This document shows, in pieces, positions 1 through 64,000 of a stretch of DNA of 64,000 nucleotides; positions within the stretch are counted from its first letter, which is position 1, and each line of letters starts with the position of its first letter. The translations under genes were made by a program, and so were the position numbers. This DNA comes from a phage: sequence record PX421306.1; one strand, written 5' to 3'. Under the pieces are notes generated by a model, which did no database searches, was not told the origin of the DNA, and worked only from the letters and a program-made list of their open reading frames with translations.

Positions 1-1359
1 ATTGACAAAATTACCAGTTCAGACATTAGTAATGTAGCTCGTAAAGAATTTTTAGTCGAAGTCCAAGGACAAACAGACTTTTTAGATGTTTTCCGTGGAA
101 CTAGTTATAATGTAAATAACATCAGAGTAAAACATCGTGGTAACGAATTGTATTACGGCGATGTATTTAGTGAAAACAGTGATTTTGGCTCTCCGGGCGA
201 AAATGAAGGCGAATTAGTTCCTCTTGATGGATTTAATATTCGATTAAGACAGCCTTGTAATATTGGTGACACTGTTCAAATTGAAACATTTATGGATGGT
301 GTATCACAATGGAGAAGTTCATATACAAGACGTCAAATTAGATTGTTAGATTCAAAATTAACGTCAAAAACTTCTTTAGAAGGAAGCATTTACGTTACTG
401 ATTTATCAACAATGAAATCAATTCCATTTTCAGCTTTTGGATTAATTCCAGGTGAACCTATTAATCCTAATTCTCTTGAGGTCCGTTTTAATGGAATTTT
501 ACAAGAATTGGCTGGAACAGTTGGAATGCCATTATTTCATTGTGTTGGTGCTGATTCAGACGACGAAGTAGAATGCTCTGTTTTAGGTGGAACTTGGGAA
601 CAGTCTCATACCGACTATTCAGTTGAAACTGATGAAAACGGCATACCAGAAATTTTACATTTCGATAGAGTATTTGAGCATGGCGACATTATCAATATCA
701 CCTGGTTTAATAATGATTTAGGCACATTATTAACAAAAGATGAGATTATTGATGAAACTGATAATCTCTATGTATCGCAAGGACCAGGAGTAGATATTTC
801 CGGTGATGTAAATTTAACAGACTTCGATAAAATTGGTTGGCCAAATGTAGAAGCAGTTCAATCTTATCAACGCGAATTTAACGCTGTTTCAAATATCTTT
901 GATACGATTTATCCTATTGGAACTATATATGAAAACGCTGTTAATCCAAATAACCCTGTTACATATATGGGATTCGGCTCATGGAAATTATTTGGGCAAG
1001 GAAAAGTTTTAGTTGGATGGAATGAAGATATTTCGGACCCTAACTTTGCTCTAAATAACAACGATTTAGATTCGGGTGGAAATCCTTCACATACTGCAGG
1101 TGGAACAGGTGGTTCTACTTCTGTTACATTGGAAAATGCTAATCTTCCTGCAACTGAAACAGATGAAGAAGTTCTAATAGTTGATGAAAATGGATCAGTC
1201 ATTGTTGGTGGATGTCAATACGATCCAGATGAATCTGGTCCAGTTTACACGAAATACCGTGAAGCTAAAGCATCTACTAACTCTACTCACACTCCGCCAA
1301 CATCAATAACTAACATTCAACCATATATTACAGTTTATCGTTGGATAAGGATTGCATAA
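1..1359 (+). CDS. 10: Baseplate wedge protein gp10, 5' end outside window
   Basis: Frame is open from base 1 to the stop at 1357-1359; position immediately upstream of gene 11 and 12 as in T4; track ORF 148..1359 starts at an internal TTG. Confidence 0.85.
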
Positions 1360-2018
1360 TGAGTTTACTTAATAATAAAGCGGGAGTTATTTCCCGCTTA
1401 GCCGATTTTCTTGGTTTTAGACCTAAAACTGGTGACATCGATGTAATGAATCGTCAATCAGTTGGGTCAGTGACAATTTCTCAATTAGCGAAAGGATTTT
1501 ATGAACCAAACGTAGAATCAGCTATTAATGACGTTCATAATTTTTCTATAAAAGACGTTGGTACAATTATTACTAATAAAACTGGTGTTTCTCCTGAGGG
1601 TGTTTCTCAAACTGATTATTGGGCATTTTCAGGAACTGTGACAGATGATTCGCTTCCTCCTGGTTCTCCTGTTACTGTATTAGTATTTGGTCTTCCAGTT
1701 TCAGCAACAACTGGAATGACAGCTATTGAGTTTGTCGCCAAAGTTCGTGTTGCACTGCAAGAAGCTATTGCGTCATTTACTGCTATCAATTCATATAAAG
1801 ACCATCCAACCGATGGTAGTAAATTAGAAGTTACTTATTTAGATAATCAAAAACATGTATTAAGCACATATTCTACGTATGGAATAACTATTTCCCAAGA
1901 AATTATTTCCGAATCTAAGCCTGGATATGGCACATGGAATTTGCTTGGTGCACAAACTGTAACTTTAGATAATCAGCAAACTCCAATAGTACTTTATCAT
2001 TTTGAGAGAACAGCATGA
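1359..2018 (+). CDS. 11: Baseplate wedge protein gp11
   Basis: ATG at 1359 overlaps the gene 10 stop (TAATG); gives 219 aa, the T4 gp11 length; track start 1341 is an upstream non-ATG codon. Confidence 0.85.
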
Positions 2019-3598
2019 GTAATAATACATACCAACACGTTTCTAATGAATCTCGCTATGTGAAATTTGATCCAACTGGCACAAATTTTCCAGCAGAGAT
2101 TACTGATGTTCAGGCTGCTATAGCAGCCATTTCTCCTGCTGGTGTAAATGGAGTTCCTGATGCATCATCAACAACAAAAGGAATTTTATTTCTTGCCACT
2201 GAACAGGAAGTTATCGACGGAACTGATAATACCAAAGCAGTTACACCCGCAACGTTGGCAACAAGATTATCTTATCCAAACGCAACTGAAACTGTTTACG
2301 GATTAACAAGATATTCAACAGATGATGAAGCGATTGCTGGAGTTAATAATGAATCTTCTATAACTCCTGCTAAATTTACCGTTGCCCTTAATAATGCCTT
2401 TGAAACTCGTGTTTCAACTGAATCAAAGAATGGAGTTATTAAAATTTCATCTCTACCGCAAGCATTGGCAGGTGCTGATGATACTACTGCAATGACTCCG
2501 TTAAAAACACAACAGTTAGCTATTAAATTAATTGCGCAAATTGCTCCTTCTGAAACCACAGCTACCGAATCTGACCAAGGTGTTGTTCAATTAGCAACAG
2601 TAGCTCAAGTTCGTCAAGGAACTTTAAGAGAAGGCTATGCAATTTCTCCTTATACATTAATGAATTCTACTGCTACTGAAGAATATAAAGGCGTAATTAA
2701 ATTAGGAACGCAATCAGAAGTTAACTCGAATAATGCTTCTGTTGCTGTTACTGGTGCAACTCTTAATGGTCGCGGTTCTACAACGTCAATGAGAGGCGTA
2801 GTTAAATTAACTACAACCGCCGGTTCACAGAGCGGAGGCGATGCTTCATCGGCATTAGCTTGGAATGCTGACGTTATCCACCAAAGAGGTGGTCAAACGA
2901 TTAATGGAACACTTCGCATTAATAATACGCTTACAATAGCTTCAGGTGGAGCAAATATTACCGGAACAGTTAACATGACCGGTGGTTATATTCAAGGTAA
3001 GCGTGTTGTAACGCAAAATGAAATAGATAGAACTATTCCTGTCGGAGCTATTATGATGTGGGCGGCTGATAGCCTTCCTAGTGATGCTTGGCGCTTCTGT
3101 CATGGTGGAACTGTTTCAGCATCAGATTGTCCGTTATATGCTTCTAGAATTGGAACAAGATACGGCGGAAGCTCATCAAATCCTGGATTACCTGATATGC
3201 GTGGTCTTTTTGTTCGTGGCTCTGGTCGTGGCTCTCACTTAACAAATCCAAACGTTAATGGTAATGACCAATTTGGTAAGCCTAGATTAGGTGTAGGTTG
3301 TACCGGTGGATATGTTGGCGAAGTACAAAAACAGCAGATGTCTTATCATAAACATGCTGGCGGATTTGGTGAGCATGATGATTCTGGAGCATTCGGTAAT
3401 ACCCGTAGATCAAATTTTGTTGGTACACGTAAAGGACTTGACTGGGATAACCGTTCATACTTCACCAATGACGGATATGAAATTGACCCAGCATCACAAC
3501 GAAATTCCAAATATACATTAAATCGTCCCGAATTAATTGGAAATGAAACACGTCCATGGAACATTTCTTTAAACTACATAATTAAGGTAAAAGAATGA
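2015..3598 (+). CDS. 12: Short tail fiber protein gp12
   Basis: 527 aa, the T4 gp12 length; start overlaps gene 11 stop; Gly/Thr/Asn-rich fibrous repeats. Confidence 0.9.
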
Positions 3599-5058
3599 CA
3601 GATATTGTACTGAATGACTTACCATTCGTTGACGGCCCTCCTGCAGAGGGCCAGAGCCGCATTTCCTGGATTAAAAACGGCGAAGAAATATTAGGAGCTG
3701 ACACACAGTACGGAAGTGAAGGCTCAATGAATAGACCTACAGTTTCTGTACTAAGAAATGTTGAAGTTCTCGATAAAAACATCGGAATACTCAAAACATC
3801 TTTAGAATCCGCGAATAGTGATATTAAAACAATTCAGGGCATCTTAGATGTATCTGGTGATATTGAAGCTTTGGCCCAAATAAGTATCAATAAAAAGGAT
3901 ATTTCTGACCTTAAAACGCTAACCAGTGAACATACAGAAATATTAAATGGGACTAATAGTACGGTTGACAGCATTCTTGCTGATATTGGTCCATTTAACT
4001 CCGAGGCTAACTCTGTATACAGAACAATCAGAAATGATTTATTATGGATAAAGCGTGAACTTGGACAATATACAGGCCAAGATATTAATGGTCTTCCTGT
4101 TGTAGGAAATCCTAGCACAGGAATGAAGCATCGCATTATTAATAATACTGATGTCATTACTTCACAAGGAATACGTTTAAGCGAATTAGAAACAAAATTT
4201 ATTGAATCTGATGTAGGTTCTTTGACTATTGAAGTTGGTAATCTCCGTGAAGAGCTTGGACCAAAACCACCATCGTTTTCACAAACTGTTTACAGTCGCT
4301 TAAATGAAATTGACACTAAACAGACAACAGTTGAATCTGACATTAGTGCTATTAAGACCTCAATAGGATATCCAGGAAATAATTCGATTATTACGAGTGT
4401 TAATACAAACACTGATAATATTGCATCTATTAATTTAGAGCTAAATCAAAGTGGAGGTATTAAACAGCGTTTAACCGTTATTGAAACTTCTATTGGTTCA
4501 GATGATATTCCTTCGAGTATTAAAGGTCAAATCAAAGATAATACAACTTCAATCGAAGCTCTAAATGGAATCGTCGGCGAAAACACTTCATCTGGTTTAA
4601 GAGCGAATGTTTCGTGGTTAAACCAAATTGTTGGGACTGATTCTAGTGGTGGACAACCTTCTCCTCCTGGGTCTCTTTTAAACCGAGTTTCTACAATTGA
4701 AACTTCTGTTTCAAGCTTGAACAACGATGTTCAAAACCTACAAGTAGAGATTGGTAATAACAGCACAGGAATTAAAGGGCAAGTTGTAGCGTTAAATACT
4801 TTAGTAAATGGAACTAATCCAAACGGTTCAACTGTCGAAGAACGCGGATTAACCAATTCAATAAAAGCTAACGAAACCAACATTGCATCAGTTACACAAG
4901 AAGTGAATACAGCCAAAGGTAGTATATCTTCTCTGCAAGGTGATGTTCAAGCTCTACAAGAAGCAGGTTATATTCCTGAAGCTCCGAAAGATGGCCAAGC
5001 TTACGTTCGTAAAGACGGCGAATGGGTATTACTTTCTACCTTTTTATCACCAGCATAA
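3595..5058 (+). CDS. wac: Fibritin (whisker antigen control)
   Basis: 487 aa, the T4 Wac length; long heptad-like coiled-coil region; position after gene 12. Confidence 0.9.
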
Positions 5059-5061
5059 CAT

Positions 5062-5077
5062 GGGGCCGCAAGGCCCC
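5062..5077 (+). terminator. Stem-loop after wac (GGGGCC-GCAA-GGCCCC)
   Basis: Perfect 6-bp GC stem with GNRA loop 4 nt after the wac stop, followed by a short T-rich tract. Confidence 0.45.
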
Positions 5078-5090
5078 AAAGGATTTTTAA

Positions 5091-6792
<1,702 letters not shown>

Positions 6793-6833
6793 TAAATATT
6801 ATAAACTAATTAAAGCCCAGATTAGGAGAAATC

Positions 6834-9974
<3,141 letters not shown>

Positions 9975-10002
9975 TATTAAAGCATATTAAAGAGGATTAA
10001 AA

Positions 10003-11982
10003 ATGACTTTATTATCTCCGGGCATTGAGCTCAAAGAAACTACGGTTCAAAGCACCGTGGTTAATAACTCTACTGGTACAGCAGCTTTGGCCGGTAAATT
10101 CCAGTGGGGTCCTGCTTTTCAAATTAAACAGGTTACAAATGAAGTAGATTTAGTTAATACTTTTGGTCAACCTACAGCTGAAACTGCTGACTATTTTATG
10201 TCTGCAATGAATTTCTTACAATACGGAAATGATTTGCGAGTTGTGCGTGCTGTCGATAGAGATACCGCTAAAAACTCATCTCCAATTGCCGGTAATATTG
10301 AATACACTATTTCTACCCCAGGTAGTAACTACGCGGTTGGAGATAAAATCACGGTTAAGTATGTTTCAGAAGACATTGAAACAGAATGTAAAGTTACCGA
10401 AGTAGATGCTGATGGAAAAATTAAGAAAATTAATATTCCTACCGCAAAAATTATCGCTAAAGCGAAAGAAGTAGGCGAATATCCAGAATTAGGTTCTAAC
10501 TGGACCGCGGAAATTTCTTCGTCTTCCTCTGGTTTAGCTGCAGTAATAACTCTTGGAAAAATTATTACTGATTCTGGTATTTTATTAGCTGAAATTGAAA
10601 ATGCCGAAGCTGCTATGACAGCGGTTGAATTTCAAGCAAATCTCGAAAAATATGGAATTCCAGGAGTAGTAGCTCTTTATCCAGGCGAGTTGGGCGATAA
10701 AATCGAAATCGAAATCGTATCTAAAGCTGACTACGCAAAAGGGGCTTCTGCATTACTCCCAATTTATCCAGGTGGCGGAACACGCGCATCTACTGCCAAA
10801 GCAGTGTTTGGATATGGACCACAAACTGATTCACAATACGCTATTATAGTTCGTCGCAATGATGCTATTGTTCAAAGCGTTGTTCTTTCAACGAAGCGTG
10901 GTGAAAAAGATATTTACGATAGTAACATTTATATTGATGACTTTTTCGCAAAAGGTGGTTCAGAATATATTTTCGCAACTGCACAAAATTGGCCAGAAGG
11001 CTTCTCTGGAATTTTAACTCTGTCTGGTGGATTATCGTCAAATGCTGAAGTAACAGCAGGAGATTTGATGGAAGCCTGGGACTTCTTTGCTGACCGTGAA
11101 TCTGTTGACGTTCAGTTGTTTATTGCGGGTTCTTGCGCCGGCGAATCTTTAGAAACAGCATCTACTGTCCAAAAACACGTCGTTTCAATTGGTGATGCTC
11201 GCCAAGATTGCTTAGTATTGTGCTCACCGCCGCGCGAAACTGTAGTTGGAATTCCTGTAACTCGTGCTGTTGATAACTTAGTCAATTGGAGAACTGCAGC
11301 AGGTTCATACACTGATAATAACTTTAATATCAGTTCAACCTACGCAGCAATTGATGGTAACTACAAGTATCAGTATGACAAATATAATGATGTGAATCGT
11401 TGGGTTCCATTAGCAGCTGATATTGCTGGTTTGTGTGCAAGAACTGATAACGTTTCTCAGACTTGGATGTCTCCAGCTGGTTATAATCGTGGTCAGATTC
11501 TTAACGTTATTAAACTTGCTATTGAAACTCGCCAGGCGCAGCGCGACCGTTTATACCAAGAAGCTATCAACCCGGTAACCGGTACAGGTGGTGATGGTTA
11601 CGTATTGTATGGTGATAAAACAGCTACTTCTGTTCCTTCTCCATTTGATCGTATTAACGTTCGTCGTCTGTTTAATATGTTAAAAACGAATATCGGACGT
11701 AGTTCAAAATATCGTTTGTTCGAATTAAACAACGCGTTTACTCGTTCATCGTTCCGCACAGAAACTTCCCAGTACTTACAGGGAATTAAAGCTCTCGGTG
11801 GAATTTATGAATATCGTGTAGTTTGCGATACAACAAATAACACTCCGTCAGTAATTGATAGAAATGAGTTTGTTGCAACATTCTACATTCAACCGGCTAG
11901 AAGCATTAACTACATTACCTTAAACTTCGTAGCAACTGCTACTGGTGCAGATTTCGATGAGTTAACTGGTCTTGCAGGTTAA
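10003..11982 (+). CDS. 18: Tail sheath protein gp18
   Basis: 659 aa, the T4 gp18 length; synteny. Confidence 0.95.
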   Translation: MTLLSPGIELKETTVQSTVVNNSTGTAALAGKFQWGPAFQIKQVTNEVDLVNTFGQPTAETADYFMSAMNFLQYGNDLRVVRAVDRDTAKNSSPIAGNIEYTISTPGSNYAVGDKITVKYVSEDIETECKVTEVDADGKIKKINIPTAKIIAKAKEVGEYPELGSNWTAEISSSSSGLAAVITLGKIITDSGILLAEIENAEAAMTAVEFQANLEKYGIPGVVALYPGELGDKIEIEIVSKADYAKGASALLPIYPGGGTRASTAKAVFGYGPQTDSQYAIIVRRNDAIVQSVVLSTKRGEKDIYDSNIYIDDFFAKGGSEYIFATAQNWPEGFSGILTLSGGLSSNAEVTAGDLMEAWDFFADRESVDVQLFIAGSCAGESLETASTVQKHVVSIGDARQDCLVLCSPPRETVVGIPVTRAVDNLVNWRTAAGSYTDNNFNISSTYAAIDGNYKYQYDKYNDVNRWVPLAADIAGLCARTDNVSQTWMSPAGYNRGQILNVIKLAIETRQAQRDRLYQEAINPVTGTGGDGYVLYGDKTATSVPSPFDRINVRRLFNMLKTNIGRSSKYRLFELNNAFTRSSFRTETSQYLQGIKALGGIYEYRVVCDTTNNTPSVIDRNEFVATFYIQPARSINYITLNFVATATGADFDELTGLAG

Positions 11983-11998
11983 TACGGTGCATTCTAAA

Positions 11999-12016
11999 GG
12001 CCTGTTTCGGCAGGCC
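11999..12016 (+). other. Stem-loop GGCCTG-TTTCGG-CAGGCC after gene 18
   Basis: Perfect 6-bp inverted repeat just downstream of the gene 18 stop; no T-run, so possibly an RNA stability element rather than a terminator. Confidence 0.3.
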
Positions 12017-12017
12017 A

Positions 12018-12025
12018 TATAAATA
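12018..12025 (+). promoter_or_regulatory. Late promoter box TATAAATA (distal, gene 19)
   Basis: Exact TATAAATA in the 18-19 intergenic region. Confidence 0.45.
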
Positions 12026-12076
12026 CACTATATCCTTAATTCTTTAATTCTATATGCCCTAGGTTAAACATAGGGA

Positions 12077-12084
12077 TATAAATA
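12077..12084 (+). promoter_or_regulatory. Late promoter box TATAAATA (proximal, gene 19)
   Basis: Exact TATAAATA 15 nt upstream of the gene 19 ATG, followed by a GAGG ribosome-binding site. Confidence 0.55.
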
Positions 12085-12098
12085 CTACAGAGGCTAAT

Positions 12099-12590
12099 AT
12101 GTTTGTAGATGATGTAACACGAGCGTTTGAATCTGGTGATTTTGCTCGACCTAACTTATTCCAAGTAGAAATTTCTTATCTTGGACAAAATTTTACGTTT
12201 CAATGTAAAGCCACTGCTTTACCAGCTGGTATTGTAGAAAAAATTCCAGTCGGATTCATGAACCGTAAAATTAACGTAGCAGGCGATCGTACATTCGATG
12301 ACTGGACTGTTACAGTAATGAACGATGAGGCACATGATGCTCGCCAGAAGTTTGTTGATTGGCAAAGCATTGCTGCTGGGCAAGGGAACGAAATTACTGG
12401 TGGAAAACCAGCAGAGTATAAAAAGAGCGCTGTTGTTCGCCAATATGCTCGTGACGCTAAAACTGTAACAAAAGAAGTCGAAATTAAAGGCTTGTGGCCT
12501 ACCAACGTGGGTGAACTTCAATTAGATTGGGATTCAAACAATGAAATCCAAACCTTTGAAGTAACTCTCGCTCTCGATTATTGGGAATAA
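12099..12590 (+). CDS. 19: Tail tube protein gp19
   Basis: 163 aa, the T4 gp19 length; follows the sheath gene. Confidence 0.95.
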   Translation: MFVDDVTRAFESGDFARPNLFQVEISYLGQNFTFQCKATALPAGIVEKIPVGFMNRKINVAGDRTFDDWTVTVMNDEAHDARQKFVDWQSIAAGQGNEITGGKPAEYKKSAVVRQYARDAKTVTKEVEIKGLWPTNVGELQLDWDSNNEIQTFEVTLALDYWE

Positions 12591-12597
12591 AATGAAT

Positions 12598-12611
12598 GGG
12601 GAGAAATCCCC
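12598..12611 (+). other. Stem-loop GGGGA-GAAA-TCCCC after gene 19
   Basis: 5-bp stem with GNRA tetraloop 8 nt after the gene 19 stop; no T-run. Confidence 0.3.
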
Positions 12612-12622
12612 ATCCTGCTTAA

Positions 12623-14247
<1,625 letters not shown>

Positions 14248-14248
<1 letters not shown>

Positions 14249-14493
14249 TGGAAGGTTTAATTGAAGCTATTAAATCAAACGACCTCGTAGCCGCTCGTAA
14301 ATTATTTGCTGAAGCCATGGCTGCAAGAACGATTGATTTAATTAAAGAAGAAAAAATCGCTATCGCTCGTAATTTCTTAATCGAAGGTGAAGAACCTGAA
14401 GACGAGGATGATGAAGACGAAGATAGTGATGATAAAGACGACAAAAAAGACAAAGACTCTGACGAAGATGACGAAGACGAGGATGATGAATAA
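14248..14493 (+). CDS. 67: Prohead core protein gp67 with acidic C-terminal tail
   Basis: About 80 aa; C-terminal run of Asp/Glu; sits between 20 and 68 as in T4. Confidence 0.8.
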
Positions 14494-14918
14494 TGCTTCT
14501 GATCCCTGAAACTCATGAATTAGTTCTCGAGAATGTCGAAGCACTTATTCCTGAAGCACAGGGTCGCTTTGACGAATTGTCTTCTGCTTTAAATAAAGAC
14601 GATATAAATACAATTATCGAGAATATGCTTGATGATGAAACTGATTTAGCAGTTGCATTAGCTTCTATTAATGAAAATATGCCGTTAAATGAATTCATTG
14701 TTAAGCATGTTTCAGCTCGTGGTGAAATTACACGTACTAAAGACCGCAAAACGCGCGAACGTAATGCATTTCAAACCACTGGGCTGTCTAAAGCAAAACG
14801 TAGACAAATTGCTCGCAAAGCTACCAAAACGAAGATTGCCAATCCAGCAGGTCAATCTCGTGCTCAGCGTAAGCGTAAAAAAGCTCTTAAACGCCGTAAA
14901 GCATTAGGATTAAGCTAA
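14493..14918 (+). CDS. 68: Prohead core protein gp68
   Basis: 141 aa, the T4 gp68 length; start overlaps the gp67 stop. Confidence 0.85.
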
Positions 14919-15556
14919 TGAATGAACCCCAATTACTAATTGAAACTTGGGGTCAACCTGGCGAAATTATTGATGGCGTGCCAATGCTTGAATCTCATGA
15001 TGGAAAAGACTTAGGTTTAAAACCTGGTTTATACATCGAAGGAATATTCATGCAAGCGGAAGTCGTCAATAGAAATAAACGTCTTTATCCAAAACGCATA
15101 TTAGAAAAAGCGGTAAAAGACTATATTAATGAGCAAGTTTTAACTAAACAAGCTCTCGGAGAATTAAATCATCCTCCACGCGCTAATGTTGACCCGATGC
15201 AAGCCGCTATCATTATAGAAGATATGTGGTGGAAAGGAAATGACGTATACGGACGAGCTCGTGTTATTGAAGGTGACCACGGTCCTGGAGATAAATTAGC
15301 AGCTAATATTCGTGCCGGATGGATTCCAGGAGTTTCTTCTCGTGGATTAGGTTCATTGACTGACACAAATAAAGGTTATCGTATCGTAAACGAAGGATTC
15401 AAATTAACTGTAGGTGTTGATGCAGTATGGGGTCCAAGTGCTCCAGATGCATGGGTAACTCCTAAGGAAATTACCGAATCACAGACGGCGGAAGCCGATA
15501 CAAGTGCCGATGACGCCTATATGGCTCTCGCAGAGGCCATGAAAAAAGCGTTATAA
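14918..15556 (+). CDS. 21: Prohead core scaffold protein and protease gp21
   Basis: 212 aa, the T4 gp21 length; synteny. Confidence 0.9.
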   Translation: MNEPQLLIETWGQPGEIIDGVPMLESHDGKDLGLKPGLYIEGIFMQAEVVNRNKRLYPKRILEKAVKDYINEQVLTKQALGELNHPPRANVDPMQAAIIIEDMWWKGNDVYGRARVIEGDHGPGDKLAANIRAGWIPGVSSRGLGSLTDTNKGYRIVNEGFKLTVGVDAVWGPSAPDAWVTPKEITESQTAEADTSADDAYMALAEAMKKAL

Positions 15557-15559
15557 ATA
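15552..15559 (+). promoter_or_regulatory. Late promoter box TATAAATA upstream of gene 22
   Basis: Exact TATAAATA overlapping the gene 21 stop, 28 nt upstream of the gene 22 ATG. Confidence 0.5.
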
Positions 15560-15586
15560 TTATTATCTAAACAACAGGACTACAAA

Positions 15587-16396
15587 ATGCTTAAAGAACA
15601 ACTGATTGCTGAAGCGCAAAAAATTGATGCTTCCGTTGCTCTTGATAGTATTTTCGAATCAGTTAATATTTCTCCGGAAGCAAAAGAAACTTTCGGCACT
15701 GTATTCGAAGCTACCGTCAAGCAGCACGCCGTTAAATTAGCTGAATCTCATATCGCTAAAATTGCTGAAAAAGCAGAAGAAGAAGTAGAAAAAAATAAAG
15801 AAGAAGCCGAAGAAAAAGCTGAGAAGAAAATCGCTGAGCAAGCTTCTAAATTCATCGACCATCTTGCGAAAGAATGGCTCGCCGAAAATAAATTAGCAGT
15901 TGATAAAGGCATCAAAGCCGAACTGTTTGAATCCATGCTTGGTGGATTAAAAGAGCTCTTTGTTGAACACAACGTTGTTGTTCCAGAAGAATCAGTTGAT
16001 GTTGTGGCTGAAATGGAAGAAGAGCTGCAAGAACATAAAGAAGAATCAGCTCGTCTGTTCGAAGAACTCAATATGCGCGACGCATATATCAATTATGTGC
16101 AGCGTGAAGTGGCATTGAGCGAAAGTACTAAAGATCTGACTGAGTCTCAAAAAGAAAAAGTCTCTGCTCTGGTCGAAGGTATGGATTATTCAGATGAATT
16201 CTCAAATAAATTGAGTGCCATCGTAGAAATGGTGAAGAAGTCTAATAAAGATGAAAGCACTATTACTGAGAGTATAAATACTCCTGATACTGAAGCAGCC
16301 GGACTGAATTTCGTCACTGAAGCTGTAGAAGATAAAGCTGCACCTGGTGCAGAAGATATTGTAAGTGTATATGCGAAAGTCGCATCTCGTTTCTAA
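15587..16396 (+). CDS. 22: Major prohead scaffolding core protein gp22
   Basis: 269 aa, the T4 gp22 length; Glu/Lys-rich helical protein. Confidence 0.9.
   Translation: MLKEQLIAEAQKIDASVALDSIFESVNISPEAKETFGTVFEATVKQHAVKLAESHIAKIAEKAEEEVEKNKEEAEEKAEKKIAEQASKFIDHLAKEWLAENKLAVDKGIKAELFESMLGGLKELFVEHNVVVPEESVDVVAEMEEELQEHKEESARLFEELNMRDAYINYVQREVALSESTKDLTESQKEKVSALVEGMDYSDEFSNKLSAIVEMVKKSNKDESTITESINTPDTEAAGLNFVTEAVEDKAAPGAEDIVSVYAKVASRF
16273..16280 (+). promoter_or_regulatory. Late promoter box TATAAATA inside the 3' end of gene 22 (P23-like)
   Basis: Exact TATAAATA about 135 nt upstream of the gene 23 ATG, inside gene 22 coding sequence. Confidence 0.5.
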
Positions 16397-16414
16397 TTTT
16401 AAAGGTTAACACAA

Positions 16415-17980
16415 ATGACTATCAAAACTAAAGCTGAACTTTTGAACAAATGGAAGCCATTACTGGAAGGTGAAGGTTTACCGGAAATTGCTAATAGCAA
16501 ACAAGCGATTATCGCTAAAATCTTTGAAAACCAGGAAAAAGATTTCCAGACAGCTCCAGAGTACAAAGACGAAAAAATCGCTCAGGCGTTCGGTTCTTTC
16601 TTAACAGAAGCTGAAATCGGTGGTGACCACGGTTACAATGCTACTAACATCGCTGCTGGTCAGACTTCTGGCGCAGTAACTCAGATTGGCCCAGCTGTTA
16701 TGGGTATGGTACGTCGTGCTATTCCTAACCTGATTGCTTTCGATATTTGCGGTGTTCAGCCGATGAACAGCCCGACTGGCCAGGTATTCGCACTGCGCGC
16801 AGTATATGGTAAAGACCCAATCGCTTCCGGTGCTAAAGAAGCATTCCACCCAATGTATGGCCCAGATGCAATGTTCTCTGGTCAGGGTGCTGCTAAGAAA
16901 TTCCCGGCTCTGGCTGCTAGCACAGAAACCACAGTAGGTGATATCTATACTCACTTCTTCCAGGACACTGGTACTGTGTATCTGCAGGCTTCTGCTCAAG
17001 TAACAATTAGTGCAAGCGCAACTGATGCAGCTAAATTAGATGCTGAAATTAAGAAACAAATGGAAGCTGGTGCATTGGTAGAAATCGCTGAAGGTATGGC
17101 TACTTCTATCGCTGAACTCCAGGAAGGTTTCAACGGTTCTACCGATAACCCATGGAATGAAATGGGCTTCCGTATCGATAAACAAGTTATCGAAGCTAAA
17201 TCTCGCCAGCTGAAAGCTGCTTACTCTATCGAATTAGCACAAGACCTCCGCGCTGTTCACGGTATGGATGCTGATGCCGAACTGTCTGGTATTCTGGCTA
17301 CCGAAATCATGCTGGAAATCAACCGTGAAGTTGTTGATTGGATTAACTACTCGGCTCAGGTTGGTAAATCTGGTATGACCCTGACTCCAGGTTCTAAAGC
17401 TGGTGTATTTGACTTCCAGGATCCGATTGATATTCGTGGTGCTCGCTGGGCGGGTGAATCCTTTAAAGCTCTGTTGTTCCAGATTGACAAAGAAGCAGTT
17501 GAAATTGCTCGTCAGACCGGTCGTGGTGAAGGTAACTTCATTATCGCTTCCCGTAACGTAGTTAACGTTCTGGCTTCAGTTGATACTGGCATTTCTTATG
17601 CTGCACAGGGTCTGGCTACCGGCTTTAACACTGATACTACCAAGTCAGTATTTGCTGGTGTTCTGGGTGGTAAATACCGTGTATATATCGACCAGTATGC
17701 TAAACAGGATTATTTCACTGTAGGTTATAAAGGTCCGAACGAAATGGATGCTGGTATTTACTATGCTCCATATGTAGCTCTGACTCCGCTGCGTGGTTCC
17801 GATCCGAAGAACTTCCAACCAGTAATGGGATTCAAAACTCGTTACGGTATCGGTATCAACCCATTTGCAGAATCCGCTGCTCAGGCTCCGGCTTCTCGCA
17901 TCCAGAGCGGTATGCCTTCTATTCTGAATAGCCTTGGTAAAAACGCTTACTTCCGCCGTGTATATGTTAAAGGTATCTAA
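16415..17980 (+). CDS. 23: Major capsid protein gp23
   Basis: 521 aa, the T4 gp23 length; N-terminal sequence recognisable as T-even gp23; high-expression codon usage. Confidence 0.97.
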   Translation: MTIKTKAELLNKWKPLLEGEGLPEIANSKQAIIAKIFENQEKDFQTAPEYKDEKIAQAFGSFLTEAEIGGDHGYNATNIAAGQTSGAVTQIGPAVMGMVRRAIPNLIAFDICGVQPMNSPTGQVFALRAVYGKDPIASGAKEAFHPMYGPDAMFSGQGAAKKFPALAASTETTVGDIYTHFFQDTGTVYLQASAQVTISASATDAAKLDAEIKKQMEAGALVEIAEGMATSIAELQEGFNGSTDNPWNEMGFRIDKQVIEAKSRQLKAAYSIELAQDLRAVHGMDADAELSGILATEIMLEINREVVDWINYSAQVGKSGMTLTPGSKAGVFDFQDPIDIRGARWAGESFKALLFQIDKEAVEIARQTGRGEGNFIIASRNVVNVLASVDTGISYAAQGLATGFNTDTTKSVFAGVLGGKYRVYIDQYAKQDYFTVGYKGPNEMDAGIYYAPYVALTPLRGSDPKNFQPVMGFKTRYGIGINPFAESAAQAPASRIQSGMPSILNSLGKNAYFRRVYVKGI

Positions 17981-17995
17981 TCTTTGACGATTTAA

Positions 17996-18011
17996 GGGAC
18001 CTTCGGGTCCC
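17996..18011 (+). terminator. Rho-independent terminator after gene 23 (GGGACC-TTCG-GGTCCC)
   Basis: 6-bp GC stem with UUCG tetraloop followed by a T-rich run, 15 nt after the gp23 stop. Confidence 0.7.
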
Positions 18012-18028
18012 TTTAGTTGTTTTTATGG

Positions 18029-18036
18029 TATAAATA
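18029..18036 (+). promoter_or_regulatory. Late promoter box TATAAATA upstream of gene 24
   Basis: Exact TATAAATA 28 nt upstream of the gene 24 ATG. Confidence 0.55.
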
Positions 18037-18063
18037 AATCATATAAACCAAAAGGAAAGCGCA

Positions 18064-19347
18064 ATGGCTAAAATCAACGAACTTCTGCGCGAATCAACCA
18101 CAACGAATAGCAACTCAATCGGTCGCCCAAATCTCGTTGCTTTGACTCGCGCTACCACTAAATTAATATATTCTGACATTGTAGCAACGCAAAGAACTAA
18201 TCAACCTGTTGCTGCTTTTTATGGTATCAAATACCTTAACCCAGATAACGAATTTACATTTAAAACTGGTGCTACTTACGCTGGCGAAGCTGGGTACGTA
18301 GACCGAGAACAAATCACAGAATTAACAGAAGAGTCTAAATTAACTCTCAATAAAGGCGATTTATTCAAATATAATAATATCGTTTATAAAGTATTAGAAG
18401 ATACACCATTTGCTGATATTGAAGAAAGCGATTTAGAATTAGCTCTTCAGATTGCAATTGTTCTTTTAAAGGTTCGTCTATTTTCTGATGCAGCATCAAC
18501 AAGCAAATTTGAAAGCTCTGATAGCGAAATTGCGGATGCTAGATTCCAGATTAATAAATGGCAAACCGCAGTTAAATCTCGTAAACTTAAAACTGGCATC
18601 ACAGTTGAATTAGCACAAGATTTAGAAGCAAATGGATTCGATGCTCCTAATTTCTTGGAAGATTTGCTTGCAACTGAAATGGCGGATGAAATCAATAAAG
18701 ATATTCTGCAGTCTTTGATTACAGTGTCAAAACGCTATAAAGTTACAGGAATTACTGATACTGGATTCATTGATTTGAGTTATGCATCTGCACCTGAAGC
18801 TGGTCGTTCATTATACCGAATGGTGTGTGAAATGGTTTCGCATATCCAAAAAGAATCAACTTATACTGCAACGTTCTGTGTTGCTTCAGCTCGTGCCGCT
18901 GCGATTCTTGCTGCATCAGGTTGGTTAAAACATAAACCAGAAGATGATAAATATCTTTCACAAAATGCCTATGGGTTCTTAGCTAATGGTTTACCGCTTT
19001 ATTGCGATACTAACAGCCCATTAGATTATGTAATCGTTGGCGTAGTAGAAAATATTGGTGAAAAAGAAATTGTCGGATCAATTTTCTATGCTCCGTATAC
19101 AGAAGGTCTTGACTTAGATGACCCTGAACATGTAGGTGCATTTAAAGTTGTAGTTGATCCAGAAAGCTTACAACCATCTATCGGTTTATTGGTTAGATAT
19201 GCTTTATCTGCAAATCCTTACACTGTAGCAAAAGATGAAAAAGAAGCAAGAATAATTGATGGTGGAGACATGGATAAAATGGCGGGTCGTTCAGATTTGT
19301 CTGTTTTATTAGGTGTTAAATTACCAAAAATTATCGTTGATGAATAA
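18064..19347 (+). CDS. 24: Capsid vertex protein gp24
   Basis: 427 aa, the T4 gp24 length; synteny after 23. Confidence 0.95.
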   Translation: MAKINELLRESTTTNSNSIGRPNLVALTRATTKLIYSDIVATQRTNQPVAAFYGIKYLNPDNEFTFKTGATYAGEAGYVDREQITELTEESKLTLNKGDLFKYNNIVYKVLEDTPFADIEESDLELALQIAIVLLKVRLFSDAASTSKFESSDSEIADARFQINKWQTAVKSRKLKTGITVELAQDLEANGFDAPNFLEDLLATEMADEINKDILQSLITVSKRYKVTGITDTGFIDLSYASAPEAGRSLYRMVCEMVSHIQKESTYTATFCVASARAAAILAASGWLKHKPEDDKYLSQNAYGFLANGLPLYCDTNSPLDYVIVGVVENIGEKEIVGSIFYAPYTEGLDLDDPEHVGAFKVVVDPESLQPSIGLLVRYALSANPYTVAKDEKEARIIDGGDMDKMAGRSDLSVLLGVKLPKIIVDE

Positions 19348-19353
19348 AACAAA

Positions 19354-19369
19354 GGGACCAAAAGGTCCC
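19354..19369. terminator. Bidirectional terminator between gene 24 (+) and rnlB (-)
   Basis: GGGACC-AAAA-GGTCCC hairpin flanked by T-runs on both strands, between convergent genes. Confidence 0.7.
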
Positions 19370-19375
19370 TTTTAT

Positions 19376-20380
19376 TTAACTTACCAATTCAATCCAAGCC
19401 GGACGAAGTACATCTTGTACCATTTTAACTAATTCCTTTTTAATCAAAGAAGGATTATCCGCTTGAGTTAGAGTAATACCTTCACGAGAAGTTTCTTCCA
19501 AAATATCTTGAACAGTTAGCCCCATCACCTTTCCAAAATCTTTTGGACCAATTTCGCCAATTTTAGAAATAACATTATTTACTCGGTTCAGTGTAACGTA
19601 GCAAGCTAAAATTCCCAGCAATTTATTATCAGCTTCTGACAACTCAACTTTAGCTTTAATAGGCTTATCAGACTTTTTCTTTTCGCTAAATTTAGAGTTC
19701 TTGCATTTAATAGCGACACGATTGCCATTAGGCATCCAAGAAGGATAACAAGGTTTCAATACATATCCTTCAGCAGTAAATACTTCGCCTTTTGCTTCGG
19801 CATTCCAAACGCATTTATTTGCATCAACTAATCCAGCATGGTCTACTGTAAAATTATAATCCTGGACGACAGAATCTAAATCATTTGGCAATTTAATAAG
19901 TTCTTCAAATTTACCACGACCCAAAAGTGGAGCCATTTTAAATTTGAATGTATTACAGAATGATTCCATCATATAATCATCGACATAAGTCACATCACCA
20001 CTTTCTGTAGTAACAATAATGTCAAATACATAAAAATCTTTATCACCATAATCGACATTCTTCTGAATGCCAGGTCCAGCGAATTCGCCGAAGACTTGAT
20101 AAGATACAACTGCCGAAGTTTCCATAATATCTTGTACTGCTTTAATGGAATCAGCGTAATTCTTTAGAATAATTTCATACCCAAAGAAATCTTCAGCAGG
20201 AAGAATCGGTCCAGTACGTTTAGCACAAGTTGCTTTATCGCGTTCAATAATCAGTGAGAAATTTGTGCCATGAATCTTTTCACGAGCTACCCATTCGCCG
20301 CCAGTCAATCTTAAACTGTAAAGTTTTTCAATGAACTTAGAATTGTAATGATTTTCAAGACTGCTATACTTTTTAAACAT
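19376..20380 (-). CDS. rnlB: RNA ligase 2
   Basis: 334 aa, the T4 Rnl2 length; nucleotidyltransferase motif I 'KIHGTN'. Confidence 0.9.
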
Positions 20381-20389
20381 AATTAATCC

Positions 20390-20668
20390 TCAAAATGTAA
20401 TTTCTAACCAATCACCATCACGCTGATCACTATTGACTTTAAAGCTAAATCCTTCTTTTCTCAGCCAATCACCAATTTCTTCAGTAATCAATTTATCGCG
20501 AGCAGTACAATAATAACTAAAATATGTTTTACCTTGTTCAGCTGCTTTATTAGCAAGTTCCGAAAAATCTTTAATAAAACACTCTAGTTTAAACTGTTTA
20601 CTTTTAAGTGCTTTTTCGCGTAATTGATTAGCAAAAGATTCATTTTCATAAAGATCATACTGTTCCAT
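20390..20668 (-). CDS. Hypothetical protein (T4 24.2 position)
   Basis: 92-aa ORF in operon with rnlB; no recognisable motif. Confidence 0.55.
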   Translation of the reverse strand: MEQYDLYENESFANQLREKALKSKQFKLECFIKDFSELANKAAEQGKTYFSYYCTARDKLITEEIGDWLRKEGFSFKVNSDQRDGDWLEITF

Positions 20669-20870
20669 TTTTCACCTTTTTATTAATATGTCTTTTTCTA
20701 TAGACAACTTTTTCTCGAGTCTCAAATTTATTCTTAGCAGTCATAGCTCGAGCCCATAATATAGCCACTTCTTTCGCCTGTAAGTTCAATTCACGAGCAA
20801 TTTCAATGAATGACTTTCCAGACTCATGGAGTGTAAACACCACAACCTCAGTTCTCATAATCAATCTCAT
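20655..20870 (-). CDS. Hypothetical protein, probable HTH DNA-binding (T4 24.3 position)
   Basis: 71-aa ORF; helix-turn-helix-like segment 'SFIEIARELNLQAKEVAILWA'. Confidence 0.5.
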   Translation of the reverse strand: MRLIMRTEVVVFTLHESGKSFIEIARELNLQAKEVAILWARAMTAKNKFETREKVVYRKRHINKKVKNGTV

Positions 20871-20939
20871 GTTATCGAGTTGGTGCCATTATATACATCA
20901 TTTTCTGAGTGTGTTTTATTTGCTTTCAAAATGAAGAAA

Positions 20940-20953
20940 GGGGCCGAAGCCCC
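20940..20953 (-). terminator. Terminator after hoc (GGGGC-TTCG-GCCCC on minus strand)
   Basis: GC stem with tetraloop followed on the minus strand by a T-rich run, 6 nt after the hoc stop. Confidence 0.6.
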
Positions 20954-20958
20954 TAAGA

Positions 20959-22089
20959 TTATGGATAGGTATAGATGATACCAGTTTCTAAAGCAGTTTT
21001 ATGAATGATGTATCCATTGCGTGATTCTTGAACATCAACTTCTGGATAGTCTTTCATCATCTTCTGAAGAGTGTAACGATGCAAGTAGTACTTACTATCT
21101 GGGTCGTCAGTTTTCCAATCTTTACCTTCTTCAGTCATTTTTTGGATTTCATCCATAACCCACCAACCGCACCAGATATAAGCTGAAGTACGATGTGGAA
21201 GAGGATGAACATAAGGTAATTCACCTTCTGGTTCCGGAGCAACTTTATCAGTTACCTGAACTTGACCTTCTGCTGTGATAGTTTTGCTATCATAGTCAGT
21301 AGCGGTAACAGTTGCAGTAACTTCAATAGTTTGACTTCCAATAGATGATGTATCAACAGTGTATACATTAGTTGACCCTTCTACTGGAGAAGAATCTTTC
21401 TTCCATGAATACGCAATTTGTGCTTCTTCCGGAGCATCCGTAACGTTAGCAGTAAATGTAGCCGAAGCATCTTGCTGAACGTTAATAGAAGGAGGAGTCA
21501 ATGTAACCTGTGGATTCATTGTCTTCTTATTAACAGTCAGTGATACTTCATTAGAAGTAACTTCCTTTGCATCATAATCTGCCGCAGTTACTTGAGCTAC
21601 ACACTTAATTGTTTTAACTCCGCTTGTGGAAGGAGTGTAATTGAATGTAGCAGAAGTTGCTTCGCCCACAGGAGAACCGTCAACGTACCATTGATACGTA
21701 GCAGATGCGCCTGATGGTTGAGAAGCTAAAGCAGCAGTAAATTCAACAGGAGTTCCAATCACTCCAGCAGCAGGACTATCAGGAGTTACAGCTAAGGTAG
21801 TTGTTTGTGTCTTATTTTGAACTGTGATAGTTGTACTAATTTCAGCTGTTTCGGGACTACTATCGGCAACTTGATTGGTTGCAACTACTTTAATAGTCTT
21901 TTGACCGGCAGGTCCTTTTAGTACATAACTAAAAGTTGCTTCAGTTCCATCTTGTGGAACATCGTCTACAGTCCAAGCATATGTAATAGGTCCATCTCCA
22001 GTTTGACCACTGGGTGTAGCAGTAAACTGCTGAGTCTGATCTATAACTCCAGTAGGTGTTTTAGGAGTTATATCAACTGTAAAAGCCAT
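20959..22089 (-). CDS. hoc: Highly immunogenic outer capsid protein Hoc
   Basis: 376 aa, the T4 Hoc length; repeated Thr/Val-rich beta-sandwich-like modules; synteny. Confidence 0.9.
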   Translation of the reverse strand: MAFTVDITPKTPTGVIDQTQQFTATPSGQTGDGPITYAWTVDDVPQDGTEATFSYVLKGPAGQKTIKVVATNQVADSSPETAEISTTITVQNKTQTTTLAVTPDSPAAGVIGTPVEFTAALASQPSGASATYQWYVDGSPVGEATSATFNYTPSTSGVKTIKCVAQVTAADYDAKEVTSNEVSLTVNKKTMNPQVTLTPPSINVQQDASATFTANVTDAPEEAQIAYSWKKDSSPVEGSTNVYTVDTSSIGSQTIEVTATVTATDYDSKTITAEGQVQVTDKVAPEPEGELPYVHPLPHRTSAYIWCGWWVMDEIQKMTEEGKDWKTDDPDSKYYLHRYTLQKMMKDYPEVDVQESRNGYIIHKTALETGIIYTYP

Positions 22090-22098
22090 AAGTTATCC

Positions 22099-22779
22099 TT
22101 ATTTTAATGTTACGAAAGAAGAATTACGTGTTTCACGAATTAGAACTGATCCGTCACGATTAATGTAGTAAATTAAGCTAAATAAAGTTTGGTGTGCCGA
22201 CGCATGTTCAAAACTAGTTGGGTGAGATTTCCAATCCGGAGTTTCAGCAATCCACTGGTAAATCCACCAAGGAACAGTACAGAATCCTGGATTTTTTCCA
22301 ATCAGCTGAAGATTCGGACTAAAGTTTTCCGGAAGAGTAAATACAGACGGCTTTTCAGATTCAATAATCTCAGCTACAGCCTGCTCGAATTTTTCTTCAA
22401 CAAAAGGAGTATCTTCAATCAAAACATCGGTATTTTCAGGAATTTTATCCATTTCTACTACTTCAATTTTAATGTCAGATTTAACCGGAGAATCAATCAG
22501 AAGTGCTGCCTCTGGATTGACTTCTTCATCGTCATATTTTAATCCCTCTGCGGCATCAGCAGCATTGATTAAGTCTTTAATAGATAACCCATCAGTCTCT
22601 GGCATAGGTTCACTAGCGAGCTTCTGGAGGGCTTCTTCAATATCATTAACGATATTATCAAAAGATTTATTCTTTTTAACCTTTATACCAAACTGTTCAG
22701 CATATTCAGCTAATTTAGCTTTAGCTTCTTTATTATCATCAAGAGCCTTCAGCTCTGCAATATAATCTTTATCTATCAT
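22099..22779 (-). CDS. inh: Inhibitor of prohead protease Inh
   Basis: 226 aa; position upstream of hoc, as for T4 inh. Confidence 0.8.
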   Translation of the reverse strand: MIDKDYIAELKALDDNKEAKAKLAEYAEQFGIKVKKNKSFDNIVNDIEEALQKLASEPMPETDGLSIKDLINAADAAEGLKYDDEEVNPEAALLIDSPVKSDIKIEVVEMDKIPENTDVLIEDTPFVEEKFEQAVAEIIESEKPSVFTLPENFSPNLQLIGKNPGFCTVPWWIYQWIAETPDWKSHPTSFEHASAHQTLFSLIYYINRDGSVLIRETRNSSFVTLK

Positions 22780-22792
22780 AATATTTCCTCAG

Positions 22793-22800
22793 TATAAATA
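22793..22800 (+). promoter_or_regulatory. Late promoter box TATAAATA upstream of uvsW
   Basis: Exact TATAAATA 29 nt upstream of the uvsW ATG in the divergent inh/uvsW gap. Confidence 0.5.
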
Positions 22801-22829
22801 TAGATATATTTATTACATGGTATTTAGAC

Positions 22830-24341
22830 ATGACTGACATTAAAGTACATTTTTATGATTTTAGTCACGTGAGAATTGATTGTGAAGAAAGTACATTTCA
22901 TGAACTCCGTGATTTCTTTAGCTTTGAAGCTGATGGGTATCGTTTTAATCCGAAGTACAAATATGGCCATTGGGATGGACGAATCCGTCTTTTAGATTAT
23001 AATCGCCTTCTTCCGTTTGGCTTAGTCGGGCAAATTAAAAAGTTCTGTGATAACTTTGGCTATAAAGCTTGGATTGACCCACAGATTAACGAAAAAGAAG
23101 AATTATCAAGAAAAGATTTTGATGAATGGCTTTCTAAGTTAGAAATCTATTCAGGAAATAAAAGAATTGAACCACACTGGTATCAAAAAGATGCAGTGTT
23201 CGAAGGATTAGTTAATCGTCGTAGAATTCTTAATCTTCCAACATCCGCAGGTAAATCTTTAATTCAAGCTTTGCTTGCTCGATATTATTTGGAAAATTAT
23301 GAAGGTAAAATTCTTATCATTGTTCCAACAACTGCTTTAACAACTCAGATGGCTGATGACTTTGTTGACTATCGTTTATTCAGTCATGCAATGATAAAGA
23401 AAATCGGTGGTGGAGCATCAAAAGATGATAAATATAAAAATGATGCACCAGTCGTTGTTGGTACATGGCAAACTGTAGTAAAACAACCGAAAGAATGGTT
23501 CTCACAGTTTGGAATGATGATGAATGATGAATGCCATCTTGCTACAGGAAAAAGTATTTCATCTATCATATCAGGTTTAAATAACTGCATGTTTAAATTT
23601 GGTTTGTCCGGTTCATTGCGTGATGGCAAAGCTAATATCATGCAGTATGTTGGAATGTTTGGTGAAATATTTAAGCCAGTAACGACTTCTAAATTAATGG
23701 AAGATGGACAAGTAACTGAGTTAAAAATTAATAGTATTTTTCTTCGCTATCCTGATGAGTTCACTACTAAATTAAAGGGAAAAACTTACCAAGAAGAAAT
23801 AAAAATTATTACTGGGCTCAGTAAAAGAAATAAATGGATCGCTAAATTAGCTATTAAACTTGCACAAAAAGATGAAAACGCTTTTGTCATGTTTAAACAC
23901 GTATCGCACGGTAAAGCTATTTTCGATTTAATTAAAAATGAATACGATAAAGTTTATTACGTATCAGGGGAAGTTGATACCGAAACACGCAACGTAATGA
24001 AAACCCTAGCTGAAAACGGTAAAGGAATAATTATAGTAGCTAGTTATGGTGTATTTTCTACTGGTATTTCAGTTAAAAATCTGCATCACGTTATTTTAGC
24101 ACACGGTGTTAAATCTAAAATTATTGTATTGCAAACAATAGGTCGCGTATTACGTAAGCATGGTTCTAAAACAATCGCAACGGTCTGGGACCTCATTGAT
24201 GATTGCGGTGTTAAGCCAAAATCTGCTAATACGAAAAAGAAATACGTTCATTTGAACTATCTTTTAAAACACGGCATTGATCGTATTCAGCGCTACGCAG
24301 ATGAAAAATTTAATTACGTAATGAAAACAGTTAATTTATAA
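22830..24341 (+). CDS. uvsW: UvsW SF2 DNA/RNA helicase
   Basis: 503 aa; Walker A 'PTSAGKS' and DECH box. Confidence 0.9.
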   Translation: MTDIKVHFYDFSHVRIDCEESTFHELRDFFSFEADGYRFNPKYKYGHWDGRIRLLDYNRLLPFGLVGQIKKFCDNFGYKAWIDPQINEKEELSRKDFDEWLSKLEIYSGNKRIEPHWYQKDAVFEGLVNRRRILNLPTSAGKSLIQALLARYYLENYEGKILIIVPTTALTTQMADDFVDYRLFSHAMIKKIGGGASKDDKYKNDAPVVVGTWQTVVKQPKEWFSQFGMMMNDECHLATGKSISSIISGLNNCMFKFGLSGSLRDGKANIMQYVGMFGEIFKPVTTSKLMEDGQVTELKINSIFLRYPDEFTTKLKGKTYQEEIKIITGLSKRNKWIAKLAIKLAQKDENAFVMFKHVSHGKAIFDLIKNEYDKVYYVSGEVDTETRNVMKTLAENGKGIIIVASYGVFSTGISVKNLHHVILAHGVKSKIIVLQTIGRVLRKHGSKTIATVWDLIDDCGVKPKSANTKKKYVHLNYLLKHGIDRIQRYADEKFNYVMKTVNL

Positions 24342-24366
24342 GGGCTTCGGCCCTTTGGAGAAAAAG

Positions 24367-24597
24367 ATGTTACTAGAATTTAAACAATTTCTTTATGAAG
24401 CTTCTATTGATGAATTTATGGGTAAAATTGCATCATGTCAAACATTAGAAGGTCTAGAAGAACTTGAAGCTTATTACAAGAAAAGAGTTAAAGAAACTGA
24501 ATTAAAAGACACTGATGACATCTCTGTGAGAGATGCTTTGGCAGGAAAAAGAGCTGAATTAGAAGATTCAGACGATGAAGTAGAAGAAAGCTTTTAA
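24367..24597 (+). CDS. uvsW.1: UvsW.1 small protein
   Basis: ATG at 24367 with GGAG 6 nt upstream gives 76 aa; track start 24355 is TTG. Confidence 0.7.
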   Translation: MLLEFKQFLYEASIDEFMGKIASCQTLEGLEELEAYYKKRVKETELKDTDDISVRDALAGKRAELEDSDDEVEESF

Positions 24598-24652
24598 ATT
24601 AAAAAAGGCCCAACCAAAAAGGAAGGGCCAAAACTATAGACTAAAGGTCACA

Positions 24653-24820
24653 CTATAGCAAAAGTTGTGTTTCATTTAATTGTTCTTCCGAACTTTCTGA
24701 AACTGGTAGTTCTTTAATGTAATTATAGCAAGGCCCAGGATGTACAGGACCTTTGTCTGTTTCAACAACCAATGCAGAATCGATTGGAGTTTTACAGACA
24801 ACACAAATCTTATCTGACAT
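24653..24820 (-). CDS. Small ORF, 55 aa (uvsY.-2 position), absent from the ORF track
   Basis: ATG at 24820 preceded by GAGGAG; translates MSDKICVVCKTPIDS...LLL to a TAG at 24653-24655; CxxC motif near the N-terminus. Confidence 0.5.
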   Translation of the reverse strand: MSDKICVVCKTPIDSALVVETDKGPVHPGPCYNYIKELPVSESSEEQLNETQLLL

Positions 24821-24850
24821 GATTGTCTCCTCTAAATTATATATATCTAT

Positions 24851-25075
24851 TTATATAACTCTCATATGCATATCAATGCCCATATCTTTAGAATAAAAAT
24901 ATTCATCAAGATATCCGGCAAATTTTCCTTTAATATAAAGTACATCTTCACCGCATGGGTGGTCGGCCAGGATACGAATATCCTGACGTTTGAGATTATA
25001 CTTTTTCATTAAGAATTGAATTTCCGTTTCGAATTCTTCTTCATAATTAAAAGCATCATCAATGCTATATCTCAT
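24851..25075 (-). CDS. Hypothetical protein (uvsY.-1 position)
   Basis: 74-aa ORF; its start overlaps the uvsY stop. Confidence 0.6.
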   Translation of the reverse strand: MRYSIDDAFNYEEEFETEIQFLMKKYNLKRQDIRILADHPCGEDVLYIKGKFAGYLDEYFYSKDMGIDMHMRVI

Positions 25076-25488
25076 TATTTTCCAGCCTCAAATGCTCGCA
25101 TGTCTTGAATATGCTTAATAGCAAATCCACGTGATTTAATAGCATCAAGAGCTCCGCTACAGAAATCCAATAAAATTCCCCAATATTGTAATGAAGTATC
25201 AACTTTTAAAACATCCTTATCAGCTGATAGAACTGTCTTCATTTCTGATTTCTCATAACGGTCCATACTAAATTCATCACCATCTCCTCGTCCCGAGTAG
25301 TAGTCTAATTTAGCTTTAAGAGCAACTTTTTTCTGTGCGTCAATTCTAAGCATTTCCTTTTTAATACTTGAATGCTTATTGAGCCATTTACTATATAACA
25401 TCACATTATTAGCTGCTTCATACTGTAATTTAGTCGAATCTATAAACACATCTTTCTTCAATTCTTCTTGAAGATCTTCTAATTTCAT
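25075..25488 (-). CDS. uvsY: Recombination mediator UvsY
   Basis: 137 aa, the T4 UvsY length; synteny next to genes 25/26. Confidence 0.9.
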   Translation of the reverse strand: MKLEDLQEELKKDVFIDSTKLQYEAANNVMLYSKWLNKHSSIKKEMLRIDAQKKVALKAKLDYYSGRGDGDEFSMDRYEKSEMKTVLSADKDVLKVDTSLQYWGILLDFCSGALDAIKSRGFAIKHIQDMRAFEAGK

Positions 25489-25528
25489 ATTGTTCTCTAT
25501 TCAATTGTTATTGGATGGACTTAGATTC

Positions 25529-25554
25529 ATTATACCACGTTTATACGTGAAGCA
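25529..25554 (-). promoter_or_regulatory. Candidate MotA-dependent middle promoter for uvsY
   Basis: Minus strand has MotA-box-like ATGCTTCA, a 13-nt spacer, then TATAAT, about 40-65 nt upstream of the uvsY ATG. Confidence 0.4.
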
Positions 25555-25953
25555 TTATACTCTGTTACTGGAAGCCAGTTGTAGTTTTATCTGCTCAATA
25601 TCATCAGGATTATCGATGACCGAAAAGCGTATTTCTACTATCAGAGTATAATCATCATAAACTGGTATTACATTAACTGCTAATTTATCAATACGTGGCT
25701 CGTAGTTTCTTACTGCGCTTTCAATGTTACGCTCAACAGTATCAGCAGTAAGAGGAGTCATATTCTCAAAAAGCTGATCAGATAAATCGCATCCAAATTC
25801 TGGGTCAAATGGCCTTGACCCTTTCCTGGTTGTAATAATTCCTAAAAGACTATTTTTAATTGACCTTAATCCAAGAGATCTGGAAACGTCTTTGTCCCAA
25901 TCCATTTTCATTTCTGGGTCAATGTCAGAATAAAGCTTATTAATATTTGCCAT
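25555..25953 (-). CDS. 25: Baseplate wedge protein gp25
   Basis: 132 aa, the T4 gp25 length; coupled to gene 26. Confidence 0.9.
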   Translation of the reverse strand: MANINKLYSDIDPEMKMDWDKDVSRSLGLRSIKNSLLGIITTRKGSRPFDPEFGCDLSDQLFENMTPLTADTVERNIESAVRNYEPRIDKLAVNVIPVYDDYTLIVEIRFSVIDNPDDIEQIKLQLASSNRV

Positions 25954-26579
25954 TACAATAGCTCAAAGAATTCTTTGAGTCCTCTTATTACATGAGCGTG
26001 AGATTTTCCACACTCTGGACATTTAATTGGAACAGCCAAATAAACAGTAGGCTTTAAAAGCATATCTTTTATAGCTACAATATCTGACTCTGTGATGATA
26101 GAATATAAATCTTCCAACTCTTTTTCATTCAAGTCTTCAATTGGAATGCTTTCACCGTTAGCATGAATTGTTTCTATACATGATACTATCATGTGGGCTA
26201 TGTTTTTATCATCAAAAATTTTAGGGTAATGGAACTTAATTTTAATGTCGCCCAGTGTATACCAGAGGTCTTCTGGTGCATCTATTTGTGTATGTAATAG
26301 ATTTATATGGGTTGGTATTTCAGTTCCACAGGTGCACTTCCAGGAGTTTTCGTGATTAACTTCTCCAAGAGAATGTGCCCATAAATGAATCAGCAGTAGT
26401 TCTGATTCTTGACGGTTTAAATCTTTTGCATTTGTACAGTCTTTAATTAGCTTTTTAACGATCTCTTCTACTGAACCGTTCTTTTTAGCAGTAATAAGTT
26501 CTAGATATTCTTTAAGAGTAAATGCGCGACAGTTGATTATTTTAGAACCAACTCTCACATCAAATTTGTATTCATACAT
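25953..26579 (-). CDS. 26: Baseplate hub protein gp26
   Basis: 208 aa, the T4 gp26 length; synteny. Confidence 0.85.
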
Positions 26580-26600
26580 ATTTAGCTCCTTTATTTATCA

Positions 26601-26612
26601 TATTTATAAATA
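26601..26612. promoter_or_regulatory. Overlapping divergent late promoter boxes for gene 26 (-) and gene 51 (+)
   Basis: TATTTATAAATA holds TATAAATA on the plus strand (26605-26612) and on the minus strand (26601-26608), between divergent starts at 26579 and 26630. Confidence 0.5.
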
Positions 26613-26629
26613 GAATAAAAGGAGCATCT

Positions 26630-27379
26630 ATGGCAAACATTATTCGTTGTAAATTACCAGATGGTGTTCATCGTTTTAAACCATTTACGGTAGAAGATTA
26701 TCGAGATTTTTTGTTAGTTCGAAACGATATAGAACATCGGTCACCACAAGAACAAAAAGAAATAATTGCTGATTTAATTGCCGATTATTTTGGAGACTAT
26801 CCGAAGACTTGGCAACCATTTATATTTTTGCAGGTATTTGTAGGGTCAATAGGTAAAACTAAAGTACCGGTCACATTTGTATGTCCAAAATGTAAAAAAG
26901 AAAAGACAGTTCCATTTGAAATATATCAAAAAGAATTAAAGGAACCTGTTTTTGATGTAGCTAATGTTAAAATTAAATTAAAGTTTCCTTCTGAGTTTTA
27001 TGAAAATAAAGCAAAGATGATTACTGAAAATATTCATTCTGTTCAAGTAGATGAAATGTGGTATGATTGGAATGAAATTAGCGAATCAAGTCAAATAGAA
27101 CTTGTTGATGCCATCGAGATAGAAACATTAGAAAAAATTCTCGATGCAATGAATCCTATTAATTTAACATTGCATATGTCATGTTGTAATAAGTATGTAA
27201 AAAAATACACTGATATAGTAGATGTGTTTAAGCTATTAGTTAACCCAGATGAAATATTTACTTTTTATCAAATCAATCACACGCTCGTAAAAAGTAATTA
27301 TAGCTTAAATTCAATAATGAAAATGATTCCTGCTGAGCGCGGATTCGTATTAAAACTGATTGAGAAGGATAAACAATAA
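26630..27379 (+). CDS. 51: Baseplate hub assembly catalyst gp51
   Basis: 249 aa, the T4 gp51 length; synteny. Confidence 0.85.
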
Positions 27380-28554
27380 TGAGTATGTTGCAACGCCCAG
27401 GATATCCAAATCTCAGCGTTAAATTATTTGATAGCTACGACGCTTGGAGTAATAATAGATTTGTTGAATTAGCTGCTACTATTACCACATTAACTATGCG
27501 GGATTCTCTTTATGGCCGAAATGAAGGAATGCTGCAGTTTTATGATTCTAAAAACATCCATACAAAAATGGATGGAAATGAAATAATTCAGATTTCTGTA
27601 GCTAATGCAAACGATATTAATAATGTTAAAACACGAATTTATGGATGTAAGCATTTTTCTGTATCTGTAGATTCAAAGGGTGATAACATCATTGCTATTG
27701 AATTGGGAACTATTCATTCTATAGAAAATCTTAAATTTGGCAGACCGTTTTTCTCTGATGCAGGTGAATCTATAAAGGAAATGCTTGGTGTCATTTATCA
27801 GGATCGCACGTTATTAACTCCAGCAATAAATGCTATAAATGCTTATGTTCCTGATATTCCATGGACTAGCACATTTGAAAACTATTTGTCGTATGTTAGA
27901 GAAGTTGCTCTAGCTGTAGGAAGTGACAAATTTGTATTTGTGTGGCAAGACATCATGGGAGTTAACATGATGGACTATGATATGATGATAAATCAAGAAC
28001 CATATCCAATGATTGTCGGTGAGCCATCTTTAATAGGTCAATTCATCCAAGAATTAAAATATCCATTAGCATATGATTTCGTTTGGTTGACTAAATCGAA
28101 TCCTCACAAACGTGACCCAATGAAAAACGCTACTATCTATGCGCATTCATTTTTAGATTCTTCATTGCCAATGATTACTACAGGAAAGGGCGAAAACTCT
28201 ATTGTAGTATCAAGGTCAGGTGCTTATTCTGAAATGACTTATAGGAATGGATATGAAGAAGCTATTCGTCTTCAAACTATGGCACAATACGATGGCTATG
28301 CTAAATGTTCTACTGTCGGTAATTTTAACTTGACTCCTGGCGTTAAAATTATTTTTAATGATAGTAAAAACCAATTTAAAACAGAATTTTACGTTGATGA
28401 AGTTATCCATGAATTATCAAATAATAATTCAGTAACACATCTATATATGTTCACTAATGCAACGAAACTGGAAACAATAGACCCAGTTAAGGTTAAAAAT
28501 GAATTTAAATCTGATACTACCACTGAAGAAAGTAGTTCTTCCAATAAGCAATAA
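27379..28554 (+). CDS. 27: Baseplate hub protein gp27
   Basis: 391 aa, the T4 gp27 length; synteny. Confidence 0.9.
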
Positions 28555-29032
28555 AGAAGTTTCTATTCCTAAAATGGGTCTTAAACACTATAACATTTTA
28601 AAAGATGTTAAAGGTCCTGATGAAAATTTAAAACTTCTTATTGATTCTATTTGTCCGAATTTATCACCGGCAGAAGTTGATTTCGTTTCTATTCATTTAT
28701 TGGAATTTAATGGAAAGATTAAATCTCGTAAAGAAATAGATGGTTATACTTATGACATTAATGATGTTTATGTATGCCAAAGATTGGAATTTCAATACCA
28801 AGGAAATACATTTTATTTTAGACCGCCTGGAAAATTTGAACAATTTTTAACTGTGAGCGATATGTTATCCAAATGCTTGCTTAAGGTCAATGATGAAGTT
28901 AAAGAAATTAATTTTCTTGAGATGCCAGCATTCGTTTTAAAATGGGCAAATGATATTTTTACAACTTTAGCAATTCCTGGCCCTAATGGTCCAATAATCG
29001 GAATTGGCAATATTATTGGATTATTTGAATGA
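28499..29032 (+). CDS. 28: Baseplate hub distal protein gp28
   Basis: 177 aa, the T4 gp28 length; overlaps the 3' end of gene 27. Confidence 0.8.
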
Positions 29033-30801
29033 AAAAGCCACAAGAAATGCAAACGATGCGTAGAAAAGTTATTTCAGATAATAAACCAACACAGGAAGCG
29101 GCTAAATCCGCTTCTAACACTTTATCTGGACTTAACGATATATCTACGAAATTGGATGATGCTCAAGCTGCTTCTGAATTAATTGCTCAAACTGTCGAAG
29201 AAAAATCGAATGAAATAATTGGAGCAATTGACAACGTAGAAAGCGCAGTGAGTGATACTACTGCCGGTTCTGAGTTAATTGCTGAAACTGTCGAAATTGG
29301 CAATAATATTAATAAAGAAATCGGTGAATCACTCGGGAGCAAATTAGATAAATTAACAAGTTTACTAGAACAAAAAATTCAGACAGCTGGAATTCAACAG
29401 ACGGGAACTAGTTTAGCTACGGTTGAAAGCGCTATTCCTGTTAAAGTTGTTGAGGATGATACAGCTGAATCTGTGGGTCCTTTATTACCGGCTCCTGAAG
29501 CAGTTAATAATGATCCTGATGCTGATTTTTTCCCTACCCCTCAGCCAGTTGAACCCAAACAAGAATCGCCAGAAGAAAAACAGAAAAAAGACGCATTTAA
29601 CTTAAAATTATCTCAAGCTTTAGATAAATTAACAAAGACTGTTGATTTTGGATTTAAGAAATCCATTTCAATTACTGATAAAATATCGAGCATGTTATTT
29701 AAGTATACTGTCAGTGCTGCTATTGAAGCCGCTAAAATGACTGCAATGATATTGGCTGTTGTTGTTGGAATAGATCTGCTGATGGTTCACTTTAAATATT
29801 GGTCAGATAAATTTTCACAGGCATGGGATTTATTTAGTACAGACTTTACTAAATTCTCTAGTGAAACAGGAACATGGGGTCCTTTATTACAGAGCATCTT
29901 TAGTTCTATTGATGAAATTAAAAAATTCTGGGAAGAGGGAGATTGGGGCGGTTTGACGGTAGCTATTGTAGAAGGGCTTGGAAAGGTTCTTTATAATTTA
30001 GGAGAACTTATTCAGCTTGGAATGGCTAAATTATCTGCTGCAATTCTTCGAGTCATTCCTGGCATGAAGGATACCGCTGATGAAGTAGAAGGAAGAGCAC
30101 TAGAAAATTTCCAAAATTCTACTGGAGCATCTCTCAATAAAGAAGACCAGGAAAAAGTTGCAAATTATCAAGATAAACGAATGAACGGAGACCTTGGTCC
30201 GATAGCAAAAGGATTAGATAAAATTGCTAATTGGAAAACTCGTGCATCTAACTGGATTCGTGGCGTTGATAATAAAGAAGCACTAACTACCGACGAAGAA
30301 CGTGCAGCAGAAGAAGAAAAATTAAAGCAACTTTCACCAGAAGAAAGAAAAAATGCTTTAATGAAGGCTAATGAAGCCCGTGCCGCGATGATTCGTTTTG
30401 AAAAATACGCTGATTCGGCTGATATGAGTAAAGACTCAACGGTTAAATCAGTTGAAGCTGCCTATGAAGACCTTAAAAAACGGATGGATGACCCAGATTT
30501 AAATAATTCACCGGCAGTTAAAAAAGAACTTGCTGCTAGATTTTCTAAAATTGATGCTACTTATCAAGAGCTCAAGAAAAATCAGCCTAATGCCAAACCT
30601 GAAACTTCTGCTAAATCGCCAGAAGCAAAACAAGTCCAGGTAATAGAAAAGAACAAAGCACAGCAAGCTCCTGTTCAACAAGCATCTCCTTCGATCAATA
30701 ATACTAATAATGTTGTTAAGAAAAATACTGTCGTTCATAATATGACACCCGTAACGAGCACGACTGCTCCTGGTGTATTTGATGCGACTGGAGTTAATTA
30801 A
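29029..30801 (+). CDS. 29: Tail tape-measure / baseplate hub protein gp29
   Basis: 590 aa, the T4 gp29 length; extended helical, low-complexity segments. Confidence 0.9.
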   Translation: MKKPQEMQTMRRKVISDNKPTQEAAKSASNTLSGLNDISTKLDDAQAASELIAQTVEEKSNEIIGAIDNVESAVSDTTAGSELIAETVEIGNNINKEIGESLGSKLDKLTSLLEQKIQTAGIQQTGTSLATVESAIPVKVVEDDTAESVGPLLPAPEAVNNDPDADFFPTPQPVEPKQESPEEKQKKDAFNLKLSQALDKLTKTVDFGFKKSISITDKISSMLFKYTVSAAIEAAKMTAMILAVVVGIDLLMVHFKYWSDKFSQAWDLFSTDFTKFSSETGTWGPLLQSIFSSIDEIKKFWEEGDWGGLTVAIVEGLGKVLYNLGELIQLGMAKLSAAILRVIPGMKDTADEVEGRALENFQNSTGASLNKEDQEKVANYQDKRMNGDLGPIAKGLDKIANWKTRASNWIRGVDNKEALTTDEERAAEEEKLKQLSPEERKNALMKANEARAAMIRFEKYADSADMSKDSTVKSVEAAYEDLKKRMDDPDLNNSPAVKKELAARFSKIDATYQELKKNQPNAKPETSAKSPEAKQVQVIEKNKAQQAPVQQASPSINNTNNVVKKNTVVHNMTPVTSTTAPGVFDATGVN

Positions 30802-30809
30802 GGAATAAT

Positions 30810-31904
30810 ATGGCAATTGTTAAAGAAATAACTGCTGATTTAATTAAAAAGTCCGGTGAGAAAATTTCAGCCGGACAGAGTACTAAATCAGAAGTAGTAA
30901 CTAAAACATACACTGCCCAGTTTCCAACTGGGCGTGCTAGTGGTAATGACACTACAGGGGACTTCCAGGTAACAGATCTATATAAGAATGGATTATTATT
31001 TACTGCATACAATATGTCATCTAGGGATTCTGGAAGTCTTAGATCGATGAGATCTAACTACTCTTCTTCATCTTCGAGTATTTTAAGTACAGCTAGAAAC
31101 ACTATTAGTAGTACAGTATCAAAACTATCAAATGGATTAATATCAAACAATAATTCAGGAACAATAAGTAAAGCTCCTGTGGCAAATATTCTTTTACCGA
31201 GATCTAAATCTGATGTTGATACATCATCACACAGATTTAATGATGTTCAAGAAAGTCTTATCAGCAGAGGCGGAGGTACTGCTACTGGCGTGTTAAGTAA
31301 TATTGCTTCAACTGCAGTATTTGGGGCACTGGAAAGTATAACGCAAGGTATAATGGCTGATAATAATGAACAGATTTATACGACAGCCAGAAGTATGTAT
31401 GGCGGTGCTGAGAATAGAACTAAAGTGTTTACATGGGATTTGACGCCACGTTCAACAGAAGATTTAATGGCTATTATTAATATCTATCAATATTTTAACT
31501 ATTTTTCTTATGGTGAAACGGGTAAATCTCAATATGCTGCTGAAATAAAGGGGTATTTAGATGATTGGTATCGTTCTACGTTAATTGAACCTTTATCTCC
31601 GGAAGACGCAGCTAAAAATAAAACACTATTTGAGAAAATGACATCGAGTTTAACTAACGTTCTAGTAGTTTCAAACCCGACAATTTGGATGGTGAAAAAC
31701 TTTGGCGCAACATCTAAGTTTGATGGAAAAACGGAAATATTTGGCCCATGCCAAATACAGAGCATCAGATTTGATAAAACACCTAATGGTAACTTTAACG
31801 GATTAGCTATTGCTCCAAACCTCCCTAGTACATTTACTCTTGAGATTACTATGAGAGAAATTATCACGTTAAACCGTGCTTCTTTATATGCGGGGACTTT
31901 TTAA
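30810..31904 (+). CDS. 48: Baseplate tail-tube junction protein gp48
   Basis: 364 aa, the T4 gp48 length; synteny. Confidence 0.9.
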   Translation: MAIVKEITADLIKKSGEKISAGQSTKSEVVTKTYTAQFPTGRASGNDTTGDFQVTDLYKNGLLFTAYNMSSRDSGSLRSMRSNYSSSSSSILSTARNTISSTVSKLSNGLISNNNSGTISKAPVANILLPRSKSDVDTSSHRFNDVQESLISRGGGTATGVLSNIASTAVFGALESITQGIMADNNEQIYTTARSMYGGAENRTKVFTWDLTPRSTEDLMAIINIYQYFNYFSYGETGKSQYAAEIKGYLDDWYRSTLIEPLSPEDAAKNKTLFEKMTSSLTNVLVVSNPTIWMVKNFGATSKFDGKTEIFGPCQIQSIRFDKTPNGNFNGLAIAPNLPSTFTLEITMREIITLNRASLYAGTF

Positions 31905-32869
31905 TGTATTCTTTAGAGGAATTTAATAATCAAGCAATAAACGCAGATTTCCAACGTAATAATATGTTTAGCTGCGTTTTTGCGACAACTCCATCAACTA
32001 AAAGCTCTTCGTTGATAAGTTCAATTAGCAACTTTTCTTATAATAACTTGGGTCTAAATTCAGATTGGTTAGGATTGACTCAAGGCGATATTAATCAGGG
32101 AATTACCACGCTAATTACTGCTGGCACACAAAAACTGATAAGAAAATCAGGGGTTAGTAAATATCTTATTGGTGCCATGAGTCAACGTACAGTTCAAAGT
32201 TTATTGGGCTCATTTACAGTTGGTACATATTTAATTGACTTCTTTAACATGGCATATAACTCATCTGGATTGATGATATATTCCGTAAAAATGCCAGAGA
32301 ATAGATTATCCTATGAAACTGACTGGAACTATAATTCTCCTAATATTCGTATAACTGGGAGAGAATTAGACCCTTTGGTTATTTCATTTAGGATGGATTC
32401 AGAAGCTTGTAACTATCGTGCAATGCAAGACTGGGTTAATGCTGTTCAAGACCCAGTAACTGGACTGCGTGCTTTGCCGCAAGATGTCGAGGCAGATATT
32501 CAGGTTAATCTTCATGCTCGTAATGGATTACCTCATACTGCGGTGATGTTCACCGGATGCATTCCAGTGTCAGTGAGCGCTCCTGAGTTATCATATGATG
32601 GAGATAACCAAATAACTACATTTGATGTTACTTTTGCGTATAGAGTCATGCAGGCTGGAGCAGTTGATAGACAAGCTGCGCTTGAATGGCTTGAATCCGC
32701 TGCTATAAACGGTATTCAAAGCGTTCTCGGAAATAGCGGAGGCGTTACTGGACTATCTAATTCGCTTTCACGACTTAGTAGATTAGGAGGAACTGCTGGA
32801 AGCATTTCAAACATTAATACTATGACGGGAATTGTCAACTCGCAAAGTAAAATATTAGGAGCAATATAA
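31904..32869 (+). CDS. 54: Baseplate tail-tube initiator gp54
   Basis: About 320 aa, the T4 gp54 length; synteny. Confidence 0.9.
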   Translation: MYSLEEFNNQAINADFQRNNMFSCVFATTPSTKSSSLISSISNFSYNNLGLNSDWLGLTQGDINQGITTLITAGTQKLIRKSGVSKYLIGAMSQRTVQSLLGSFTVGTYLIDFFNMAYNSSGLMIYSVKMPENRLSYETDWNYNSPNIRITGRELDPLVISFRMDSEACNYRAMQDWVNAVQDPVTGLRALPQDVEADIQVNLHARNGLPHTAVMFTGCIPVSVSAPELSYDGDNQITTFDVTFAYRVMQAGAVDRQAALEWLESAAINGIQSVLGNSGGVTGLSNSLSRLSRLGGTAGSISNINTMTGIVNSQSKILGAI

Positions 32870-32873
32870 CAAT

Positions 32874-32891
32874 GGGGACCTTTCGGTCCCC
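32874..32891 (+). terminator. Rho-independent terminator after gene 54 (GGGGACC-TTTC-GGTCCCC)
   Basis: 7-bp GC stem plus T-rich tail 5 nt after the gp54 stop. Confidence 0.65.
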
Positions 32892-32897
32892 ATGTTT

Positions 32898-33188
32898 TTA
32901 TTTACGGAATGAAATAAAAGCAGAAACTGAAGCAACTAAACTGTCTTCAATATAAACTTCAATTTTTACTGGAGCTTCTGATTCAAATTTACCTGTTACT
33001 ACACCTTGGAAAATGCTTTCAGTCTGTTCTGGCTTTGAAAAATTTTCAGAAGGAAAAATTCCGAACTTTTTATCTGTTCCAAAAATTTTGATAAATTCAT
33101 CATAAACTGCTTCATTAAAAGCGTTATCAGCAGGAATAACGCCTTCAACTACAAGTTCTTGACCTAAAAAGCGTAAAGAAGATTTCAT
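32898..33188 (-). CDS. Hypothetical protein (alt.-3 position)
   Basis: 96-aa ORF downstream of the Alt paralogs on the minus strand. Confidence 0.55.
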   Translation of the reverse strand: MKSSLRFLGQELVVEGVIPADNAFNEAVYDEFIKIFGTDKKFGIFPSENFSKPEQTESIFQGVVTGKFESEAPVKIEVYIEDSLVASVSAFISFRK

Positions 33189-33248
33189 TTTGTGTTCCTC
33201 ATGTTATGTCAGTAAGATTATTATAACACAATACGAGGGACTTGTAAA

Positions 33249-35306
33249 CTACATCTTGAACTTTTTAGACATTCCATTGATGTTAACCAAAGAAGCCAAG
33301 ATTTGAGAAACTTCGTTTTCCTCTTCTTTTGATTCTTCTACAAGGAATTGATTAAACCCAGCCATTGGACGAACTTCACCAGTTTCCATCAGATGGTCGC
33401 CATCATATACCGATTCTTCTAATTGTTCAGAAGGAGGAACGATTGTGCCTTCGATTAGATACTTGTTATAAGCAGTTTCTTTCATCATGTACGTACTCAC
33501 TTTATTAATCTTCAGCAAAATTCCACGTGGTAAAATAACTTCAGCTTCTGATGGAAATCCTGATAAATGTCCTGGAACGATAACTTTGATTCGCTCAGCT
33601 CCTTTAATTACCATACCCACGCTAGTTTCAGCATCTTCATTAGCATATGCAGAATGACTGCCCATATGCATTAAATCTTCAGCATCAACAGAACCTTCTC
33701 CTTCACCAGAAAATACTGCACCGGAATCATCTAGAGCCATATAGTTTTTACCATACTCACCGAAGATATTTGGTTTAAGCGATGTGGATACGAAGTTCTT
33801 GAAATAAAACATTTTATTTTCAATATTATGACGTAAAGTTTTAAAGGTAACTTCTTGTCCACGATAAAGTGTAGTTCCTGGAGGAAGAACTGATCCTTTG
33901 GCAAAGGCAGAATCCATTGTCTCGATGTGTTTAATAGCTCGTTCCATGTATTCTTCACGGGTAGAATCTGGTTTACCCAAGAGGAACGAGTTCATTTCAA
34001 CATATGAATCTGCACAATAATCTTCAATTACATCAGACTCAGCCTGAGTTAATCCTTTTGGGGGTACTTCAGTACTTGCGTATTCATATGCCTGAGCAGC
34101 AGATTCATTAATCAATTTATAAATGCCATTCATGACAAATTGAATAATAGCTACTTTTTCGTCTGGCGTGGCTTTAGAACCTTTAACTAAATCATTGATA
34201 ATTTTCTTAATAACATCAAAGCTATTAGAAATATTAATGTCAGCGAGATCGCTTAAAATTTTATCGGTTTTATAATCAAAGAATTCTTTATTCTTTAAAT
34301 ATTCTTGAGAACCTTGATATGTTATATCGCTCTGTAACTTGATAGATGGATCACGTAAACGTGCATGAGCCAATGCAATATGATTTCGGAAGCTTTCTAG
34401 TTCATAATCGTTAGATTTAAAACGAGAAGCACTCCTCATACCACTGATAGCTCCTTTGCTGAAGTTTGAACCGACCTGAATAACGCCAGAGTTCATTGGT
34501 CCTTCTGCTTTATATACCGGAACTTTAGATTCAAACTCTTGATATTTCTTAGCAGCGAAGCTATCGCCCTGAAGTGAAGCATCGACAGTAGAGTATTGAG
34601 CTTGTGCTGCTAATCGACGACTAATTTTAGTTTTCTGAATAACAGCTTGATCCGTGCGCTTATCATTTTCTAAGGCAATAGAAGCAGCGACAGCAACAGC
34701 TTTAGGAACAGCATTACCTGTTTTAACATCTACATAAACATCACCAACCTTTGATTCAACTTTTGTGAATAACTCAGTTGAAATAGGAGGTACACCTGGA
34801 ATGTCTTCTAAATTAGCATTTTTACGGTAAACCATAATATATGCATATTTCTTATCATAGTCCCAGATTTCCTTTAAAAGAACATATCGACCTGCTCCTT
34901 TAGTACGTACTAAACGGTCAGCAATAACTTGCATTTGACGAGCAGCGCCATTTGTTTTACTTTTTAGTACGCGGAATAGGCATGCATCAATTTTATACTG
35001 TTTCATTGTTTGAAGAGCAGTATCAAAAACCGCATTAATGACACCAATTGGATTTCCACCTAAGTTTTTAAGTTTAACTAATGATAGCTTTTCATTGACA
35101 CCTATCATTACGATATGCATCATTTTATCGCCTGGCTTAACGTTTTTATTCGTATCACCGCCAGAGGTGTATGTACAAAATCTAAATCCAGGAAGCACGC
35201 TTTCTTCACCCGCTTGAATAGCAAAAATTTGAGGTATTTTATGCTTAGGATTTAAGTTAACAACCGGCGCCGAAGCGCCGTCAAATAATTCTGTAATAAG
35301 TTCCAT
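33249..35306 (-). CDS. Alt-family mono-ADP-ribosyltransferase paralog (685 aa)
   Basis: N-terminal 'MELITELFD' shared with the upstream paralog; C-terminal R-S-E ART signature ('YRGQ', 'VSTSL', 'EAEVILPRG'). Confidence 0.8.
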   Translation of the reverse strand: MELITELFDGASAPVVNLNPKHKIPQIFAIQAGEESVLPGFRFCTYTSGGDTNKNVKPGDKMMHIVMIGVNEKLSLVKLKNLGGNPIGVINAVFDTALQTMKQYKIDACLFRVLKSKTNGAARQMQVIADRLVRTKGAGRYVLLKEIWDYDKKYAYIMVYRKNANLEDIPGVPPISTELFTKVESKVGDVYVDVKTGNAVPKAVAVAASIALENDKRTDQAVIQKTKISRRLAAQAQYSTVDASLQGDSFAAKKYQEFESKVPVYKAEGPMNSGVIQVGSNFSKGAISGMRSASRFKSNDYELESFRNHIALAHARLRDPSIKLQSDITYQGSQEYLKNKEFFDYKTDKILSDLADINISNSFDVIKKIINDLVKGSKATPDEKVAIIQFVMNGIYKLINESAAQAYEYASTEVPPKGLTQAESDVIEDYCADSYVEMNSFLLGKPDSTREEYMERAIKHIETMDSAFAKGSVLPPGTTLYRGQEVTFKTLRHNIENKMFYFKNFVSTSLKPNIFGEYGKNYMALDDSGAVFSGEGEGSVDAEDLMHMGSHSAYANEDAETSVGMVIKGAERIKVIVPGHLSGFPSEAEVILPRGILLKINKVSTYMMKETAYNKYLIEGTIVPPSEQLEESVYDGDHLMETGEVRPMAGFNQFLVEESKEEENEVSQILASLVNINGMSKKFKM

Positions 35307-35309
35307 GAT

Positions 35310-37406
35310 TTATCCTTGAACGAACTTGTAAGGCATGTTTGTAATATCTATGCAAGACGCAATAATTCCAAGAGATGATTCTACTTTCTGTTTAACGTTT
35401 GATGAAACAAATGATGCAAAGTCAACTCTGTCTTCTACTTCAATATCACCTGTCATTGCAACTACTTCGCCGGTTTCCATTAGACGGTCACCGTCATAAA
35501 TGACTGATTCGGTGAGTTCTTCCGTAGTCATAACTTCAGCTTGAATGAGTTTTGTGTTATTAGATGTTGTTCCGTCATTATTAGAAGCATCAGTTATTTT
35601 ATTAACTTTGACCATCAATCCGCGTGGTAGAATAACTTCAGCTTCTGTTGCTATTCCGAGACTTCCTGGATATACAACATTAACTTTATGAGCTCCATCA
35701 ATTGCCCATCCTATTTGAACTTTAACGTATTCAGGATTTTCTTTATACGCTCTTATTTCGCTTGGATTAATAGTTATTCCTTCTTCATTTTTATCAACTG
35801 TTAATTCATTGCGAACTTCTGGTTCTAAAAGACCAATACCAGCATGTGTAATTCCAAAACGTCCAAAAATGATAGGAGTTAAAGAAGTAGATACAAAATT
35901 TCTGAAATAGAACACTTTATTTTTAACTAGTGCTTCGTATATAGGAGCAGTCATACTTTGAGCACGATAAACTGTAATGCCTTCTGGTATACGGTCACCG
36001 TTTTCAAAAGCTGAATCTAAGTTATTTATAGCAGATTCAATTTCTTTTTCACTCATTACATCATATCGTTCTGGATTGTAACGACCCAAAAGAAGATTAT
36101 TGATGTCAGTATATCCTGAACCACAATACTCTCTAATGCCGCGCTTTTGTGATGGAGTATATTTAGAACCATCACGGGCAATAGTAATATCAATCATTGG
36201 ACCTGCACCAATTCCAGAAAAGCTATAAATCATTCTTTTAAGGAATTTAGTTTTTGCTGCGTTCCAGGAATTTTTAGTTATTTCTTCCCAGACTTCATCT
36301 GGCTGTCCTTTACGGGTTTTATTATGTTTATCAAGCCAATTATCTTTATATTCTTCAAAGAATTGATTAACAGCTGCTGCGTATTTCTCTAAACATTTTA
36401 TTGAAGTGGTTGGTTCATTTTTAATCGCATTAAGAATTACATCTTTAATTTTTTCAGAAACTTCATTAACCTCACTTTTTGAAAAGAATTTATAGTCATA
36501 GTGAAGTTCATCTGCGGTTCCTTCGGCAATGATTTTTGCTGCCTTAGTTTTAGAAGCTAATGAATTAATTCCAAGCTTCATTTCTTCTGCTTCGGGAATT
36601 AAAGGAGCTGTAGCAGGTTTATTGAAATTAGCTGCGGTAGATTCATATTTCTGGAATAATTCACTTTCAAATCTAGAAGATTCCAATGACTGACTTTGCG
36701 CAATTGCTCTACGGGAAATTTTAACTTTAACGATTACAGCTTGGTCAGAACGTTTATCGTTTTCTTGCGCAATAGATGCCGCAATTGCCTCATTTTTAGT
36801 TACTTGAGCTCCAGTATCTTTATTGATATAAACATCGCCGACTTTCGATTCAACTTTAGTAAAGAGCTCGGTACTAATTTCCGGAACTCCTGGAATGTCT
36901 TCTAGTGATACATTTTTGCGATGTATAAGAATATATGCATACTTTTTATCGTAATCCCAGAGTTCCTTAAGAAGGACGTATCTGCCACCTGAACGACTGC
37001 GGATAAGTCTATCAGCAATAACTTGAATTTGTCGAGCTTGACCAGCAGTTTTAGACTTAAGAATACGAAGCATACAGGCATCAATTTTATACTGACGCAT
37101 CGTTTGCATCGCAACAGTAAAAACTGAATTGATGTAATTAATTGGGCTTGGACCGAGACCTTTCAATTTAGCAATTGAACCTTTAGCAGTTAATGTAAAA
37201 GGAACAATGTGCATCATTTTATCGCCCATCTTTAGATCACGGTTAGTATCACCTCCAGATGTATAGGTACATAAACGAAAGCCTGGTTGTTCAATTGCGT
37301 CATCAACATGAACTGAAAAAATTTGTGGTATTTTCTTCTTTGGATTTAAGTTTGTAATCGGAAGAGTAGTATCTTCGTCAAATAATTCTGTAATGAGTTC
37401 CATCAT
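35310..37406 (-). CDS. alt: Alt ADP-ribosyltransferase (698 aa), adjacent to the ligase operon
   Basis: Same N-terminal leader and R-S-E motifs ('VYRAQ', 'VSTSL', 'EAEVILPRG'); late promoter box upstream; which paralog equals T4 alt is uncertain. Confidence 0.8.
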   Translation of the reverse strand: MMELITELFDEDTTLPITNLNPKKKIPQIFSVHVDDAIEQPGFRLCTYTSGGDTNRDLKMGDKMMHIVPFTLTAKGSIAKLKGLGPSPINYINSVFTVAMQTMRQYKIDACMLRILKSKTAGQARQIQVIADRLIRSRSGGRYVLLKELWDYDKKYAYILIHRKNVSLEDIPGVPEISTELFTKVESKVGDVYINKDTGAQVTKNEAIAASIAQENDKRSDQAVIVKVKISRRAIAQSQSLESSRFESELFQKYESTAANFNKPATAPLIPEAEEMKLGINSLASKTKAAKIIAEGTADELHYDYKFFSKSEVNEVSEKIKDVILNAIKNEPTTSIKCLEKYAAAVNQFFEEYKDNWLDKHNKTRKGQPDEVWEEITKNSWNAAKTKFLKRMIYSFSGIGAGPMIDITIARDGSKYTPSQKRGIREYCGSGYTDINNLLLGRYNPERYDVMSEKEIESAINNLDSAFENGDRIPEGITVYRAQSMTAPIYEALVKNKVFYFRNFVSTSLTPIIFGRFGITHAGIGLLEPEVRNELTVDKNEEGITINPSEIRAYKENPEYVKVQIGWAIDGAHKVNVVYPGSLGIATEAEVILPRGLMVKVNKITDASNNDGTTSNNTKLIQAEVMTTEELTESVIYDGDRLMETGEVVAMTGDIEVEDRVDFASFVSSNVKQKVESSLGIIASCIDITNMPYKFVQG

Positions 37407-37426
37407 ATCCTCTCTAGTGTTTATTC

Positions 37427-37434
37427 TATTTATA
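37427..37434 (-). promoter_or_regulatory. Late promoter box TATAAATA (minus strand) upstream of alt
   Basis: Plus-strand TATTTATA is TATAAATA on the minus strand, about 20 nt upstream of the alt ATG with a GAGAGG ribosome-binding site between. Confidence 0.5.
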
Positions 37435-37440
37435 AAATTA

Positions 37441-37456
37441 AAGGCCCGAAGGCCTT
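37441..37456 (-). terminator. Terminator hairpin at the end of the ligase operon (AAGGCC-TTCG-GGCCTT on minus strand)
   Basis: GC stem with tetraloop overlapping the stop of the 62-aa ORF, followed on the minus strand by a T-rich run. Confidence 0.55.
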
Positions 37457-37644
37457 TAATAATCTAGTGGTAAGAGAGTACGATATATTTCAAACTTTGG
37501 ACCTTTTTCGTAGGCATCAAATGTTTCTGTAAATTTATTATAAGCATATGCATCTACAAATTCGAGAACGATTTGTGATACAGAAGTAGAAACATCTCCA
37601 CCTTCTTTTTGAGCAACGACAATTGTTTCTAAGTAAGCTTTCAT
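37456..37644 (-). CDS. Hypothetical protein, 62 aa
   Basis: Small ORF coupled to the DNA ligase stop (overlap at 37641-37644). Confidence 0.5.
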   Translation of the reverse strand: MKAYLETIVVAQKEGGDVSTSVSQIVLEFVDAYAYNKFTETFDAYEKGPKFEIYRTLLPLDY

Positions 37645-39104
37645 AGACCAGTTACCTCATGAAAATCACCAAATACATCCTCGAATGTATTAGCTTTAGT
37701 TTTATCTTCACGTAAACGAATCGCAATTGGAAGAAATAATTTTACGTAATCAGTGCGGCCATCAGATTTTAACCAACCGTTGCATTCGCACTCTAGAATT
37801 TTTCCAATATAATAATTTTGGTTTTCCATAATGCGAGTACGGTCAAGTTCATGCGATTTTACACCGGCTTTATCTTTTAAACCTGAACCAGCATTTACTT
37901 TAATTTTTCCACACTCTGATTCAAGAATAAATCCACCTGCTTTAGTAGGGTCTTTACGGTGAGGATAAATTCCTACAATTTTTAAATCAACATCAATTAC
38001 TTCTTTAAATTTATAGAGATTTTTTGAACGAGCATTTTCCCACAATCCATCGGTATTTTTGAGAATAATACCTTCAAGACCTTGGTCAATATACTTTTTA
38101 TAAATTACCTTAGCTTCATCTAGGTTATTTACTACCTGGTTTTCAATTAAAATTACTTTATCATATCCTGATGTCATTTGTTCTAGTTTAGAAAAACGTA
38201 CATCATATTTTAAACGAAACGCCGGAAGACCGTATATTTCTACCAACGGGACATAATCCCAGACCTGAAACTTCATGCATTGAGCTTCTTTTTCAGAAAT
38301 GGTTCCTTTTAAGGATTTATTGGCGATTCCATTAGAAGTAGTACGAGATTCCGCTACTTCGGCGAATTCTTTAGCTTTACTAATTTCAGGATAAGCATCA
38401 AAAAGAAAATCTAGGCCTTCTGGTTCCTTTTTAACTTGCTCATGGTATACCAATTCGCCATCAATTAACACACCTTCTGGATGAATCTGGCGGGCTTCAG
38501 CAGTCATTTTGATTAACTCTTCCTTAAGAAGATCTAATCCTAGATATTCATTACCAGCTCGTGATAAAAGACGAACATCATCTAATTCATCGCCTCGGAC
38601 TTCAGCAAAACACCGAGCTCCATCTGCTTTTAACTGTGCAAAGGCTGGAAATTTGATATTCTTACTAATGCCTTTTTCATCATAAGAACTTGCCAGCATT
38701 TGAGGTTGTTCAGGAATTAAACCTGGCCAAACTTTGTTTGCAATAGATACTGAAGCACCGCATTCAAGGTCTCGCATCATAACTCGACGCAAAACTTCAA
38801 CATCATCCTTTTTACCATCGGTGATATATCCAGTCAATTCCTCAATTGCAGCATTTCCGGTCAATTTCCGAGTAGCTAACGTGAATTCAATGAAGTCAAG
38901 CATATCGGTAATAGTCAGCATTCCAAAACTCTGGGTAGCAATACCAGGTTTAGGCCATTTCTTGATATAATACTGTAACCCACGAGAATAAGTCAGACGA
39001 TATACCCGTTTAAGCAATTCATTATCTTTATTCTTTTCAAGAATTGCTTGCTTCTGCTTAGTTGATCCAATAGATGCTATTTCATTCAGAATTTTAAGAA
39101 TCAT
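37641..39104 (-). CDS. 30: ATP-dependent DNA ligase gp30
   Basis: 487 aa, the T4 ligase length; adenylation motif 'KADGAR'. Confidence 0.95.
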   Translation of the reverse strand: MILKILNEIASIGSTKQKQAILEKNKDNELLKRVYRLTYSRGLQYYIKKWPKPGIATQSFGMLTITDMLDFIEFTLATRKLTGNAAIEELTGYITDGKKDDVEVLRRVMMRDLECGASVSIANKVWPGLIPEQPQMLASSYDEKGISKNIKFPAFAQLKADGARCFAEVRGDELDDVRLLSRAGNEYLGLDLLKEELIKMTAEARQIHPEGVLIDGELVYHEQVKKEPEGLDFLFDAYPEISKAKEFAEVAESRTTSNGIANKSLKGTISEKEAQCMKFQVWDYVPLVEIYGLPAFRLKYDVRFSKLEQMTSGYDKVILIENQVVNNLDEAKVIYKKYIDQGLEGIILKNTDGLWENARSKNLYKFKEVIDVDLKIVGIYPHRKDPTKAGGFILESECGKIKVNAGSGLKDKAGVKSHELDRTRIMENQNYYIGKILECECNGWLKSDGRTDYVKLFLPIAIRLREDKTKANTFEDVFGDFHEVTGL

Positions 39105-39370
39105 TGCTCATCCTTCAAAGTTTGATTTACAGCTCTATTATAAATCAATTCATCATTAAGCTCAGTCAAAGACCTATGATATGTAGTTCTAACTTTATTT
39201 CCTTGCATCCAATGCTTGATATAAATGAAACCTTGCTCTACACATTTTTTAAAAATTCGTTCGTCTTTTTGAGCTCGGAATTCTGGATTGCATCTAAAGA
39301 ATTGATTTACGTGACCGTAATCACGTGTAGTATTACCTTCATTTTCATAAATAGTGTGAACGACAAACAT
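39101..39370 (-). CDS. Hypothetical protein (30.1 position)
   Basis: 89-aa ORF, start overlapping the upstream gene stop. Confidence 0.6.
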   Translation of the reverse strand: MFVVHTIYENEGNTTRDYGHVNQFFRCNPEFRAQKDERIFKKCVEQGFIYIKHWMQGNKVRTTYHRSLTELNDELIYNRAVNQTLKDEQ

Positions 39371-40233
39371 TAGAATGCTCCTTGGAAAATATTATCACCA
39401 CTAGTAAATCTATTAAAATACCCTGCATCACCAGGCTTAGTATAACTCCACGTATGGAATGGATTCATATGATACGGGTGTGTATAATATGGATTATATT
39501 GATGTGTATAATATGGATTATACGGATTAAATCCAGGAGTTCTCCAGGTAGTGTTCCAACGAAAAGAATCGTTTTTAACCATCTTCTCAATTACATCTTT
39601 TATAGCTTTTTCACTATCAAAACTTTCTTTATTTTCCTTCGGTGAAAAAAGCTTATTTTCTACATCATTCCATGTATAAACTCGCTGCGCAGTTTTTGGA
39701 ATATTGTCACGCTCTCCTCGAGCCATCCAATAAACAGGAACATTTAATATTTCACTCGCGTGGTCACAGTGGTGAGCGAGATCGTCAATATAACAAATTA
39801 CGTTATATTTCTCTTTTGCCTTTTTAAACAACTCTTCTTTTGAAGAATCATGACCACACATCATTACTTCTGAGAAGGCACCAGGAAAAAGAGCATTCAA
39901 ATTAAATTGACGATTCAACAGAGCGTCAATAGAATCACCCAATGCTGTAACAGCTACAAAATTATAATCTTCTTTTAATTTGTTAATTACACACAGGGCA
40001 TCTTTATATGGAGACAAGTAACGAATAAAATCTGAACGATTGTATTTTTCAATTAACTTGACGCCAAGTTCTTCATCACAATTAAAGAGTTTACCTGGAG
40101 AAATAAATTTCTCATCTTGGATCATTTTTAAAATATGTTCTAACGGAAGATTATATTTCTGAGCAAAATAAGGAAGGCCTGATTGCCAGCTTAAACATAC
40201 TCCATCAATATCAGTCAAAATAGTTGGCTTCAT
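39370..40233 (-). CDS. HAD-superfamily phosphatase-like protein with Tyr/Pro/Asn-rich C-terminal tail (30.2 position)
   Basis: N-terminal HAD motif I 'DIDGV'; C-terminus has repeated 'YNPYYTH' units encoded by a DNA direct repeat. Confidence 0.65.
   Translation of the reverse strand: MKPTILTDIDGVCLSWQSGLPYFAQKYNLPLEHILKMIQDEKFISPGKLFNCDEELGVKLIEKYNRSDFIRYLSPYKDALCVINKLKEDYNFVAVTALGDSIDALLNRQFNLNALFPGAFSEVMMCGHDSSKEELFKKAKEKYNVICYIDDLAHHCDHASEILNVPVYWMARGERDNIPKTAQRVYTWNDVENKLFSPKENKESFDSEKAIKDVIEKMVKNDSFRWNTTWRTPGFNPYNPYYTHQYNPYYTHPYHMNPFHTWSYTKPGDAGYFNRFTSGDNIFQGAF
39480..39522. repeat. Direct repeat, 2 x 19 bp (GTGTATAATATGGATTATA) separated by 5 bp
   Basis: Two identical 19-mers at 39480-39498 and 39504-39522 inside the 3' part of the HAD-like gene. 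Confidence 0.85.
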
Positions 40234-40688
40234 AGAGAGTCTCTTAATAGGTTTAACACATCAATAAATTCAGCTTCGGTTAGTATTGTATCATCTTTTG
40301 TTAGACCACTAGCCATGCTGTGCTTCAAAACTTTTCCTTTCGAGGCTTGTAATGCATCACGAAAGCCCCTGTTTTGGATCGCTGCTTCAAAATATGCATT
40401 TGTGTATAATTCTTTCCACGCCGGGGAGTATCTTGAAAACGGAACTCCAAGCCAGAAGAGGGTCCCACGGTCCTGAGCTCTAGCATAAGACCTTCCAGCT
40501 TGTTGGGCGGCAAGCCCGGATAACCCAAATATACGTCTTTGCTGTTCAACATTTTTCACCTTACATCCTTGGAGGAATCCTTCGAGACCTCCAAATTGGA
40601 TACCATCCATAACGAAAGGCCATTGGGCGAAATTGCTTAATGCACATGATGGCCATCTAAAATTGCTTCTAATCTCTAATTCAGACAT
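40230..40688 (-). CDS. YbiA/NADAR-like (DUF1768-type) protein (30.3 position)
   Basis: 152 aa; 'LSNFAQWP...DG' resembles the E. coli YbiA 'FSNFAAWP...DG' signature, recalled from memory. Confidence 0.55.
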   Translation of the reverse strand: MSELEIRSNFRWPSCALSNFAQWPFVMDGIQFGGLEGFLQGCKVKNVEQQRRIFGLSGLAAQQAGRSYARAQDRGTLFWLGVPFSRYSPAWKELYTNAYFEAAIQNRGFRDALQASKGKVLKHSMASGLTKDDTILTEAEFIDVLNLLRDSL

Positions 40689-40896
40689 CTTTAATACTTA
40701 TAATTTCAACATCAGCCCAATAACCGTAACCCGGTAAACGGTCTTCAATAGATAATCTGCCATCATATTTAAGCATTTTAATTGTCATAATATATGGCTC
40801 TAAATGGTCTTCTGTGAGAGGAGAAACGTCAGTCACACGATAAGTAACTTCGACCATTTCCGTGCCCAGTAATTTCTGGATTAATTTCTTAAACAT
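40681..40896 (-). CDS. Hypothetical protein, 71 aa
   Basis: Small ORF overlapping neighbours by a few nt in the 30.x-like cluster. Confidence 0.55.
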   Translation of the reverse strand: MFKKLIQKLLGTEMVEVTYRVTDVSPLTEDHLEPYIMTIKMLKYDGRLSIEDRLPGYGYWADVEIISIKDV

Positions 40897-40900
40897 TTTA

Positions 40901-41188
40901 TTAAAATCTCATCTGAAAACCGTGTGATTTAACATTACCGCCGCCGATATCAGAAATGTTAATTTCACGCGCAATTGAAGGGTCAATATCAATTTCACGA
41001 TTGAGTTTAGTGATAGCTAAAGTATCACGCCCATTTACAGTACGGAACTCTAAAGGGCAGACTACATTAACGTAGTTTTTAATTGATTCACTGGTAGGTT
41101 GCAAATGAGCAGGAAGGTCTTTAGGTGCCTTAGAGAAAACCACTTCACAGAAATTTTTGCGGGTATCAAAATAAGTAGTCATAAACAT
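40901..41188 (-). CDS. Hypothetical protein, 95 aa
   Basis: ATG preceded by a GAGGAAAA ribosome-binding site; no recognisable motif. Confidence 0.55.
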   Translation of the reverse strand: MFMTTYFDTRKNFCEVVFSKAPKDLPAHLQPTSESIKNYVNVVCPLEFRTVNGRDTLAITKLNREIDIDPSIAREINISDIGGGNVKSHGFQMRF

Positions 41189-41205
41189 AGTATTTTCCTC
41201 AGTAA

Positions 41206-41219
41206 GGGGCCGAAGCCCC
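41206..41219. other. Intercistronic GC hairpin (GGGGC-CGAA-GCCCC)
   Basis: Perfect 5-bp GC stem with tetraloop between two minus-strand ORFs; T-run on the plus side only. Confidence 0.35.
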
Positions 41220-41229
41220 TCATTTTATT

Positions 41230-41595
41230 TTAAATATCAAATTCGTTAAGAACTACATCAAAGATCGCTTCAAGATGCTCAGGTTTAGCTCTGTTACTCA
41301 GAATATGACGAATCCAAGTTTTAACCAGAAGCTTACGATTGACGCCATTCCAGCAAGGATGAGTACCTAAATCGCGTTGACGGAAATCATCATCTAATGC
41401 GATTTTAAAAGAAGAACCTTCTTTCGTGATTGAAACCGTGATGCCATTTTCAAATCGCATATAAACGTAGTTAGGAGTCATATACTGTTCAATTTCGCAT
41501 ACTGATCCATTTTGATGTTTCCAAAGGCAGATAGTATCAATAGAACCTGCAATACCATTAGAAACATATTTACGTTCAAAGTTGATGTAGTTCAT
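41230..41595 (-). CDS. Hypothetical protein, 121 aa
   Basis: ORF in the 30.x-like accessory cluster. Confidence 0.55.
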   Translation of the reverse strand: MNYINFERKYVSNGIAGSIDTICLWKHQNGSVCEIEQYMTPNYVYMRFENGITVSITKEGSSFKIALDDDFRQRDLGTHPCWNGVNRKLLVKTWIRHILSNRAKPEHLEAIFDVVLNEFDI

Positions 41596-41663
41596 TTTTA
41601 TTCTCCGAGATGTTTAATTGCGGTACAGGTATATAATATCATATCCTGTACCAAAGTAAACAA

Positions 41664-41996
41664 TTATTTTACTACTTTCCAATGTTGCATGTCAAGTTTA
41701 CCAACTTTTTTCATCTTCTCAATTAAGCGTTCGGCACGTTGGCGGGCTGTAACATAATACCATTCACCCAATTCATTTTGTTCAATTTTTCCAACGATTA
41801 CTGTATTCAATTCATAAATCCAACCAGTAAAGAAATTATGAACTTGGATTGTAAAGGTGAAATCTGTTCCCATACCTTCTGTTGTTTCTACTTCAATAAT
41901 ATCACCTTCAACTGCCATTAAGAACCACATAGTTTCATCATATTTACCATTGAAGCATTTAGTTTTAACTGTAGCGTTCAGATTAATCGTTTTCAT
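41664..41996 (-). CDS. Hypothetical protein, 110 aa
   Basis: ORF with a sigma70-like promoter candidate upstream (TTTACA, 17 nt, TAGTAT on the minus strand). Confidence 0.55.
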   Translation of the reverse strand: MKTINLNATVKTKCFNGKYDETMWFLMAVEGDIIEVETTEGMGTDFTFTIQVHNFFTGWIYELNTVIVGKIEQNELGEWYYVTARQRAERLIEKMKKVGKLDMQHWKVVK

Positions 41997-42083
41997 TTTA
42001 TTCTCCTTTGTTTGTGTAAGATAATACTATCACAAAGGAGCCATACTGTAAACAACTTTATGCAATCTTTGGAAAATAAAAAA

Positions 42084-42101
42084 GGACTCCCGAAGGAGTC
42101 C
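42084..42101 (-). terminator. Rho-independent terminator (GGACTCC-TTCG-GGAGTCC then T-run on minus strand)
   Basis: 7-bp stem with tetraloop followed on the minus strand by TTTTTTATTTT, directly after the small basic ORF. Confidence 0.75.
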
Positions 42102-42106
42102 TCAAC

Positions 42107-42283
42107 TTATGCTTTCTGCTTACCAAAACGAGAAGCATCATCTCGAAGAACCGCACGTGCTCGGCGCATGATCTTCTCAACAGTTTGATTGATACGAGAG
42201 TTCGACCCACGCTTGTAACCAGCGCGTTTAGAATCACCAACTTTCTTTTCAACTGCTTTCTTTGCTTTAGCTTGTTTTGCCAT
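42107..42283 (-). CDS. Small basic protein, 58 aa (30.9 position)
   Basis: ATG at 42283 begins MAKQAKAKK; Lys/Arg-rich; the longer track ORF from 42325 has no better ribosome-binding site. Confidence 0.5.
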   Translation of the reverse strand: MAKQAKAKKAVEKKVGDSKRAGYKRGSNSRINQTVEKIMRRARAVLRDDASRFGKQKA

Positions 42284-42477
42284 TATAAATTCTCTTTTAA
42301 ATGAAAATGCAGGACTTATTGGCATTGCCTGCGCAAGCCCTCAAGGGGAACATAGGTTTTATATATTTACCGACAGGATAACCATAAACCTCGTCAACAT
42401 TCAAGAGGTACACCGTAAAACAAAGTTCGACGGCTCCTCGTTTTAACTTCACACTAAGGCAGTGACTCTCCAATAAA

Positions 42478-42726
42478 TTACTTCAGTGTTACCACAAAGT
42501 GACGAACTGCTTTTCGTGCGGCAGAAGCCAGAGGCTTAGCATATTTAAGTTCATCTTTTTCCTGAAGCTCAGCAGCTAATGCAGTTTGAGCAGGATTCAG
42601 ATGTTTGAAATAACGCAGGATTTCAAGTGCTTCGGCTTCAACATCAATAGATGCGCCATAGTTTTCGTGACCATTATTCCATGCGTTTCGTTGCAGTTCA
42701 AGAGCGTGTTGTAATTGTTTAATCAT
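42478..42726 (-). CDS. rIII: Lysis inhibition accessory protein rIII
   Basis: 82 aa, the T4 rIII length; position between the 30.x cluster and gene 31. Confidence 0.75.
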   Translation of the reverse strand: MIKQLQHALELQRNAWNNGHENYGASIDVEAEALEILRYFKHLNPAQTALAAELQEKDELKYAKPLASAARKAVRHFVVTLK

Positions 42727-42865
42727 TTAAAAATTCTCGTTAGAGATTAAAACTCGGTAGTCACGTTCTTCTGAATTTCATCTTCTTTCGACAGATCTCT
42801 CAGTTGTAGACTACCACATAGAATTGTTCGGTTAACTTATTATTCCGACACCCAATTCATATTAT

Positions 42866-42873
42866 TATTTATA
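42866..42873 (-). promoter_or_regulatory. Late promoter box TATAAATA (minus strand) downstream of gene 31
   Basis: Exact minus-strand TATAAATA just after the gene 31 stop, about 140 nt upstream of rIII. Confidence 0.3.
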
Positions 42874-43209
42874 TCACTTATAAAGACACGGAATAGCTTT
42901 ATAGTGACAGGTAACGAATTTTTGTTTAATTTCTTTTGGCTGCTTAAGACCCAGAGCTACAAAAGGATGAGGAACGTTTCGAATTTGACCAACTGGAAGA
43001 GAAGTCAAATCACCAACTTCGCAGAAACCTTCAGGAACATCAGGACCAACAGAGTGAACTACACACAGTTCAGGAACTTCACCTTGGACACGTTTACCGA
43101 TAATAAGTCCTGATTCTGTAACTTCTTCATCACCAGCTTGTGCAGGTTCAGAAACTAAAATAACATATTCACCGACAGCACGAATTGGTAGCTGTTGTAC
43201 TTCAAACAT
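42874..43209 (-). CDS. 31: Co-chaperonin gp31 (GroES analogue)
   Basis: 111 aa, the T4 gp31 length; synteny rIII-31-cd. Confidence 0.9.
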
Positions 43210-43239
43210 CGTTTTTCCTTTTTGTTAACAGATGAATTA

Positions 43240-43264
43240 ATAATAACAAATAATTCTTAAAGCA
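43240..43264 (-). promoter_or_regulatory. Candidate MotA-dependent middle promoter for gene 31
   Basis: Minus strand has MotA-box-like AATGCTTTA, a 12-nt spacer, then TATTAT, about 30-55 nt upstream of the gene 31 ATG. Confidence 0.4.
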
Positions 43265-43265
43265 T

Positions 43266-43574
43266 TTATTTACCAATAAATTGAAGCAAATGCTCAACTT
43301 TCATACCATTAACGGAAATCAATTTGTCAATAGAAAAACCTCGCCATGCACCAAGCTCAACATCAAATACTGGAATCATATCAGTAGATTCTTTCCGAGT
43401 AGATTCAGTCAATTTACCGGTTTGCATGGTTGGCATAAAGTCTGCATCACGAGTACCTTTCATAGTACGAATAGTACCATCAGACTTTTCAAAAACCACG
43501 TTTGAAATACCCATGGACAATTTAGTTTTCAAAATTTCACGAATTGCTACTTTCTGTTCAGTTGTCAGTTTCAT
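43266..43574 (-). CDS. Hypothetical protein (31.1 position)
   Basis: 102-aa ORF. Confidence 0.6.
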   Translation of the reverse strand: MKLTTEQKVAIREILKTKLSMGISNVVFEKSDGTIRTMKGTRDADFMPTMQTGKLTESTRKESTDMIPVFDVELGAWRGFSIDKLISVNGMKVEHLLQFIGK

Positions 43575-43811
43575 TTATTTACCTATTACAGTTTTAATAT
43601 GGGTTGTTCCACGTTCTTTAAGAGTGGAAAGCAATTTTTGGCATTTTTCTAAATCAGATTTCCAACTATACGGCCTATCAATACAAACCCATTCTGACTT
43701 ATAATACTGTTTCCATTTAGAGAAAAAATACTTCTTATACTCTACAGCAAATGAAATGTTCTCGTTAGAATAAGAACTAATTGCTGTGAGCTGTACCAAA
43801 CGAAATTTCAT
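43575..43811 (-). CDS. Hypothetical protein (31.2 position)
   Basis: 78-aa ORF coupled to the cd stop. Confidence 0.6.
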   Translation of the reverse strand: MKFRLVQLTAISSYSNENISFAVEYKKYFFSKWKQYYKSEWVCIDRPYSWKSDLEKCQKLLSTLKERGTTHIKTVIGK

Positions 43812-44392
43812 TATTCACCACAGAATTCGTTGATATTTTCCCAGTTTAACTTATTCAAGTTTTTCTTAGGAACATTAAACACTTCAATACCTGCATTTCG
43901 CAGAATATCATCCCAGCCAGGTTTATTCTTATCGTATGTTTCGCAATAAACCAGCTTTTTAATACCAGATTGAGCTATCGCTTTTGCACAATCTGGGCAA
44001 GGAGAAAGTGTTACATACATAGTAGCACCTTCAATTGAAGAACCATTTCGCGCAGCAAACAAAATCGCATTTAGTTCAGCATGAATTTCATTTTTAGACG
44101 ACCACTCAGAGTGAGCACTACGATGTTCTTTCGCCAAGACAAAACGATCAGTTGAACCAAATGATACACATTCAGGCTTATGACCTTGAATGATAGTATG
44201 TTTAGGCTTATTTAGCAACCAACCTTGCTCAACAGCATAATCGCAGCAATTCACACCACCTGCAGGTGAACCATTATATCCGGTAGAAATAATACGTCCA
44301 TTCTTTTCAATTACCGCTCCTACCTTCCAGGAGCAACATTTTGATTCTTGTGATACTAAATATGCAATTTGAAGTACTGTACTCGCTTTCAT
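43811..44392 (-). CDS. cd: dCMP deaminase
   Basis: 193 aa, the T4 Cd length; zinc-binding deaminase motifs 'HAE' and 'PCPDC'. Confidence 0.9.
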   Translation of the reverse strand: MKASTVLQIAYLVSQESKCCSWKVGAVIEKNGRIISTGYNGSPAGGVNCCDYAVEQGWLLNKPKHTIIQGHKPECVSFGSTDRFVLAKEHRSAHSEWSSKNEIHAELNAILFAARNGSSIEGATMYVTLSPCPDCAKAIAQSGIKKLVYCETYDKNKPGWDDILRNAGIEVFNVPKKNLNKLNWENINEFCGE

Positions 44393-44727
44393 TTCATAAT
44401 CACCAGATAAGCAGATTTAGCAGTTTCAACACGATAAATTTCGTGACGAAGTTTAGTTATACTTTTAATAACAGAACTAATTATATTCTGCCCGTCTTTA
44501 AAGCGGTTTTTCTTATCAATAAAAATTGCGCCAACCATCTTTTTGTGAAGCTCAACTGGATACTTCGTCACAATAATAGCATCATACACAGAAGGATGAA
44601 TACTGTTCACCAGAGTATCATTCATTAAAGTTATTCTAATGAACTGTGCTGTTTCAGAGTCAAGCGCTCTATGATCGCCAGTATCATTTTCAAGACAATT
44701 ATCAATTATATCAGTTAAATTCATCAT
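44389..44727 (-). CDS. Hypothetical protein, 112 aa (cd.1 position)
   Basis: ORF coupled to the cd start (4-nt overlap). Confidence 0.6.
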   Translation of the reverse strand: MMNLTDIIDNCLENDTGDHRALDSETAQFIRITLMNDTLVNSIHPSVYDAIIVTKYPVELHKKMVGAIFIDKKNRFKDGQNIISSVIKSITKLRHEIYRVETAKSAYLVIMK

Positions 44728-44960
44728 AGTACGCCATACACCCTTTGTGCTTCAACTAATCCATCAAAATCCAATTTGAGATGTGTTATTTGGTCACCAT
44801 CACCTGGATTCACAATTACTAATACTGAACGAGGAGTTTCGGTAATAACACGAACCGATGTTTCAGGAAATCGTTCAGAAACCTTATTTACCAATTCCTG
44901 AGCAAATAGTTTAACTTTTTCTTGGAATTCTTTAGTAGTAATTGGTTTTTCACTTAGCAT
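44724..44960 (-). CDS. Hypothetical protein, 78 aa
   Basis: ORF with 4-nt overlap to its neighbour. Confidence 0.6.
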   Translation of the reverse strand: MLSEKPITTKEFQEKVKLFAQELVNKVSERFPETSVRVITETPRSVLVIVNPGDGDQITHLKLDFDGLVEAQRVYGVL

Positions 44961-45481
44961 GTTGATCCCAGCTCCTTACTTTCAACGTTTTTAACTAATT
45001 TGACAGAAACTAATTCGGCATCTTGGGTAATCATTACCGGGCCTTCTTCATACTCTTCAAGATATTCTAGAGCTTTCTTTTTAGCTTCTTCCTTCGTATC
45101 AGTTTGAGCATAGATATAAAACATACAACCAGTAATACCTACTACTTTCCACTTAATTTCTTTATCAGTTTTAATTTCAAATTTACTTGTAGAATCATCT
45201 TTTTGAACTTCTTCGAAAAAAGAATATTCTAACATATAAGCAATTGAAAATAACGGGCTAACTTTATAGGATTCGCCCATTACATCAACAGCTTTATACC
45301 AGCAATCATCAATTTCACGTTTAATGCTAATAACATTTTTCGCAGGATCTATTTTTACTTTAAATGAATTTTCCCCAATAAACTGGGCAATTCGTTTATT
45401 AGCCCCGCAGGTTTCATTAAAAATATCTTTATACCCAGCTTTAAAGCGATAAACCTTATCTTCTTCAAACCATTCGCTCAT
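44954..45481 (-). CDS. Hypothetical protein, 175 aa
   Basis: ORF; no recognisable motif. Confidence 0.6.
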   Translation of the reverse strand: MSEWFEEDKVYRFKAGYKDIFNETCGANKRIAQFIGENSFKVKIDPAKNVISIKREIDDCWYKAVDVMGESYKVSPLFSIAYMLEYSFFEEVQKDDSTSKFEIKTDKEIKWKVVGITGCMFYIYAQTDTKEEAKKKALEYLEEYEEGPVMITQDAELVSVKLVKNVESKELGSTC

Positions 45482-45543
45482 TTCAATTTCCTCATTTGTT
45501 TTGGTAGAGCTATAATATCACAACTCTACCTTAAAGTAAACTA

Positions 45544-45819
45544 TTAAATTGCTTTGAATTCTGATGTCTGTGATTCAAAGCGAATATCGCCTTTGATGAC
45601 TAGCTCAGCATCAAAACCGAATACGACAATGATATGCGCGGAACCTGGATACAGCGTAATTGCAATAGAATCCACTTGGTCTGGAAGCAAAGCGTTCAAT
45701 ACATGAGTCACCTGAGCATGAATTCGAAGCTCAGCTGCGTTATCAAGCTTTTCAAACATATTATTAGCAATAATTTGGCTAAACACTACTTCTACGATTT
45801 TAGAATAAGTCGGAAACAT
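45544..45819 (-). CDS. Hypothetical protein, 91 aa
   Basis: ORF. Confidence 0.55.
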   Translation of the reverse strand: MFPTYSKIVEVVFSQIIANNMFEKLDNAAELRIHAQVTHVLNALLPDQVDSIAITLYPGSAHIIVVFGFDAELVIKGDIRFESQTSEFKAI

Positions 45820-45821
45820 AT

Positions 45822-46014
45822 TTACCTCACATAATTTTCTTCAAGCCAATCAATAACATCCAACGCATTATCAAAAGTTGAACCATCTACTTTGTCTTCT
45901 GTTTCATAATCAAGAACATCTAAGCCTACTCTTCCATCAACAATAGGCCATAAACAAAATAGATATTTCTTTTCTTTTTCAATTTTATCACAAAGCCGAT
46001 AAATCTTTTCTATG

Positions 46015-46022
<8 letters not shown>
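45822..46022 (-). CDS. Hypothetical protein, 66 aa
   Basis: ORF. Confidence 0.5.
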
Positions 46023-47415
<1,393 letters not shown>

Positions 47416-47419
<4 letters not shown>

Positions 47420-47652
47420 TTATTTTTCTCAACTAATGATTGAATATAATCATGCAGGTCTTTAGATGCTTTACCCCACTTATTTTGATATTCATTTTTA
47501 AGATTAGCACGTGATTGAGCTAATAAAACATCATTGGTTGGAGGTAAAGATTCTAATCGTTGAATCTGGCGTCCATAAATCATTGCAGCCATCTCGGATT
47601 CATAAATCAATCCTTTGAGATGTTCAAATTGATGCCATGAAATCATTTGCAT
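47416..47652 (-). CDS. Hypothetical protein, 78 aa
   Basis: ORF with 4-nt overlap to its neighbour. Confidence 0.55.
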
Positions 47653-47942
47653 TTATCCTCTTTTAACTCTTGGCGATAATAACATATCATAGTTTTTTGG
47701 TCATGTACATATCGTTTTACATCATTAAGCCAAATACGAAATTCCTGGGAATCTTCGAATGGCATACCGACCCAAGCTTTACCATCAATAACTTTAACTT
47801 GCCAGGATAGTTTAGCTTCATCATATGACTTTATCTGCACAGGCCAATTAGGATGAACTGTTTCTTTCTTTACTTCTAGAGGCTTTGTCGAACAACCAAC
47901 TAGAAGACCAATAGATAATATTACTGCTGATAGTTTAATCAT
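47643..47942 (-). CDS. Outer-membrane spanin-like lipoprotein
   Basis: 99 aa; signal peptide with lipobox 'LLVGC'; directly downstream of the inner-membrane partner. Confidence 0.6.
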   Translation of the reverse strand: MIKLSAVILSIGLLVGCSTKPLEVKKETVHPNWPVQIKSYDEAKLSWQVKVIDGKAWVGMPFEDSQEFRIWLNDVKRYVHDQKTMICYYRQELKEDKCK

Positions 47943-48292
47943 TTAGAAAGGTCCTGGATGTCTTCTGCGAACTTGTTGAAGGAGTTGTTGATTTGTTTTT
48001 CAACCAATCCTGGCTTATGAGCCACCACATCCGCCTTCTTTGCGTCTTTGCGCAGTTTTTCATTTTCACGCTCAATAGCAGCAATTGCCTCACGATTTTT
48101 ATTATTCATCGCATCAATATAATTATACTGAATTCGCAAATTATCTAATGCTAAAGCGTTTTCATTGGCCGTTTTTGTAATTTCTACAACAGACGTTTCT
48201 AATCTTTCAATTTTACTTTTTAAAATTAAAGAAGTTCCGCCCAATGCAATTACAATTAATAGCAAGCCTGCTGTCGTATTATTTAATTGCAT
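47939..48292 (-). CDS. Inner-membrane spanin-like protein
   Basis: 117 aa; N-terminal transmembrane helix 'AGLLLIVIALGG' followed by a predicted coiled coil. Confidence 0.6.
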   Translation of the reverse strand: MQLNNTTAGLLLIVIALGGTSLILKSKIERLETSVVEITKTANENALALDNLRIQYNYIDAMNNKNREAIAAIERENEKLRKDAKKADVVAHKPGLVEKQINNSFNKFAEDIQDLSK

Positions 48293-48786
48293 AAAGTTTT
48301 AATAACCTCTATAATATCGTCTTGAGAAAGACCGTTAATTAAAATATGATGTTCAGCAGGAGATTTAGAAATTTTAAAGCATGCCTCAACATCTTCTGCC
48401 ATATCTGATGCGCTACGATTTGGATTACTAATTCCAAGACGATGTTTTCCCGTTAAAGGATTAACGATGATATAACATTTACAGTTGTTAATATGAACAT
48501 TAGGTTGAGTCTGATTAATGAACACATCACAATCATATTTCGCAAGCTGATTTTCTAAAAAGACTTTCATCTCCTCAACTGCGTCAGGAAGCATATCACG
48601 GGCTTGCTCAAGACGACGATTTCGATATTCTTTAATGGTCGTTTTCCGCTTGACTTGCTTAGCTAAATCTTTCTTAAGATCGGTGATATATCCAACTCGA
48701 CGATTTCCTTTAAATACAGAAATCCCATCTGTAGTATCACCGTATGCTTCAACGACCATCTCAGTAGTAATAAGCTGCAAATCCAT
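48283..48786 (-). CDS. alc: Alc (host transcription elongation inhibitor)
   Basis: ATG at 48786 gives 167 aa, the T4 Alc length; position between pseT and rnlA. Confidence 0.75.
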   Translation of the reverse strand: MDLQLITTEMVVEAYGDTTDGISVFKGNRRVGYITDLKKDLAKQVKRKTTIKEYRNRRLEQARDMLPDAVEEMKVFLENQLAKYDCDVFINQTQPNVHINNCKCYIIVNPLTGKHRLGISNPNRSASDMAEDVEACFKISKSPAEHHILINGLSQDDIIEVIKTLCN

Positions 48787-48850
48787 CATAAAGTCCTCAT
48801 GTTATGTCAGTAAGACTACTGTAACACATCACGAGGGACTTGTAAACAGC

Positions 48851-50438
<1,588 letters not shown>

Positions 50439-50446
50439 AATAAAAT

Positions 50447-50460
50447 GGGCCTTGCGGCCC
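50447..50460 (-). terminator. Hairpin GGGCC-GCAA-GGCCC after nrdB, immediately before the denA ATG
   Basis: 5-bp GC stem with GNRA loop plus ATTTTATT on the minus strand, lying between the nrdB stop/GGAG and the denA start codon. Confidence 0.55.
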
Positions 50461-50465
50461 ACTCC

Positions 50466-51635
50466 TTAAAAATATTTTTTAAAACTCATCATAACTTTAT
50501 CATCAACATCATTATCAATCTGTGCAACAAGGTAAGATGACAGTTCTACTTCTTGTGGCGCTGATTGAACATTATCAGAATTAAGATATTCACGAATCCA
50601 AGGATACGGATGTTTAACCGGAGCATCAGTAATTGGGCATGGAAGACCGCACTGTTTCATACGAGATACAGTTAAGTAATCAATAAAGCTCCACATGCTA
50701 TTTGTATTTAATCCAGGAACATCGCCATCTTTAAATAAATGAACTGCCCAGTCTTTTTCTTGACGGTTAACTTCCATGAAAATATCAACTGCTTCTTGTT
50801 CACACTCTTGGGCGATTTTAACCCATTCATCACCATCAGTGCCAAGCTGAAGTTGACGAATAATATATTGGGTGCCTTTAAGGTGTAGCTGTTCATCACG
50901 AGCAATGAACTTCATAATCTTGGCATTACCTTCCATGATTTCCATGTTTTTGTGGAAGTTAAATGTACACGCGAAAGATACGTAAAAACGAATAGCTTCC
51001 AGAGCGTTGATTACATGAAGGCAAAGATAAAGAGATTTCATTAATGCTCGTTTAGTACATTCAACAACTTTGCCTAACTCTTCTTTACGAAATCCTTCTG
51101 ATAAAATTCCTTCATAATCTTCAACCGCATTCTGATATTCACGAGTCTTAACTAGAACGTCATCATAATAACGACCAATAGATTCAGCACGTTTCATGAT
51201 AGCTTTATCTAATACAATCTCATCAAATACCTTTGACGGATCAGTATAAAGATTTCGCATAATATGAGTATATGAACGGCTGTGAATAGTTTCACTAAAA
51301 GTCCATGTAGCAACCCATGTATCAAGGCTTGGGTCTGAAATTAATGACATAAGTACAGCAGACGGTGCACGACCCTGAATGCTATCTAGAAGTGATTGAT
51401 ACTTCAGGTTATTAGTAAAAATATCCTGCTGATATTGAGGAAGCTTATTAAATTGTGCAGCATCCATCATCAAGTTTACTTCTTCAGGACGCCAGAAAAA
51501 TGACAACTGCTTTTCGGTTAAATCTTCAAAAACTTTATGACGTTGAATATCATAACGCGCAATACCAAGACCTGAACCGAAGAACATAGGTTCTTTTAAA
51601 ACATCAACTGGATTTGTATTAAAAACTGTGCTCAT
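50466..51635 (-). CDS. nrdB: Ribonucleotide reductase small subunit NrdB, uninterrupted
   Basis: About 388 aa, the T4 NrdB length, in one continuous frame; ferritin-like R2 protein. Confidence 0.9.
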   Translation of the reverse strand: MSTVFNTNPVDVLKEPMFFGSGLGIARYDIQRHKVFEDLTEKQLSFFWRPEEVNLMMDAAQFNKLPQYQQDIFTNNLKYQSLLDSIQGRAPSAVLMSLISDPSLDTWVATWTFSETIHSRSYTHIMRNLYTDPSKVFDEIVLDKAIMKRAESIGRYYDDVLVKTREYQNAVEDYEGILSEGFRKEELGKVVECTKRALMKSLYLCLHVINALEAIRFYVSFACTFNFHKNMEIMEGNAKIMKFIARDEQLHLKGTQYIIRQLQLGTDGDEWVKIAQECEQEAVDIFMEVNRQEKDWAVHLFKDGDVPGLNTNSMWSFIDYLTVSRMKQCGLPCPITDAPVKHPYPWIREYLNSDNVQSAPQEVELSSYLVAQIDNDVDDKVMMSFKKYF

Positions 51636-51686
51636 AAATTTTCCGCTTAGTTAATAGATAGTGACTCGTCCGTGAGTCAAATTATA

Positions 51687-52676
51687 TCATAATTTACAGG
51701 ATGAACAATCTTCAGCTTTTGGAGTTTCTATTTCATAATCATCAGTACCAGAACCGTCGCGGGTATTATGATAATAGAAATTTTTTCCGCCAAAATACCA
51801 AAAGTACAAAAGGTCATCAATCATTACAGACATTGGAACCTTTCCTTTTGGAAAAATCTGCGGGTCATAATATGTATTCGCTGAAGCTGATTGACATACC
51901 CATTTCAGCATAATAGCTACCTGCGTAAGATAAGGTTTATTACCTTTCTTAGCCAATTTCCACGTATAATCATAGAGGTCTATGTTATGTTCAATATTGG
52001 GCACGACTTGATTAAAGGAACCCTCTTTTGACTCTTTAACAGAGACTGGTCCACGTGGAGGCTCGATACCGTTTGTACTGTTAGAAACTTGGGAAGATGA
52101 CTCACATGGCATAAGTGCTGATAATGTGCTATTACGAATGCCAAAGAGCTTAAGGTCTTCCCGCAGCGACGACCAGTCACAAACGTATTTTGGAGCTGCG
52201 ATTTGGTCAATCTTTTTATTGTACCAGTCGATAGGTAATTCGCCTCGAGACCAACGAGTGTCTGAATAATATTCGCAAGGTCCTTTTTCTTTGGCGAGCT
52301 TAATGGATGCTTTAATGAGTCCATACTGTAATCTCTCAAATAGTTCATGTGTTAAATCGTTAGCATCTTCATAAGAAGCAAAGTTACTTGCCAACCAAGC
52401 TGCATAGTTAGTAACACCTACACCAAGATTTCGACGCTTTTTAGCCTTTTCTGCTTCAGGAACTGGATATCCTTGGTAATCCAAAAGATTATCAAGAGCA
52501 CGAACTTGGACTTCTGCTAATTCATTAATTTTATCTTGGTCTTGCCAATCGAAGTTATCTAACACAAATGCGCTAAGGGTACAAAGCCCCACTTCTCCCT
52601 TGTTTTCAATAACTTCTATTGTAGTATACTCATCATCTTCGTAAAATTCATCTACAAATTCATAATCAATATTCAT
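51687..52676 (-). CDS. nrdA: Ribonucleotide reductase large subunit, C-terminal fragment
   Basis: 329 aa beginning with its own ATG; contains 'GLCTLSAF' (the E. coli NrdA C462 region) and a C-terminal 'CSSC' pair. Confidence 0.85.
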   Translation of the reverse strand: MNIDYEFVDEFYEDDEYTTIEVIENKGEVGLCTLSAFVLDNFDWQDQDKINELAEVQVRALDNLLDYQGYPVPEAEKAKKRRNLGVGVTNYAAWLASNFASYEDANDLTHELFERLQYGLIKASIKLAKEKGPCEYYSDTRWSRGELPIDWYNKKIDQIAAPKYVCDWSSLREDLKLFGIRNSTLSALMPCESSSQVSNSTNGIEPPRGPVSVKESKEGSFNQVVPNIEHNIDLYDYTWKLAKKGNKPYLTQVAIMLKWVCQSASANTYYDPQIFPKGKVPMSVMIDDLLYFWYFGGKNFYYHNTRDGSGTDDYEIETPKAEDCSSCKL

Positions 52677-53511
52677 TTAATTCTTCTACCTTTTTTCTAG
52701 TAATTCCTAAAGCTTTAGATGCTCGATGTATTGATTGATATTCTATACCGTTTATTTTTACAGCAATTAAGTTATGGGGTTTTAATCCCTTTGGATGAGG
52801 TTTACTGACGAAAACTAAATTATCAAGCTCTGAAATCTTATCCAATTTCTTACACTTAAATCCTTTGTGATGCGCCCGTTTACCTTTACAAACGGCTGAC
52901 ATCGCAGATGGATTTAAATTATGCTCTTTACAAAATTCGTTAAGACCTCGATGAATTTCCTCATGACCATCTGGAAATGTAAACACCCAAGACGTTTGAA
53001 GTCGAGATTTAACTTCTGGAGACATAGGAATACCTTTGTTCCAGGCCGGTTTGCCTTTATTATTTTCAGATACAGAAATAGCCAATTTTCTTCTAAGCCA
53101 CCCATGTCGTTTATTGGTGTTCTTTCGTTCAATATTATCTTCAGAATAAACACACATCATATTAGCGGCAAATATCAATTTATGATTATCTGGATATATC
53201 TTTACTAATAATTGATGAGCTATGTAATGCTCTTCTGGTGTCAAATCTACCAGGTTTTCCTTTGTATCAGAACCACCAATACACAGAGGTATAATATGAT
53301 GTGATTCGGTATAGCAATCTAATTTTCTGTTCTTAGCTTTAGAAATAAGGTTATTGTAAATTTTAGAATAATCCATAACTTTTCCTCTTGTTATGGATTA
53401 TTTATTAACGGTCTGTGTACTTTATTTGCTTTGAATTATACCGCCAGGATTAGCTTCATAAAACTTAGCTACATCCGACTTCTTAATTTTAATTAAACGG
53501 GTTTGTTGACT
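52623..53511 (-). mobile_element. Endonuclease-containing insertion splitting nrdA (about 0.9 kb)
   Basis: Span between the last NrdA-like residues of the N fragment (NDVN) and the first NrdA-like residues of the C fragment; boundaries estimated from alignment by eye. Confidence 0.5.
52666..53376 (-). CDS. HNH-family homing endonuclease (MobE / I-HmuI-like)
   Basis: 236 aa; HNH motif 'SHHIIPLCIGGSDTKENLVDLTPEEHYIAHQ'; C-terminal HTH-like 'INGIEYQSIHRASKALGITRKKV'; own GAGG ribosome-binding site. Confidence 0.8.
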   Translation of the reverse strand: MDYSKIYNNLISKAKNRKLDCYTESHHIIPLCIGGSDTKENLVDLTPEEHYIAHQLLVKIYPDNHKLIFAANMMCVYSEDNIERKNTNKRHGWLRRKLAISVSENNKGKPAWNKGIPMSPEVKSRLQTSWVFTFPDGHEEIHRGLNEFCKEHNLNPSAMSAVCKGKRAHHKGFKCKKLDKISELDNLVFVSKPHPKGLKPHNLIAVKINGIEYQSIHRASKALGITRKKVEELNEY

Positions 53512-54855
53512 ATTCACGTCATTTGTTGGAATAGCAATTTCACAACACAAGTTACTCTGACGAATAGGTGCCTTTTCACGAATAAATGGAGTATAGTTAT
53601 TCGTATTATCAATGAACTGTACATAAATCCTTGCTGTTCCTGAGCGTTCAGTCATAAGTAATTCAAATAGTTCACGGGCTTTAATACGCTTTTTGCGAAT
53701 ATTAGGGTCTTTTTCTGCTGCTTCGTATAATTCGCGGAAACGGTCTTGGTCTTTAAAATAAGAATAATAAAGCTCGCCACCCATTTCATGCGGACTGAAT
53801 AAAGTAATGTAATCGTTCTTTCCGAATCGTTCCATCATCAAATCATTCAGCTGAACACCATAATCCATATGACGGATACGGTTTTCTTCTACACCTTTAT
53901 TATTTTTCAAAACGAGAAGATTTTCAACTTCCAAATGCCAAATAGGATAATAAGCAGTAGCAGCGCCGCCACGAATTCCGCCTTGTGAACATGATTTAAC
54001 AGCAGTCTGAAAATGTTTCCAAAAAGGAATAACGCCAGTATGACGCACTTCACCTGTGCCAATCTTAGAACCTTCAGCACGAATCATACCAACGTTAATG
54101 CCAATTCCAGCTCGTTTAGAAATATACTCAACAATTGAAGCAGAAGCCTTATTGATAGACTTCAGCGAATCACCTGCTTCAATAACAACGCATGAACTAA
54201 ACTGTCGAGTTGGAGTACGACAACCAGCCATAATAGGAGTTGGCAATGAAATCTGTCGAGTAGATACTGCTTCATAAAAACGGATAACGTGTTTTAATCT
54301 ATCAACAGGTTCATCTTGATGCAATGCCATTCCAATAGTCATAAATGCAAACTGTGGAGTTTCATAAATTTGACCAGTGGTTTTATCTTTAACTAGATAT
54401 TTTTCTTTTAATTGCATCGCCCCGGAATAAGTAAATTCCATATCCCGCTCATGCTTAATTTTTGATTCTAAAAATGTAATTTCTTCGGCAGAATATTTTG
54501 ACAACAATTCAGGGTCGTATTTACCTTCATTTACACAGTAAGAAATTTGATCAATAAATGAACGTGGTTCATACTGCCCATAAACATGCTTACGAAGAGC
54601 GAACATTAAACAGCGTGCAGCTACATATTGATAATCAGGCTCTTCAACTGAAATAGAATTCGCAGCAGCCTTAATGACAATAGTCTGAATGTCATCAGTT
54701 GTCATTCCATCACGGAGATATGATTTAATATTTTCATATAATTCATAAGGATCTACAGATGTTCCTTCAGCTGCCCAAGATAAAACTTTAATAATTTTTT
54801 GCGGGTCAAAGCTCTGAGAAACACCACTACTTTTGATAACATTAATTAATTGCAT
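53422..54855 (-). CDS. nrdA: Ribonucleotide reductase large subunit, N-terminal fragment
   Basis: 477 aa; class Ia RNR alpha through 'SNLCCEIAIPTNDVN', then 29 non-homologous residues and a stop. Confidence 0.85.
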   Translation of the reverse strand: MQLINVIKSSGVSQSFDPQKIIKVLSWAAEGTSVDPYELYENIKSYLRDGMTTDDIQTIVIKAAANSISVEEPDYQYVAARCLMFALRKHVYGQYEPRSFIDQISYCVNEGKYDPELLSKYSAEEITFLESKIKHERDMEFTYSGAMQLKEKYLVKDKTTGQIYETPQFAFMTIGMALHQDEPVDRLKHVIRFYEAVSTRQISLPTPIMAGCRTPTRQFSSCVVIEAGDSLKSINKASASIVEYISKRAGIGINVGMIRAEGSKIGTGEVRHTGVIPFWKHFQTAVKSCSQGGIRGGAATAYYPIWHLEVENLLVLKNNKGVEENRIRHMDYGVQLNDLMMERFGKNDYITLFSPHEMGGELYYSYFKDQDRFRELYEAAEKDPNIRKKRIKARELFELLMTERSGTARIYVQFIDNTNNYTPFIREKAPIRQSNLCCEIAIPTNDVNSQQTRLIKIKKSDVAKFYEANPGGIIQSK

Positions 54856-55171
54856 AAGTCCTCAACTTGAAAATCGTCTTTAAACAATCGGTTAACTATA
54901 TGAGCTATTATATCACCATGACACGGCTTTGGTTTACATGTGCATCCTAGCCTCATTCCACGTAAAGGCTCTAAATGTGCTTTAGTTATTTCTCCGGATT
55001 TAATTCGACGTATAAAATCTTTTTTGAATAATTCAATGGCAGCCTCCCGGCTGCCAGCATCTTTACCGACGTAATTTCCCAAAATGTACCACGGTGAATA
55101 TTAACATCAAAGTCGGATTTATATTTATTCACTACCCGGCATAGACGGCCCGCGTGGTAATAGTTCGTCAT
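54846..55171 (-). pseudogene. DUF4326-like small gene interrupted by a 1-nt frameshift
   Basis: Frame A (55171 down to about 55079) encodes '[20 protein letters not shown]'; frame B (55082 to 54846) encodes 'GNYVGKD...LGCTCKPKPCHGD'; frames meet at a GGG run at 55078-55080. Confidence 0.45.
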
Positions 55172-55400
55172 ATTGTTTTTCCGTTAAAACAGTAATATCA
55201 TAATAACAATCAGAAGAAGTTTTAACTGTAGAAATTTTATTATCAAAATACTCACGAGTCATTTTATGAGTATAATATTTTTTGCCATAAATGATAATAG
55301 GCTGTTCTGGCCCTGGAACTTCCAGTTCACTTGGATTAGGAAGTGTAAAAAGAACGACACCAGAAGTATCCTTAAATCGTAAAATCATATATCCTCTCAA
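55125..55400 (-). CDS. Hypothetical protein, 91 aa (nrdA.2 position)
   Basis: ORF between td and the DUF4326-like gene. Confidence 0.55.
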
Positions 55401-55411
55401 TTAAATTAAAA

Positions 55412-56271
55412 TTACACCGCCATCTTTCCTTTAATTGGCGGATGAGATACATAGTTGTTAAGAACAAAATTATGTGGCTTTGCGAATTGACTCAACCAAA
55501 ATACCTGAGATTCTGTGCCCCATTCATCAAATTCATCTGGAAATTTTAATTGTAATTCACATAAATCCATAGGTTCACGACGTAAAATTTCTTTACATTG
55601 TTCTACGTGATTCATATAGATATGAGTATTACCACCAGAAAATATCAAATCTCCTGGAATAAGATTACACATCTTAGCTACAATATGAACTAACGTAGCA
55701 TATGATGCAATATTAAATGGAAGACCGAGGAAAACATCTACCGAACGTTGATACCACTGCAAATCCAAATAGCCATTACGCACATTAAACTGATAGAACA
55801 TATGACAAGGTGGCAATGCCATCTGCTTGAGTTCTGCCGGATTCCATGCTGAAACAATTTGACGTCTATCATTTGGCAGTTTTTTAATACGATCAACAAC
55901 TTCTACAATTTGGTCTACACCGCCAAAATCACGCCACTGTTTTCCATAAATTGGACCAAGTTCACCGCTATGATATCCTAAATCTTTTGCTTGATTTTCG
56001 TAATTTTCATCCCAGACTGTTTTGCCTTGAATTAATGAATCGTGTTGAATTAATCGTAAATCATTAACATTTGTGCTTCCTGATAAAAACCAAAGGAGCT
56101 CAGCAATGCAAGCTTTCCAGGCAAGCTTCTTAGTCGTTACTGCAGGAAAACCTTTAGTTAAATCCCAGCGTAATTTAGTACCGAACAAAGCAATTGTTCC
56201 TGTGCCTGTTCGGTCATCGGTTTCATAACCGTTTTCCAGGATATCTTTAATTAAAAATTGGTATTGTTTCA

Positions 56272-56272
<1 letters not shown>
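55412..56272 (-). CDS. td: Thymidylate synthase, uninterrupted
   Basis: ATG at 56272 (MKQYQ) gives 286 aa, the T4 TS length, in one continuous frame; active-site 'PPCH'. Confidence 0.95.
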
Positions 56273-57304
<1,032 letters not shown>

Positions 57305-57312
57305 ATTATCTC

Positions 57313-57648
57313 CTAATATAAAGGATCGGGAACATATCCACTGGCTTTAATCATTTTGATTAACGTTAGCAGTCCTTTATTAACTGCTTGTGAGATTTCA
57401 TTAAAAACTTCATCACTAAAAAGTTCTAACACTCCCTTCTGAACTTTTAATTTACAACCAACAATTTCGTCATCGCCTATAGTAAATTCGTTTCCGCCAA
57501 TTCCACCGAAAAACTTAATTACACCAGTTAACTGTGTTCCACGAGAATATGGGTCGTGTGATAAAGTAATATGAGTCACCCCAGGTACAGTTTTAAATTG
57601 GCAGCGAATGTTTACTTGGGAAATTCCAGTTACATGAATGTCAGACAT
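57313..57648 (-). CDS. Hypothetical protein, 111 aa
   Basis: ORF. Confidence 0.6.
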   Translation of the reverse strand: MSDIHVTGISQVNIRCQFKTVPGVTHITLSHDPYSRGTQLTGVIKFFGGIGGNEFTIGDDEIVGCKLKVQKGVLELFSDEVFNEISQAVNKGLLTLIKMIKASGYVPDPLY

Positions 57649-57658
57649 AATATTTTCC

Positions 57659-57901
57659 TCAAACAGACTTTTTCACAATTTTCCAATCAGCTTTAAACTG
57701 ATCAACGTCAGAATGGTAAATCCAGAATCCTGCGCTTTCTCCATCCTCATAAAGAGGGCATCCATCGCATTCATCTTCCCATCCCATATCACGCAAAAGA
57801 CGTTCAGCTTTTTCAACGAGTTCAGAATCTTTACCGATGATATTAAAATACCATTTACCTCTAACTTCTGAATCTTTGATGCTCTGGCGCTGTAATCTCA
57901 T
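57659..57901 (-). CDS. Hypothetical protein, 80 aa
   Basis: ORF with a Cys-x2-Cys pair 'CDGC'. Confidence 0.55.
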   Translation of the reverse strand: MRLQRQSIKDSEVRGKWYFNIIGKDSELVEKAERLLRDMGWEDECDGCPLYEDGESAGFWIYHSDVDQFKADWKIVKKSV

Positions 57902-57955
57902 TTTATTCTCCTTAGTTGATAGGGTAATAGTATCACACTACTACCCTTCTGTAAA

Positions 57956-58321
57956 CTACTTTTTGAAAGTTTTTCGCAAAAGTTCAATGATTTCATCTAC
58001 ATTGTTTTCGTCAACAATGCAGTGAATTTTTGTTACGCCAGAAACCTTGTCTTCTATTTCATCTTCTTCAGAAGTCGGTTCTTTATACTCACGAAAACAA
58101 TGAAATTCGTCTTCGCAAACGTTAAAGTAAAAATGCTTTCCATTTGCACATTCAATGTGTTTTATTACTCTAAATCCATCAGCAAAGAAAGCTTCTTTAA
58201 CTTCAAACCATCCGCCATTTTCTTGAATAATTTTAACTATTGATGAATTAGAACGTGGGCGATAATTAATAAATGTATCAATAAGTCTTGGAACAAGTTC
58301 ATACTTTTTGCCAATATACAT
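57956..58321 (-). CDS. Hypothetical Cys/His-rich protein, 121 aa
   Basis: ORF with a 'HIECANGKHFYFNVCEDEFHC' cluster, possibly metal-binding. Confidence 0.55.
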   Translation of the reverse strand: MYIGKKYELVPRLIDTFINYRPRSNSSIVKIIQENGGWFEVKEAFFADGFRVIKHIECANGKHFYFNVCEDEFHCFREYKEPTSEEDEIEDKVSGVTKIHCIVDENNVDEIIELLRKTFKK

Positions 58322-58365
58322 TACGTTTTCCTCATTTTAACGGGGCTGTAATAGCCCCTTGATAA

Positions 58366-58593
58366 TTACTGCTCAATAAATCCTGTGTAAAATTCTACAT
58401 CTTCAGCATCCATACCGTCACAATATTCATTAATCATAAATTGTTTAAGACGATTTAAAGGACCTTCAATAACAACTGAAACATTGCAATTGGGGTCATT
58501 TAGTGCGCTTGTAATACGGAGTTCAGGATAACGATTACGAATAATTTCTTCAATATATTCAAAATCAACAACATCAATATCAATTTTAGCCAT
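58366..58593 (-). CDS. Hypothetical protein, 75 aa
   Basis: ATG at 58593 (MAKIDID) preceded by AAAGAGGAAA; the track ORF extends upstream from a TTG across the gene 32 terminator. Confidence 0.55.
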
Positions 58594-58701
58594 GTTATTT
58601 TCCTCTTTAATCATCATCAGCAGTATTGCCGATAGTTGTATAGTACCATAAAGCTTTATGCTTGTAAACAGTTTTGTGAAAAAATTTTTGAAATAAAAAA
58701 A

Positions 58702-58720
58702 GGGGACCTCTAGGGTCCCC
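58702..58720 (-). terminator. Rho-independent terminator after gene 32
   Basis: GGGGACC...GGTCCCC stem followed on the minus strand by TTTTTTATTTC, about 23 nt after the gp32 stop. Confidence 0.7.
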
Positions 58721-58742
58721 AATTAATTAGTAATATAATCTA

Positions 58743-59651
58743 TTAAAGGTCATTCAAAAGGTCATCCAGGTCCGTGTCATCAGCACTAGATGAACTGCCA
58801 GAGCTTGAGCTCATAAAATCATCTTCAGTTTTTGTTTTGAAGTCATCAACATTGAATGCATCCAAATCATCAGCAACTTTATCAGCTTTCTTAGCGGCAG
58901 TCGCTGCGGCACCACCCATAGCAGCAGTTCCCATAACTTGACTGAACTTAGTGCTCAGTTCTTCAAACGATTTGAATTTATCTTTAGAAGTCATTTCAGA
59001 AAGGTCAACCATTTGTTCGAACAATTCTTTCTGGAAAGATTCATCATCAATGTTTGGAATCGCAGATTGATTCAGGAATTTAGATTCGTCGTAGTTACTA
59101 AAACCAGAAACTTGTTTAACTTTCAGTACAAAGTTAGCACCTTCCCACGGACAAGTTACATCAACCGGAGTTTCACCCATTTCAACATCAACTGCAATCA
59201 TTGCATTGATTTTATCCCAGATTTTCTTACCGAAACGATATTTAAATACTTTACCTTCATTTTCTGGAGCAGCTGGGTCTTTTACAACAAGAATGTTAGC
59301 CCAGTAAGAAGTTTTACGTTTAACAAGACCGTACTCTTTATTGTCAGTGTTATACAAATCATTTTTACTGATGTACTGACATACTGGACAAGAATCGTAA
59401 TCACCGTAGGTAGATGAGCATGTTTCAATATACCATTTACCATTTTTCTTGAAACCGTGATTTACAAGAAGTGCGAATGGTGCTTGTTCATCATTTTTAG
59501 ACGGAAGAAAACGAATTACTGCTTGACCGTTACCCGCATTGTCGAGTTTCAGTTTCCACTCGCCTTTATCTTCAGAAGAAAAACCACCTTTATTTCCAGC
59601 CAGTTTAGCCATTTGTGCAGCGAGTTCAGCAGTAGATTTACGTTTAAACAT
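58743..59651 (-). CDS. 32: Single-stranded DNA-binding protein gp32
   Basis: About 301 aa, the T4 gp32 length; zinc site '[15 protein letters not shown]'; acidic Ser/Asp-rich C-terminus. Confidence 0.95.
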
Positions 59652-59730
59652 TTTTATTTCCTTTTTAATTTAATTAACAGTTGGTGCTATGACGATGTAT
59701 GACCTCATAGCTGGTCAGTGAGATAATTAT
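59652..59730 (-). promoter_or_regulatory. Gene 32 mRNA leader: A/U-rich operator plus pseudoknot-forming segment
   Basis: Minus-strand leader contains 'GCUAUGAGGUCAUACAUCGUCAUAGC' (inverted GCUAUGA / UCAUAGC arms) followed by an unstructured A/U-rich stretch before the ATG. Confidence 0.55.
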
Positions 59731-59734
59731 AATC

Positions 59735-59742
59735 TATTTATA
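59735..59742 (-). promoter_or_regulatory. Late promoter box TATAAATA (minus strand) upstream of gene 32
   Basis: Exact minus-strand TATAAATA about 85 nt upstream of the gene 32 ATG. Confidence 0.5.
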
Positions 59743-59750
59743 ATAAGCAA

Positions 59751-60404
59751 TTAATACTTGCAAGATTTCACAGTTTCAATGAAAACACTTTTAGCTTTCT
59801 GTGAATCAATATTTAAAATTTTTCTATAAGCCTTTAACTTTATAGAATAATTATTCCAGACTAAATTATCAGTCTGTTCATCATGTTTATCAATTATATT
59901 TAAAAACGAATCAAGCAAGATAAACGTCTCAAACGAAATTATATTCGATTGAAGTAGTTTAAAAATATAACTTGATTGAACTTTTGGATTATACTCAAAG
60001 ATTTCTTTAAAAGCAGAAACTTCAACTTTTTTACTAAAATAATAAATGTTGCGAATATCTTCTTCAAACTTAAATTTAATTTGCTTTAAGCGTCCGATAT
60101 ATTCACGATAAAACACAAGTGCATCAGCGTCAGAGATGTCACCAATCCAAGCATCTTGGTTAGCAACCAAATTACTTATAAAAATTAAAGCAAGTTCCTT
60201 TAATTTATATTTTTCTGATAACTTCTGGAAAAAATACTTATCCCTTCGCTTTTGATAAGCGGCATCAGACACCCGCATGCACCAATTATACTTAATTACA
60301 TCATACTTTCCATTCATATGTTGTTTTATCATTAAGTATAATTTATAAACTGATTTACCATCAATGTATCTTTCACCACCAGCAGGCATGCGGAGTTTAA
60401 TCAT
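59751..60404 (-). CDS. 59: Helicase loader gp59
   Basis: 217 aa, the T4 gp59 length; synteny 33-59-32. Confidence 0.9.
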   Translation of the reverse strand: MIKLRMPAGGERYIDGKSVYKLYLMIKQHMNGKYDVIKYNWCMRVSDAAYQKRRDKYFFQKLSEKYKLKELALIFISNLVANQDAWIGDISDADALVFYREYIGRLKQIKFKFEEDIRNIYYFSKKVEVSAFKEIFEYNPKVQSSYIFKLLQSNIISFETFILLDSFLNIIDKHDEQTDNLVWNNYSIKLKAYRKILNIDSQKAKSVFIETVKSCKY

Positions 60405-60739
60405 AGTAGAAAATCTAATGTATTAGTTTTTTCACAACGAACAACAGAAGGACGTAAAAGATTTTCGTCAATAGCTTCTGACTGAATTTTTTCAATTATA
60501 CCCGAAGGAATAAATTTAGCAAATTGAGTTTCAGGAATAGAATTTTCTTCCAAGAATGCTGTTGTAGCTTCAAGATAACTCATTCCAAACTCTTCTACCA
60601 TTTTTTCAATAATAAATCCATTTTCTTGGCGGTCAAGAAGCTTTGCTATTTCATCCTTTTCTTTCTTAATTGAAAGTTCTTTTTCTGAAAGACCGGTCTC
60701 ATCGACCGGACGAATATCATTTAGAGAAAACTGTGTCAT
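60401..60739 (-). CDS. 33: Late transcription co-activator gp33
   Basis: ATG at 60739 gives 112 aa, the T4 gp33 length; track start is an upstream TTG. Confidence 0.8.
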   Translation of the reverse strand: MTQFSLNDIRPVDETGLSEKELSIKKEKDEIAKLLDRQENGFIIEKMVEEFGMSYLEATTAFLEENSIPETQFAKFIPSGIIEKIQSEAIDENLLRPSVVRCEKTNTLDFLL

Positions 60740-60986
60740 AAAGTTCAACTACCTCTTCAGTTTCAGCTTCAAACACATCACGGTTATCTTTATGATACAA
60801 AGCTAATAGACGATTAAACATCTTGCCATCAACACCGAGTTCATCTTTGGCGCGAATTCGAATGTCTTTAATCAATTCATTATAACCGGAAATTTTCAGT
60901 TTATGGTCAGATGCTTCTTTAATAAATTTAGCTAAGTCTTCGCCATGGATAGCTTCATCAAATTCAACCATTTCTTTTTTAGCCAT
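60717..60986 (-). CDS. dsbA: dsDNA-binding protein DsbA
   Basis: 89 aa, the T4 DsbA length; between rnh and 33. Confidence 0.8.
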   Translation of the reverse strand: MAKKEMVEFDEAIHGEDLAKFIKEASDHKLKISGYNELIKDIRIRAKDELGVDGKMFNRLLALYHKDNRDVFEAETEEVVELYDTVFSK

Positions 60987-60994
60987 TATTCACC

Positions 60995-61912
60995 TCAAAA
61001 TTCATTAATGCTATTAGTTAATTTAGAAAGACCCGCTTTTACAAAATATGAATAAATTTTGCCACGCGGTGGTAATTTATATGAATTATAGTAATTCACA
61101 ATATTTGAAGCAATATTATCAGGAATATAATCAAAATCAATTAGAACTAAATTTTCTTTATACCGATTATATTCAGATTCAGTGAGAAGCACCTTAGCTT
61201 GCTCGCGGTCATTAGCAATAGCTTCAACAATAGAGGTTTTCATTGAAGGAGTTCGTTCACCTTCAACTCTGGTAAACCAAAAGTCAGATCGTACTTTAAC
61301 TGAAGCAACGTTATCCTTTTTGTCGCCTTTAAGGATTTTAGTCATACAGTCAATTTCAGCAGAACCGCTTTTAATTTTAACCCATTTCTTGTGCATCGGT
61401 GACCATTGCTTAACATTTGGGTATTTGTGAAGTTGAGTAAAGTCACCATCCGATGAAATGATTAAAATCTTATGCCCTTCTAAAGAGAACTTTTTAACAA
61501 GAACAGCAATATGGTCATCTGCTTCATACTTATCAATATCCATAACGATGTATGGCATATAAGCTTTCAATTCATCTATAACTTTATGACTGGATTCAAA
61601 ATAACCTTCCCAATCCCAAGTAGATTCTTCTCGTGCTTTTCCACGGTTTTTCTTATAATAATAAGCAAAATCACGACGCCAGTATCCAGATTTCGCGTTA
61701 TCAATACACAATACAATTTTAGTGTATCCAAGAGTTTTTGCTTTTTTGACATTAAACTTAATTGAGTTCAATATCAAATGACGAACCATTGATAAATTAA
61801 TTTTTTCTTTATCTGGGAAGTTTACTAGAGCAGTTGAAAGCGCAATTTGACTAAAGTCAATTAAGCAGATTCCTTCTTTGTAATCTTCATCCAACATCAT
61901 TTCTAAATCCAT
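60995..61912 (-). CDS. rnh: RNase H (5'-3' exonuclease, FEN family)
   Basis: ATG at 61912 (MDLEMML) gives 305 aa, the T4 RNase H length. Confidence 0.9.
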   Translation of the reverse strand: MDLEMMLDEDYKEGICLIDFSQIALSTALVNFPDKEKINLSMVRHLILNSIKFNVKKAKTLGYTKIVLCIDNAKSGYWRRDFAYYYKKNRGKAREESTWDWEGYFESSHKVIDELKAYMPYIVMDIDKYEADDHIAVLVKKFSLEGHKILIISSDGDFTQLHKYPNVKQWSPMHKKWVKIKSGSAEIDCMTKILKGDKKDNVASVKVRSDFWFTRVEGERTPSMKTSIVEAIANDREQAKVLLTESEYNRYKENLVLIDFDYIPDNIASNIVNYYNSYKLPPRGKIYSYFVKAGLSKLTNSINEF

Positions 61913-61974
61913 ATGAACCTCGTTCAATTAGTGAGATTTCTATTATATACTATCCAAATCTTAAAGTAAACAAG

Positions 61975-61982
61975 TATAAATA
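61975..61982 (+). promoter_or_regulatory. Late promoter box TATAAATA upstream of gene 34
   Basis: Exact TATAAATA 35 nt upstream of the gene 34 ATG; GGGAG ribosome-binding site. Confidence 0.55.
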
Positions 61983-62016
61983 CTTATTATTGAAAACACA
62001 ATAGGAGCCCGGGAGA

Positions 62017-64000
62017 ATGGCCGAGATTAAAAGAAAGTTCAGAGCAGAAGACGGTCTGGACGCAGGTGGCGATAAAATAATCAACGTAGCTTTAGCTGAT
62101 CGTACCGTAGGAACTGACGGTGTTAACGTTGATTACCTAATTCAAGAAAACACAGTTCAACAATATGATCCAACTCGTGGATATTTAAAAGATTTTGTAA
62201 TCATTTATGATAACCGCTTTTGGGCTGCTATAAATGATATTCCAAAACCAGCGGGAACTTTTAATAGTGGACGCTGGAGAGCATTGCGTACTGATGCTAA
62301 CTGGATTACAGTTTCATCTGGTTCATATCAATTAAAATCCGGTGAAGCTATTTCGGTTAACACTGCAGCTGGTAATGATATCACATTTACTTTACCATCT
62401 ACTCCAATTGACGGTGATACTATCGTTCTCCAAGACATTGGAGGAAAACCTGGGGTTAACCAAGTTTTAATTGTAGCTCCAGTGCAAAGTATTGTAAACT
62501 TCAGAGGTGAACAAGTACGTTCAGTACTAATGACTCATCCAAAGTCACAGTTAGTTTTAATTTTTAGTAATCGCCTGTGGCAAATGTATGTGGCTGATTA
62601 TAGTAGAGAAGCTGTAGTTGTAACACCAGCGAATACTTATCAAGCGCAATCCAACGATTTTATCGTACGTAGATTTACTTCTGCTGCACCGATTAATATT
62701 AAACTTCCGAGATTTGCTAATCACGGCGATATTATTAATTTCGTCGATTTGGATAAATTAAATCCACTTTATCATACAATTGTTACTACATACGATGAAA
62801 CTACATCAGTACAAGAAGATGGAACTCATTCTATTGAAGGCCGTACATCTATTGACGGTTTCTTGATGTATGATGATAATGAAAAATTGTGGAGATTGTT
62901 TGACGGAGACAGCAAAGCACGTTTACGTATCATAACGACTAATTCAAACATTCGTCCAAATGAAGAAGTTATGGTATTTGGTGCGAATAATGGAATAACT
63001 CAAACAATTGAACTCCAGCTTCCAACTAATATTTCTGTTGGTGATACTGTTAAAATTTCCATGAATTACATGAGAAAAGGACAAACAGTTAAAATCAAAG
63101 CTGCCGGTGAAGATAAAATTGCTTCTTCAGTTCAATTGCTGCAGTTCCCAAAACGTTCAGAATATCCGCCTGAAGCTGAATGGGTAACTGTTCAAGAATT
63201 AGTTTTTAACGGTGAAACTAATTATGTTCCAGTTTTACAACTTGCTTATATAGAAGATTCTGACGGAAAATACTGGGTTGTACAGCAAAACGTTCCAACT
63301 GTAGAAAGAGTTGATTCTTTAAATGATTCTACTAGAGCAAGATTAGGCGTAATTGCTTTAGCTACACAAGCTCAAGCTAATGCTGATTTAGAAAATTCTC
63401 CACAAAAAGAATTAGCAATTACTCCAGAAACATTAGCTAACCGTACTGCTACAGAAACTCGTAGAGGTATCGCAAGAATAGCAACTACTGCTCAAGTGAA
63501 TCAGAACACTACATTCTCTTTTGCTGACGATATTATCATCACTCCTAAAAAGCTGAATGAAAGAACTGCTACAGAAACTCGTAGAGGTGTTGCTGAAATT
63601 GCTACGCAGCAGGAAACTAATGCAGGTACTGATGATACTACAATCATCACTCCTAAAAAGCTTCAAGCTCGACAAGGTTCTGAGTCATTATCTGGTATTG
63701 TAACTTTTGTATCTACTACAGGAGCTACTCCAGCTTCTAGTCGTGAATTAAATGGTACAAACGTTTATAATAAAAACACTAATAATTTAGTCGTTTCGCC
63801 TAAAGCTTTGGATCAGTATAAAGCTACTCCAACGCAACAAGGTGCAGTAATTTTAGCAGTTGAAAGTGAAGTAATTGCTGGACAGAGTCAAGAAGGATGG
63901 GCAAATGCTGTTGTAACGCCAGAAACGTTACATAAAAAGACATCAACTGATGCAAGAATTGGTTTAATTGAAATTGCTACACAAAGTGAAGTTAATACAG
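62017..64000 (+). CDS. 34: Long tail fiber proximal subunit gp34, 3' end outside window
   Basis: Open frame from ATG 62017 to the window end (about 661 codons, MAEIKRKFRAEDGLDAGG...); internal repeats 'RTATETRRG'. Confidence 0.9.
   Translation, partial: MAEIKRKFRAEDGLDAGGDKIINVALADRTVGTDGVNVDYLIQENTVQQYDPTRGYLKDFVIIYDNRFWAAINDIPKPAGTFNSGRWRALRTDANWITVSSGSYQLKSGEAISVNTAAGNDITFTLPSTPIDGDTIVLQDIGGKPGVNQVLIVAPVQSIVNFRGEQVRSVLMTHPKSQLVLIFSNRLWQMYVADYSREAVVVTPANTYQAQSNDFIVRRFTSAAPINIKLPRFANHGDIINFVDLDKLNPLYHTIVTTYDETTSVQEDGTHSIEGRTSIDGFLMYDDNEKLWRLFDGDSKARLRIITTNSNIRPNEEVMVFGANNGITQTIELQLPTNISVGDTVKISMNYMRKGQTVKIKAAGEDKIASSVQLLQFPKRSEYPPEAEWVTVQELVFNGETNYVPVLQLAYIEDSDGKYWVVQQNVPTVERVDSLNDSTRARLGVIALATQAQANADLENSPQKELAITPETLANRTATETRRGIARIATTAQVNQNTTFSFADDIIITPKKLNERTATETRRGVAEIATQQETNAGTDDTTIITPKKLQARQGSESLSGIVTFVSTTGATPASSRELNGTNVYNKNTNNLVVSPKALDQYKATPTQQGAVILAVESEVIAGQSQEGWANAVVTPETLHKKTSTDARIGLIEIATQSEVNT

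Follow-up and report, generated by a model that had tools for sequence, protein, structure and literature searches.

[quoted passage not shown] T4 and T2 cannot form plaques on DarTG1 cells once adfN is deleted, and RB69, which is sensitive to DarTG1 because a one-base insertion shortens its AdfN by 15 residues, is fully rescued by ectopic adfN (PMC11825919). Purified AdfN strips ADP-ribose from DarT1-modified DNA, which the variant E36A does not; E36A, K43A and an RB69-like truncation of the C-terminus all lower the function of T4 AdfN, E36A and K43A abolishing the rescue in vivo only partly, and DarTG2 is unaffected by AdfN (PMC11825919). In vitro, the T4 protein hydrolyses guanosine-ADP-ribose and leaves thymidine-ADP-ribose intact (PMC11125620). 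The phage clade had been recognised earlier as a NADAR family in which a His replaces the family-defining Glu/Asp (PMC11125620, PMC11543638). The residue that marks each type is His in phage NADARs, Glu in the YbiA type and Asp in the DarG1 type (PMC11125620, PMC11543638, PMC12945103). YbiA itself hydrolyses guanine-linked ADP-ribose (G-ADPr) in vitro and is a housekeeping N-glycosidase encoded in a LexA-controlled operon (PMC11125620). DarT1 toxicity in uninfected E. coli is not rescued by T4 AdfN (PMC11125620), and the phages T5 and Bas25 are rescued weakly (PMC11125620, PMC11825919), so that de-ADP-ribosylation of DNA by the protein alone is an incomplete account of events in vivo and some T-even factor or context is required. 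Hypermodification of the DNA has been ruled out as the reason for this T-even dependence of AdfN-T4, and an additional T-even protein was proposed (PMC11825919).

Here we analyse a gene in a window of 64,000 nucleotides of phage DNA (sequence record PX421306.1). With a probability of roughly 0.93, it is the ortholog of T4 gene 30.3, adfN, and encodes a minimal single-domain NADAR that counters DarTG1 by de-ADP-ribosylation of DNA. Our analysis bases this assignment on orthology and sequence identity, the fold, the conserved catalytic residues and the intact reading frame. In the corresponding mechanism, the toxin DarT1 of a host DarTG1 system would ADP-ribosylate guanine in the phage DNA, by which replication would be blocked. 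AdfN would hydrolyse the N-glycosidic bond between ADP-ribose and guanine (guanine-N2 linkage), releasing ADP-ribose and leaving normal DNA, on which replication could proceed. Catalysis would use the conserved ribose-binding pair Glu36/Lys43 together with the clade-specific His123, and the C-terminal helix would be required for full activity. The gene is already known and experimentally characterised in T4, and no new biology is added here.

Reading frame, gene order and identity

The features of the locus are as follows.

33249-35306, minus strand: Alt-like ADP-ribosyltransferase, 685 aa (PF03496, E=3e-20)
35310-37406, minus strand: Alt-like ADP-ribosyltransferase, 698 aa (PF03496, E=6e-38)
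37641-39104, minus strand: DNA ligase gene
39370-40233, minus strand: gene 30.2, 287 aa, predicted HAD phosphatase, 5'(3')-deoxyribonucleotidase-like, with a disordered Tyr/Pro/Asn-rich tail
40230-40688, minus strand: adfN (gene 30.3), predicted phage-type NADAR DNA ADP-ribosylglycohydrolase (open reading frame, PF08010, T4 identity, AlphaFold2 model, NADAR fold)
40233-40277, minus strand: C-terminal alpha-helix of AdfN, residues 138-152 (helix 138-151 in the model), intact here
40320-40322, minus strand: His123 codon, in the last beta-strand (residues 120-123 of the model)
40560-40640, minus strand: core NADAR motif LSNF...DG...EGFLQxxK, residues 17-43 (conservation, YbiA alignment)
40560-40562, minus strand: codon of the catalytic Lys43 (codon checked)
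40581-40583, minus strand: codon of the catalytic Glu36 (codon checked)
40681-40896, minus strand: gene 30.4, 71 aa, phrog_2042 (ORF list, junction sequence)

In the list of open reading frames, adfN starts with ATG and encodes 152 amino acids followed by a stop; the N-terminus of the product is MSELEIRSNFRWPSCALSNFAQWPFVMDGIQFGGLEGFLQGCKV. The gene of 152 codons that had been predicted at this position is a real one, as supported by its Pfam match, by its presence in 1511 phage records (tblastn) and by a substitution bias towards third codon positions. The match to PF08010 ("Phage_30_3") spans profile positions 1-138 of 138 with E=5.1e-70 and 234 bits (cut-off 36). When adfN is compared with the 81%-identical gene of VR5, 54 of the 88 nucleotide differences fall on third codon positions, an excess characteristic of a coding sequence on which purifying selection acts. 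An internal out-of-frame reading frame, 30.3', was considered as a second gene and set aside as probably being without selection of its own: compared with VR5 it shows 60% identity, against 83% for gp30.3 across the same bases, and RB69 has an interrupted copy and Acj61 none.

The gene lies within a tightly packed series of minus-strand genes in the order known from T4, 30.4, 30.3, 30.2, 30.1 and 30. The stop of gene 30.4 overlaps the start of adfN by 8 nucleotides (AAAGATGTCTGA), which suggests translational coupling, and the adfN stop overlaps the start of gene 30.2 via ATGA. The placement of adfN downstream of the DNA ligase gene, as originally described, holds in plus-strand coordinates only; because all genes are on the minus strand and the coordinates of adfN are higher than those of the ligase gene, adfN is transcribed before it and thus lies upstream. 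T4-like NADARs are early genes (Iyer et al.), and by analogy adfN would be expressed early together with its neighbours. A scan of positions 37000-44000 with promoter and terminator consensus sequences returned 26 promoter-like sites against 25.9 expected and is therefore uninformative.

The product is identical to T4 gp30.3 (NP_049816) at 150 of 152 positions and has the same length, the only two differences being the conservative changes R107K and M125I, with M125 as the consensus of the family. In tblastn, Shigella phage ESh17 encodes a product with 100% identity. The phage is itself a Tequatrovirus (T4-like): this region shares 95-98% identity with many Tequatrovirus phages that infect Escherichia and Shigella, and over 22 kb it is closest to phage vB_EcoM_IME339 (98.0%). 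Most of the 1511 phage records with adfN come from T4-like phages that infect enterobacteria, Klebsiella, Aeromonas, Acinetobacter and Vibrio, and among 1.84 billion representative proteins searched with a profile, 1655 clusters matched with E<=0.001. The product also matches phrog_652 of PHROGs, where the function is given as unknown, and the description of PF08010, 'Bacteriophage protein GP30.3', is an annotation pitfall in that it names no function. Nearly all of the phage records annotate the gene as 'hypothetical protein', and some sources name relatives 'YbiA'.

That a DarT-type toxin is the target of this counter-defence gene, as the original prediction had it, is supported by the 99% identity of its product to a published anti-DarTG1 enzyme, T4 AdfN, and by analogy with that protein the allele of this phage is expected to have the same activity and the same phenotype. 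The phage carries an intact adfN and is thus predicted, in contrast to RB69, to withstand abortive infection of the DarTG1 type. This is of use for host-range prediction, for the choice of therapeutic phages and for annotation, as most GenBank records still read 'hypothetical protein'.

NADAR fold and catalytic residues

Membership of the AdfN product in the NADAR superfamily is clear, although a plain Pfam scan does not reveal it. A profile search against NADAR/DUF1768 had been proposed as the check, with a missing hit counting against the assignment; PF08719 (NADAR, formerly DUF1768) does not match the product at E<=1, and this test, taken literally, would have misfired. The missing match is an artefact of model partition, since Pfam models the phage clade separately as PF08010. 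No NCBIfam model matches gp30.3 either, and a phmmer search of the PDB with the single protein gave only a spurious match to an ATP pyrophosphatase (E=0.57). The YbiA/NADAR-like nature of the product is nevertheless borne out by profile-profile comparison, by cross-matches between the families and by the fold. A profile built from an alignment of 46 family members (A1) matches E. coli YbiA (2b3w) in an hmmsearch of the PDB with E=0.003 across the motif region. PF08719 cross-matches are found in only 5/46 and 6/49 family members, the best with 1.5e-7, and in the reverse direction several YbiA-type proteins carry precomputed PF08010 matches. When the gp30.3 profile was aligned by hhalign with a YbiA/PF08719 profile derived from a 33-sequence alignment, a probability of 97.1% and E=6e-11 were obtained over 125 columns, and the alignment pairs LSNF with FSNF, DG with DG, E36 with E48 and K43 with K55 (gp30.3 and YbiA, respectively). 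Against one bona fide NADAR sequence the hhalign comparison of the family profile was not significant (E=0.14), with the register being correct.

Structure prediction, which had also been suggested, agrees with this assignment. The AlphaFold2 model of the product (pLDDT 92.4, pTM 0.87) consists of seven helices and paired short strands and thereby has the fold of YbiA, an alpha-helical core with small flanking beta-sheets. Foldseek finds exactly three PDB entries with a probability of at least 0.99, and all of these are NADARs: YbiA (2b3w; the best fold match with E=3.6e-5 and TM 0.68), a Phytophthora NADAR with ADP-ribose (8bau) and the DarG1-type NADAR of Geobacter lovleyi (8bat); the remainder have probabilities of <=0.06. 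In BFVD, gp30.3-like phage proteins with TM 0.87-0.94 rank first, ahead of dozens of annotated NADAR domains from giant viruses and phages.

Residues 16-43 of the product (ALSNFAQWPFVMDGIQFGGLEGFLQGCK) contain the core motif, which aligns with FSNF...DG...SEHYFQAQK of YbiA. The signature originally read from the sequence was LSNFAQWP, DG and FQ; the first two occur literally, while an FQ dipeptide does not, its counterpart being F38-L39-Q40, which corresponds to YFQ of YbiA. Among the 46 family members, L17, S18, N19, F20, E36, G37, F38 and Q40 are invariant and K43 is conserved in at least 90%, and H123 is likewise invariant in A1. The hhalign alignment sets H123 beside the VEH segment of YbiA, with LKHSM here and VEHTE in YbiA; as H123 is only adjacent to VEH, the exact residue equivalence is not fixed by this alignment. 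The published RB69 frameshift is confirmed: the RB69 gene is annotated with 137 amino acids, and the C-terminal helix 'EAEFIDVLNLLRDSL' is encoded there in a shifted frame. The adfN frame of the phage described here is intact at the site of the inactivating RB69 frameshift, and E36, K43 and H123 are all kept.

Gene 30.2 and possible alternative roles of AdfN

The T-even dependence of AdfN directs attention to its immediate neighbour. gp30.2 has no Pfam or NCBIfam match. The D8-x-D10-G11 motif is invariant in 38 relatives, the gp30.2 profile matches the mouse 5'(3')-deoxyribonucleotidase (2jao) with E=0.012, the AlphaFold2 model has a core with pLDDT >90 and 60-90 disordered C-terminal residues, and Foldseek returns HAD enzymes, with deoxyribonucleotidases as the best matches of low rmsd and high target TM. 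These data indicate that gp30.2 is a putative HAD-superfamily enzyme. In two of 49 multidomain gp30.3 relatives, P0313 and P0283, a gp30.3-type NADAR is fused to a PF06941 NT5C domain (E=1.6e-16), and their domain order from N to C is the order of genes 30.3 and 30.2. P0313 is a genuine open reading frame; on its metagenomic contig it belongs to an ADP-ribose/RNA-repair gene cluster with genes for an ADP-ribosylglycohydrolase, a PF08719 NADAR, RtcB and two phosphatases. P0212 was rejected as a further fusion of this kind, since its DxD motif comes without a recorded NT5C match; the second fusion is P0283. The fusions, which are rare in nature, hint that a NADAR and a HAD nucleotidase or phosphatase can act together, and they make gp30.2 a weak candidate for the T-even cofactor of AdfN.

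That gp30.2 is the T-even-specific factor behind full AdfN activity in vivo is a long shot, and the evidence points in both directions. In its favour, the ATGA overlap could couple the translation of both genes, and the order 30.3-30.2 is kept across T-even relatives and in some relatives of 43-46% identity. Against it, 61 of 80 diverse viral gp30.3-like loci have no gp30.2-like gene within 6 kb; among the 19 loci that do, the gene is adjacent in 14, nearly all of them close T-even relatives. The similar distribution of gp30.2 (1440 phage records) and adfN (1511) mostly reflects synteny of the T4-like core. Moreover, P0313 and P0283 are related to each other, and the fused NT5C domain resembles gp30.2 in motif I only (E=0.009). 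The gp30.2 family profile gave one marginal match among the 49 multidomain relatives, P0313 with E=0.006; gp30.2 and the fused NT5C domain are thus not closely homologous. Moreover, NADAR has many other fusion partners, among them ASCH, DUF6939, SLOG and LRR. If the candidate role is true, adfN, gp30.2 and the adjacent DNA ligase would form a small cassette that cleans ADP-ribosylated DNA or nucleotides.

The contig of P0313 bears also on the substrates of AdfN. These could mainly be soluble ADP-ribose derivatives, such as immune signals or toxins, or ADP-ribosylated RNA, in which case the protein would counter other NAD-based defences with DarTG1 as one target among them. Iyer et al. have been cited in support of such a role, NADARs of all four families remove G-ADPr from RNA (PMC12945103), the NADAR-NT5C fusion is encoded near an ADP-ribosylglycohydrolase, a second NADAR, the RNA ligase RtcB and phosphatases, and T4 AdfN protects uninfected cells poorly (PMC11125620, PMC11825919). 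However, loss of adfN results in a complete and specific sensitivity to DarTG1 and the purified enzyme acts on DNA (PMC11825919), and soluble substrates have been shown for no member of the phage NADAR clade. We regard this role as improbable, if the most serious competitor to DNA de-ADP-ribosylation directed against DarTG1.

The position of adfN near the alt genes could be explained if AdfN erased or tuned the ADP-ribosylation that is carried out by the phage's own Alt, its Alt paralog and ModA/ModB. The two Alt-like genes do lie 2.8 kb from adfN, in agreement with the few kilobases originally claimed, and alt, ligase, 30.2 and 30.3 are also linked in Acinetobacter phage Acj61. This linkage is absent at the loci of Klebsiella phage Mineola and of a Rhizobium phage, and the Alt proximity thus has no demonstrated functional meaning; it is lineage synteny, kept in T4-like phages only. 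Alt and Mod enzymes target protein arginine, and ModB also RNA, and it is established that guanine is not among their targets. A co-expression with ADP-ribosyltransferases was noted by Iyer et al., but NADAR activity has so far been found on nucleobase-linked ADP-ribose, namely on guanine and, for some non-phage NADARs, on cytidine (PMC11125620, PMC11543638, PMC12945103), and the known phenotype depends on the host DarT (PMC11825919). An Alt- or Mod-directed role is accordingly very unlikely.

Still more remote is a YbiA-like function as a housekeeping N-glycosidase on intermediates of the riboflavin pathway: YbiA is the best fold match and its name is used by some sources for relatives, but AdfN belongs to a separate phage clade in which His replaces the YbiA-type Glu, it shares 18% identity with YbiA, why a lytic phage would need such an enzyme is not evident, and the T4 phenotype is anti-DarTG1. 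Equally little speaks for a decayed, inactive allele like that of RB69: natural inactive alleles do occur, as with the RB69 frameshift, and several database entries are truncated, but the copy here is of full length without a frameshift, has all catalytic and invariant residues, and differs from T4 by two conservative changes only, of which M125 is the family consensus. The preferred reading is that of an active AdfN which removes ADP-ribose from DNA modified by DarT1.

Comparison with known NADARs and DarTG1 antagonists

DarG1, for example 8bat or the NADAR of E. coli C7, has been reported as the clade closest to the phage NADARs and shares with AdfN the fold and the removal of guanine-linked ADP-ribose from DNA. 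It adjoins the DarT1 toxin gene, has an N-terminal extension and an Asp at the distinguishing position, and protects uninfected cells, whereas AdfN is an orphan of 152 aa with nothing beyond the core domain, carries a His instead and leaves uninfected E. coli unprotected. In line with this, the six flanking proteins of the locus described here, including those of the neighbours 30.4 and 30.2, have no DarT-like Pfam match, the product has His123 in place of the Asp, and its TM normalised to the 219-aa 8bat is 0.46, the N-terminal extension of the DarG1 type being absent. YbiA (2b3w) shares the fold and the LSNF...DG...E..FQ..K motif with AdfN, from which it differs by an overall identity of 18% and by the Glu in its last strand; here, the corresponding strand has a His, and the context is an early gene cluster of a lytic phage rather than a housekeeping one.

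Other phages counter DarTG1 by related or by different means. AdfN-Bas32 of a T5-like phage and AdfN-Bas60 of a member of the Vequintavirinae are also orphan phage NADARs directed against DarTG1; unlike the T4 type, they belong to other NADAR clades, were independently acquired and neutralise DarT1 without infection (PMC11825919). AdfA (gp61.2) is likewise an anti-DarTG1 factor of T-even phages, but it is unrelated in sequence, is encoded elsewhere in the genome and binds DarT1 instead of reversing the modification enzymatically (PMC11825919). Compared with T4, the phage described here lacks gene 30.5, carries a second full-length Alt paralog and has a 10-aa insertion in the gp30.2 tail. With T4 AdfN it has the locus order, the catalytic residues, the C-terminal helix and the length of the protein in common.

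Gene 30.2 and the fusions of gp30.3-type NADAR domains

The gene next to adfN (gene 30.3 of the phage) is usually annotated as hypothetical:

39370-40233, minus strand: gene 30.2, 287 aa

Its product is predicted to be a phosphatase of the HAD superfamily with closest likeness to 5'(3')-deoxyribonucleotidases, as judged from a DxDG motif, a profile match to 2jao and Foldseek. The C-terminal tail of gp30.2 is disordered and rich in Tyr, Pro and Asn, and compared to T4 gp30.2 it contains ten additional residues (YTHQYNPYYT).

Among the relatives collected by the gp30.3 profile search, P0313 and P0283 combine a gp30.3-type NADAR domain and an NT5C (PF06941) HAD domain in one natural polypeptide. 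The P0313 fusion is encoded on the following locus:

L087, 6001-6993: fusion ORF of P0313

Other genes on this contig encode ADP_ribosyl_GH, a PF08719 NADAR, a gp30.3 fragment, RtcB, PTP-NADK and LMWPc, a set that looks like an ADP-ribose/RNA-repair cluster. Some further matches of the search carry two or three NADAR domains in tandem, and others contain ASCH, DUF6939, SLOG (YpsA), LRR or lipase partner domains (multi-NADAR or fused members taken together: P0195, P0197, P0211, P0214, P0253 and P0281).

The internal reading frame 30.3' and the length of gp30.3

An out-of-frame ORF lies within adfN and is the counterpart of the 75-aa 30.3' of T4:

40325-40552, minus strand: internal ORF 30.3'

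The window, T4 and VR5 all keep this frame open, whereas RB69 has a stop within it and the Acinetobacter phage Acj61 lacks the frame. ORF 30.3' is conserved to 60% while gp30.3 reaches 83% over the same bases, so the internal frame is unlikely to be a gene under selection. The methods of an in vitro study describe the construct of the "E. coli T4 phage NADAR (gp30.3)" as residues 1-208 (PMC11125620), whereas T4 gp30.3 comprises 152 aa (459 nt).

Surroundings of adfN compared to other T4-like phages

A strong terminator-like hairpin is placed between the positions of 30.9 and 30.8 and perhaps marks where the transcription unit containing adfN begins:

42082-42103, minus strand: hairpin with a 9-bp stem, GAGGACTCC-TTCG-GGAGTCCTT, followed by a T-run

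T4 gene 30.5 is missing from the window (site 40896-40901), so that 30.4 (40681-40896) directly precedes 30.6 (40901-41188); RB69 shows the same arrangement, while VR5 carries 30.5 and an additional ORF at this site.

A gp30.3-like NADAR gene is also present in the Klebsiella phage Mineola (Jiaodavirus):

L003, 4001-4450: gp30.3-like NADAR gene of Mineola

It is located inside a tRNA gene cluster, distant from ligase, 30.2 and alt, and the NADAR gene has therefore relocated among accessory regions in different T4-like lineages.

The window furthermore encodes two full-length, tandemly arranged Alt-like ADP-ribosyltransferase paralogs (PF03496):

33249-35306, minus strand: Alt-like paralog
35310-37406, minus strand: Alt-like paralog

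Two are also annotated in several close relatives. RB69 has a single alt and T4 a single alt accompanied by alt.-1 and alt.-2, the remnants of an old duplication.

Follow-up and report, generated by a model that had tools for sequence, protein, structure and literature searches.

A mobE-type endonuclease cassette divides nrdA of a T4-like phage into two genes whose products probably form an active reductase

The window analysed here is a 64,000-nt stretch of the T4-like phage record PX421306.1, to which all coordinates refer. In it the ribonucleotide reductase large-subunit gene, nrdA, is present as an N-terminal piece (nrdA-a) and a C-terminal piece (nrdA-b) with the gene of a free-standing endonuclease between them (Table 1), whereas T4 nrdA is one gene encoding 754 residues and T4 mobE lies between nrdA and nrdB. 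Both halves of this contrast, together with the sizes of the three reading frames and the provision of the endonuclease with its own ribosome-binding site, had been set out in the original prediction and were confirmed by the ORF listing, the sequence and the comparison with T4. The N-terminal piece, whose ATG is preceded by the Shine-Dalgarno sequence GAGGA, combines an ATP-cone and the all-alpha domain with the barrel's first half (Pfam positions 1-221 of 523). It is 99.3% identical to T4 NrdA over residues 1-449 of both proteins, its alignment to E. coli R1 covers residues 6-455, and after ...SNLCCEIAIPTNDVNS it ends in 28 unrelated residues and a stop, the 29 codons counted earlier. The barrel's second half (219-523 of the 523 Pfam positions) is on the C-terminal piece; residues 27-329 of this piece are 95.7% identical to T4 NrdA 452-754, and residues 22-323 align to E. 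coli R1 452-751. As predicted, its ATG is found inside the 3' end of the endonuclease gene, the overlap being 11 nt, and NrdA-like sequence restarts at ...GEVGLCTLSAF; the ribosome-binding site of nrdA-b is weak (AAGGT, ~13 nt upstream).

Table 1. Features of the split nrdA locus in the window
Feature	Coordinates	Strand	Evidence
nrdA-a, N-terminal piece of NrdA, 477 aa	53422..54855	-	ORF listing, Pfam, alignments to T4 and E. coli
Basic C-terminal tail of nrdA-a, QQTRLIKIKKSDVAKFYEANPGGIIQSK, 28 aa, pI 10.0	53425..53508	-	Homology to Aeh1 tail
RNA hairpin with a perfect 13-bp stem	53367..53402	-	Predicted fold
mobE-type free-standing HNH homing endonuclease, 236 aa	52666..53376	-	Pfam, PHROG, MobE alignments
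nrdA-b, C-terminal piece of NrdA, 329 aa	51687..52676	-	ORF listing, Pfam, alignments to T4 and E. coli
Acidic N-terminal tail of nrdA-b, MNIDYEFVDEFYEDDEYTTIE, 21 codons	52614..52676	-	Homology to Aeh1 tail
nrdA-like stretch within the cassette, VIENKGEVGLCTLSA	52569..52613	-	Comparison with intact relative and E. coli R1
nrdB, small-subunit partner, uninterrupted 389-aa ORF directly downstream	50466..51635	-	ORF listing

The alignments of the two pieces to T4 and E. coli NrdA fix the break in the loop between the strands that bear the equivalents of E. coli C439 and C462. Because of these alignments C222 and C437 can be assigned to the N-terminal piece, where C222, N435, C437 and E439 are the equivalents of C225, N437, C439 and E441, while nrdA-b carries C32 (equivalent to C462), the Y730/Y731 equivalents and the C-terminal CSSC (CxxC). 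The catalytic set of a class Ia reductase (Cys225/Asn437/Cys439/Glu441/Cys462, Tyr730/731 and the C-terminal Cys pair) is complete but divided over two polypeptides, and the proposal that the active-site cysteines are on different chains holds. Between nrdA-b and nrdB there is a 51-nt spacer that contains no gene and has a terminator-like hairpin at 51662-51679; the ORF listing of the window shows neither mobE nor an intron between these genes or inside nrdB.

Judged by its HNH motif and C-terminal NUMOD-type module, the middle ORF is an HNH homing endonuclease (Mob/I-HmuI-like). The Pfam HNH model (PF01844) scored 18.2 bits, below its cut-off of 21.4, the I-HmuI NUMOD-like model PF22083 matched above its cut-off (E = 1.7e-9), and PHROG 655, 'homing endonuclease', gave E = 7e-59. 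In protein comparisons the ORF matched MobE of T4 and of Aeh1, and I-HmuI was also matched (structure 1u3e, E = 0.004). The ribosome-binding site of the gene, AAGAGGA, stands 6 bases 5' of the ATG and falls in the loop of a predicted hairpin whose 3' arm includes the endonuclease AUG (MFE -13.8 kcal/mol, z = -4.0; none of 200 shuffled sequences folded as well). This hairpin is identical in all seven carriers examined and, being invariant, displays no covariation. Its 5' arm is overlapped by a late-promoter-like sequence, AATAAATA (53399-53406), which matches at 7 of 8 positions; this was all that was found near the endonuclease gene, the canonical T4 late promoter TATAAATA being absent there, and a late-expression model is therefore weak. 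With I-TevI and Aeh1 mobE as precedents, the predicted hairpin may repress translation of the endonuclease on early and middle transcripts.

The cassette as a whole measures ~0.94 kb (roughly 52569-53508, minus strand) and sits in place of ~20-47 nt of nrdA. It consists, in order, of the codons of the basic tail with their stop, a 45-nt spacer, the endonuclease gene, the acidic tail and a recoded nrdA loop, and both of its junctions are codon-precise, with the reading frames kept. The basic tail constitutes the 5' end, homology to intact nrdA stopping at 53508. Against the tail of Aeh1 NrdA-a only 1 of 5000 shuffles scored as well as this sequence, and for the acidic tail against that of Aeh1 NrdA-b none of 5000 did; the acidic tail together with the next eight residues (29 aa) has a pI of 4.05. 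At the 3' edge, VIENKGEVGLCTLSA stands in for the host codons PDAEIGLCTLSA but uses different codons. It aligns to E. coli R1 452-466 and differs from the intact relative at 9 of 27 nt, every difference from GLC onward being synonymous. In filled and empty alleles alike, the 45 nt immediately 3' of the insertion site show an excess of synonymous differences. A protein search with the first 88 residues of the C-terminal piece returned a single 73-aa fragment.

On sequence comparison this is the same type of mobile cassette as the nrdA-a/mobE/nrdA-b 'genes-in-pieces' of phage Aeh1, whose split class Ia reductase has been described by Friedrich et al. (2007, PNAS) and Crona et al. (2011, NAR; PMC3045599). 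The resemblance to Aeh1 noted in the original prediction amounts to homology, which covers the endonuclease, the two tails, the codon of insertion and the overlap of mobE with nrdA-b. In both phages the same loop of the same gene is interrupted at the same codon and nrdB follows directly downstream; the ORFs are of similar size (473/237/323 aa in Aeh1, 477/236/329 aa in the window), the endonuclease/nrdA-b overlap is 14 nt in the former and 11 nt in the latter, and over 227 aa the window endonuclease and Aeh1 MobE share 45% identity (E = 5e-57). The tails have pI values of 9.8 and 4.05 in Aeh1 compared with 10.0 and 4.05 here, and align as IKIKKSDVAKF with FKVKKSEVDKF and as YEDDEYTTIE with YEDEEYTTVE. 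A hairpin over the mobE translation start is known from Aeh1 as well (PMC2988022), although the sequences differ and the Aeh1 stem buries the Shine-Dalgarno sequence whereas the window stem buries the AUG. The backbones also differ, Aeh1 being a Cinqassovirus while the window cassette resides in Tequatrovirus/Mosigvirus coliphages, and the two cassettes, the coliphage one known here from its sequence, are 45-58% identical. Finally, among the coliphages filled alleles occur in nature alongside empty ones whose flanks are 99.8% identical, a pairing that was not at hand for Aeh1.

Other phage systems share parts of this design. T4 MobE (Wilson & Edgell 2009, PMC2790892) belongs to the same operon, and its N-terminal HNH domain is homologous to the window endonuclease (45% identity over 129 aa, E = 1e-31). 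It is, however, a 141-aa protein encoded between nrdA and nrdB that splits no gene, whereas the endonuclease of the window splits nrdA and has ~100 additional residues, a C-terminal NUMOD-like DNA-binding part in common with Aeh1 MobE. The MobA element of T4, which divides the large subunit of topoisomerase into genes 39 and 60 (bioRxiv 10.1101/2022.08.31.505936), is built alike: on either side of its HNH Mob endonuclease, out of frame, lie a C-terminal extension of the upstream piece and an N-terminal extension of the downstream one, and the host segment that was deleted is present as a recoded copy ('HomR'), for which 52569..52613 is the analogue in the window. MobA differs in its host gene, in a 50-nt translational bypass and in tails that have no sequence similarity to those of the window. 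A further type is the 'fractured' nrdA with a split intein and a free-standing endonuclease (Dassa et al. 2009, PMC2677866), exemplified by the metagenomic phage contigs L025 and L031. In these nrdA is likewise broken into two ORFs with an endonuclease gene between them, the break lying ~10 codons upstream of the window site. These contigs carry intein halves (Cys1 ... VHN, then C; Pfam Intein_splicing 7e-9 and 8e-6) that presumably trans-splice; the window tails do not.

The full-length endonuclease occurs at at least 89% identity in 35 GenBank/RefSeq records (28 distinct phages), in every case inside nrdA; the exact protein is on 40 public contigs, and the exact C-terminal piece is likewise in public databases. 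Between the window (Tequatrovirus) and Mosigvirus carriers the tails, spacer and HNH gene are 88-99% identical compared with 77% for the nrdA flanks, and dS is ~1.5-2.1 in the flanks versus 0.06-0.41 in the HNH gene. Because the cassette is so much more alike than its flanks, it moves horizontally with its tails, and the sequence comparison shows that the whole cassette, tails included, has spread between phage genera. The window flanks are 99.8-100% identical to those of the empty-site phage IME339, the empty site is found in ~150 Mosigvirus records, and the cassette occupies three nrdA backgrounds with sharp boundaries, empty alleles occurring alongside filled ones. This population pattern is consistent with homing by the endonuclease. 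A scan of IMG/VR with a MobE alignment revealed no further close copy of the cassette except Aeh1 itself. Other elements in the same nrdA region were also seen in that scan.

In all seven carriers examined the three ORFs are intact; dN/dS is 0.005-0.09 in the NrdA pieces, while the HNH gene has values of 0.03-0.26. These values point to strong purifying selection on both NrdA pieces and to purifying selection on the HNH gene as well. The low ratios may in large part date from before the insertion or stem from recombination with intact alleles.

It could be argued that the two pieces are inactive remnants and that the phage lives on host NrdAB and its own NrdDG. T4 nrdA is auxiliary, required in nrd-defective hosts alone and dispensable in nrd+ ones (table in PMC5931544), so that under laboratory conditions a loss of function would be tolerated. 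The weak ribosome-binding site of the C-terminal piece points the same way, and the coliphage version is documented by sequence data only. It should be emphasized, however, that the pieces are full length and free of stops and frameshifts in seven of seven carriers whose backbones are 23% apart, that every catalytic residue is retained, that nrdB downstream is intact, and that the tails are conserved at the protein level with those of Aeh1, where they are required for activity (PMC3045599). In view of this, and of the low dN/dS of the NrdA pieces, we regard decay as unlikely. That the whole arrangement reflects chimeric assembly or some sequencing artefact peculiar to this genome, as the absence of the exact 477-aa N-terminal piece from a large protein collection might suggest, is exceedingly improbable, given that the same three genes with the same ORF lengths recur in 35 independently deposited phage records, that the exact endonuclease and the exact C-terminal piece are in public databases, and that codon precision and frame are preserved at the junctions.

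Removal of the interruption by splicing, through a group I intron or an intein, has precedents: group I introns are known in td, nrdB and nrdD of T4-type phages, true split inteins interrupt the same nrdA region in L025 and L031, and a degenerate intein was considered by Crona et al. (PMC3045599) as a possible source of the Aeh1 tails. A self-splicing intron, which the original prediction had named, along with an assembly chimera, as an alternative, is rejected, as an Rfam scan of 51000-55500 at E<=10 found no Intron_gpI, its two chance matches being a fungal snoRNA and a human lncRNA, and the entire interval has only 45 non-coding nt. An intein is contradicted by the two in-frame stops between the N-terminal piece and the HNH ORF, and by the different frame of the C-terminal piece. 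Moreover, the N-terminal tail begins with Q and not with Cys or Ser, and the C-extein is preceded by ...GEV, then G, without HN. In a Pfam search at E<=10 no Hint or intein signal, or indeed any other match, was obtained on the tails of the window or of Aeh1, whereas the L025 controls were positive in the same run (7e-9 and 8e-6), and hhalign gave the acidic tail a probability of 0.3% against the C-parts of split inteins. For the homologous insertion of Aeh1, both an intron and an intein are stated not to apply, and its pieces purify as separate polypeptides (PMC3045599). Splicing of either kind is thus highly improbable, and descent of the tails from an intein or a degenerate split intein is not supported by their sequences and could at most be ancient.

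We therefore favour, with considerable confidence, the view that a ~0.94-kb mobE-type cassette has split nrdA, that the separately translated halves form an active reductase and that the cassette homes. In Aeh1 the halves assemble into a fully active split enzyme for which the tails are required (PMC3045599), and by analogy an active (αa/αb)2β2 reductase is most likely formed by the NrdA pieces of the window together with NrdB. If the Aeh1 model applies (PMC3045599), each half would be translated on its own from the mRNA of the nrd operon, and the two would pair as an αa/αb heterodimer; their tails, being of opposite charge, would promote assembly of (αa/αb)2, and this complex with NrdB2 would yield a class Ia reductase that is active and draws its active site from two polypeptides. 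The population data further suggest that the endonuclease cuts empty nrdA alleles near AATGATGTGAAT..CCTGATGCYGAAATTGG, and that repair of the break would copy the cassette into the cut allele. Carriers would be immune because the insertion destroys the target site.

A more far-reaching reading, which we advance tentatively and at slightly less than even confidence, is that the cassette is still homing today, as a self-contained 'split-and-rescue' module, across Cinqassovirus, Tequatrovirus and Mosigvirus. The endonuclease, both complementing tails and the recoded copy of the target loop would then move together as one unit, and the 45-nt stretch 3' of the insertion would record an ongoing contest between cleavage and escape of the target site. 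If true, this would settle a question that Crona et al. left open, that of the source of the tails, since these would be part of the mobile element rather than of the host gene.

The arrangement itself is already known, having been studied in Aeh1 and annotated in ~28 sequenced coliphages. Thus the novelty first attributed to the coliphage version was overrated: phage e11/2 is annotated in GenBank as 'NrdA / MobE / NrdA', the endonuclease has its own PHROG family, and insertions of this kind "in Aeh1 and several others" are noted in a preprint of 2022 (bioRxiv 10.1101/2022.08.31.505936). Whether such pieces assemble has been answered experimentally for the homologous Aeh1 system (PMC3045599). 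Annotation is affected by the split, as pipelines call two 'NrdA' genes or, in some records (HY01), none; in one comparative study, nrdA of a related phage was recorded as absent (PMC5931544). Aeh1 establishes the phenomenon: a selfish gene splits the active site of an enzyme, and tails that this gene brought put the site together again. The coliphage copies make it tractable, with filled (window) and empty (IME339-type) alleles in 99.8% identical flanks and growth on E. coli K-12; with both alleles present in T4-like phages, standard T4 genetics could therefore show how often the cassette homes, where the endonuclease cuts and whether each tail is needed.

The nrdA gene of the window is split into three consecutive open reading frames on the minus strand, the middle of which encodes an HNH endonuclease, as the original prediction held and as the ORF list, sequence and Pfam matches agree. 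Barrel positions 1-221 of 523 fall on the N-piece (nrdA-a), together with the ATP-cone and the RNR all-alpha domain, and positions 219-523 on the C-piece (nrdA-b); the middle ORF matches HNH and an I-HmuI NUMOD-like domain. Residues 1-449 of the N-piece share 99.3% identity with T4 NrdA 1-449, and C-piece residues 27-329 share 95.7% with T4 NrdA 452-754; in T4, as the original prediction stated, nrdA is one 754-aa gene with mobE between it and nrdB. With E. coli R1 structures as reference, the N-piece corresponds to residues 6-455 and C-piece residues 22-323 to 452-751, which places the break in the loop between the N437/C439/E441 strand and the C462 strand, and thus between the active-site cysteines as claimed. 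The N-piece carries C222 and C437 (equivalent to C225 and C439), and the C-piece carries C32 (equivalent to C462), the YY radical-transfer pair and the C-terminal CSSC. The 29 extra N-piece codons comprise 28 residues and a stop, and the C-piece ATG does lie within the endonuclease 3' end, with an 11-nt overlap. An intact nrdB is directly downstream.

Features of the split nrdA region
Feature	Coordinates	Strand	Length	Basis
NrdA N-piece	54855..53422	minus	477 aa	ORF list + raw sequence
HNH endonuclease	53376..52666	minus	236 aa	ORF list + raw sequence
NrdA C-piece	52676..51687	minus	329 aa	ORF list + raw sequence
Hairpin over endonuclease start (predicted)	53367-53402
Variable stretch 3' of insertion site	52545-52589		45 nt
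Terminator-like hairpin	51662-51679
nrdB	50466-51635	minus	389 aa
nrdA.1	54846-55171	minus
td	55412-56284	minus	about 286-290 aa

The nrdB and td ORFs run without interruption, so the window lacks the introns that T4 has in nrdB (with I-TevIII) and td (with I-TevI). The 51-nt nrdA-nrdB spacer lacks mobE and includes a terminator-like hairpin. Relative to T4, nrdA.1 is frameshifted (T4 NrdA.1 residues 1-31 and 30-108 match different frames, in 61-aa and 78-aa ORFs); either the gene is a genuine pseudogene or the sequence contains an error.

The limits of the insert were defined against the Tequatrovirus IME339, whose intact 755-aa nrdA displays 99.8% (N core) and 99-100% (C core) identity to the window flanks. 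Homology ends at 53508 and restarts at 52583, 20 nt being replaced by 924 nt. In the next ~27 nt (codons EVGLCTLSA) nine positions differ, all synonymous from GLC onward, and the end of the C-piece "tail", VIENKGEV, aligns with E. coli V452-I459. Thus the ~0.94-kb cassette, comprising a basic N-piece tail, spacer, endonuclease and acidic C-piece tail, also brings a recoded version of the nrdA loop, a feature similar to the "HomR" described for the MobA element of the topoisomerase gene in T4 (bioRxiv 10.1101/2022.08.31.505936). The sequence AATGATGTGAAT..CCTGATGCYGAAATTGG, which spans the insertion point in the empty sites of T4 and IME339, both Tequatrovirus, and of the Mosigvirus JS09, is likely the endonuclease target, and is destroyed by the insertion in carriers. 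Directly 3' of the insertion site, the variable stretch (nrdA-b codons GLCTLSAFVLDNFDW) shows an excess of synonymous differences, with 67-79% identity between carriers that are 96-98% identical elsewhere; the empty-site phages T4 and IME339 differ here at eight synonymous positions. This excess may stem from co-conversion tracts that end at different points, or from target sites changing so as to evade the endonuclease.

The resemblance to the split nrdA of Aeromonas phage Aeh1 noted in the original prediction extends beyond a look-alike to the same cassette, as indicated by the endonuclease, the insertion codon and the homology and charge of the tails. Aeh1 MobE is the nearest endonuclease outside the coliphage group (45% identity over 227 aa, E = 5e-57), the insertion falls at the same codon, and the Aeh1 ORFs are of 473 aa (nrdA-a), 237 aa (mobE) and 323 aa (nrdA-b), with mobE and nrdA-b overlapping by 14 nt. 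The N-piece tails align (QQTRLIKIKKSDVAKF with KEKMLFKVKKSEVDKF) with a score reached by 1 of 5000 shuffles, and the C-piece tails (IDYEFVDEFYEDDEYTTIE with IEHERIYEVYEDEEYTTVE) with a score that none of 5000 reached. Computed tail pI values are 10.0 and 4.05 in the window and 9.8 and 4.05 in Aeh1, for which 10.4 and 3.8 have been published (PMC3045599).

It could be argued that the interval is a group I intron, an intein or an assembly chimera, the first and last of which the original prediction had itself named as contrary to its reading. An intron is rejected since a search of 51000-55500 against Rfam (E<=10) returned only two chance matches, and only 45 nt of the whole interval are non-coding. 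With respect to an intein, the N-piece and endonuclease share a frame with two stop codons between them, the C-piece is in another frame, and the window tails gave no Hint/intein signal, while split-intein halves of metagenomic nrdA genes, included as positive controls in the same run, scored 7e-9 and 8e-6; comparing the acidic tail by profile with the C-parts of split inteins likewise yielded nothing. An artefact of one genome is excluded by 35 phage records (28 distinct phages after removal of RefSeq/GenBank duplicates) with the same arrangement and identical ORF lengths, all with a full-length endonuclease of at least 89% identity within nrdA. An exact copy of the window endonuclease occurs on 40 public contigs, and phage FL33 has the exact C-piece. 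The original prediction is borne out in all its statements, and its interpretation of nrdA as split by an endonuclease gene is correct; the feature is real but not novel.

Compared with the Mosigvirus carriers PTE-Eco05, ZQ3 and AV111, the window is about 76-84% identical at the nucleotide level in the nrdA flanks (77% over the N core), in contrast to 98.8% in the N-piece tail, 98-100% in the spacer, 88-99% in the endonuclease and 95-99% in the C-piece tail; dS is 1.5-2.1 for the flanks and 0.06-0.41 for the endonuclease. To judge by these comparisons the cassette moves as a mobile unit that includes its tails. Two endonuclease alleles, ~12% apart, each occur in both Tequatrovirus and Mosigvirus. 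The site is empty in ~150 Mosigvirus records against five carrier phages, and carriers make up ~33 of ~500 close Tequatrovirus-type matches. The window itself has IME339-type flanks around a cassette of the type in coliphage e11/2 (98-99% identity), and virtually none of the flank is co-converted. The codon that immediately precedes the cassette on its 5' side reads AGC (Ser) in the Mosigvirus carriers and in Tequatrovirus but GGG (Gly) in JS09, indicating that a few flanking nucleotides moved with the cassette.

The endonuclease start lies within a perfect 13-bp hairpin (predicted -13.8 kcal/mol, z = -4.0) that does not vary even between carriers with endonuclease genes 12% apart. In Aeh1 a hairpin over the ribosome-binding site limits mobE translation (PMC2988022); the Aeh1 hairpin, covering that site, differs from that of the window. 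Overlapping the 5' arm of the hairpin is AATAAATA, which matches the T4 late promoter at 7 of 8 positions. No exact TATAAATA was found near the endonuclease gene, making late-only endonuclease expression a weak idea.

The Aeh1 insertion is neither intron nor intein, and its holoenzyme, (αa/αb)2β2, has normal specific activity; the tails are not needed for αa/αb pairing but are essential for heterodimer dimerisation and activity (Crona et al., PMC3045599). Because the cassettes are homologous, the window pieces would be expected to assemble with NrdB into a similarly active, tail-dependent (αa/αb)2β2 enzyme. Such an Aeh1-like mode of action is indirectly supported by the intact nrdB, by the three ORFs being intact in seven of seven carriers examined, by low dN/dS (0.005-0.09 for the NrdA pieces, 0.03-0.26 for the endonuclease) and by the catalytic residues, which alignment to E. 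coli R1 shows to be kept across the two pieces. At a guess, RLIKIKK (basic tail) and YTTIEVIE (acidic tail), both alternating in pattern, could lie side by side and extend the broken hairpin by two strands.

Other interruptions of nrdA occur in metagenomic phage contigs. In L030:1-3900 (IMG/VR contig 3300042400_000402) a different endonuclease (235 aa, GIY-YIG-like in appearance) interrupts the gene after ...LPTVPLKSLDDEG, within the loop that is also split in the window, and the tails are unrelated to those of the window. The 40-aa tail of the upstream piece lacks Cys1 and matches intein splicing weakly, below threshold (E = 0.018), and a second break further upstream has an intein-like start, CVTPETWV. 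L025:28-3269 and L031:17-3457 (also L033, L034, L035, L037 and L038) contain split-intein 'fractured' nrdA genes, in which the N-part ends ...SNLC|CVTGDTRV... and the C-part reads M...ILVHN|CEI.... Here nrdA is interrupted some 10 codons upstream of the site used by mobE, the N-part is followed by a free-standing endonuclease (HNH, 311 aa, in L025; GIY-YIG, 234 aa, in L031), and a T4-style mobE gene also lies between nrdA and nrdB.

The mobE-split kind of nrdA has been known since 2007, and the coliphage form is also already known. GenBank annotates coliphage members (e11/2, for example, as NrdA / MobE / NrdA), and PHROGs v4 phrog_3987 (467 positions) has a match to the N-piece that extends to residue 464, far inside the tail. 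Our literature search found no paper analysing the coliphage cassette itself, and the evidence for horizontal spread of the cassette with its tails is a small addition, new in detail only. The split also causes annotation loss: the HY01 record (KF925357) annotates the endonuclease and neither nrdA piece, and UFV13, for which nrdA is listed among T4 genes 'not predicted' (PMC5931544), is a candidate case only. The main value of the window cassette is as a tractable E. coli-phage counterpart of the Aeh1 system.

Follow-up and report, generated by a model that had tools for sequence, protein, structure and literature searches.

A probable coliphage homologue of the Aeh1 genes-in-pieces ribonucleotide reductase locus, with nrdA divided by a MobE-type homing endonuclease gene

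Organization of the divided nrdA locus

The DNA examined for the current report, a stretch of 64,000 nucleotides from phage sequence record PX421306.1 (the window), contains an nrdA gene that is divided into an N fragment and a C fragment with a gene for an HNH endonuclease between them. These features, read directly from the sequence and the list of its ORFs, lie on the minus strand throughout (Table 1). A preliminary description of the same DNA had proposed both the division of nrdA by the endonuclease gene and a C-fragment start at position 52676, and the present analysis supports it on both points. The N fragment, which is identical to T4 NrdA through S449 and ends in ...NLCCEIAIPTNDVNS followed by a tail, comprises the ATP-cone and all-alpha domains together with the first barrel half, in which the catalytic Cys/Glu residues (CCE) lie, with Pfam matches to ATP-cone, Ribonuc_red_lgN and profile positions 1-221 of Ribonuc_red_lgC. 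The C-fragment ORF (52676..51687) encodes 329 amino acids, matches profile positions 219-523 of Ribonuc_red_lgC and has Cys32 in the sequence GLCTLSAF; its core is confidently predicted by AlphaFold for the C fragment alone. The endonuclease gene sits between the codons for the catalytic Cys/Glu pair (C439/E441 in E. coli NrdA) and the codon for Cys462, at a site that in T4-type nrdA specifies a surface loop flanked by the active-site cysteines C439 and C462.

Table 1. Features of the divided nrdA locus in PX421306.1
Feature	Positions	Strand	Basis or remark
nrdA N fragment, native part, residues 1-449	53509..54855	-	ends ...SNLCCEIAIPTNDVNS; ORF list, Pfam
N-fragment basic tail QQTRLIKIKKSDVAKFYEANPGGIIQSK, 28 codons, cassette-borne	53425..53508	-	stop codon 53424-53422
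Spacer, 45 nt, endonuclease control elements	53377..53421	-	fold and promoter-box scan
Late-promoter-like box AATAAATA	53406-53399	-	one mismatch to TATAAATA
13-bp hairpin, 5' arm	53402-53390	-	late-promoter-like box overlaps arm
Hairpin 3' arm with HNH AUG	53379-53367	-	HNH Shine-Dalgarno AAGAGGAAAA in loop
MobE-type HNH homing endonuclease gene, 236 aa	52666..53376	-	TGA 52668-52666; Pfam, identity to Aeh1 MobE
C-fragment Shine-Dalgarno AAGGTAGA, within HNH coding sequence	52685..52692	-	16S pairing
Overlap of C-fragment start and HNH 3' end, 11 nt	52666..52676	-	ATG 52676-52674; in-frame TAA 52679-52677
Acidic leader MNIDYEFVDEFYEDDEYTT, C-fragment residues 1-19, cassette-specific	52620..52676	-	homology to Aeh1 NrdA-b tail
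Donor-version NrdA surface loop, C-fragment residues 20-30, IEVIENKGEVG	52587..52619	-	E. coli NrdA ~450-460
Recoded nrdA tract, 27 nt, EVGLCTLSA	52569..52595	-	versus IME339; Cys32 at 52583-52581
nrdA C fragment, native remainder: second barrel half and C-terminal redox cysteines	51687..52568	-	Pfam, IME339

An uninterrupted allele of this nrdA, 99.5% identical, exists in phage IME339, and the background divergence between the two is only ~0.4% (3 mismatches in 1346 nt for the native part of the N fragment and 6 in 882 nt for the native remainder of the C fragment). On the N-fragment side, similarity to this allele stops after base 53508. Relative to it, the foreign segment amounts to 939 nt (53507-52569) and stands in place of 35 nt. 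Across 96% of its length the HNH protein shares 44.9% identity with Aeh1 MobE; it matches the Pfam family I-HmuI_NUMOD-like (PF22083) at 37.5 bits (cut-off 27), and its HH...N...H motif aligns with that of Aeh1 MobE, although the match to Pfam HNH (PF01844), at 18.2 bits, lies under the cut-off of 21.4. By its catalytic motif and NUMOD-like module the enzyme is assigned to the HNH endonucleases of the MobE, or I-HmuI-like, type. The full-length homologues examined (53-67% identity) all lie within a split nrdA; for one other homologue (L014, 50% identity) the upstream ORF is cut by the end of the contig. Judged by this sequence evidence, the locus is a coliphage homologue of the nrdA-a/mobE/nrdA-b genes that specify the reductase in pieces of phage Aeh1 (Friedrich et al. 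2007 PNAS; Crona et al. 2011 NAR, PMC3045599).

The basic tail and the acidic leader

The two short segments that flank the endonuclease gene, the tail of the N fragment and the leader of the C fragment, can be aligned with the tails of the Aeh1 proteins (LIKIKKSDVAKF with LFKVKKSEVDKF for the tail, YEDDEYTTIEVIE with YEDEEYTTVEIEV for the leader) and are absent from the NrdA proteins of IME339, T4 and JS10. The tail motif PT-x9-L[IVF]K[IV][KR]K[SK][DE][IV]xxF is common to Aeh1 NrdA-a and 6 metagenomic lineages, and the leader motif ED[DE]EYTT is invariant in 8 lineages, with the Aeh1 NrdA-b tail MIEHERIYEVYEDEEYTT and the leaders of 6 or more other lineages among the homologues. The same motifs occur in L009-L014 and in P0122, P0124, P0127 and P0132, and more distantly in L015 and L016, which brings to at least 10 the number of further lineages with a conserved tail and leader, including one that has lost the endonuclease. 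The residues of both motifs are retained despite synonymous codon changes, and ED[DE]EYTT is, as judged from the aligned lineages, under selection at the protein level. In the window, the tail has a net charge of +2.8 from PT onward and a pI of 9.7-10.0, and the leader has a charge of -10.5 and a pI of 4.1; tails of +2.8 to +6.4 are paired with leaders of -7.5 to -14.5, of opposite charge, in all 8 lineages compared.

In Aeh1, deletion of the tails lowers activity ~2000-fold and blocks formation of (alpha-a/alpha-b)2 and of the holoenzyme (PMC3045599). By analogy, the tail and leader probably hold the N and C pieces together here as well, and a role in subunit assembly may be extended to this phage on the same grounds. 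The AlphaFold model of the C fragment alone gives the leader a pLDDT < 50 and is uninformative on an interaction between leader and tail.

Behind the leader, C-fragment residues 20-30 form a segment of NrdA loop whose length, 11 residues, is constant in the lineages compared and whose closest native counterpart is the loop of Yersinia phage TG1 (...IENKREIG). Searches for relatives of the leader itself returned little: the short query against a database of 5.8 billion proteins gave one fragment only, with a word index that limits short queries, and, apart from Aeh1, a scan of IMG/VR with back-translated YED[DE]EYTT matched just two unrelated genes, by chance. Dhakavirus was considered as the leader donor and rejected; tblastn alignments to JS10 and its relatives reached leader residue 19, but the JS10 loop is an ordinary T4-type loop (PTTDVNSPDAEIG), so the extension consists of weak T/V matches only.

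Expression of the endonuclease and of the C fragment

The hairpin at the start of the endonuclease gene has a predicted folding energy of -13.8 kcal/mol (z = -4.57), and the arrangement of late-promoter-like box, hairpin and Shine-Dalgarno sequence recurs in 7 of 8 lineages. When the 8 lineages are aligned, 86.5% of the cells are paired, versus 35-43% in slid registers, and five pairs have changed on both sides, a degree of covariation that none of 500 shuffles matches. With its AUG buried in this structure and the late box overlapping, the endonuclease is probably silent on early nrdA mRNA; its translation would be repressed by RNA structure, with escape through a late promoter, and its expression may be late only. 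A scan for sigma-70 promoters and terminators gave counts no higher than those in shuffled sequence. A late box within a start-site hairpin has been reviewed for I-TevI, I-TevII, I-TevIII, segB and Aeh1 mobE (PMC2988022). The window resembles these cases in that the 5' arm of its start-occluding hairpin is overlapped by a late box, and differs from I-TevI in that its control is predicted from the sequence.

At the other end of the endonuclease gene, the sequence confirms what the preliminary description had said of the C-fragment start: an in-frame TAA directly precedes the ATG, whose A lies 8 nt before the T of the endonuclease stop codon, and a Shine-Dalgarno sequence (AGGTAGAAG, at 52691-52683) lies upstream. 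The overlap between the ORFs is 11 nt, and the core of the Shine-Dalgarno sequence is AAGGT. The TAA is replaced by TTA, TCA or AAA in related cassettes and is thus incidental. For pairing with the 16S 3' end the AAGGT core scores -4.9 kcal/mol, in a duplex that leaves 8 nt to the AUG; 46 long ORFs of the window have a median of -5.6, nrdB has -3.5, and an equally good score is reached by only 10.6% of random 22-mers. As a ribosome-binding site it is only average in strength. A Shine-Dalgarno sequence is present at this position in 8 of 8 lineages (-3.9 to -7.3 kcal/mol, with 3-10 nt spacing), the RNA around the start is unstructured in all 8 (z from -1.2 to +1.7), and an overlap of 8-20 nt together with an ATG start occurs in every lineage.

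The restart of the C fragment had been ascribed to translational coupling with the endonuclease gene, which now seems unlikely. A conserved, covarying hairpin encloses the endonuclease AUG, so translation upstream should be low when NrdA is needed; the NrdA halves are required at 1:1; the C-fragment start has a Shine-Dalgarno sequence of its own in open RNA; and one lineage (L015) with the split, the tails and a leader-bearing C fragment preceded by its own Shine-Dalgarno sequence has no endonuclease gene at all. Independent translation of the Aeh1 fragments has been reported (Fig. 5 legend in PMC3045599), and the N-terminal peptide MIEHERIYEVYE was detected there by mass spectrometry (PMC3045599). 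We infer that translation of the C fragment begins independently at ATG 52676. The 11-nt overlap would permit a measure of reinitiation while the endonuclease is being translated late in infection.

The junction and a probable signature of homing

The preliminary description had also likened the leader to the segment that ends the N fragment and had read it as a degenerate copy of the junction. The likeness is weak. PTNDVNS and TTIEVIE share 2 of 7 residues, with a BLOSUM62 score of +4 that is the best of 24 registers but reaches p = 0.057 against shuffles and p = 0.062 against background 7-mers; at the codon level 11 of 21 nt match, a value equalled or bettered in 1.2% of 918 registers, with a tie in another in-frame register and a maximum elsewhere of 14. 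Positional homology lends the idea partial support. The two Pfam barrel matches, one on each fragment, overlap by 3 profile positions, and phmmer aligns leader V22 with V452 of E. coli NrdA, which together place loop positions ~450-454 on both fragments (as NDVNS and as IEVIE). What survives of a degenerate junction copy, which we regard as weakly supported, is consequently the presence of some 3-5 loop positions on both fragments. This small duplication arises because the T4-type hosts lack the KPL residues and the native NDV(NS) is kept in the spacer of the tail. For most of the leader, descent from a decayed copy of the target site is not supported: residues 1-19, with the cassette-specific motif ED[DE]EYTT, are homologous to the Aeh1 NrdA-b tail, and only residues 20-30 are NrdA loop.

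An alternative reading combines the two ideas and would have the C fragment arise by termination and reinitiation after the endonuclease gene, with the leader a decayed duplicate of the target site that has no role of its own. The ORF overlap in the window, the retention of overlaps in all lineages, the weak collinear similarity at the junction and the shared loop positions can all be cited for it. They are outweighed by the hairpin over the endonuclease AUG, the Shine-Dalgarno sequence in open RNA in every lineage, the endonuclease-free lineage, the report for Aeh1 and the selection on the leader motif; moreover, the junction similarity within a lineage (3.9, versus 2.5 between lineages) is counted as no better than that between them. 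We therefore consider this reading improbable and retain independent initiation with a functional leader.

When homing proceeds by double-strand-break repair, the flanks of the site are replaced rather than duplicated. Flanking co-conversion, which the preliminary description had anticipated, is borne out on the C-fragment side, where the first 27 restored nucleotides of nrdA (52595-52569) differ from IME339 at 11 positions, with a single amino-acid change (I-to-V), and the next mismatch, at 52169, is 400 nt away; the recoded tract ends earlier in phage PTE-Eco05. These comparisons support the view that the tract is a co-converted donor exon left by homing, and it is also a probable immunity change at the homing site. 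Between the window and PTE-Eco05 the cassette as a whole keeps 98.7% identity, against 71-78% for the nrdA flanks, and by this comparison it is an element that has spread horizontally as a unit. A cassette that is ~99% shared within diverged flanks (~76% identical), together with a sharply bounded recoded tract, indicates that homing in these phages was recent. With the variable ends of the tract, the contrast is indirect evidence that the endonuclease may cleave cassette-free nrdA alleles and so promote its own inheritance. The same split is carried without disruption of the reading frame by 35 sequenced phages, and published descriptions of the carrier genomes, as far as accessible, make no mention of the cassette; the split persists as well among lineages that retain no more than ~50-80% identity in their NrdA cores.

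Intein ancestry, gene decay and splicing

A "fractured gene" origin, in which the tails and endonuclease gene would be what is left of a split intein and its free-standing homing endonuclease, was raised as an alternative by Crona et al. (PMC3045599) and would be compatible with the main model. Split-intein nrdA genes with an insertion site only 10 codons away, the oppositely charged halves found in both systems and superficial likenesses (KIEY...VYD with KIEYEIV..FYED, and LVDIKINDKF with LIKIKKSDVAKF) speak for the suggestion. However, the scores of leader and C-intein profile HMMs in both directions, and of the tail profile with an N-intein start, lie within the shuffled distributions; the insertion sites differ; and CxEIAxPT is on the N fragment here and on the C fragment in the split-intein genes. 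Such a descent seems doubtful to us, and an intein or split-intein remnant was rejected as an identification of the tails, since beyond a superficial likeness of termini the profile HMMs behaved as shuffled sequences in 3 of 3 tests.

Still less probable is the possibility that the split gene is a disabled remnant, killed by the insertion in a phage that relies on the host reductase. It gains some plausibility from the fact that phage nrdA is inessential under laboratory conditions, but both fragments are intact ORFs, ~99.5% identical to the uninterrupted allele and with all catalytic residues present, the split is kept in frame in the 35 phages and in the lineages with diverged cores, the tails are conserved at the protein level and the Aeh1 enzyme is fully active. 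Removal of the interruption by group I or II intron splicing or by a (split) intein to give full-length NrdA can be set aside almost completely: phage reductase genes often host introns and inteins, and in related nrdA genes (L010, P0125, P0142 and others) the catalytic Cys, 10 codons upstream of the present site, does bear a (split) intein, but a search of both strands of positions 51000-55500 with Rfam at E <= 10 revealed no intron family or core, only two chance matches (to snoRNA and lncRNA families), no Pfam Hint/intein domain was found in either nrdA fragment, the tail, which begins with QQTR, and the leader, which ends with ...GEVG-L, are together (~50-60 amino acids) too short for an intein and lack the terminal Cys and His-Asn blocks, the tail profiles score against intein termini at the shuffle level, and the Aeh1 proteins stay separate with their tails retained.

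Relationship to other interrupted phage genes

The resemblance to Aeh1 extends from the same nrdA loop between active-site cysteines and the homologous HNH gene, basic tail and acidic leader to the finer dimensions of the locus: a spacer of 46 nt in Aeh1 versus 45 in the window, an overlap between endonuclease and C-fragment ORFs of 14 nt versus 11, and a cysteine at C-fragment position 31 versus 32. In both, a hairpin with a late-type promoter box covers the translation start of the endonuclease, but the Aeh1 hairpin hides the Shine-Dalgarno sequence whereas that of the window hides the AUG and has the Shine-Dalgarno sequence in its loop. The two also differ in their hosts. The window is from a Tequatrovirus-type coliphage with a loop 3 residues shorter, so that the N fragment keeps the native NDVNS and the 3-5 loop positions are duplicated. 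Signs of recent homing, namely a fresh recoded tract and a shared cassette, are undocumented for Aeh1, and biochemistry exists for Aeh1 whereas the window version is known from sequence.

The intergenic mobE of T4-type phages (e.g. RB51) is of the same family, in the same operon, and ~66-67% identical over the N-terminal ~98 residues, but it interrupts no gene, has no tails and differs in its C-terminal half; in the window the nrdA-nrdB spacer is 51 nt and has no intergenic mobE. Genes 39 and 60 of T4 with mobA provide another case of a free-standing HNH endonuclease that splits the gene of an essential enzyme, and Crona et al. (PMC3045599) pointed out that gp39 and gp60, too, have oppositely charged extensions resembling tails. 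There, however, the host gene is different (a topoisomerase) and gene 60 additionally undergoes ribosomal bypassing. In the "fractured" nrdA genes of Dassa et al. (2009, PMC2677866), which combine split inteins with a free-standing endonuclease, the division likewise lies near the active site, an endonuclease gene can intervene and association of the halves is charge-driven; in contrast to the window, those halves undergo trans-splicing at the catalytic Cys, whereas no Hint domain is present here and the fragments presumably stay separate.

A proposed working of the cassette

The homology, boundaries, conservation, covarying RNA structure and horizontal spread of the cassette are matters of observation, and the following working is proposed for it. 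A "split-and-reassemble" cassette of the Aeh1 mobE type, with its 3' junction in the region of the C-fragment start, would give the N fragment its 28-codon basic tail and a stop codon. On read-through mRNA the spacer hairpin, with the late-promoter-like box overlapping it, would hide the endonuclease start, and the last codons of the MobE-family gene would supply the Shine-Dalgarno sequence and ATG of the C fragment, to which the cassette would then add 19 acidic leader codons, a donor NrdA loop and recoded exon sequence. The C fragment would be initiated independently on the early polycistronic nrdA message, and the basic tail and acidic leader would let both polypeptides assemble, with NrdB, as a functional (N/C)2 large subunit, as biochemistry has shown for Aeh1. 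The recoded exon would protect carriers from their own endonuclease and mark the tract of co-conversion. We consider it likely that this whole model, a mobile cassette with independent initiation, tail-driven assembly and recoded immunity, is correct. In laboratory hosts T4 can do without nrdA, so the reductase need not be functional in this particular phage.

In a broader proposal, for which the balance seems to us to be about even, the tail, the regulated HNH gene and the leader would constitute one self-contained mobile unit, spread by homing through many T4-like lineages at one site in nrdA. Introns and inteins would then be joined by a third means for a homing endonuclease to occupy an essential gene, because the unit carries a protein "clasp" that neutralises the damage. 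The persistence of the split after loss of the endonuclease in L015 would make it a ratchet toward permanent two-piece reductases.

Implications

The split reductase of Aeh1 has been treated as a one-off, described in a 2023 paper as occurring "in at least one instance". The Aeh1-type cassette is now seen in ordinary T4-type coliphages, whose nrdA halves are inconsistently named or unannotated and whose endonuclease is sometimes read as the sign of an intron, and the carriers, such as coliphages vB_EcoM_112, HY01 and FL33, would provide easy E. coli phage systems for work on tail-driven assembly, homing and immunity. The metagenomic lineages identify the tails, the start-site overlap and the control hairpin of the endonuclease as conserved parts of the element. 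Crona et al. (PMC3045599) proposed that the tails arrived with mobE and found no relatives of them; if the cassette is a self-contained unit, the tails described here would be the comparative evidence missing from that proposal. Their conservation supports the view of a mobile element that brings its own antidote to the fragmentation of a gene.

The split nrdA locus and its relation to phage Aeh1

The window comes from a T4-type (Tequatrovirus-like) phage in which an HNH endonuclease gene separates nrdA into two pieces, an arrangement common to 33-35 sequenced phages. The preliminary description of this locus is largely right as an observation: its coordinates for the C-fragment ATG, the in-frame TAA before it and the HNH stop are correct by sequence, the ATG starting 8 nt ahead of the stop. 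The N fragment carries the ATP-cone, the all-alpha domain and barrel profile positions 1-221 (Pfam), and the C fragment, matching from residue 24 on, carries barrel positions 219-523. In the HNH protein the I-HmuI NUMOD-like domain is matched better than the HNH domain.

Features of the interrupted nrdA region
Feature	Coordinates	Strand	Length or source
nrdA N fragment	54855..53422	minus	477 aa
HNH gene	53376..52666	minus	236 aa
nrdA C fragment	52676..51687	minus	329 aa
nrdB	51635..50466	minus	
C-fragment ATG	52676-52674	minus	read from sequence
TAA, in-frame codon before C-fragment ATG	52679-52677	minus	
HNH stop TGA	52668-52666	minus	
AGGTAGAAG	52691-52683	minus	

Unlike their T4 counterparts, td (55412-56284) and nrdB are uninterrupted and free of group I introns, and no mobE lies in the 51-nt nrdA-nrdB spacer (51636-51686); the element inside nrdA is the sole mobile element of the td/nrdA/nrdB operon. 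A DUF4326 ORF (54846-55082, 78 aa, nrdA.1-like) ends 10 nt into the start of the N fragment, and such a gene also precedes nrdA in three metagenomic loci (L009, L012 and L013). A terminator-like hairpin, TGACTCACGGACGAGTCA with a T-rich run (51662-51679, minus strand), lies between the C fragment and nrdB; the count of terminator-like sites in the region is not above that in shuffled controls.

In Aeromonas phage Aeh1, mobE splits nrdA into nrdA-a and nrdA-b, the latter overlapping mobE; both proteins bear a tail, C-terminal and basic on NrdA-a (pI 10.4), N-terminal and acidic on NrdA-b (pI 3.8), and tail deletion lowers activity ~2000-fold and abolishes both the (alpha-a/alpha-b)2 dimer and the holoenzyme (Crona et al., PMC3045599). 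Outside the coliphage cluster, no full-length relative of the window's HNH protein is closer than Aeh1 MobE (44.9% identity over 96%). The layouts correspond closely: the spacer ahead of the endonuclease gene is 45 nt in the window and 46 nt in Aeh1, the endonuclease/C-fragment overlap 11 and 14 nt, and the second active-site Cys of the C fragment is Cys32 and Cys31, respectively. The N-fragment tail (...IPTNDVNSQQTRLIKIKKSDVAKFYE... in the window, ...LPTVPMGKKEKMLFKVKKSEVDKFKL... in Aeh1) and the C-fragment leader (MNIDYEFVDEFYEDDEYTTIEVIENKGEVGLC and MIEHERIYEVYEDEEYTTVEIEVDVSEISLC) likewise indicate, at the level of sequence, that the two elements are homologous, tails included. The window locus is thus a newly found member of the Aeh1-type genes-in-pieces system.

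Conservation of the tails

The Aeh1 tails gave no matches in the database searches of Crona et al. (PMC3045599). A metagenome-scale protein search returned full-length HNH relatives at 50-83% identity, and in five of the six looked up (L009-L013) the HNH gene is flanked by the two pieces of an nrdA gene, overlaps the C fragment and has td and nrdB as neighbours; in the sixth (L014) the contig ends within the ORF 5' of the HNH gene, and that ORF lacks a Pfam match but closes with the same nrdA junction and tail. Across the eight lineages (these six, the window and Aeh1) the tail follows the consensus PT-x9-L[IVF]K[IV][KR]K[SK][DE][IV]xxF and the leader [YF]E[IFV]V.E.YED[DE]EYTT-x11-[LI]C, with ED[DE]EYTT invariant and x11 constant at 11 residues. 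All eight tails are basic (net charge +2.8 to +6.4), all eight leaders acidic (-7.5 to -14.5), and every C fragment starts at an ATG overlapping the endonuclease gene by 8-20 nt. Mean pairwise identity is the same for the leader (53%) as for the endonuclease (54%), as against 41% for the tail and ~62% for the NrdA cores. Conserved motif residues are written in many synonymous codons (Leu in five from both families, Ser in four, Thr in three to four), and selection therefore acts on the peptide.

The protein database holds further leader-bearing C fragments (P0122, P0124, P0127, P0132) and two with more distant acidic leaders, P0136 and P0139. The locus of the former (L016) has the same endonuclease family 5' of the C fragment, with an 11-nt overlap. 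That of the latter (L015:1478-4008; ENA ERZ27315285 k141_73620) has nrdA split at the same loop, a related tail (FVRVPKGKVDEF, same x9 spacing) and leader (DDEYEY...), but its two fragments are separated by nothing more than a 77-nt spacer, in which a G+C-rich inverted repeat, GGAGGCGCAGCCGCCT, occurs; the endonuclease gene is absent, apparently lost from a cassette whose nrdA remained divided.

Boundaries and mobility of the cassette

Some relatives have an uninterrupted nrdA, among them IME339, whose flanks are 99.5% identical to the window. The last base shared at the left junction is 53508, directly after the Ser codon of TNDVNS, and perfect identity resumes at 52568, so that the foreign segment (53507-52569) places 939 nt where IME339 has 35, a net gain of 904 nt. 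Its G+C content is 32%, that of the flanks 36.5% and 39%. The right end of the segment (52595-52569) encodes EVGLCTLSA, against EIGLCTLSA in the uninterrupted gene, and differs at 11 of 27 nt (TTG to CTT, TTA to CTT, TCT to AGC, and others), whereas the next mismatch lies 400 nt off and background divergence is ~0.4%. This recoded tract is donor exon brought along with the element, and the co-conversion first proposed for the junction is upheld. In the left flank, two of three mismatches to IME339 fall within 40 nt of the junction.

Comparison with another carrier, PTE-Eco05, suggests that the cassette moves as a unit: the cassettes are 98.7% identical (918/930), as against 71-76% for the N-fragment and 78% for the C-fragment bodies, with identity rising to 90% over the final ~100 nt leading up to the left junction; codons of the tail and of the leader both fall within the high-identity block. 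The recoded tract stops sooner in PTE-Eco05 (TGTACT CTC TCT GCA) than in the window and phage FL33 (TGTACC CTT AGC GCA), the pattern expected of independent co-conversion end-points.

Related loci have additional ORFs, endonuclease-like or of unknown kind, around this operon, which has the look of a mobile-endonuclease hotspot. A NUMOD3 protein is encoded between the nrdA C fragment and nrdB in one locus (L009:4269-4910), a GIY-YIG/NUMOD3 gene lies upstream of nrdA in another (L011:311-1039), and ORFs of ~255 aa precede nrdB in two more (L010:4329-5093 and L014:2219-2995). Full-length HNH relatives in vB_EcoM-G28, PYps10T and Proteus PM2 (H44-H46; ~33% identity over 99%) are annotated adjoining or overlapping a DNA helicase gene, which may be another gene interrupted by this endonuclease family.

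Composition of the leader

The leader had been described as a degenerate copy of the junction. Its resemblance to the N-fragment end is weak in amino acids (p ~0.06, and no better within than between lineages); in nucleotides it ranks in the top 1.2% of registers, with another in-frame register tying and higher scores elsewhere. Alignment with phmmer places leader V22..C32 on E. coli V452..C462; native NrdA loops are mostly PT plus 14 residues, of the form KPL.N[VI].D[DE].GE[IV]A, and T4-type loops PT plus 11. From alignment and loop lengths, the leader x11 corresponds to E. coli positions 450-460, the native loop nearest to it being that of Yersinia phage TG1 (IENKREIG). L012, L014 and Aeh1 (LPTKPLG or LPTVPMG) are split cleanly between positions 449 and 450. 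T4-type hosts of the cassette lack KPL and keep the native NDV(NS), positions 450-454, in the nine-residue spacer before LIKIKK; these positions therefore occur on both window fragments, as NDVNS and IEVIE. What survives of the claimed copy is this small duplication.

The leader is in two parts, residues 1-19 forming a conserved, cassette-specific acidic tail and residues 20-30 the donor's loop, and its reading as decayed junk is probably wrong. This division is matched when the C fragment is modelled by itself with AlphaFold: the core is confidently predicted, residues 1-21 have pLDDT < 50 and residues 21-30 are intermediate.

Expression of the endonuclease and the C fragment

The HNH start region can fold into a 13-bp hairpin (arms 53402-53390 and 53379-53367; -13.8 kcal/mol, z = -4.57), with the AUG in the 3' arm and the Shine-Dalgarno in the loop; in Aeh1 a 13-bp hairpin (z = -4.98) instead covers the Shine-Dalgarno. 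The same kind of stem occurs in seven of the eight lineages. In an alignment of all eight, 86.5% of cells are paired, against 35-43% in slid registers, five pairs are changed on both sides, and the observed covariation is reached in 0 of 500 shuffles. A box resembling T4 late promoters overlaps the 5' arm (AATAAATA at 53406-53399 in the window; a perfect TATAAATA in L010, L011 and L014), so that late transcripts would begin within that arm and leave the HNH AUG exposed. Such an arrangement has been reviewed for I-TevI and Aeh1 mobE (PMC2988022).

RNA around the C-fragment start is unstructured (z = +0.5 for the window and from -1.2 to +1.7 among the lineages). A Shine-Dalgarno stands 3-10 nt ahead of this AUG in all lineages, with -4.9 kcal/mol for the window and -3.9 to -7.3 for the others. 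When the C-fragment ORF is translated, only ATG 52676 retains Cys32, because no other in-frame ATG, GTG or TTG precedes that residue; it corresponds to the Aeh1 start verified by mass spectrometry through the N-terminal peptide MIEHERIYEVYE (PMC3045599). The overlap had been taken as a sign that the C fragment is translated by coupling to the HNH gene. NrdA, however, is needed early, with its halves in equal amounts, when the HNH ORF is probably silent, and in L015 the upstream ORF is missing altogether. The C fragment is therefore unlikely to depend on coupling, and the mechanism first proposed for it is probably wrong. Some reinitiation may take place at this start late in infection. In Aeh1 the three polypeptides are translated independently, and RNA structure inhibits MobE expression (PMC3045599).

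Intron and intein readings

A degenerate split-intein origin, raised by Crona et al. for the Aeh1 tails (PMC3045599), found no statistical support in comparison with real nrdA inteins (L010, P0125, P0142 and others), which sit at the catalytic Cys. An intron or intein at the split itself is rejected: an Rfam scan of 51000-55500 on both strands (E <= 10) gave no intron match and two chance hits only, Pfam found no intein domain in either fragment, and tail and leader together are too short for an intein.

In one locus (L010:707-4287; ENA ERZ14207129 NODE_16) a single nrdA contains two distinct mobile elements separated by 10 codons, a complete mini-intein at the catalytic Cys (...SNL|CLSGDS...ILVHN|CLEIAIPT) followed by a mobE-type cassette with tails. 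A C-intein (MIKIEYL...VYDITVED...LVHN|C.EI.LPT) opens ~350-aa NrdA C fragments in P0125, P0126, P0133 and P0142, and likewise in P0175, P0182, P0189, P0219 and P0240; such nrdA genes are "fractured" at the catalytic Cys by a split intein, and P0125 belongs to a cultured T4-like phage, Yersinia phage vB_YenM_TG1.

Annotation and implications

A homing endonuclease and both nrdA pieces appear as annotated features in GenBank and RefSeq records. Split-gene annotation is inconsistent among carriers (KF925357/NC_027349, HY01; PQ642267, SH-2; OK570375): some records leave the fragments unannotated or as "hypothetical protein", and RefSeq gives one half the name "NrdA-like aerobic NDP reductase large subunit" and the other "ribonucleotide reductase". 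A search of a literature library with few subscription journals found no paper describing the cassette in coliphages or reporting that its tails are conserved, and the genome papers of the carriers make no mention of a split-nrdA cassette; one interprets the homing endonuclease of its phage as pointing to introns (PMC10236363).

Conservation extends to the tails, the overlap at the start site and the hairpin controlling the endonuclease, all parts of one mobile cassette that has spread among coliphages and is able to persist after its endonuclease is gone, a comparative result of moderate interest to specialists.
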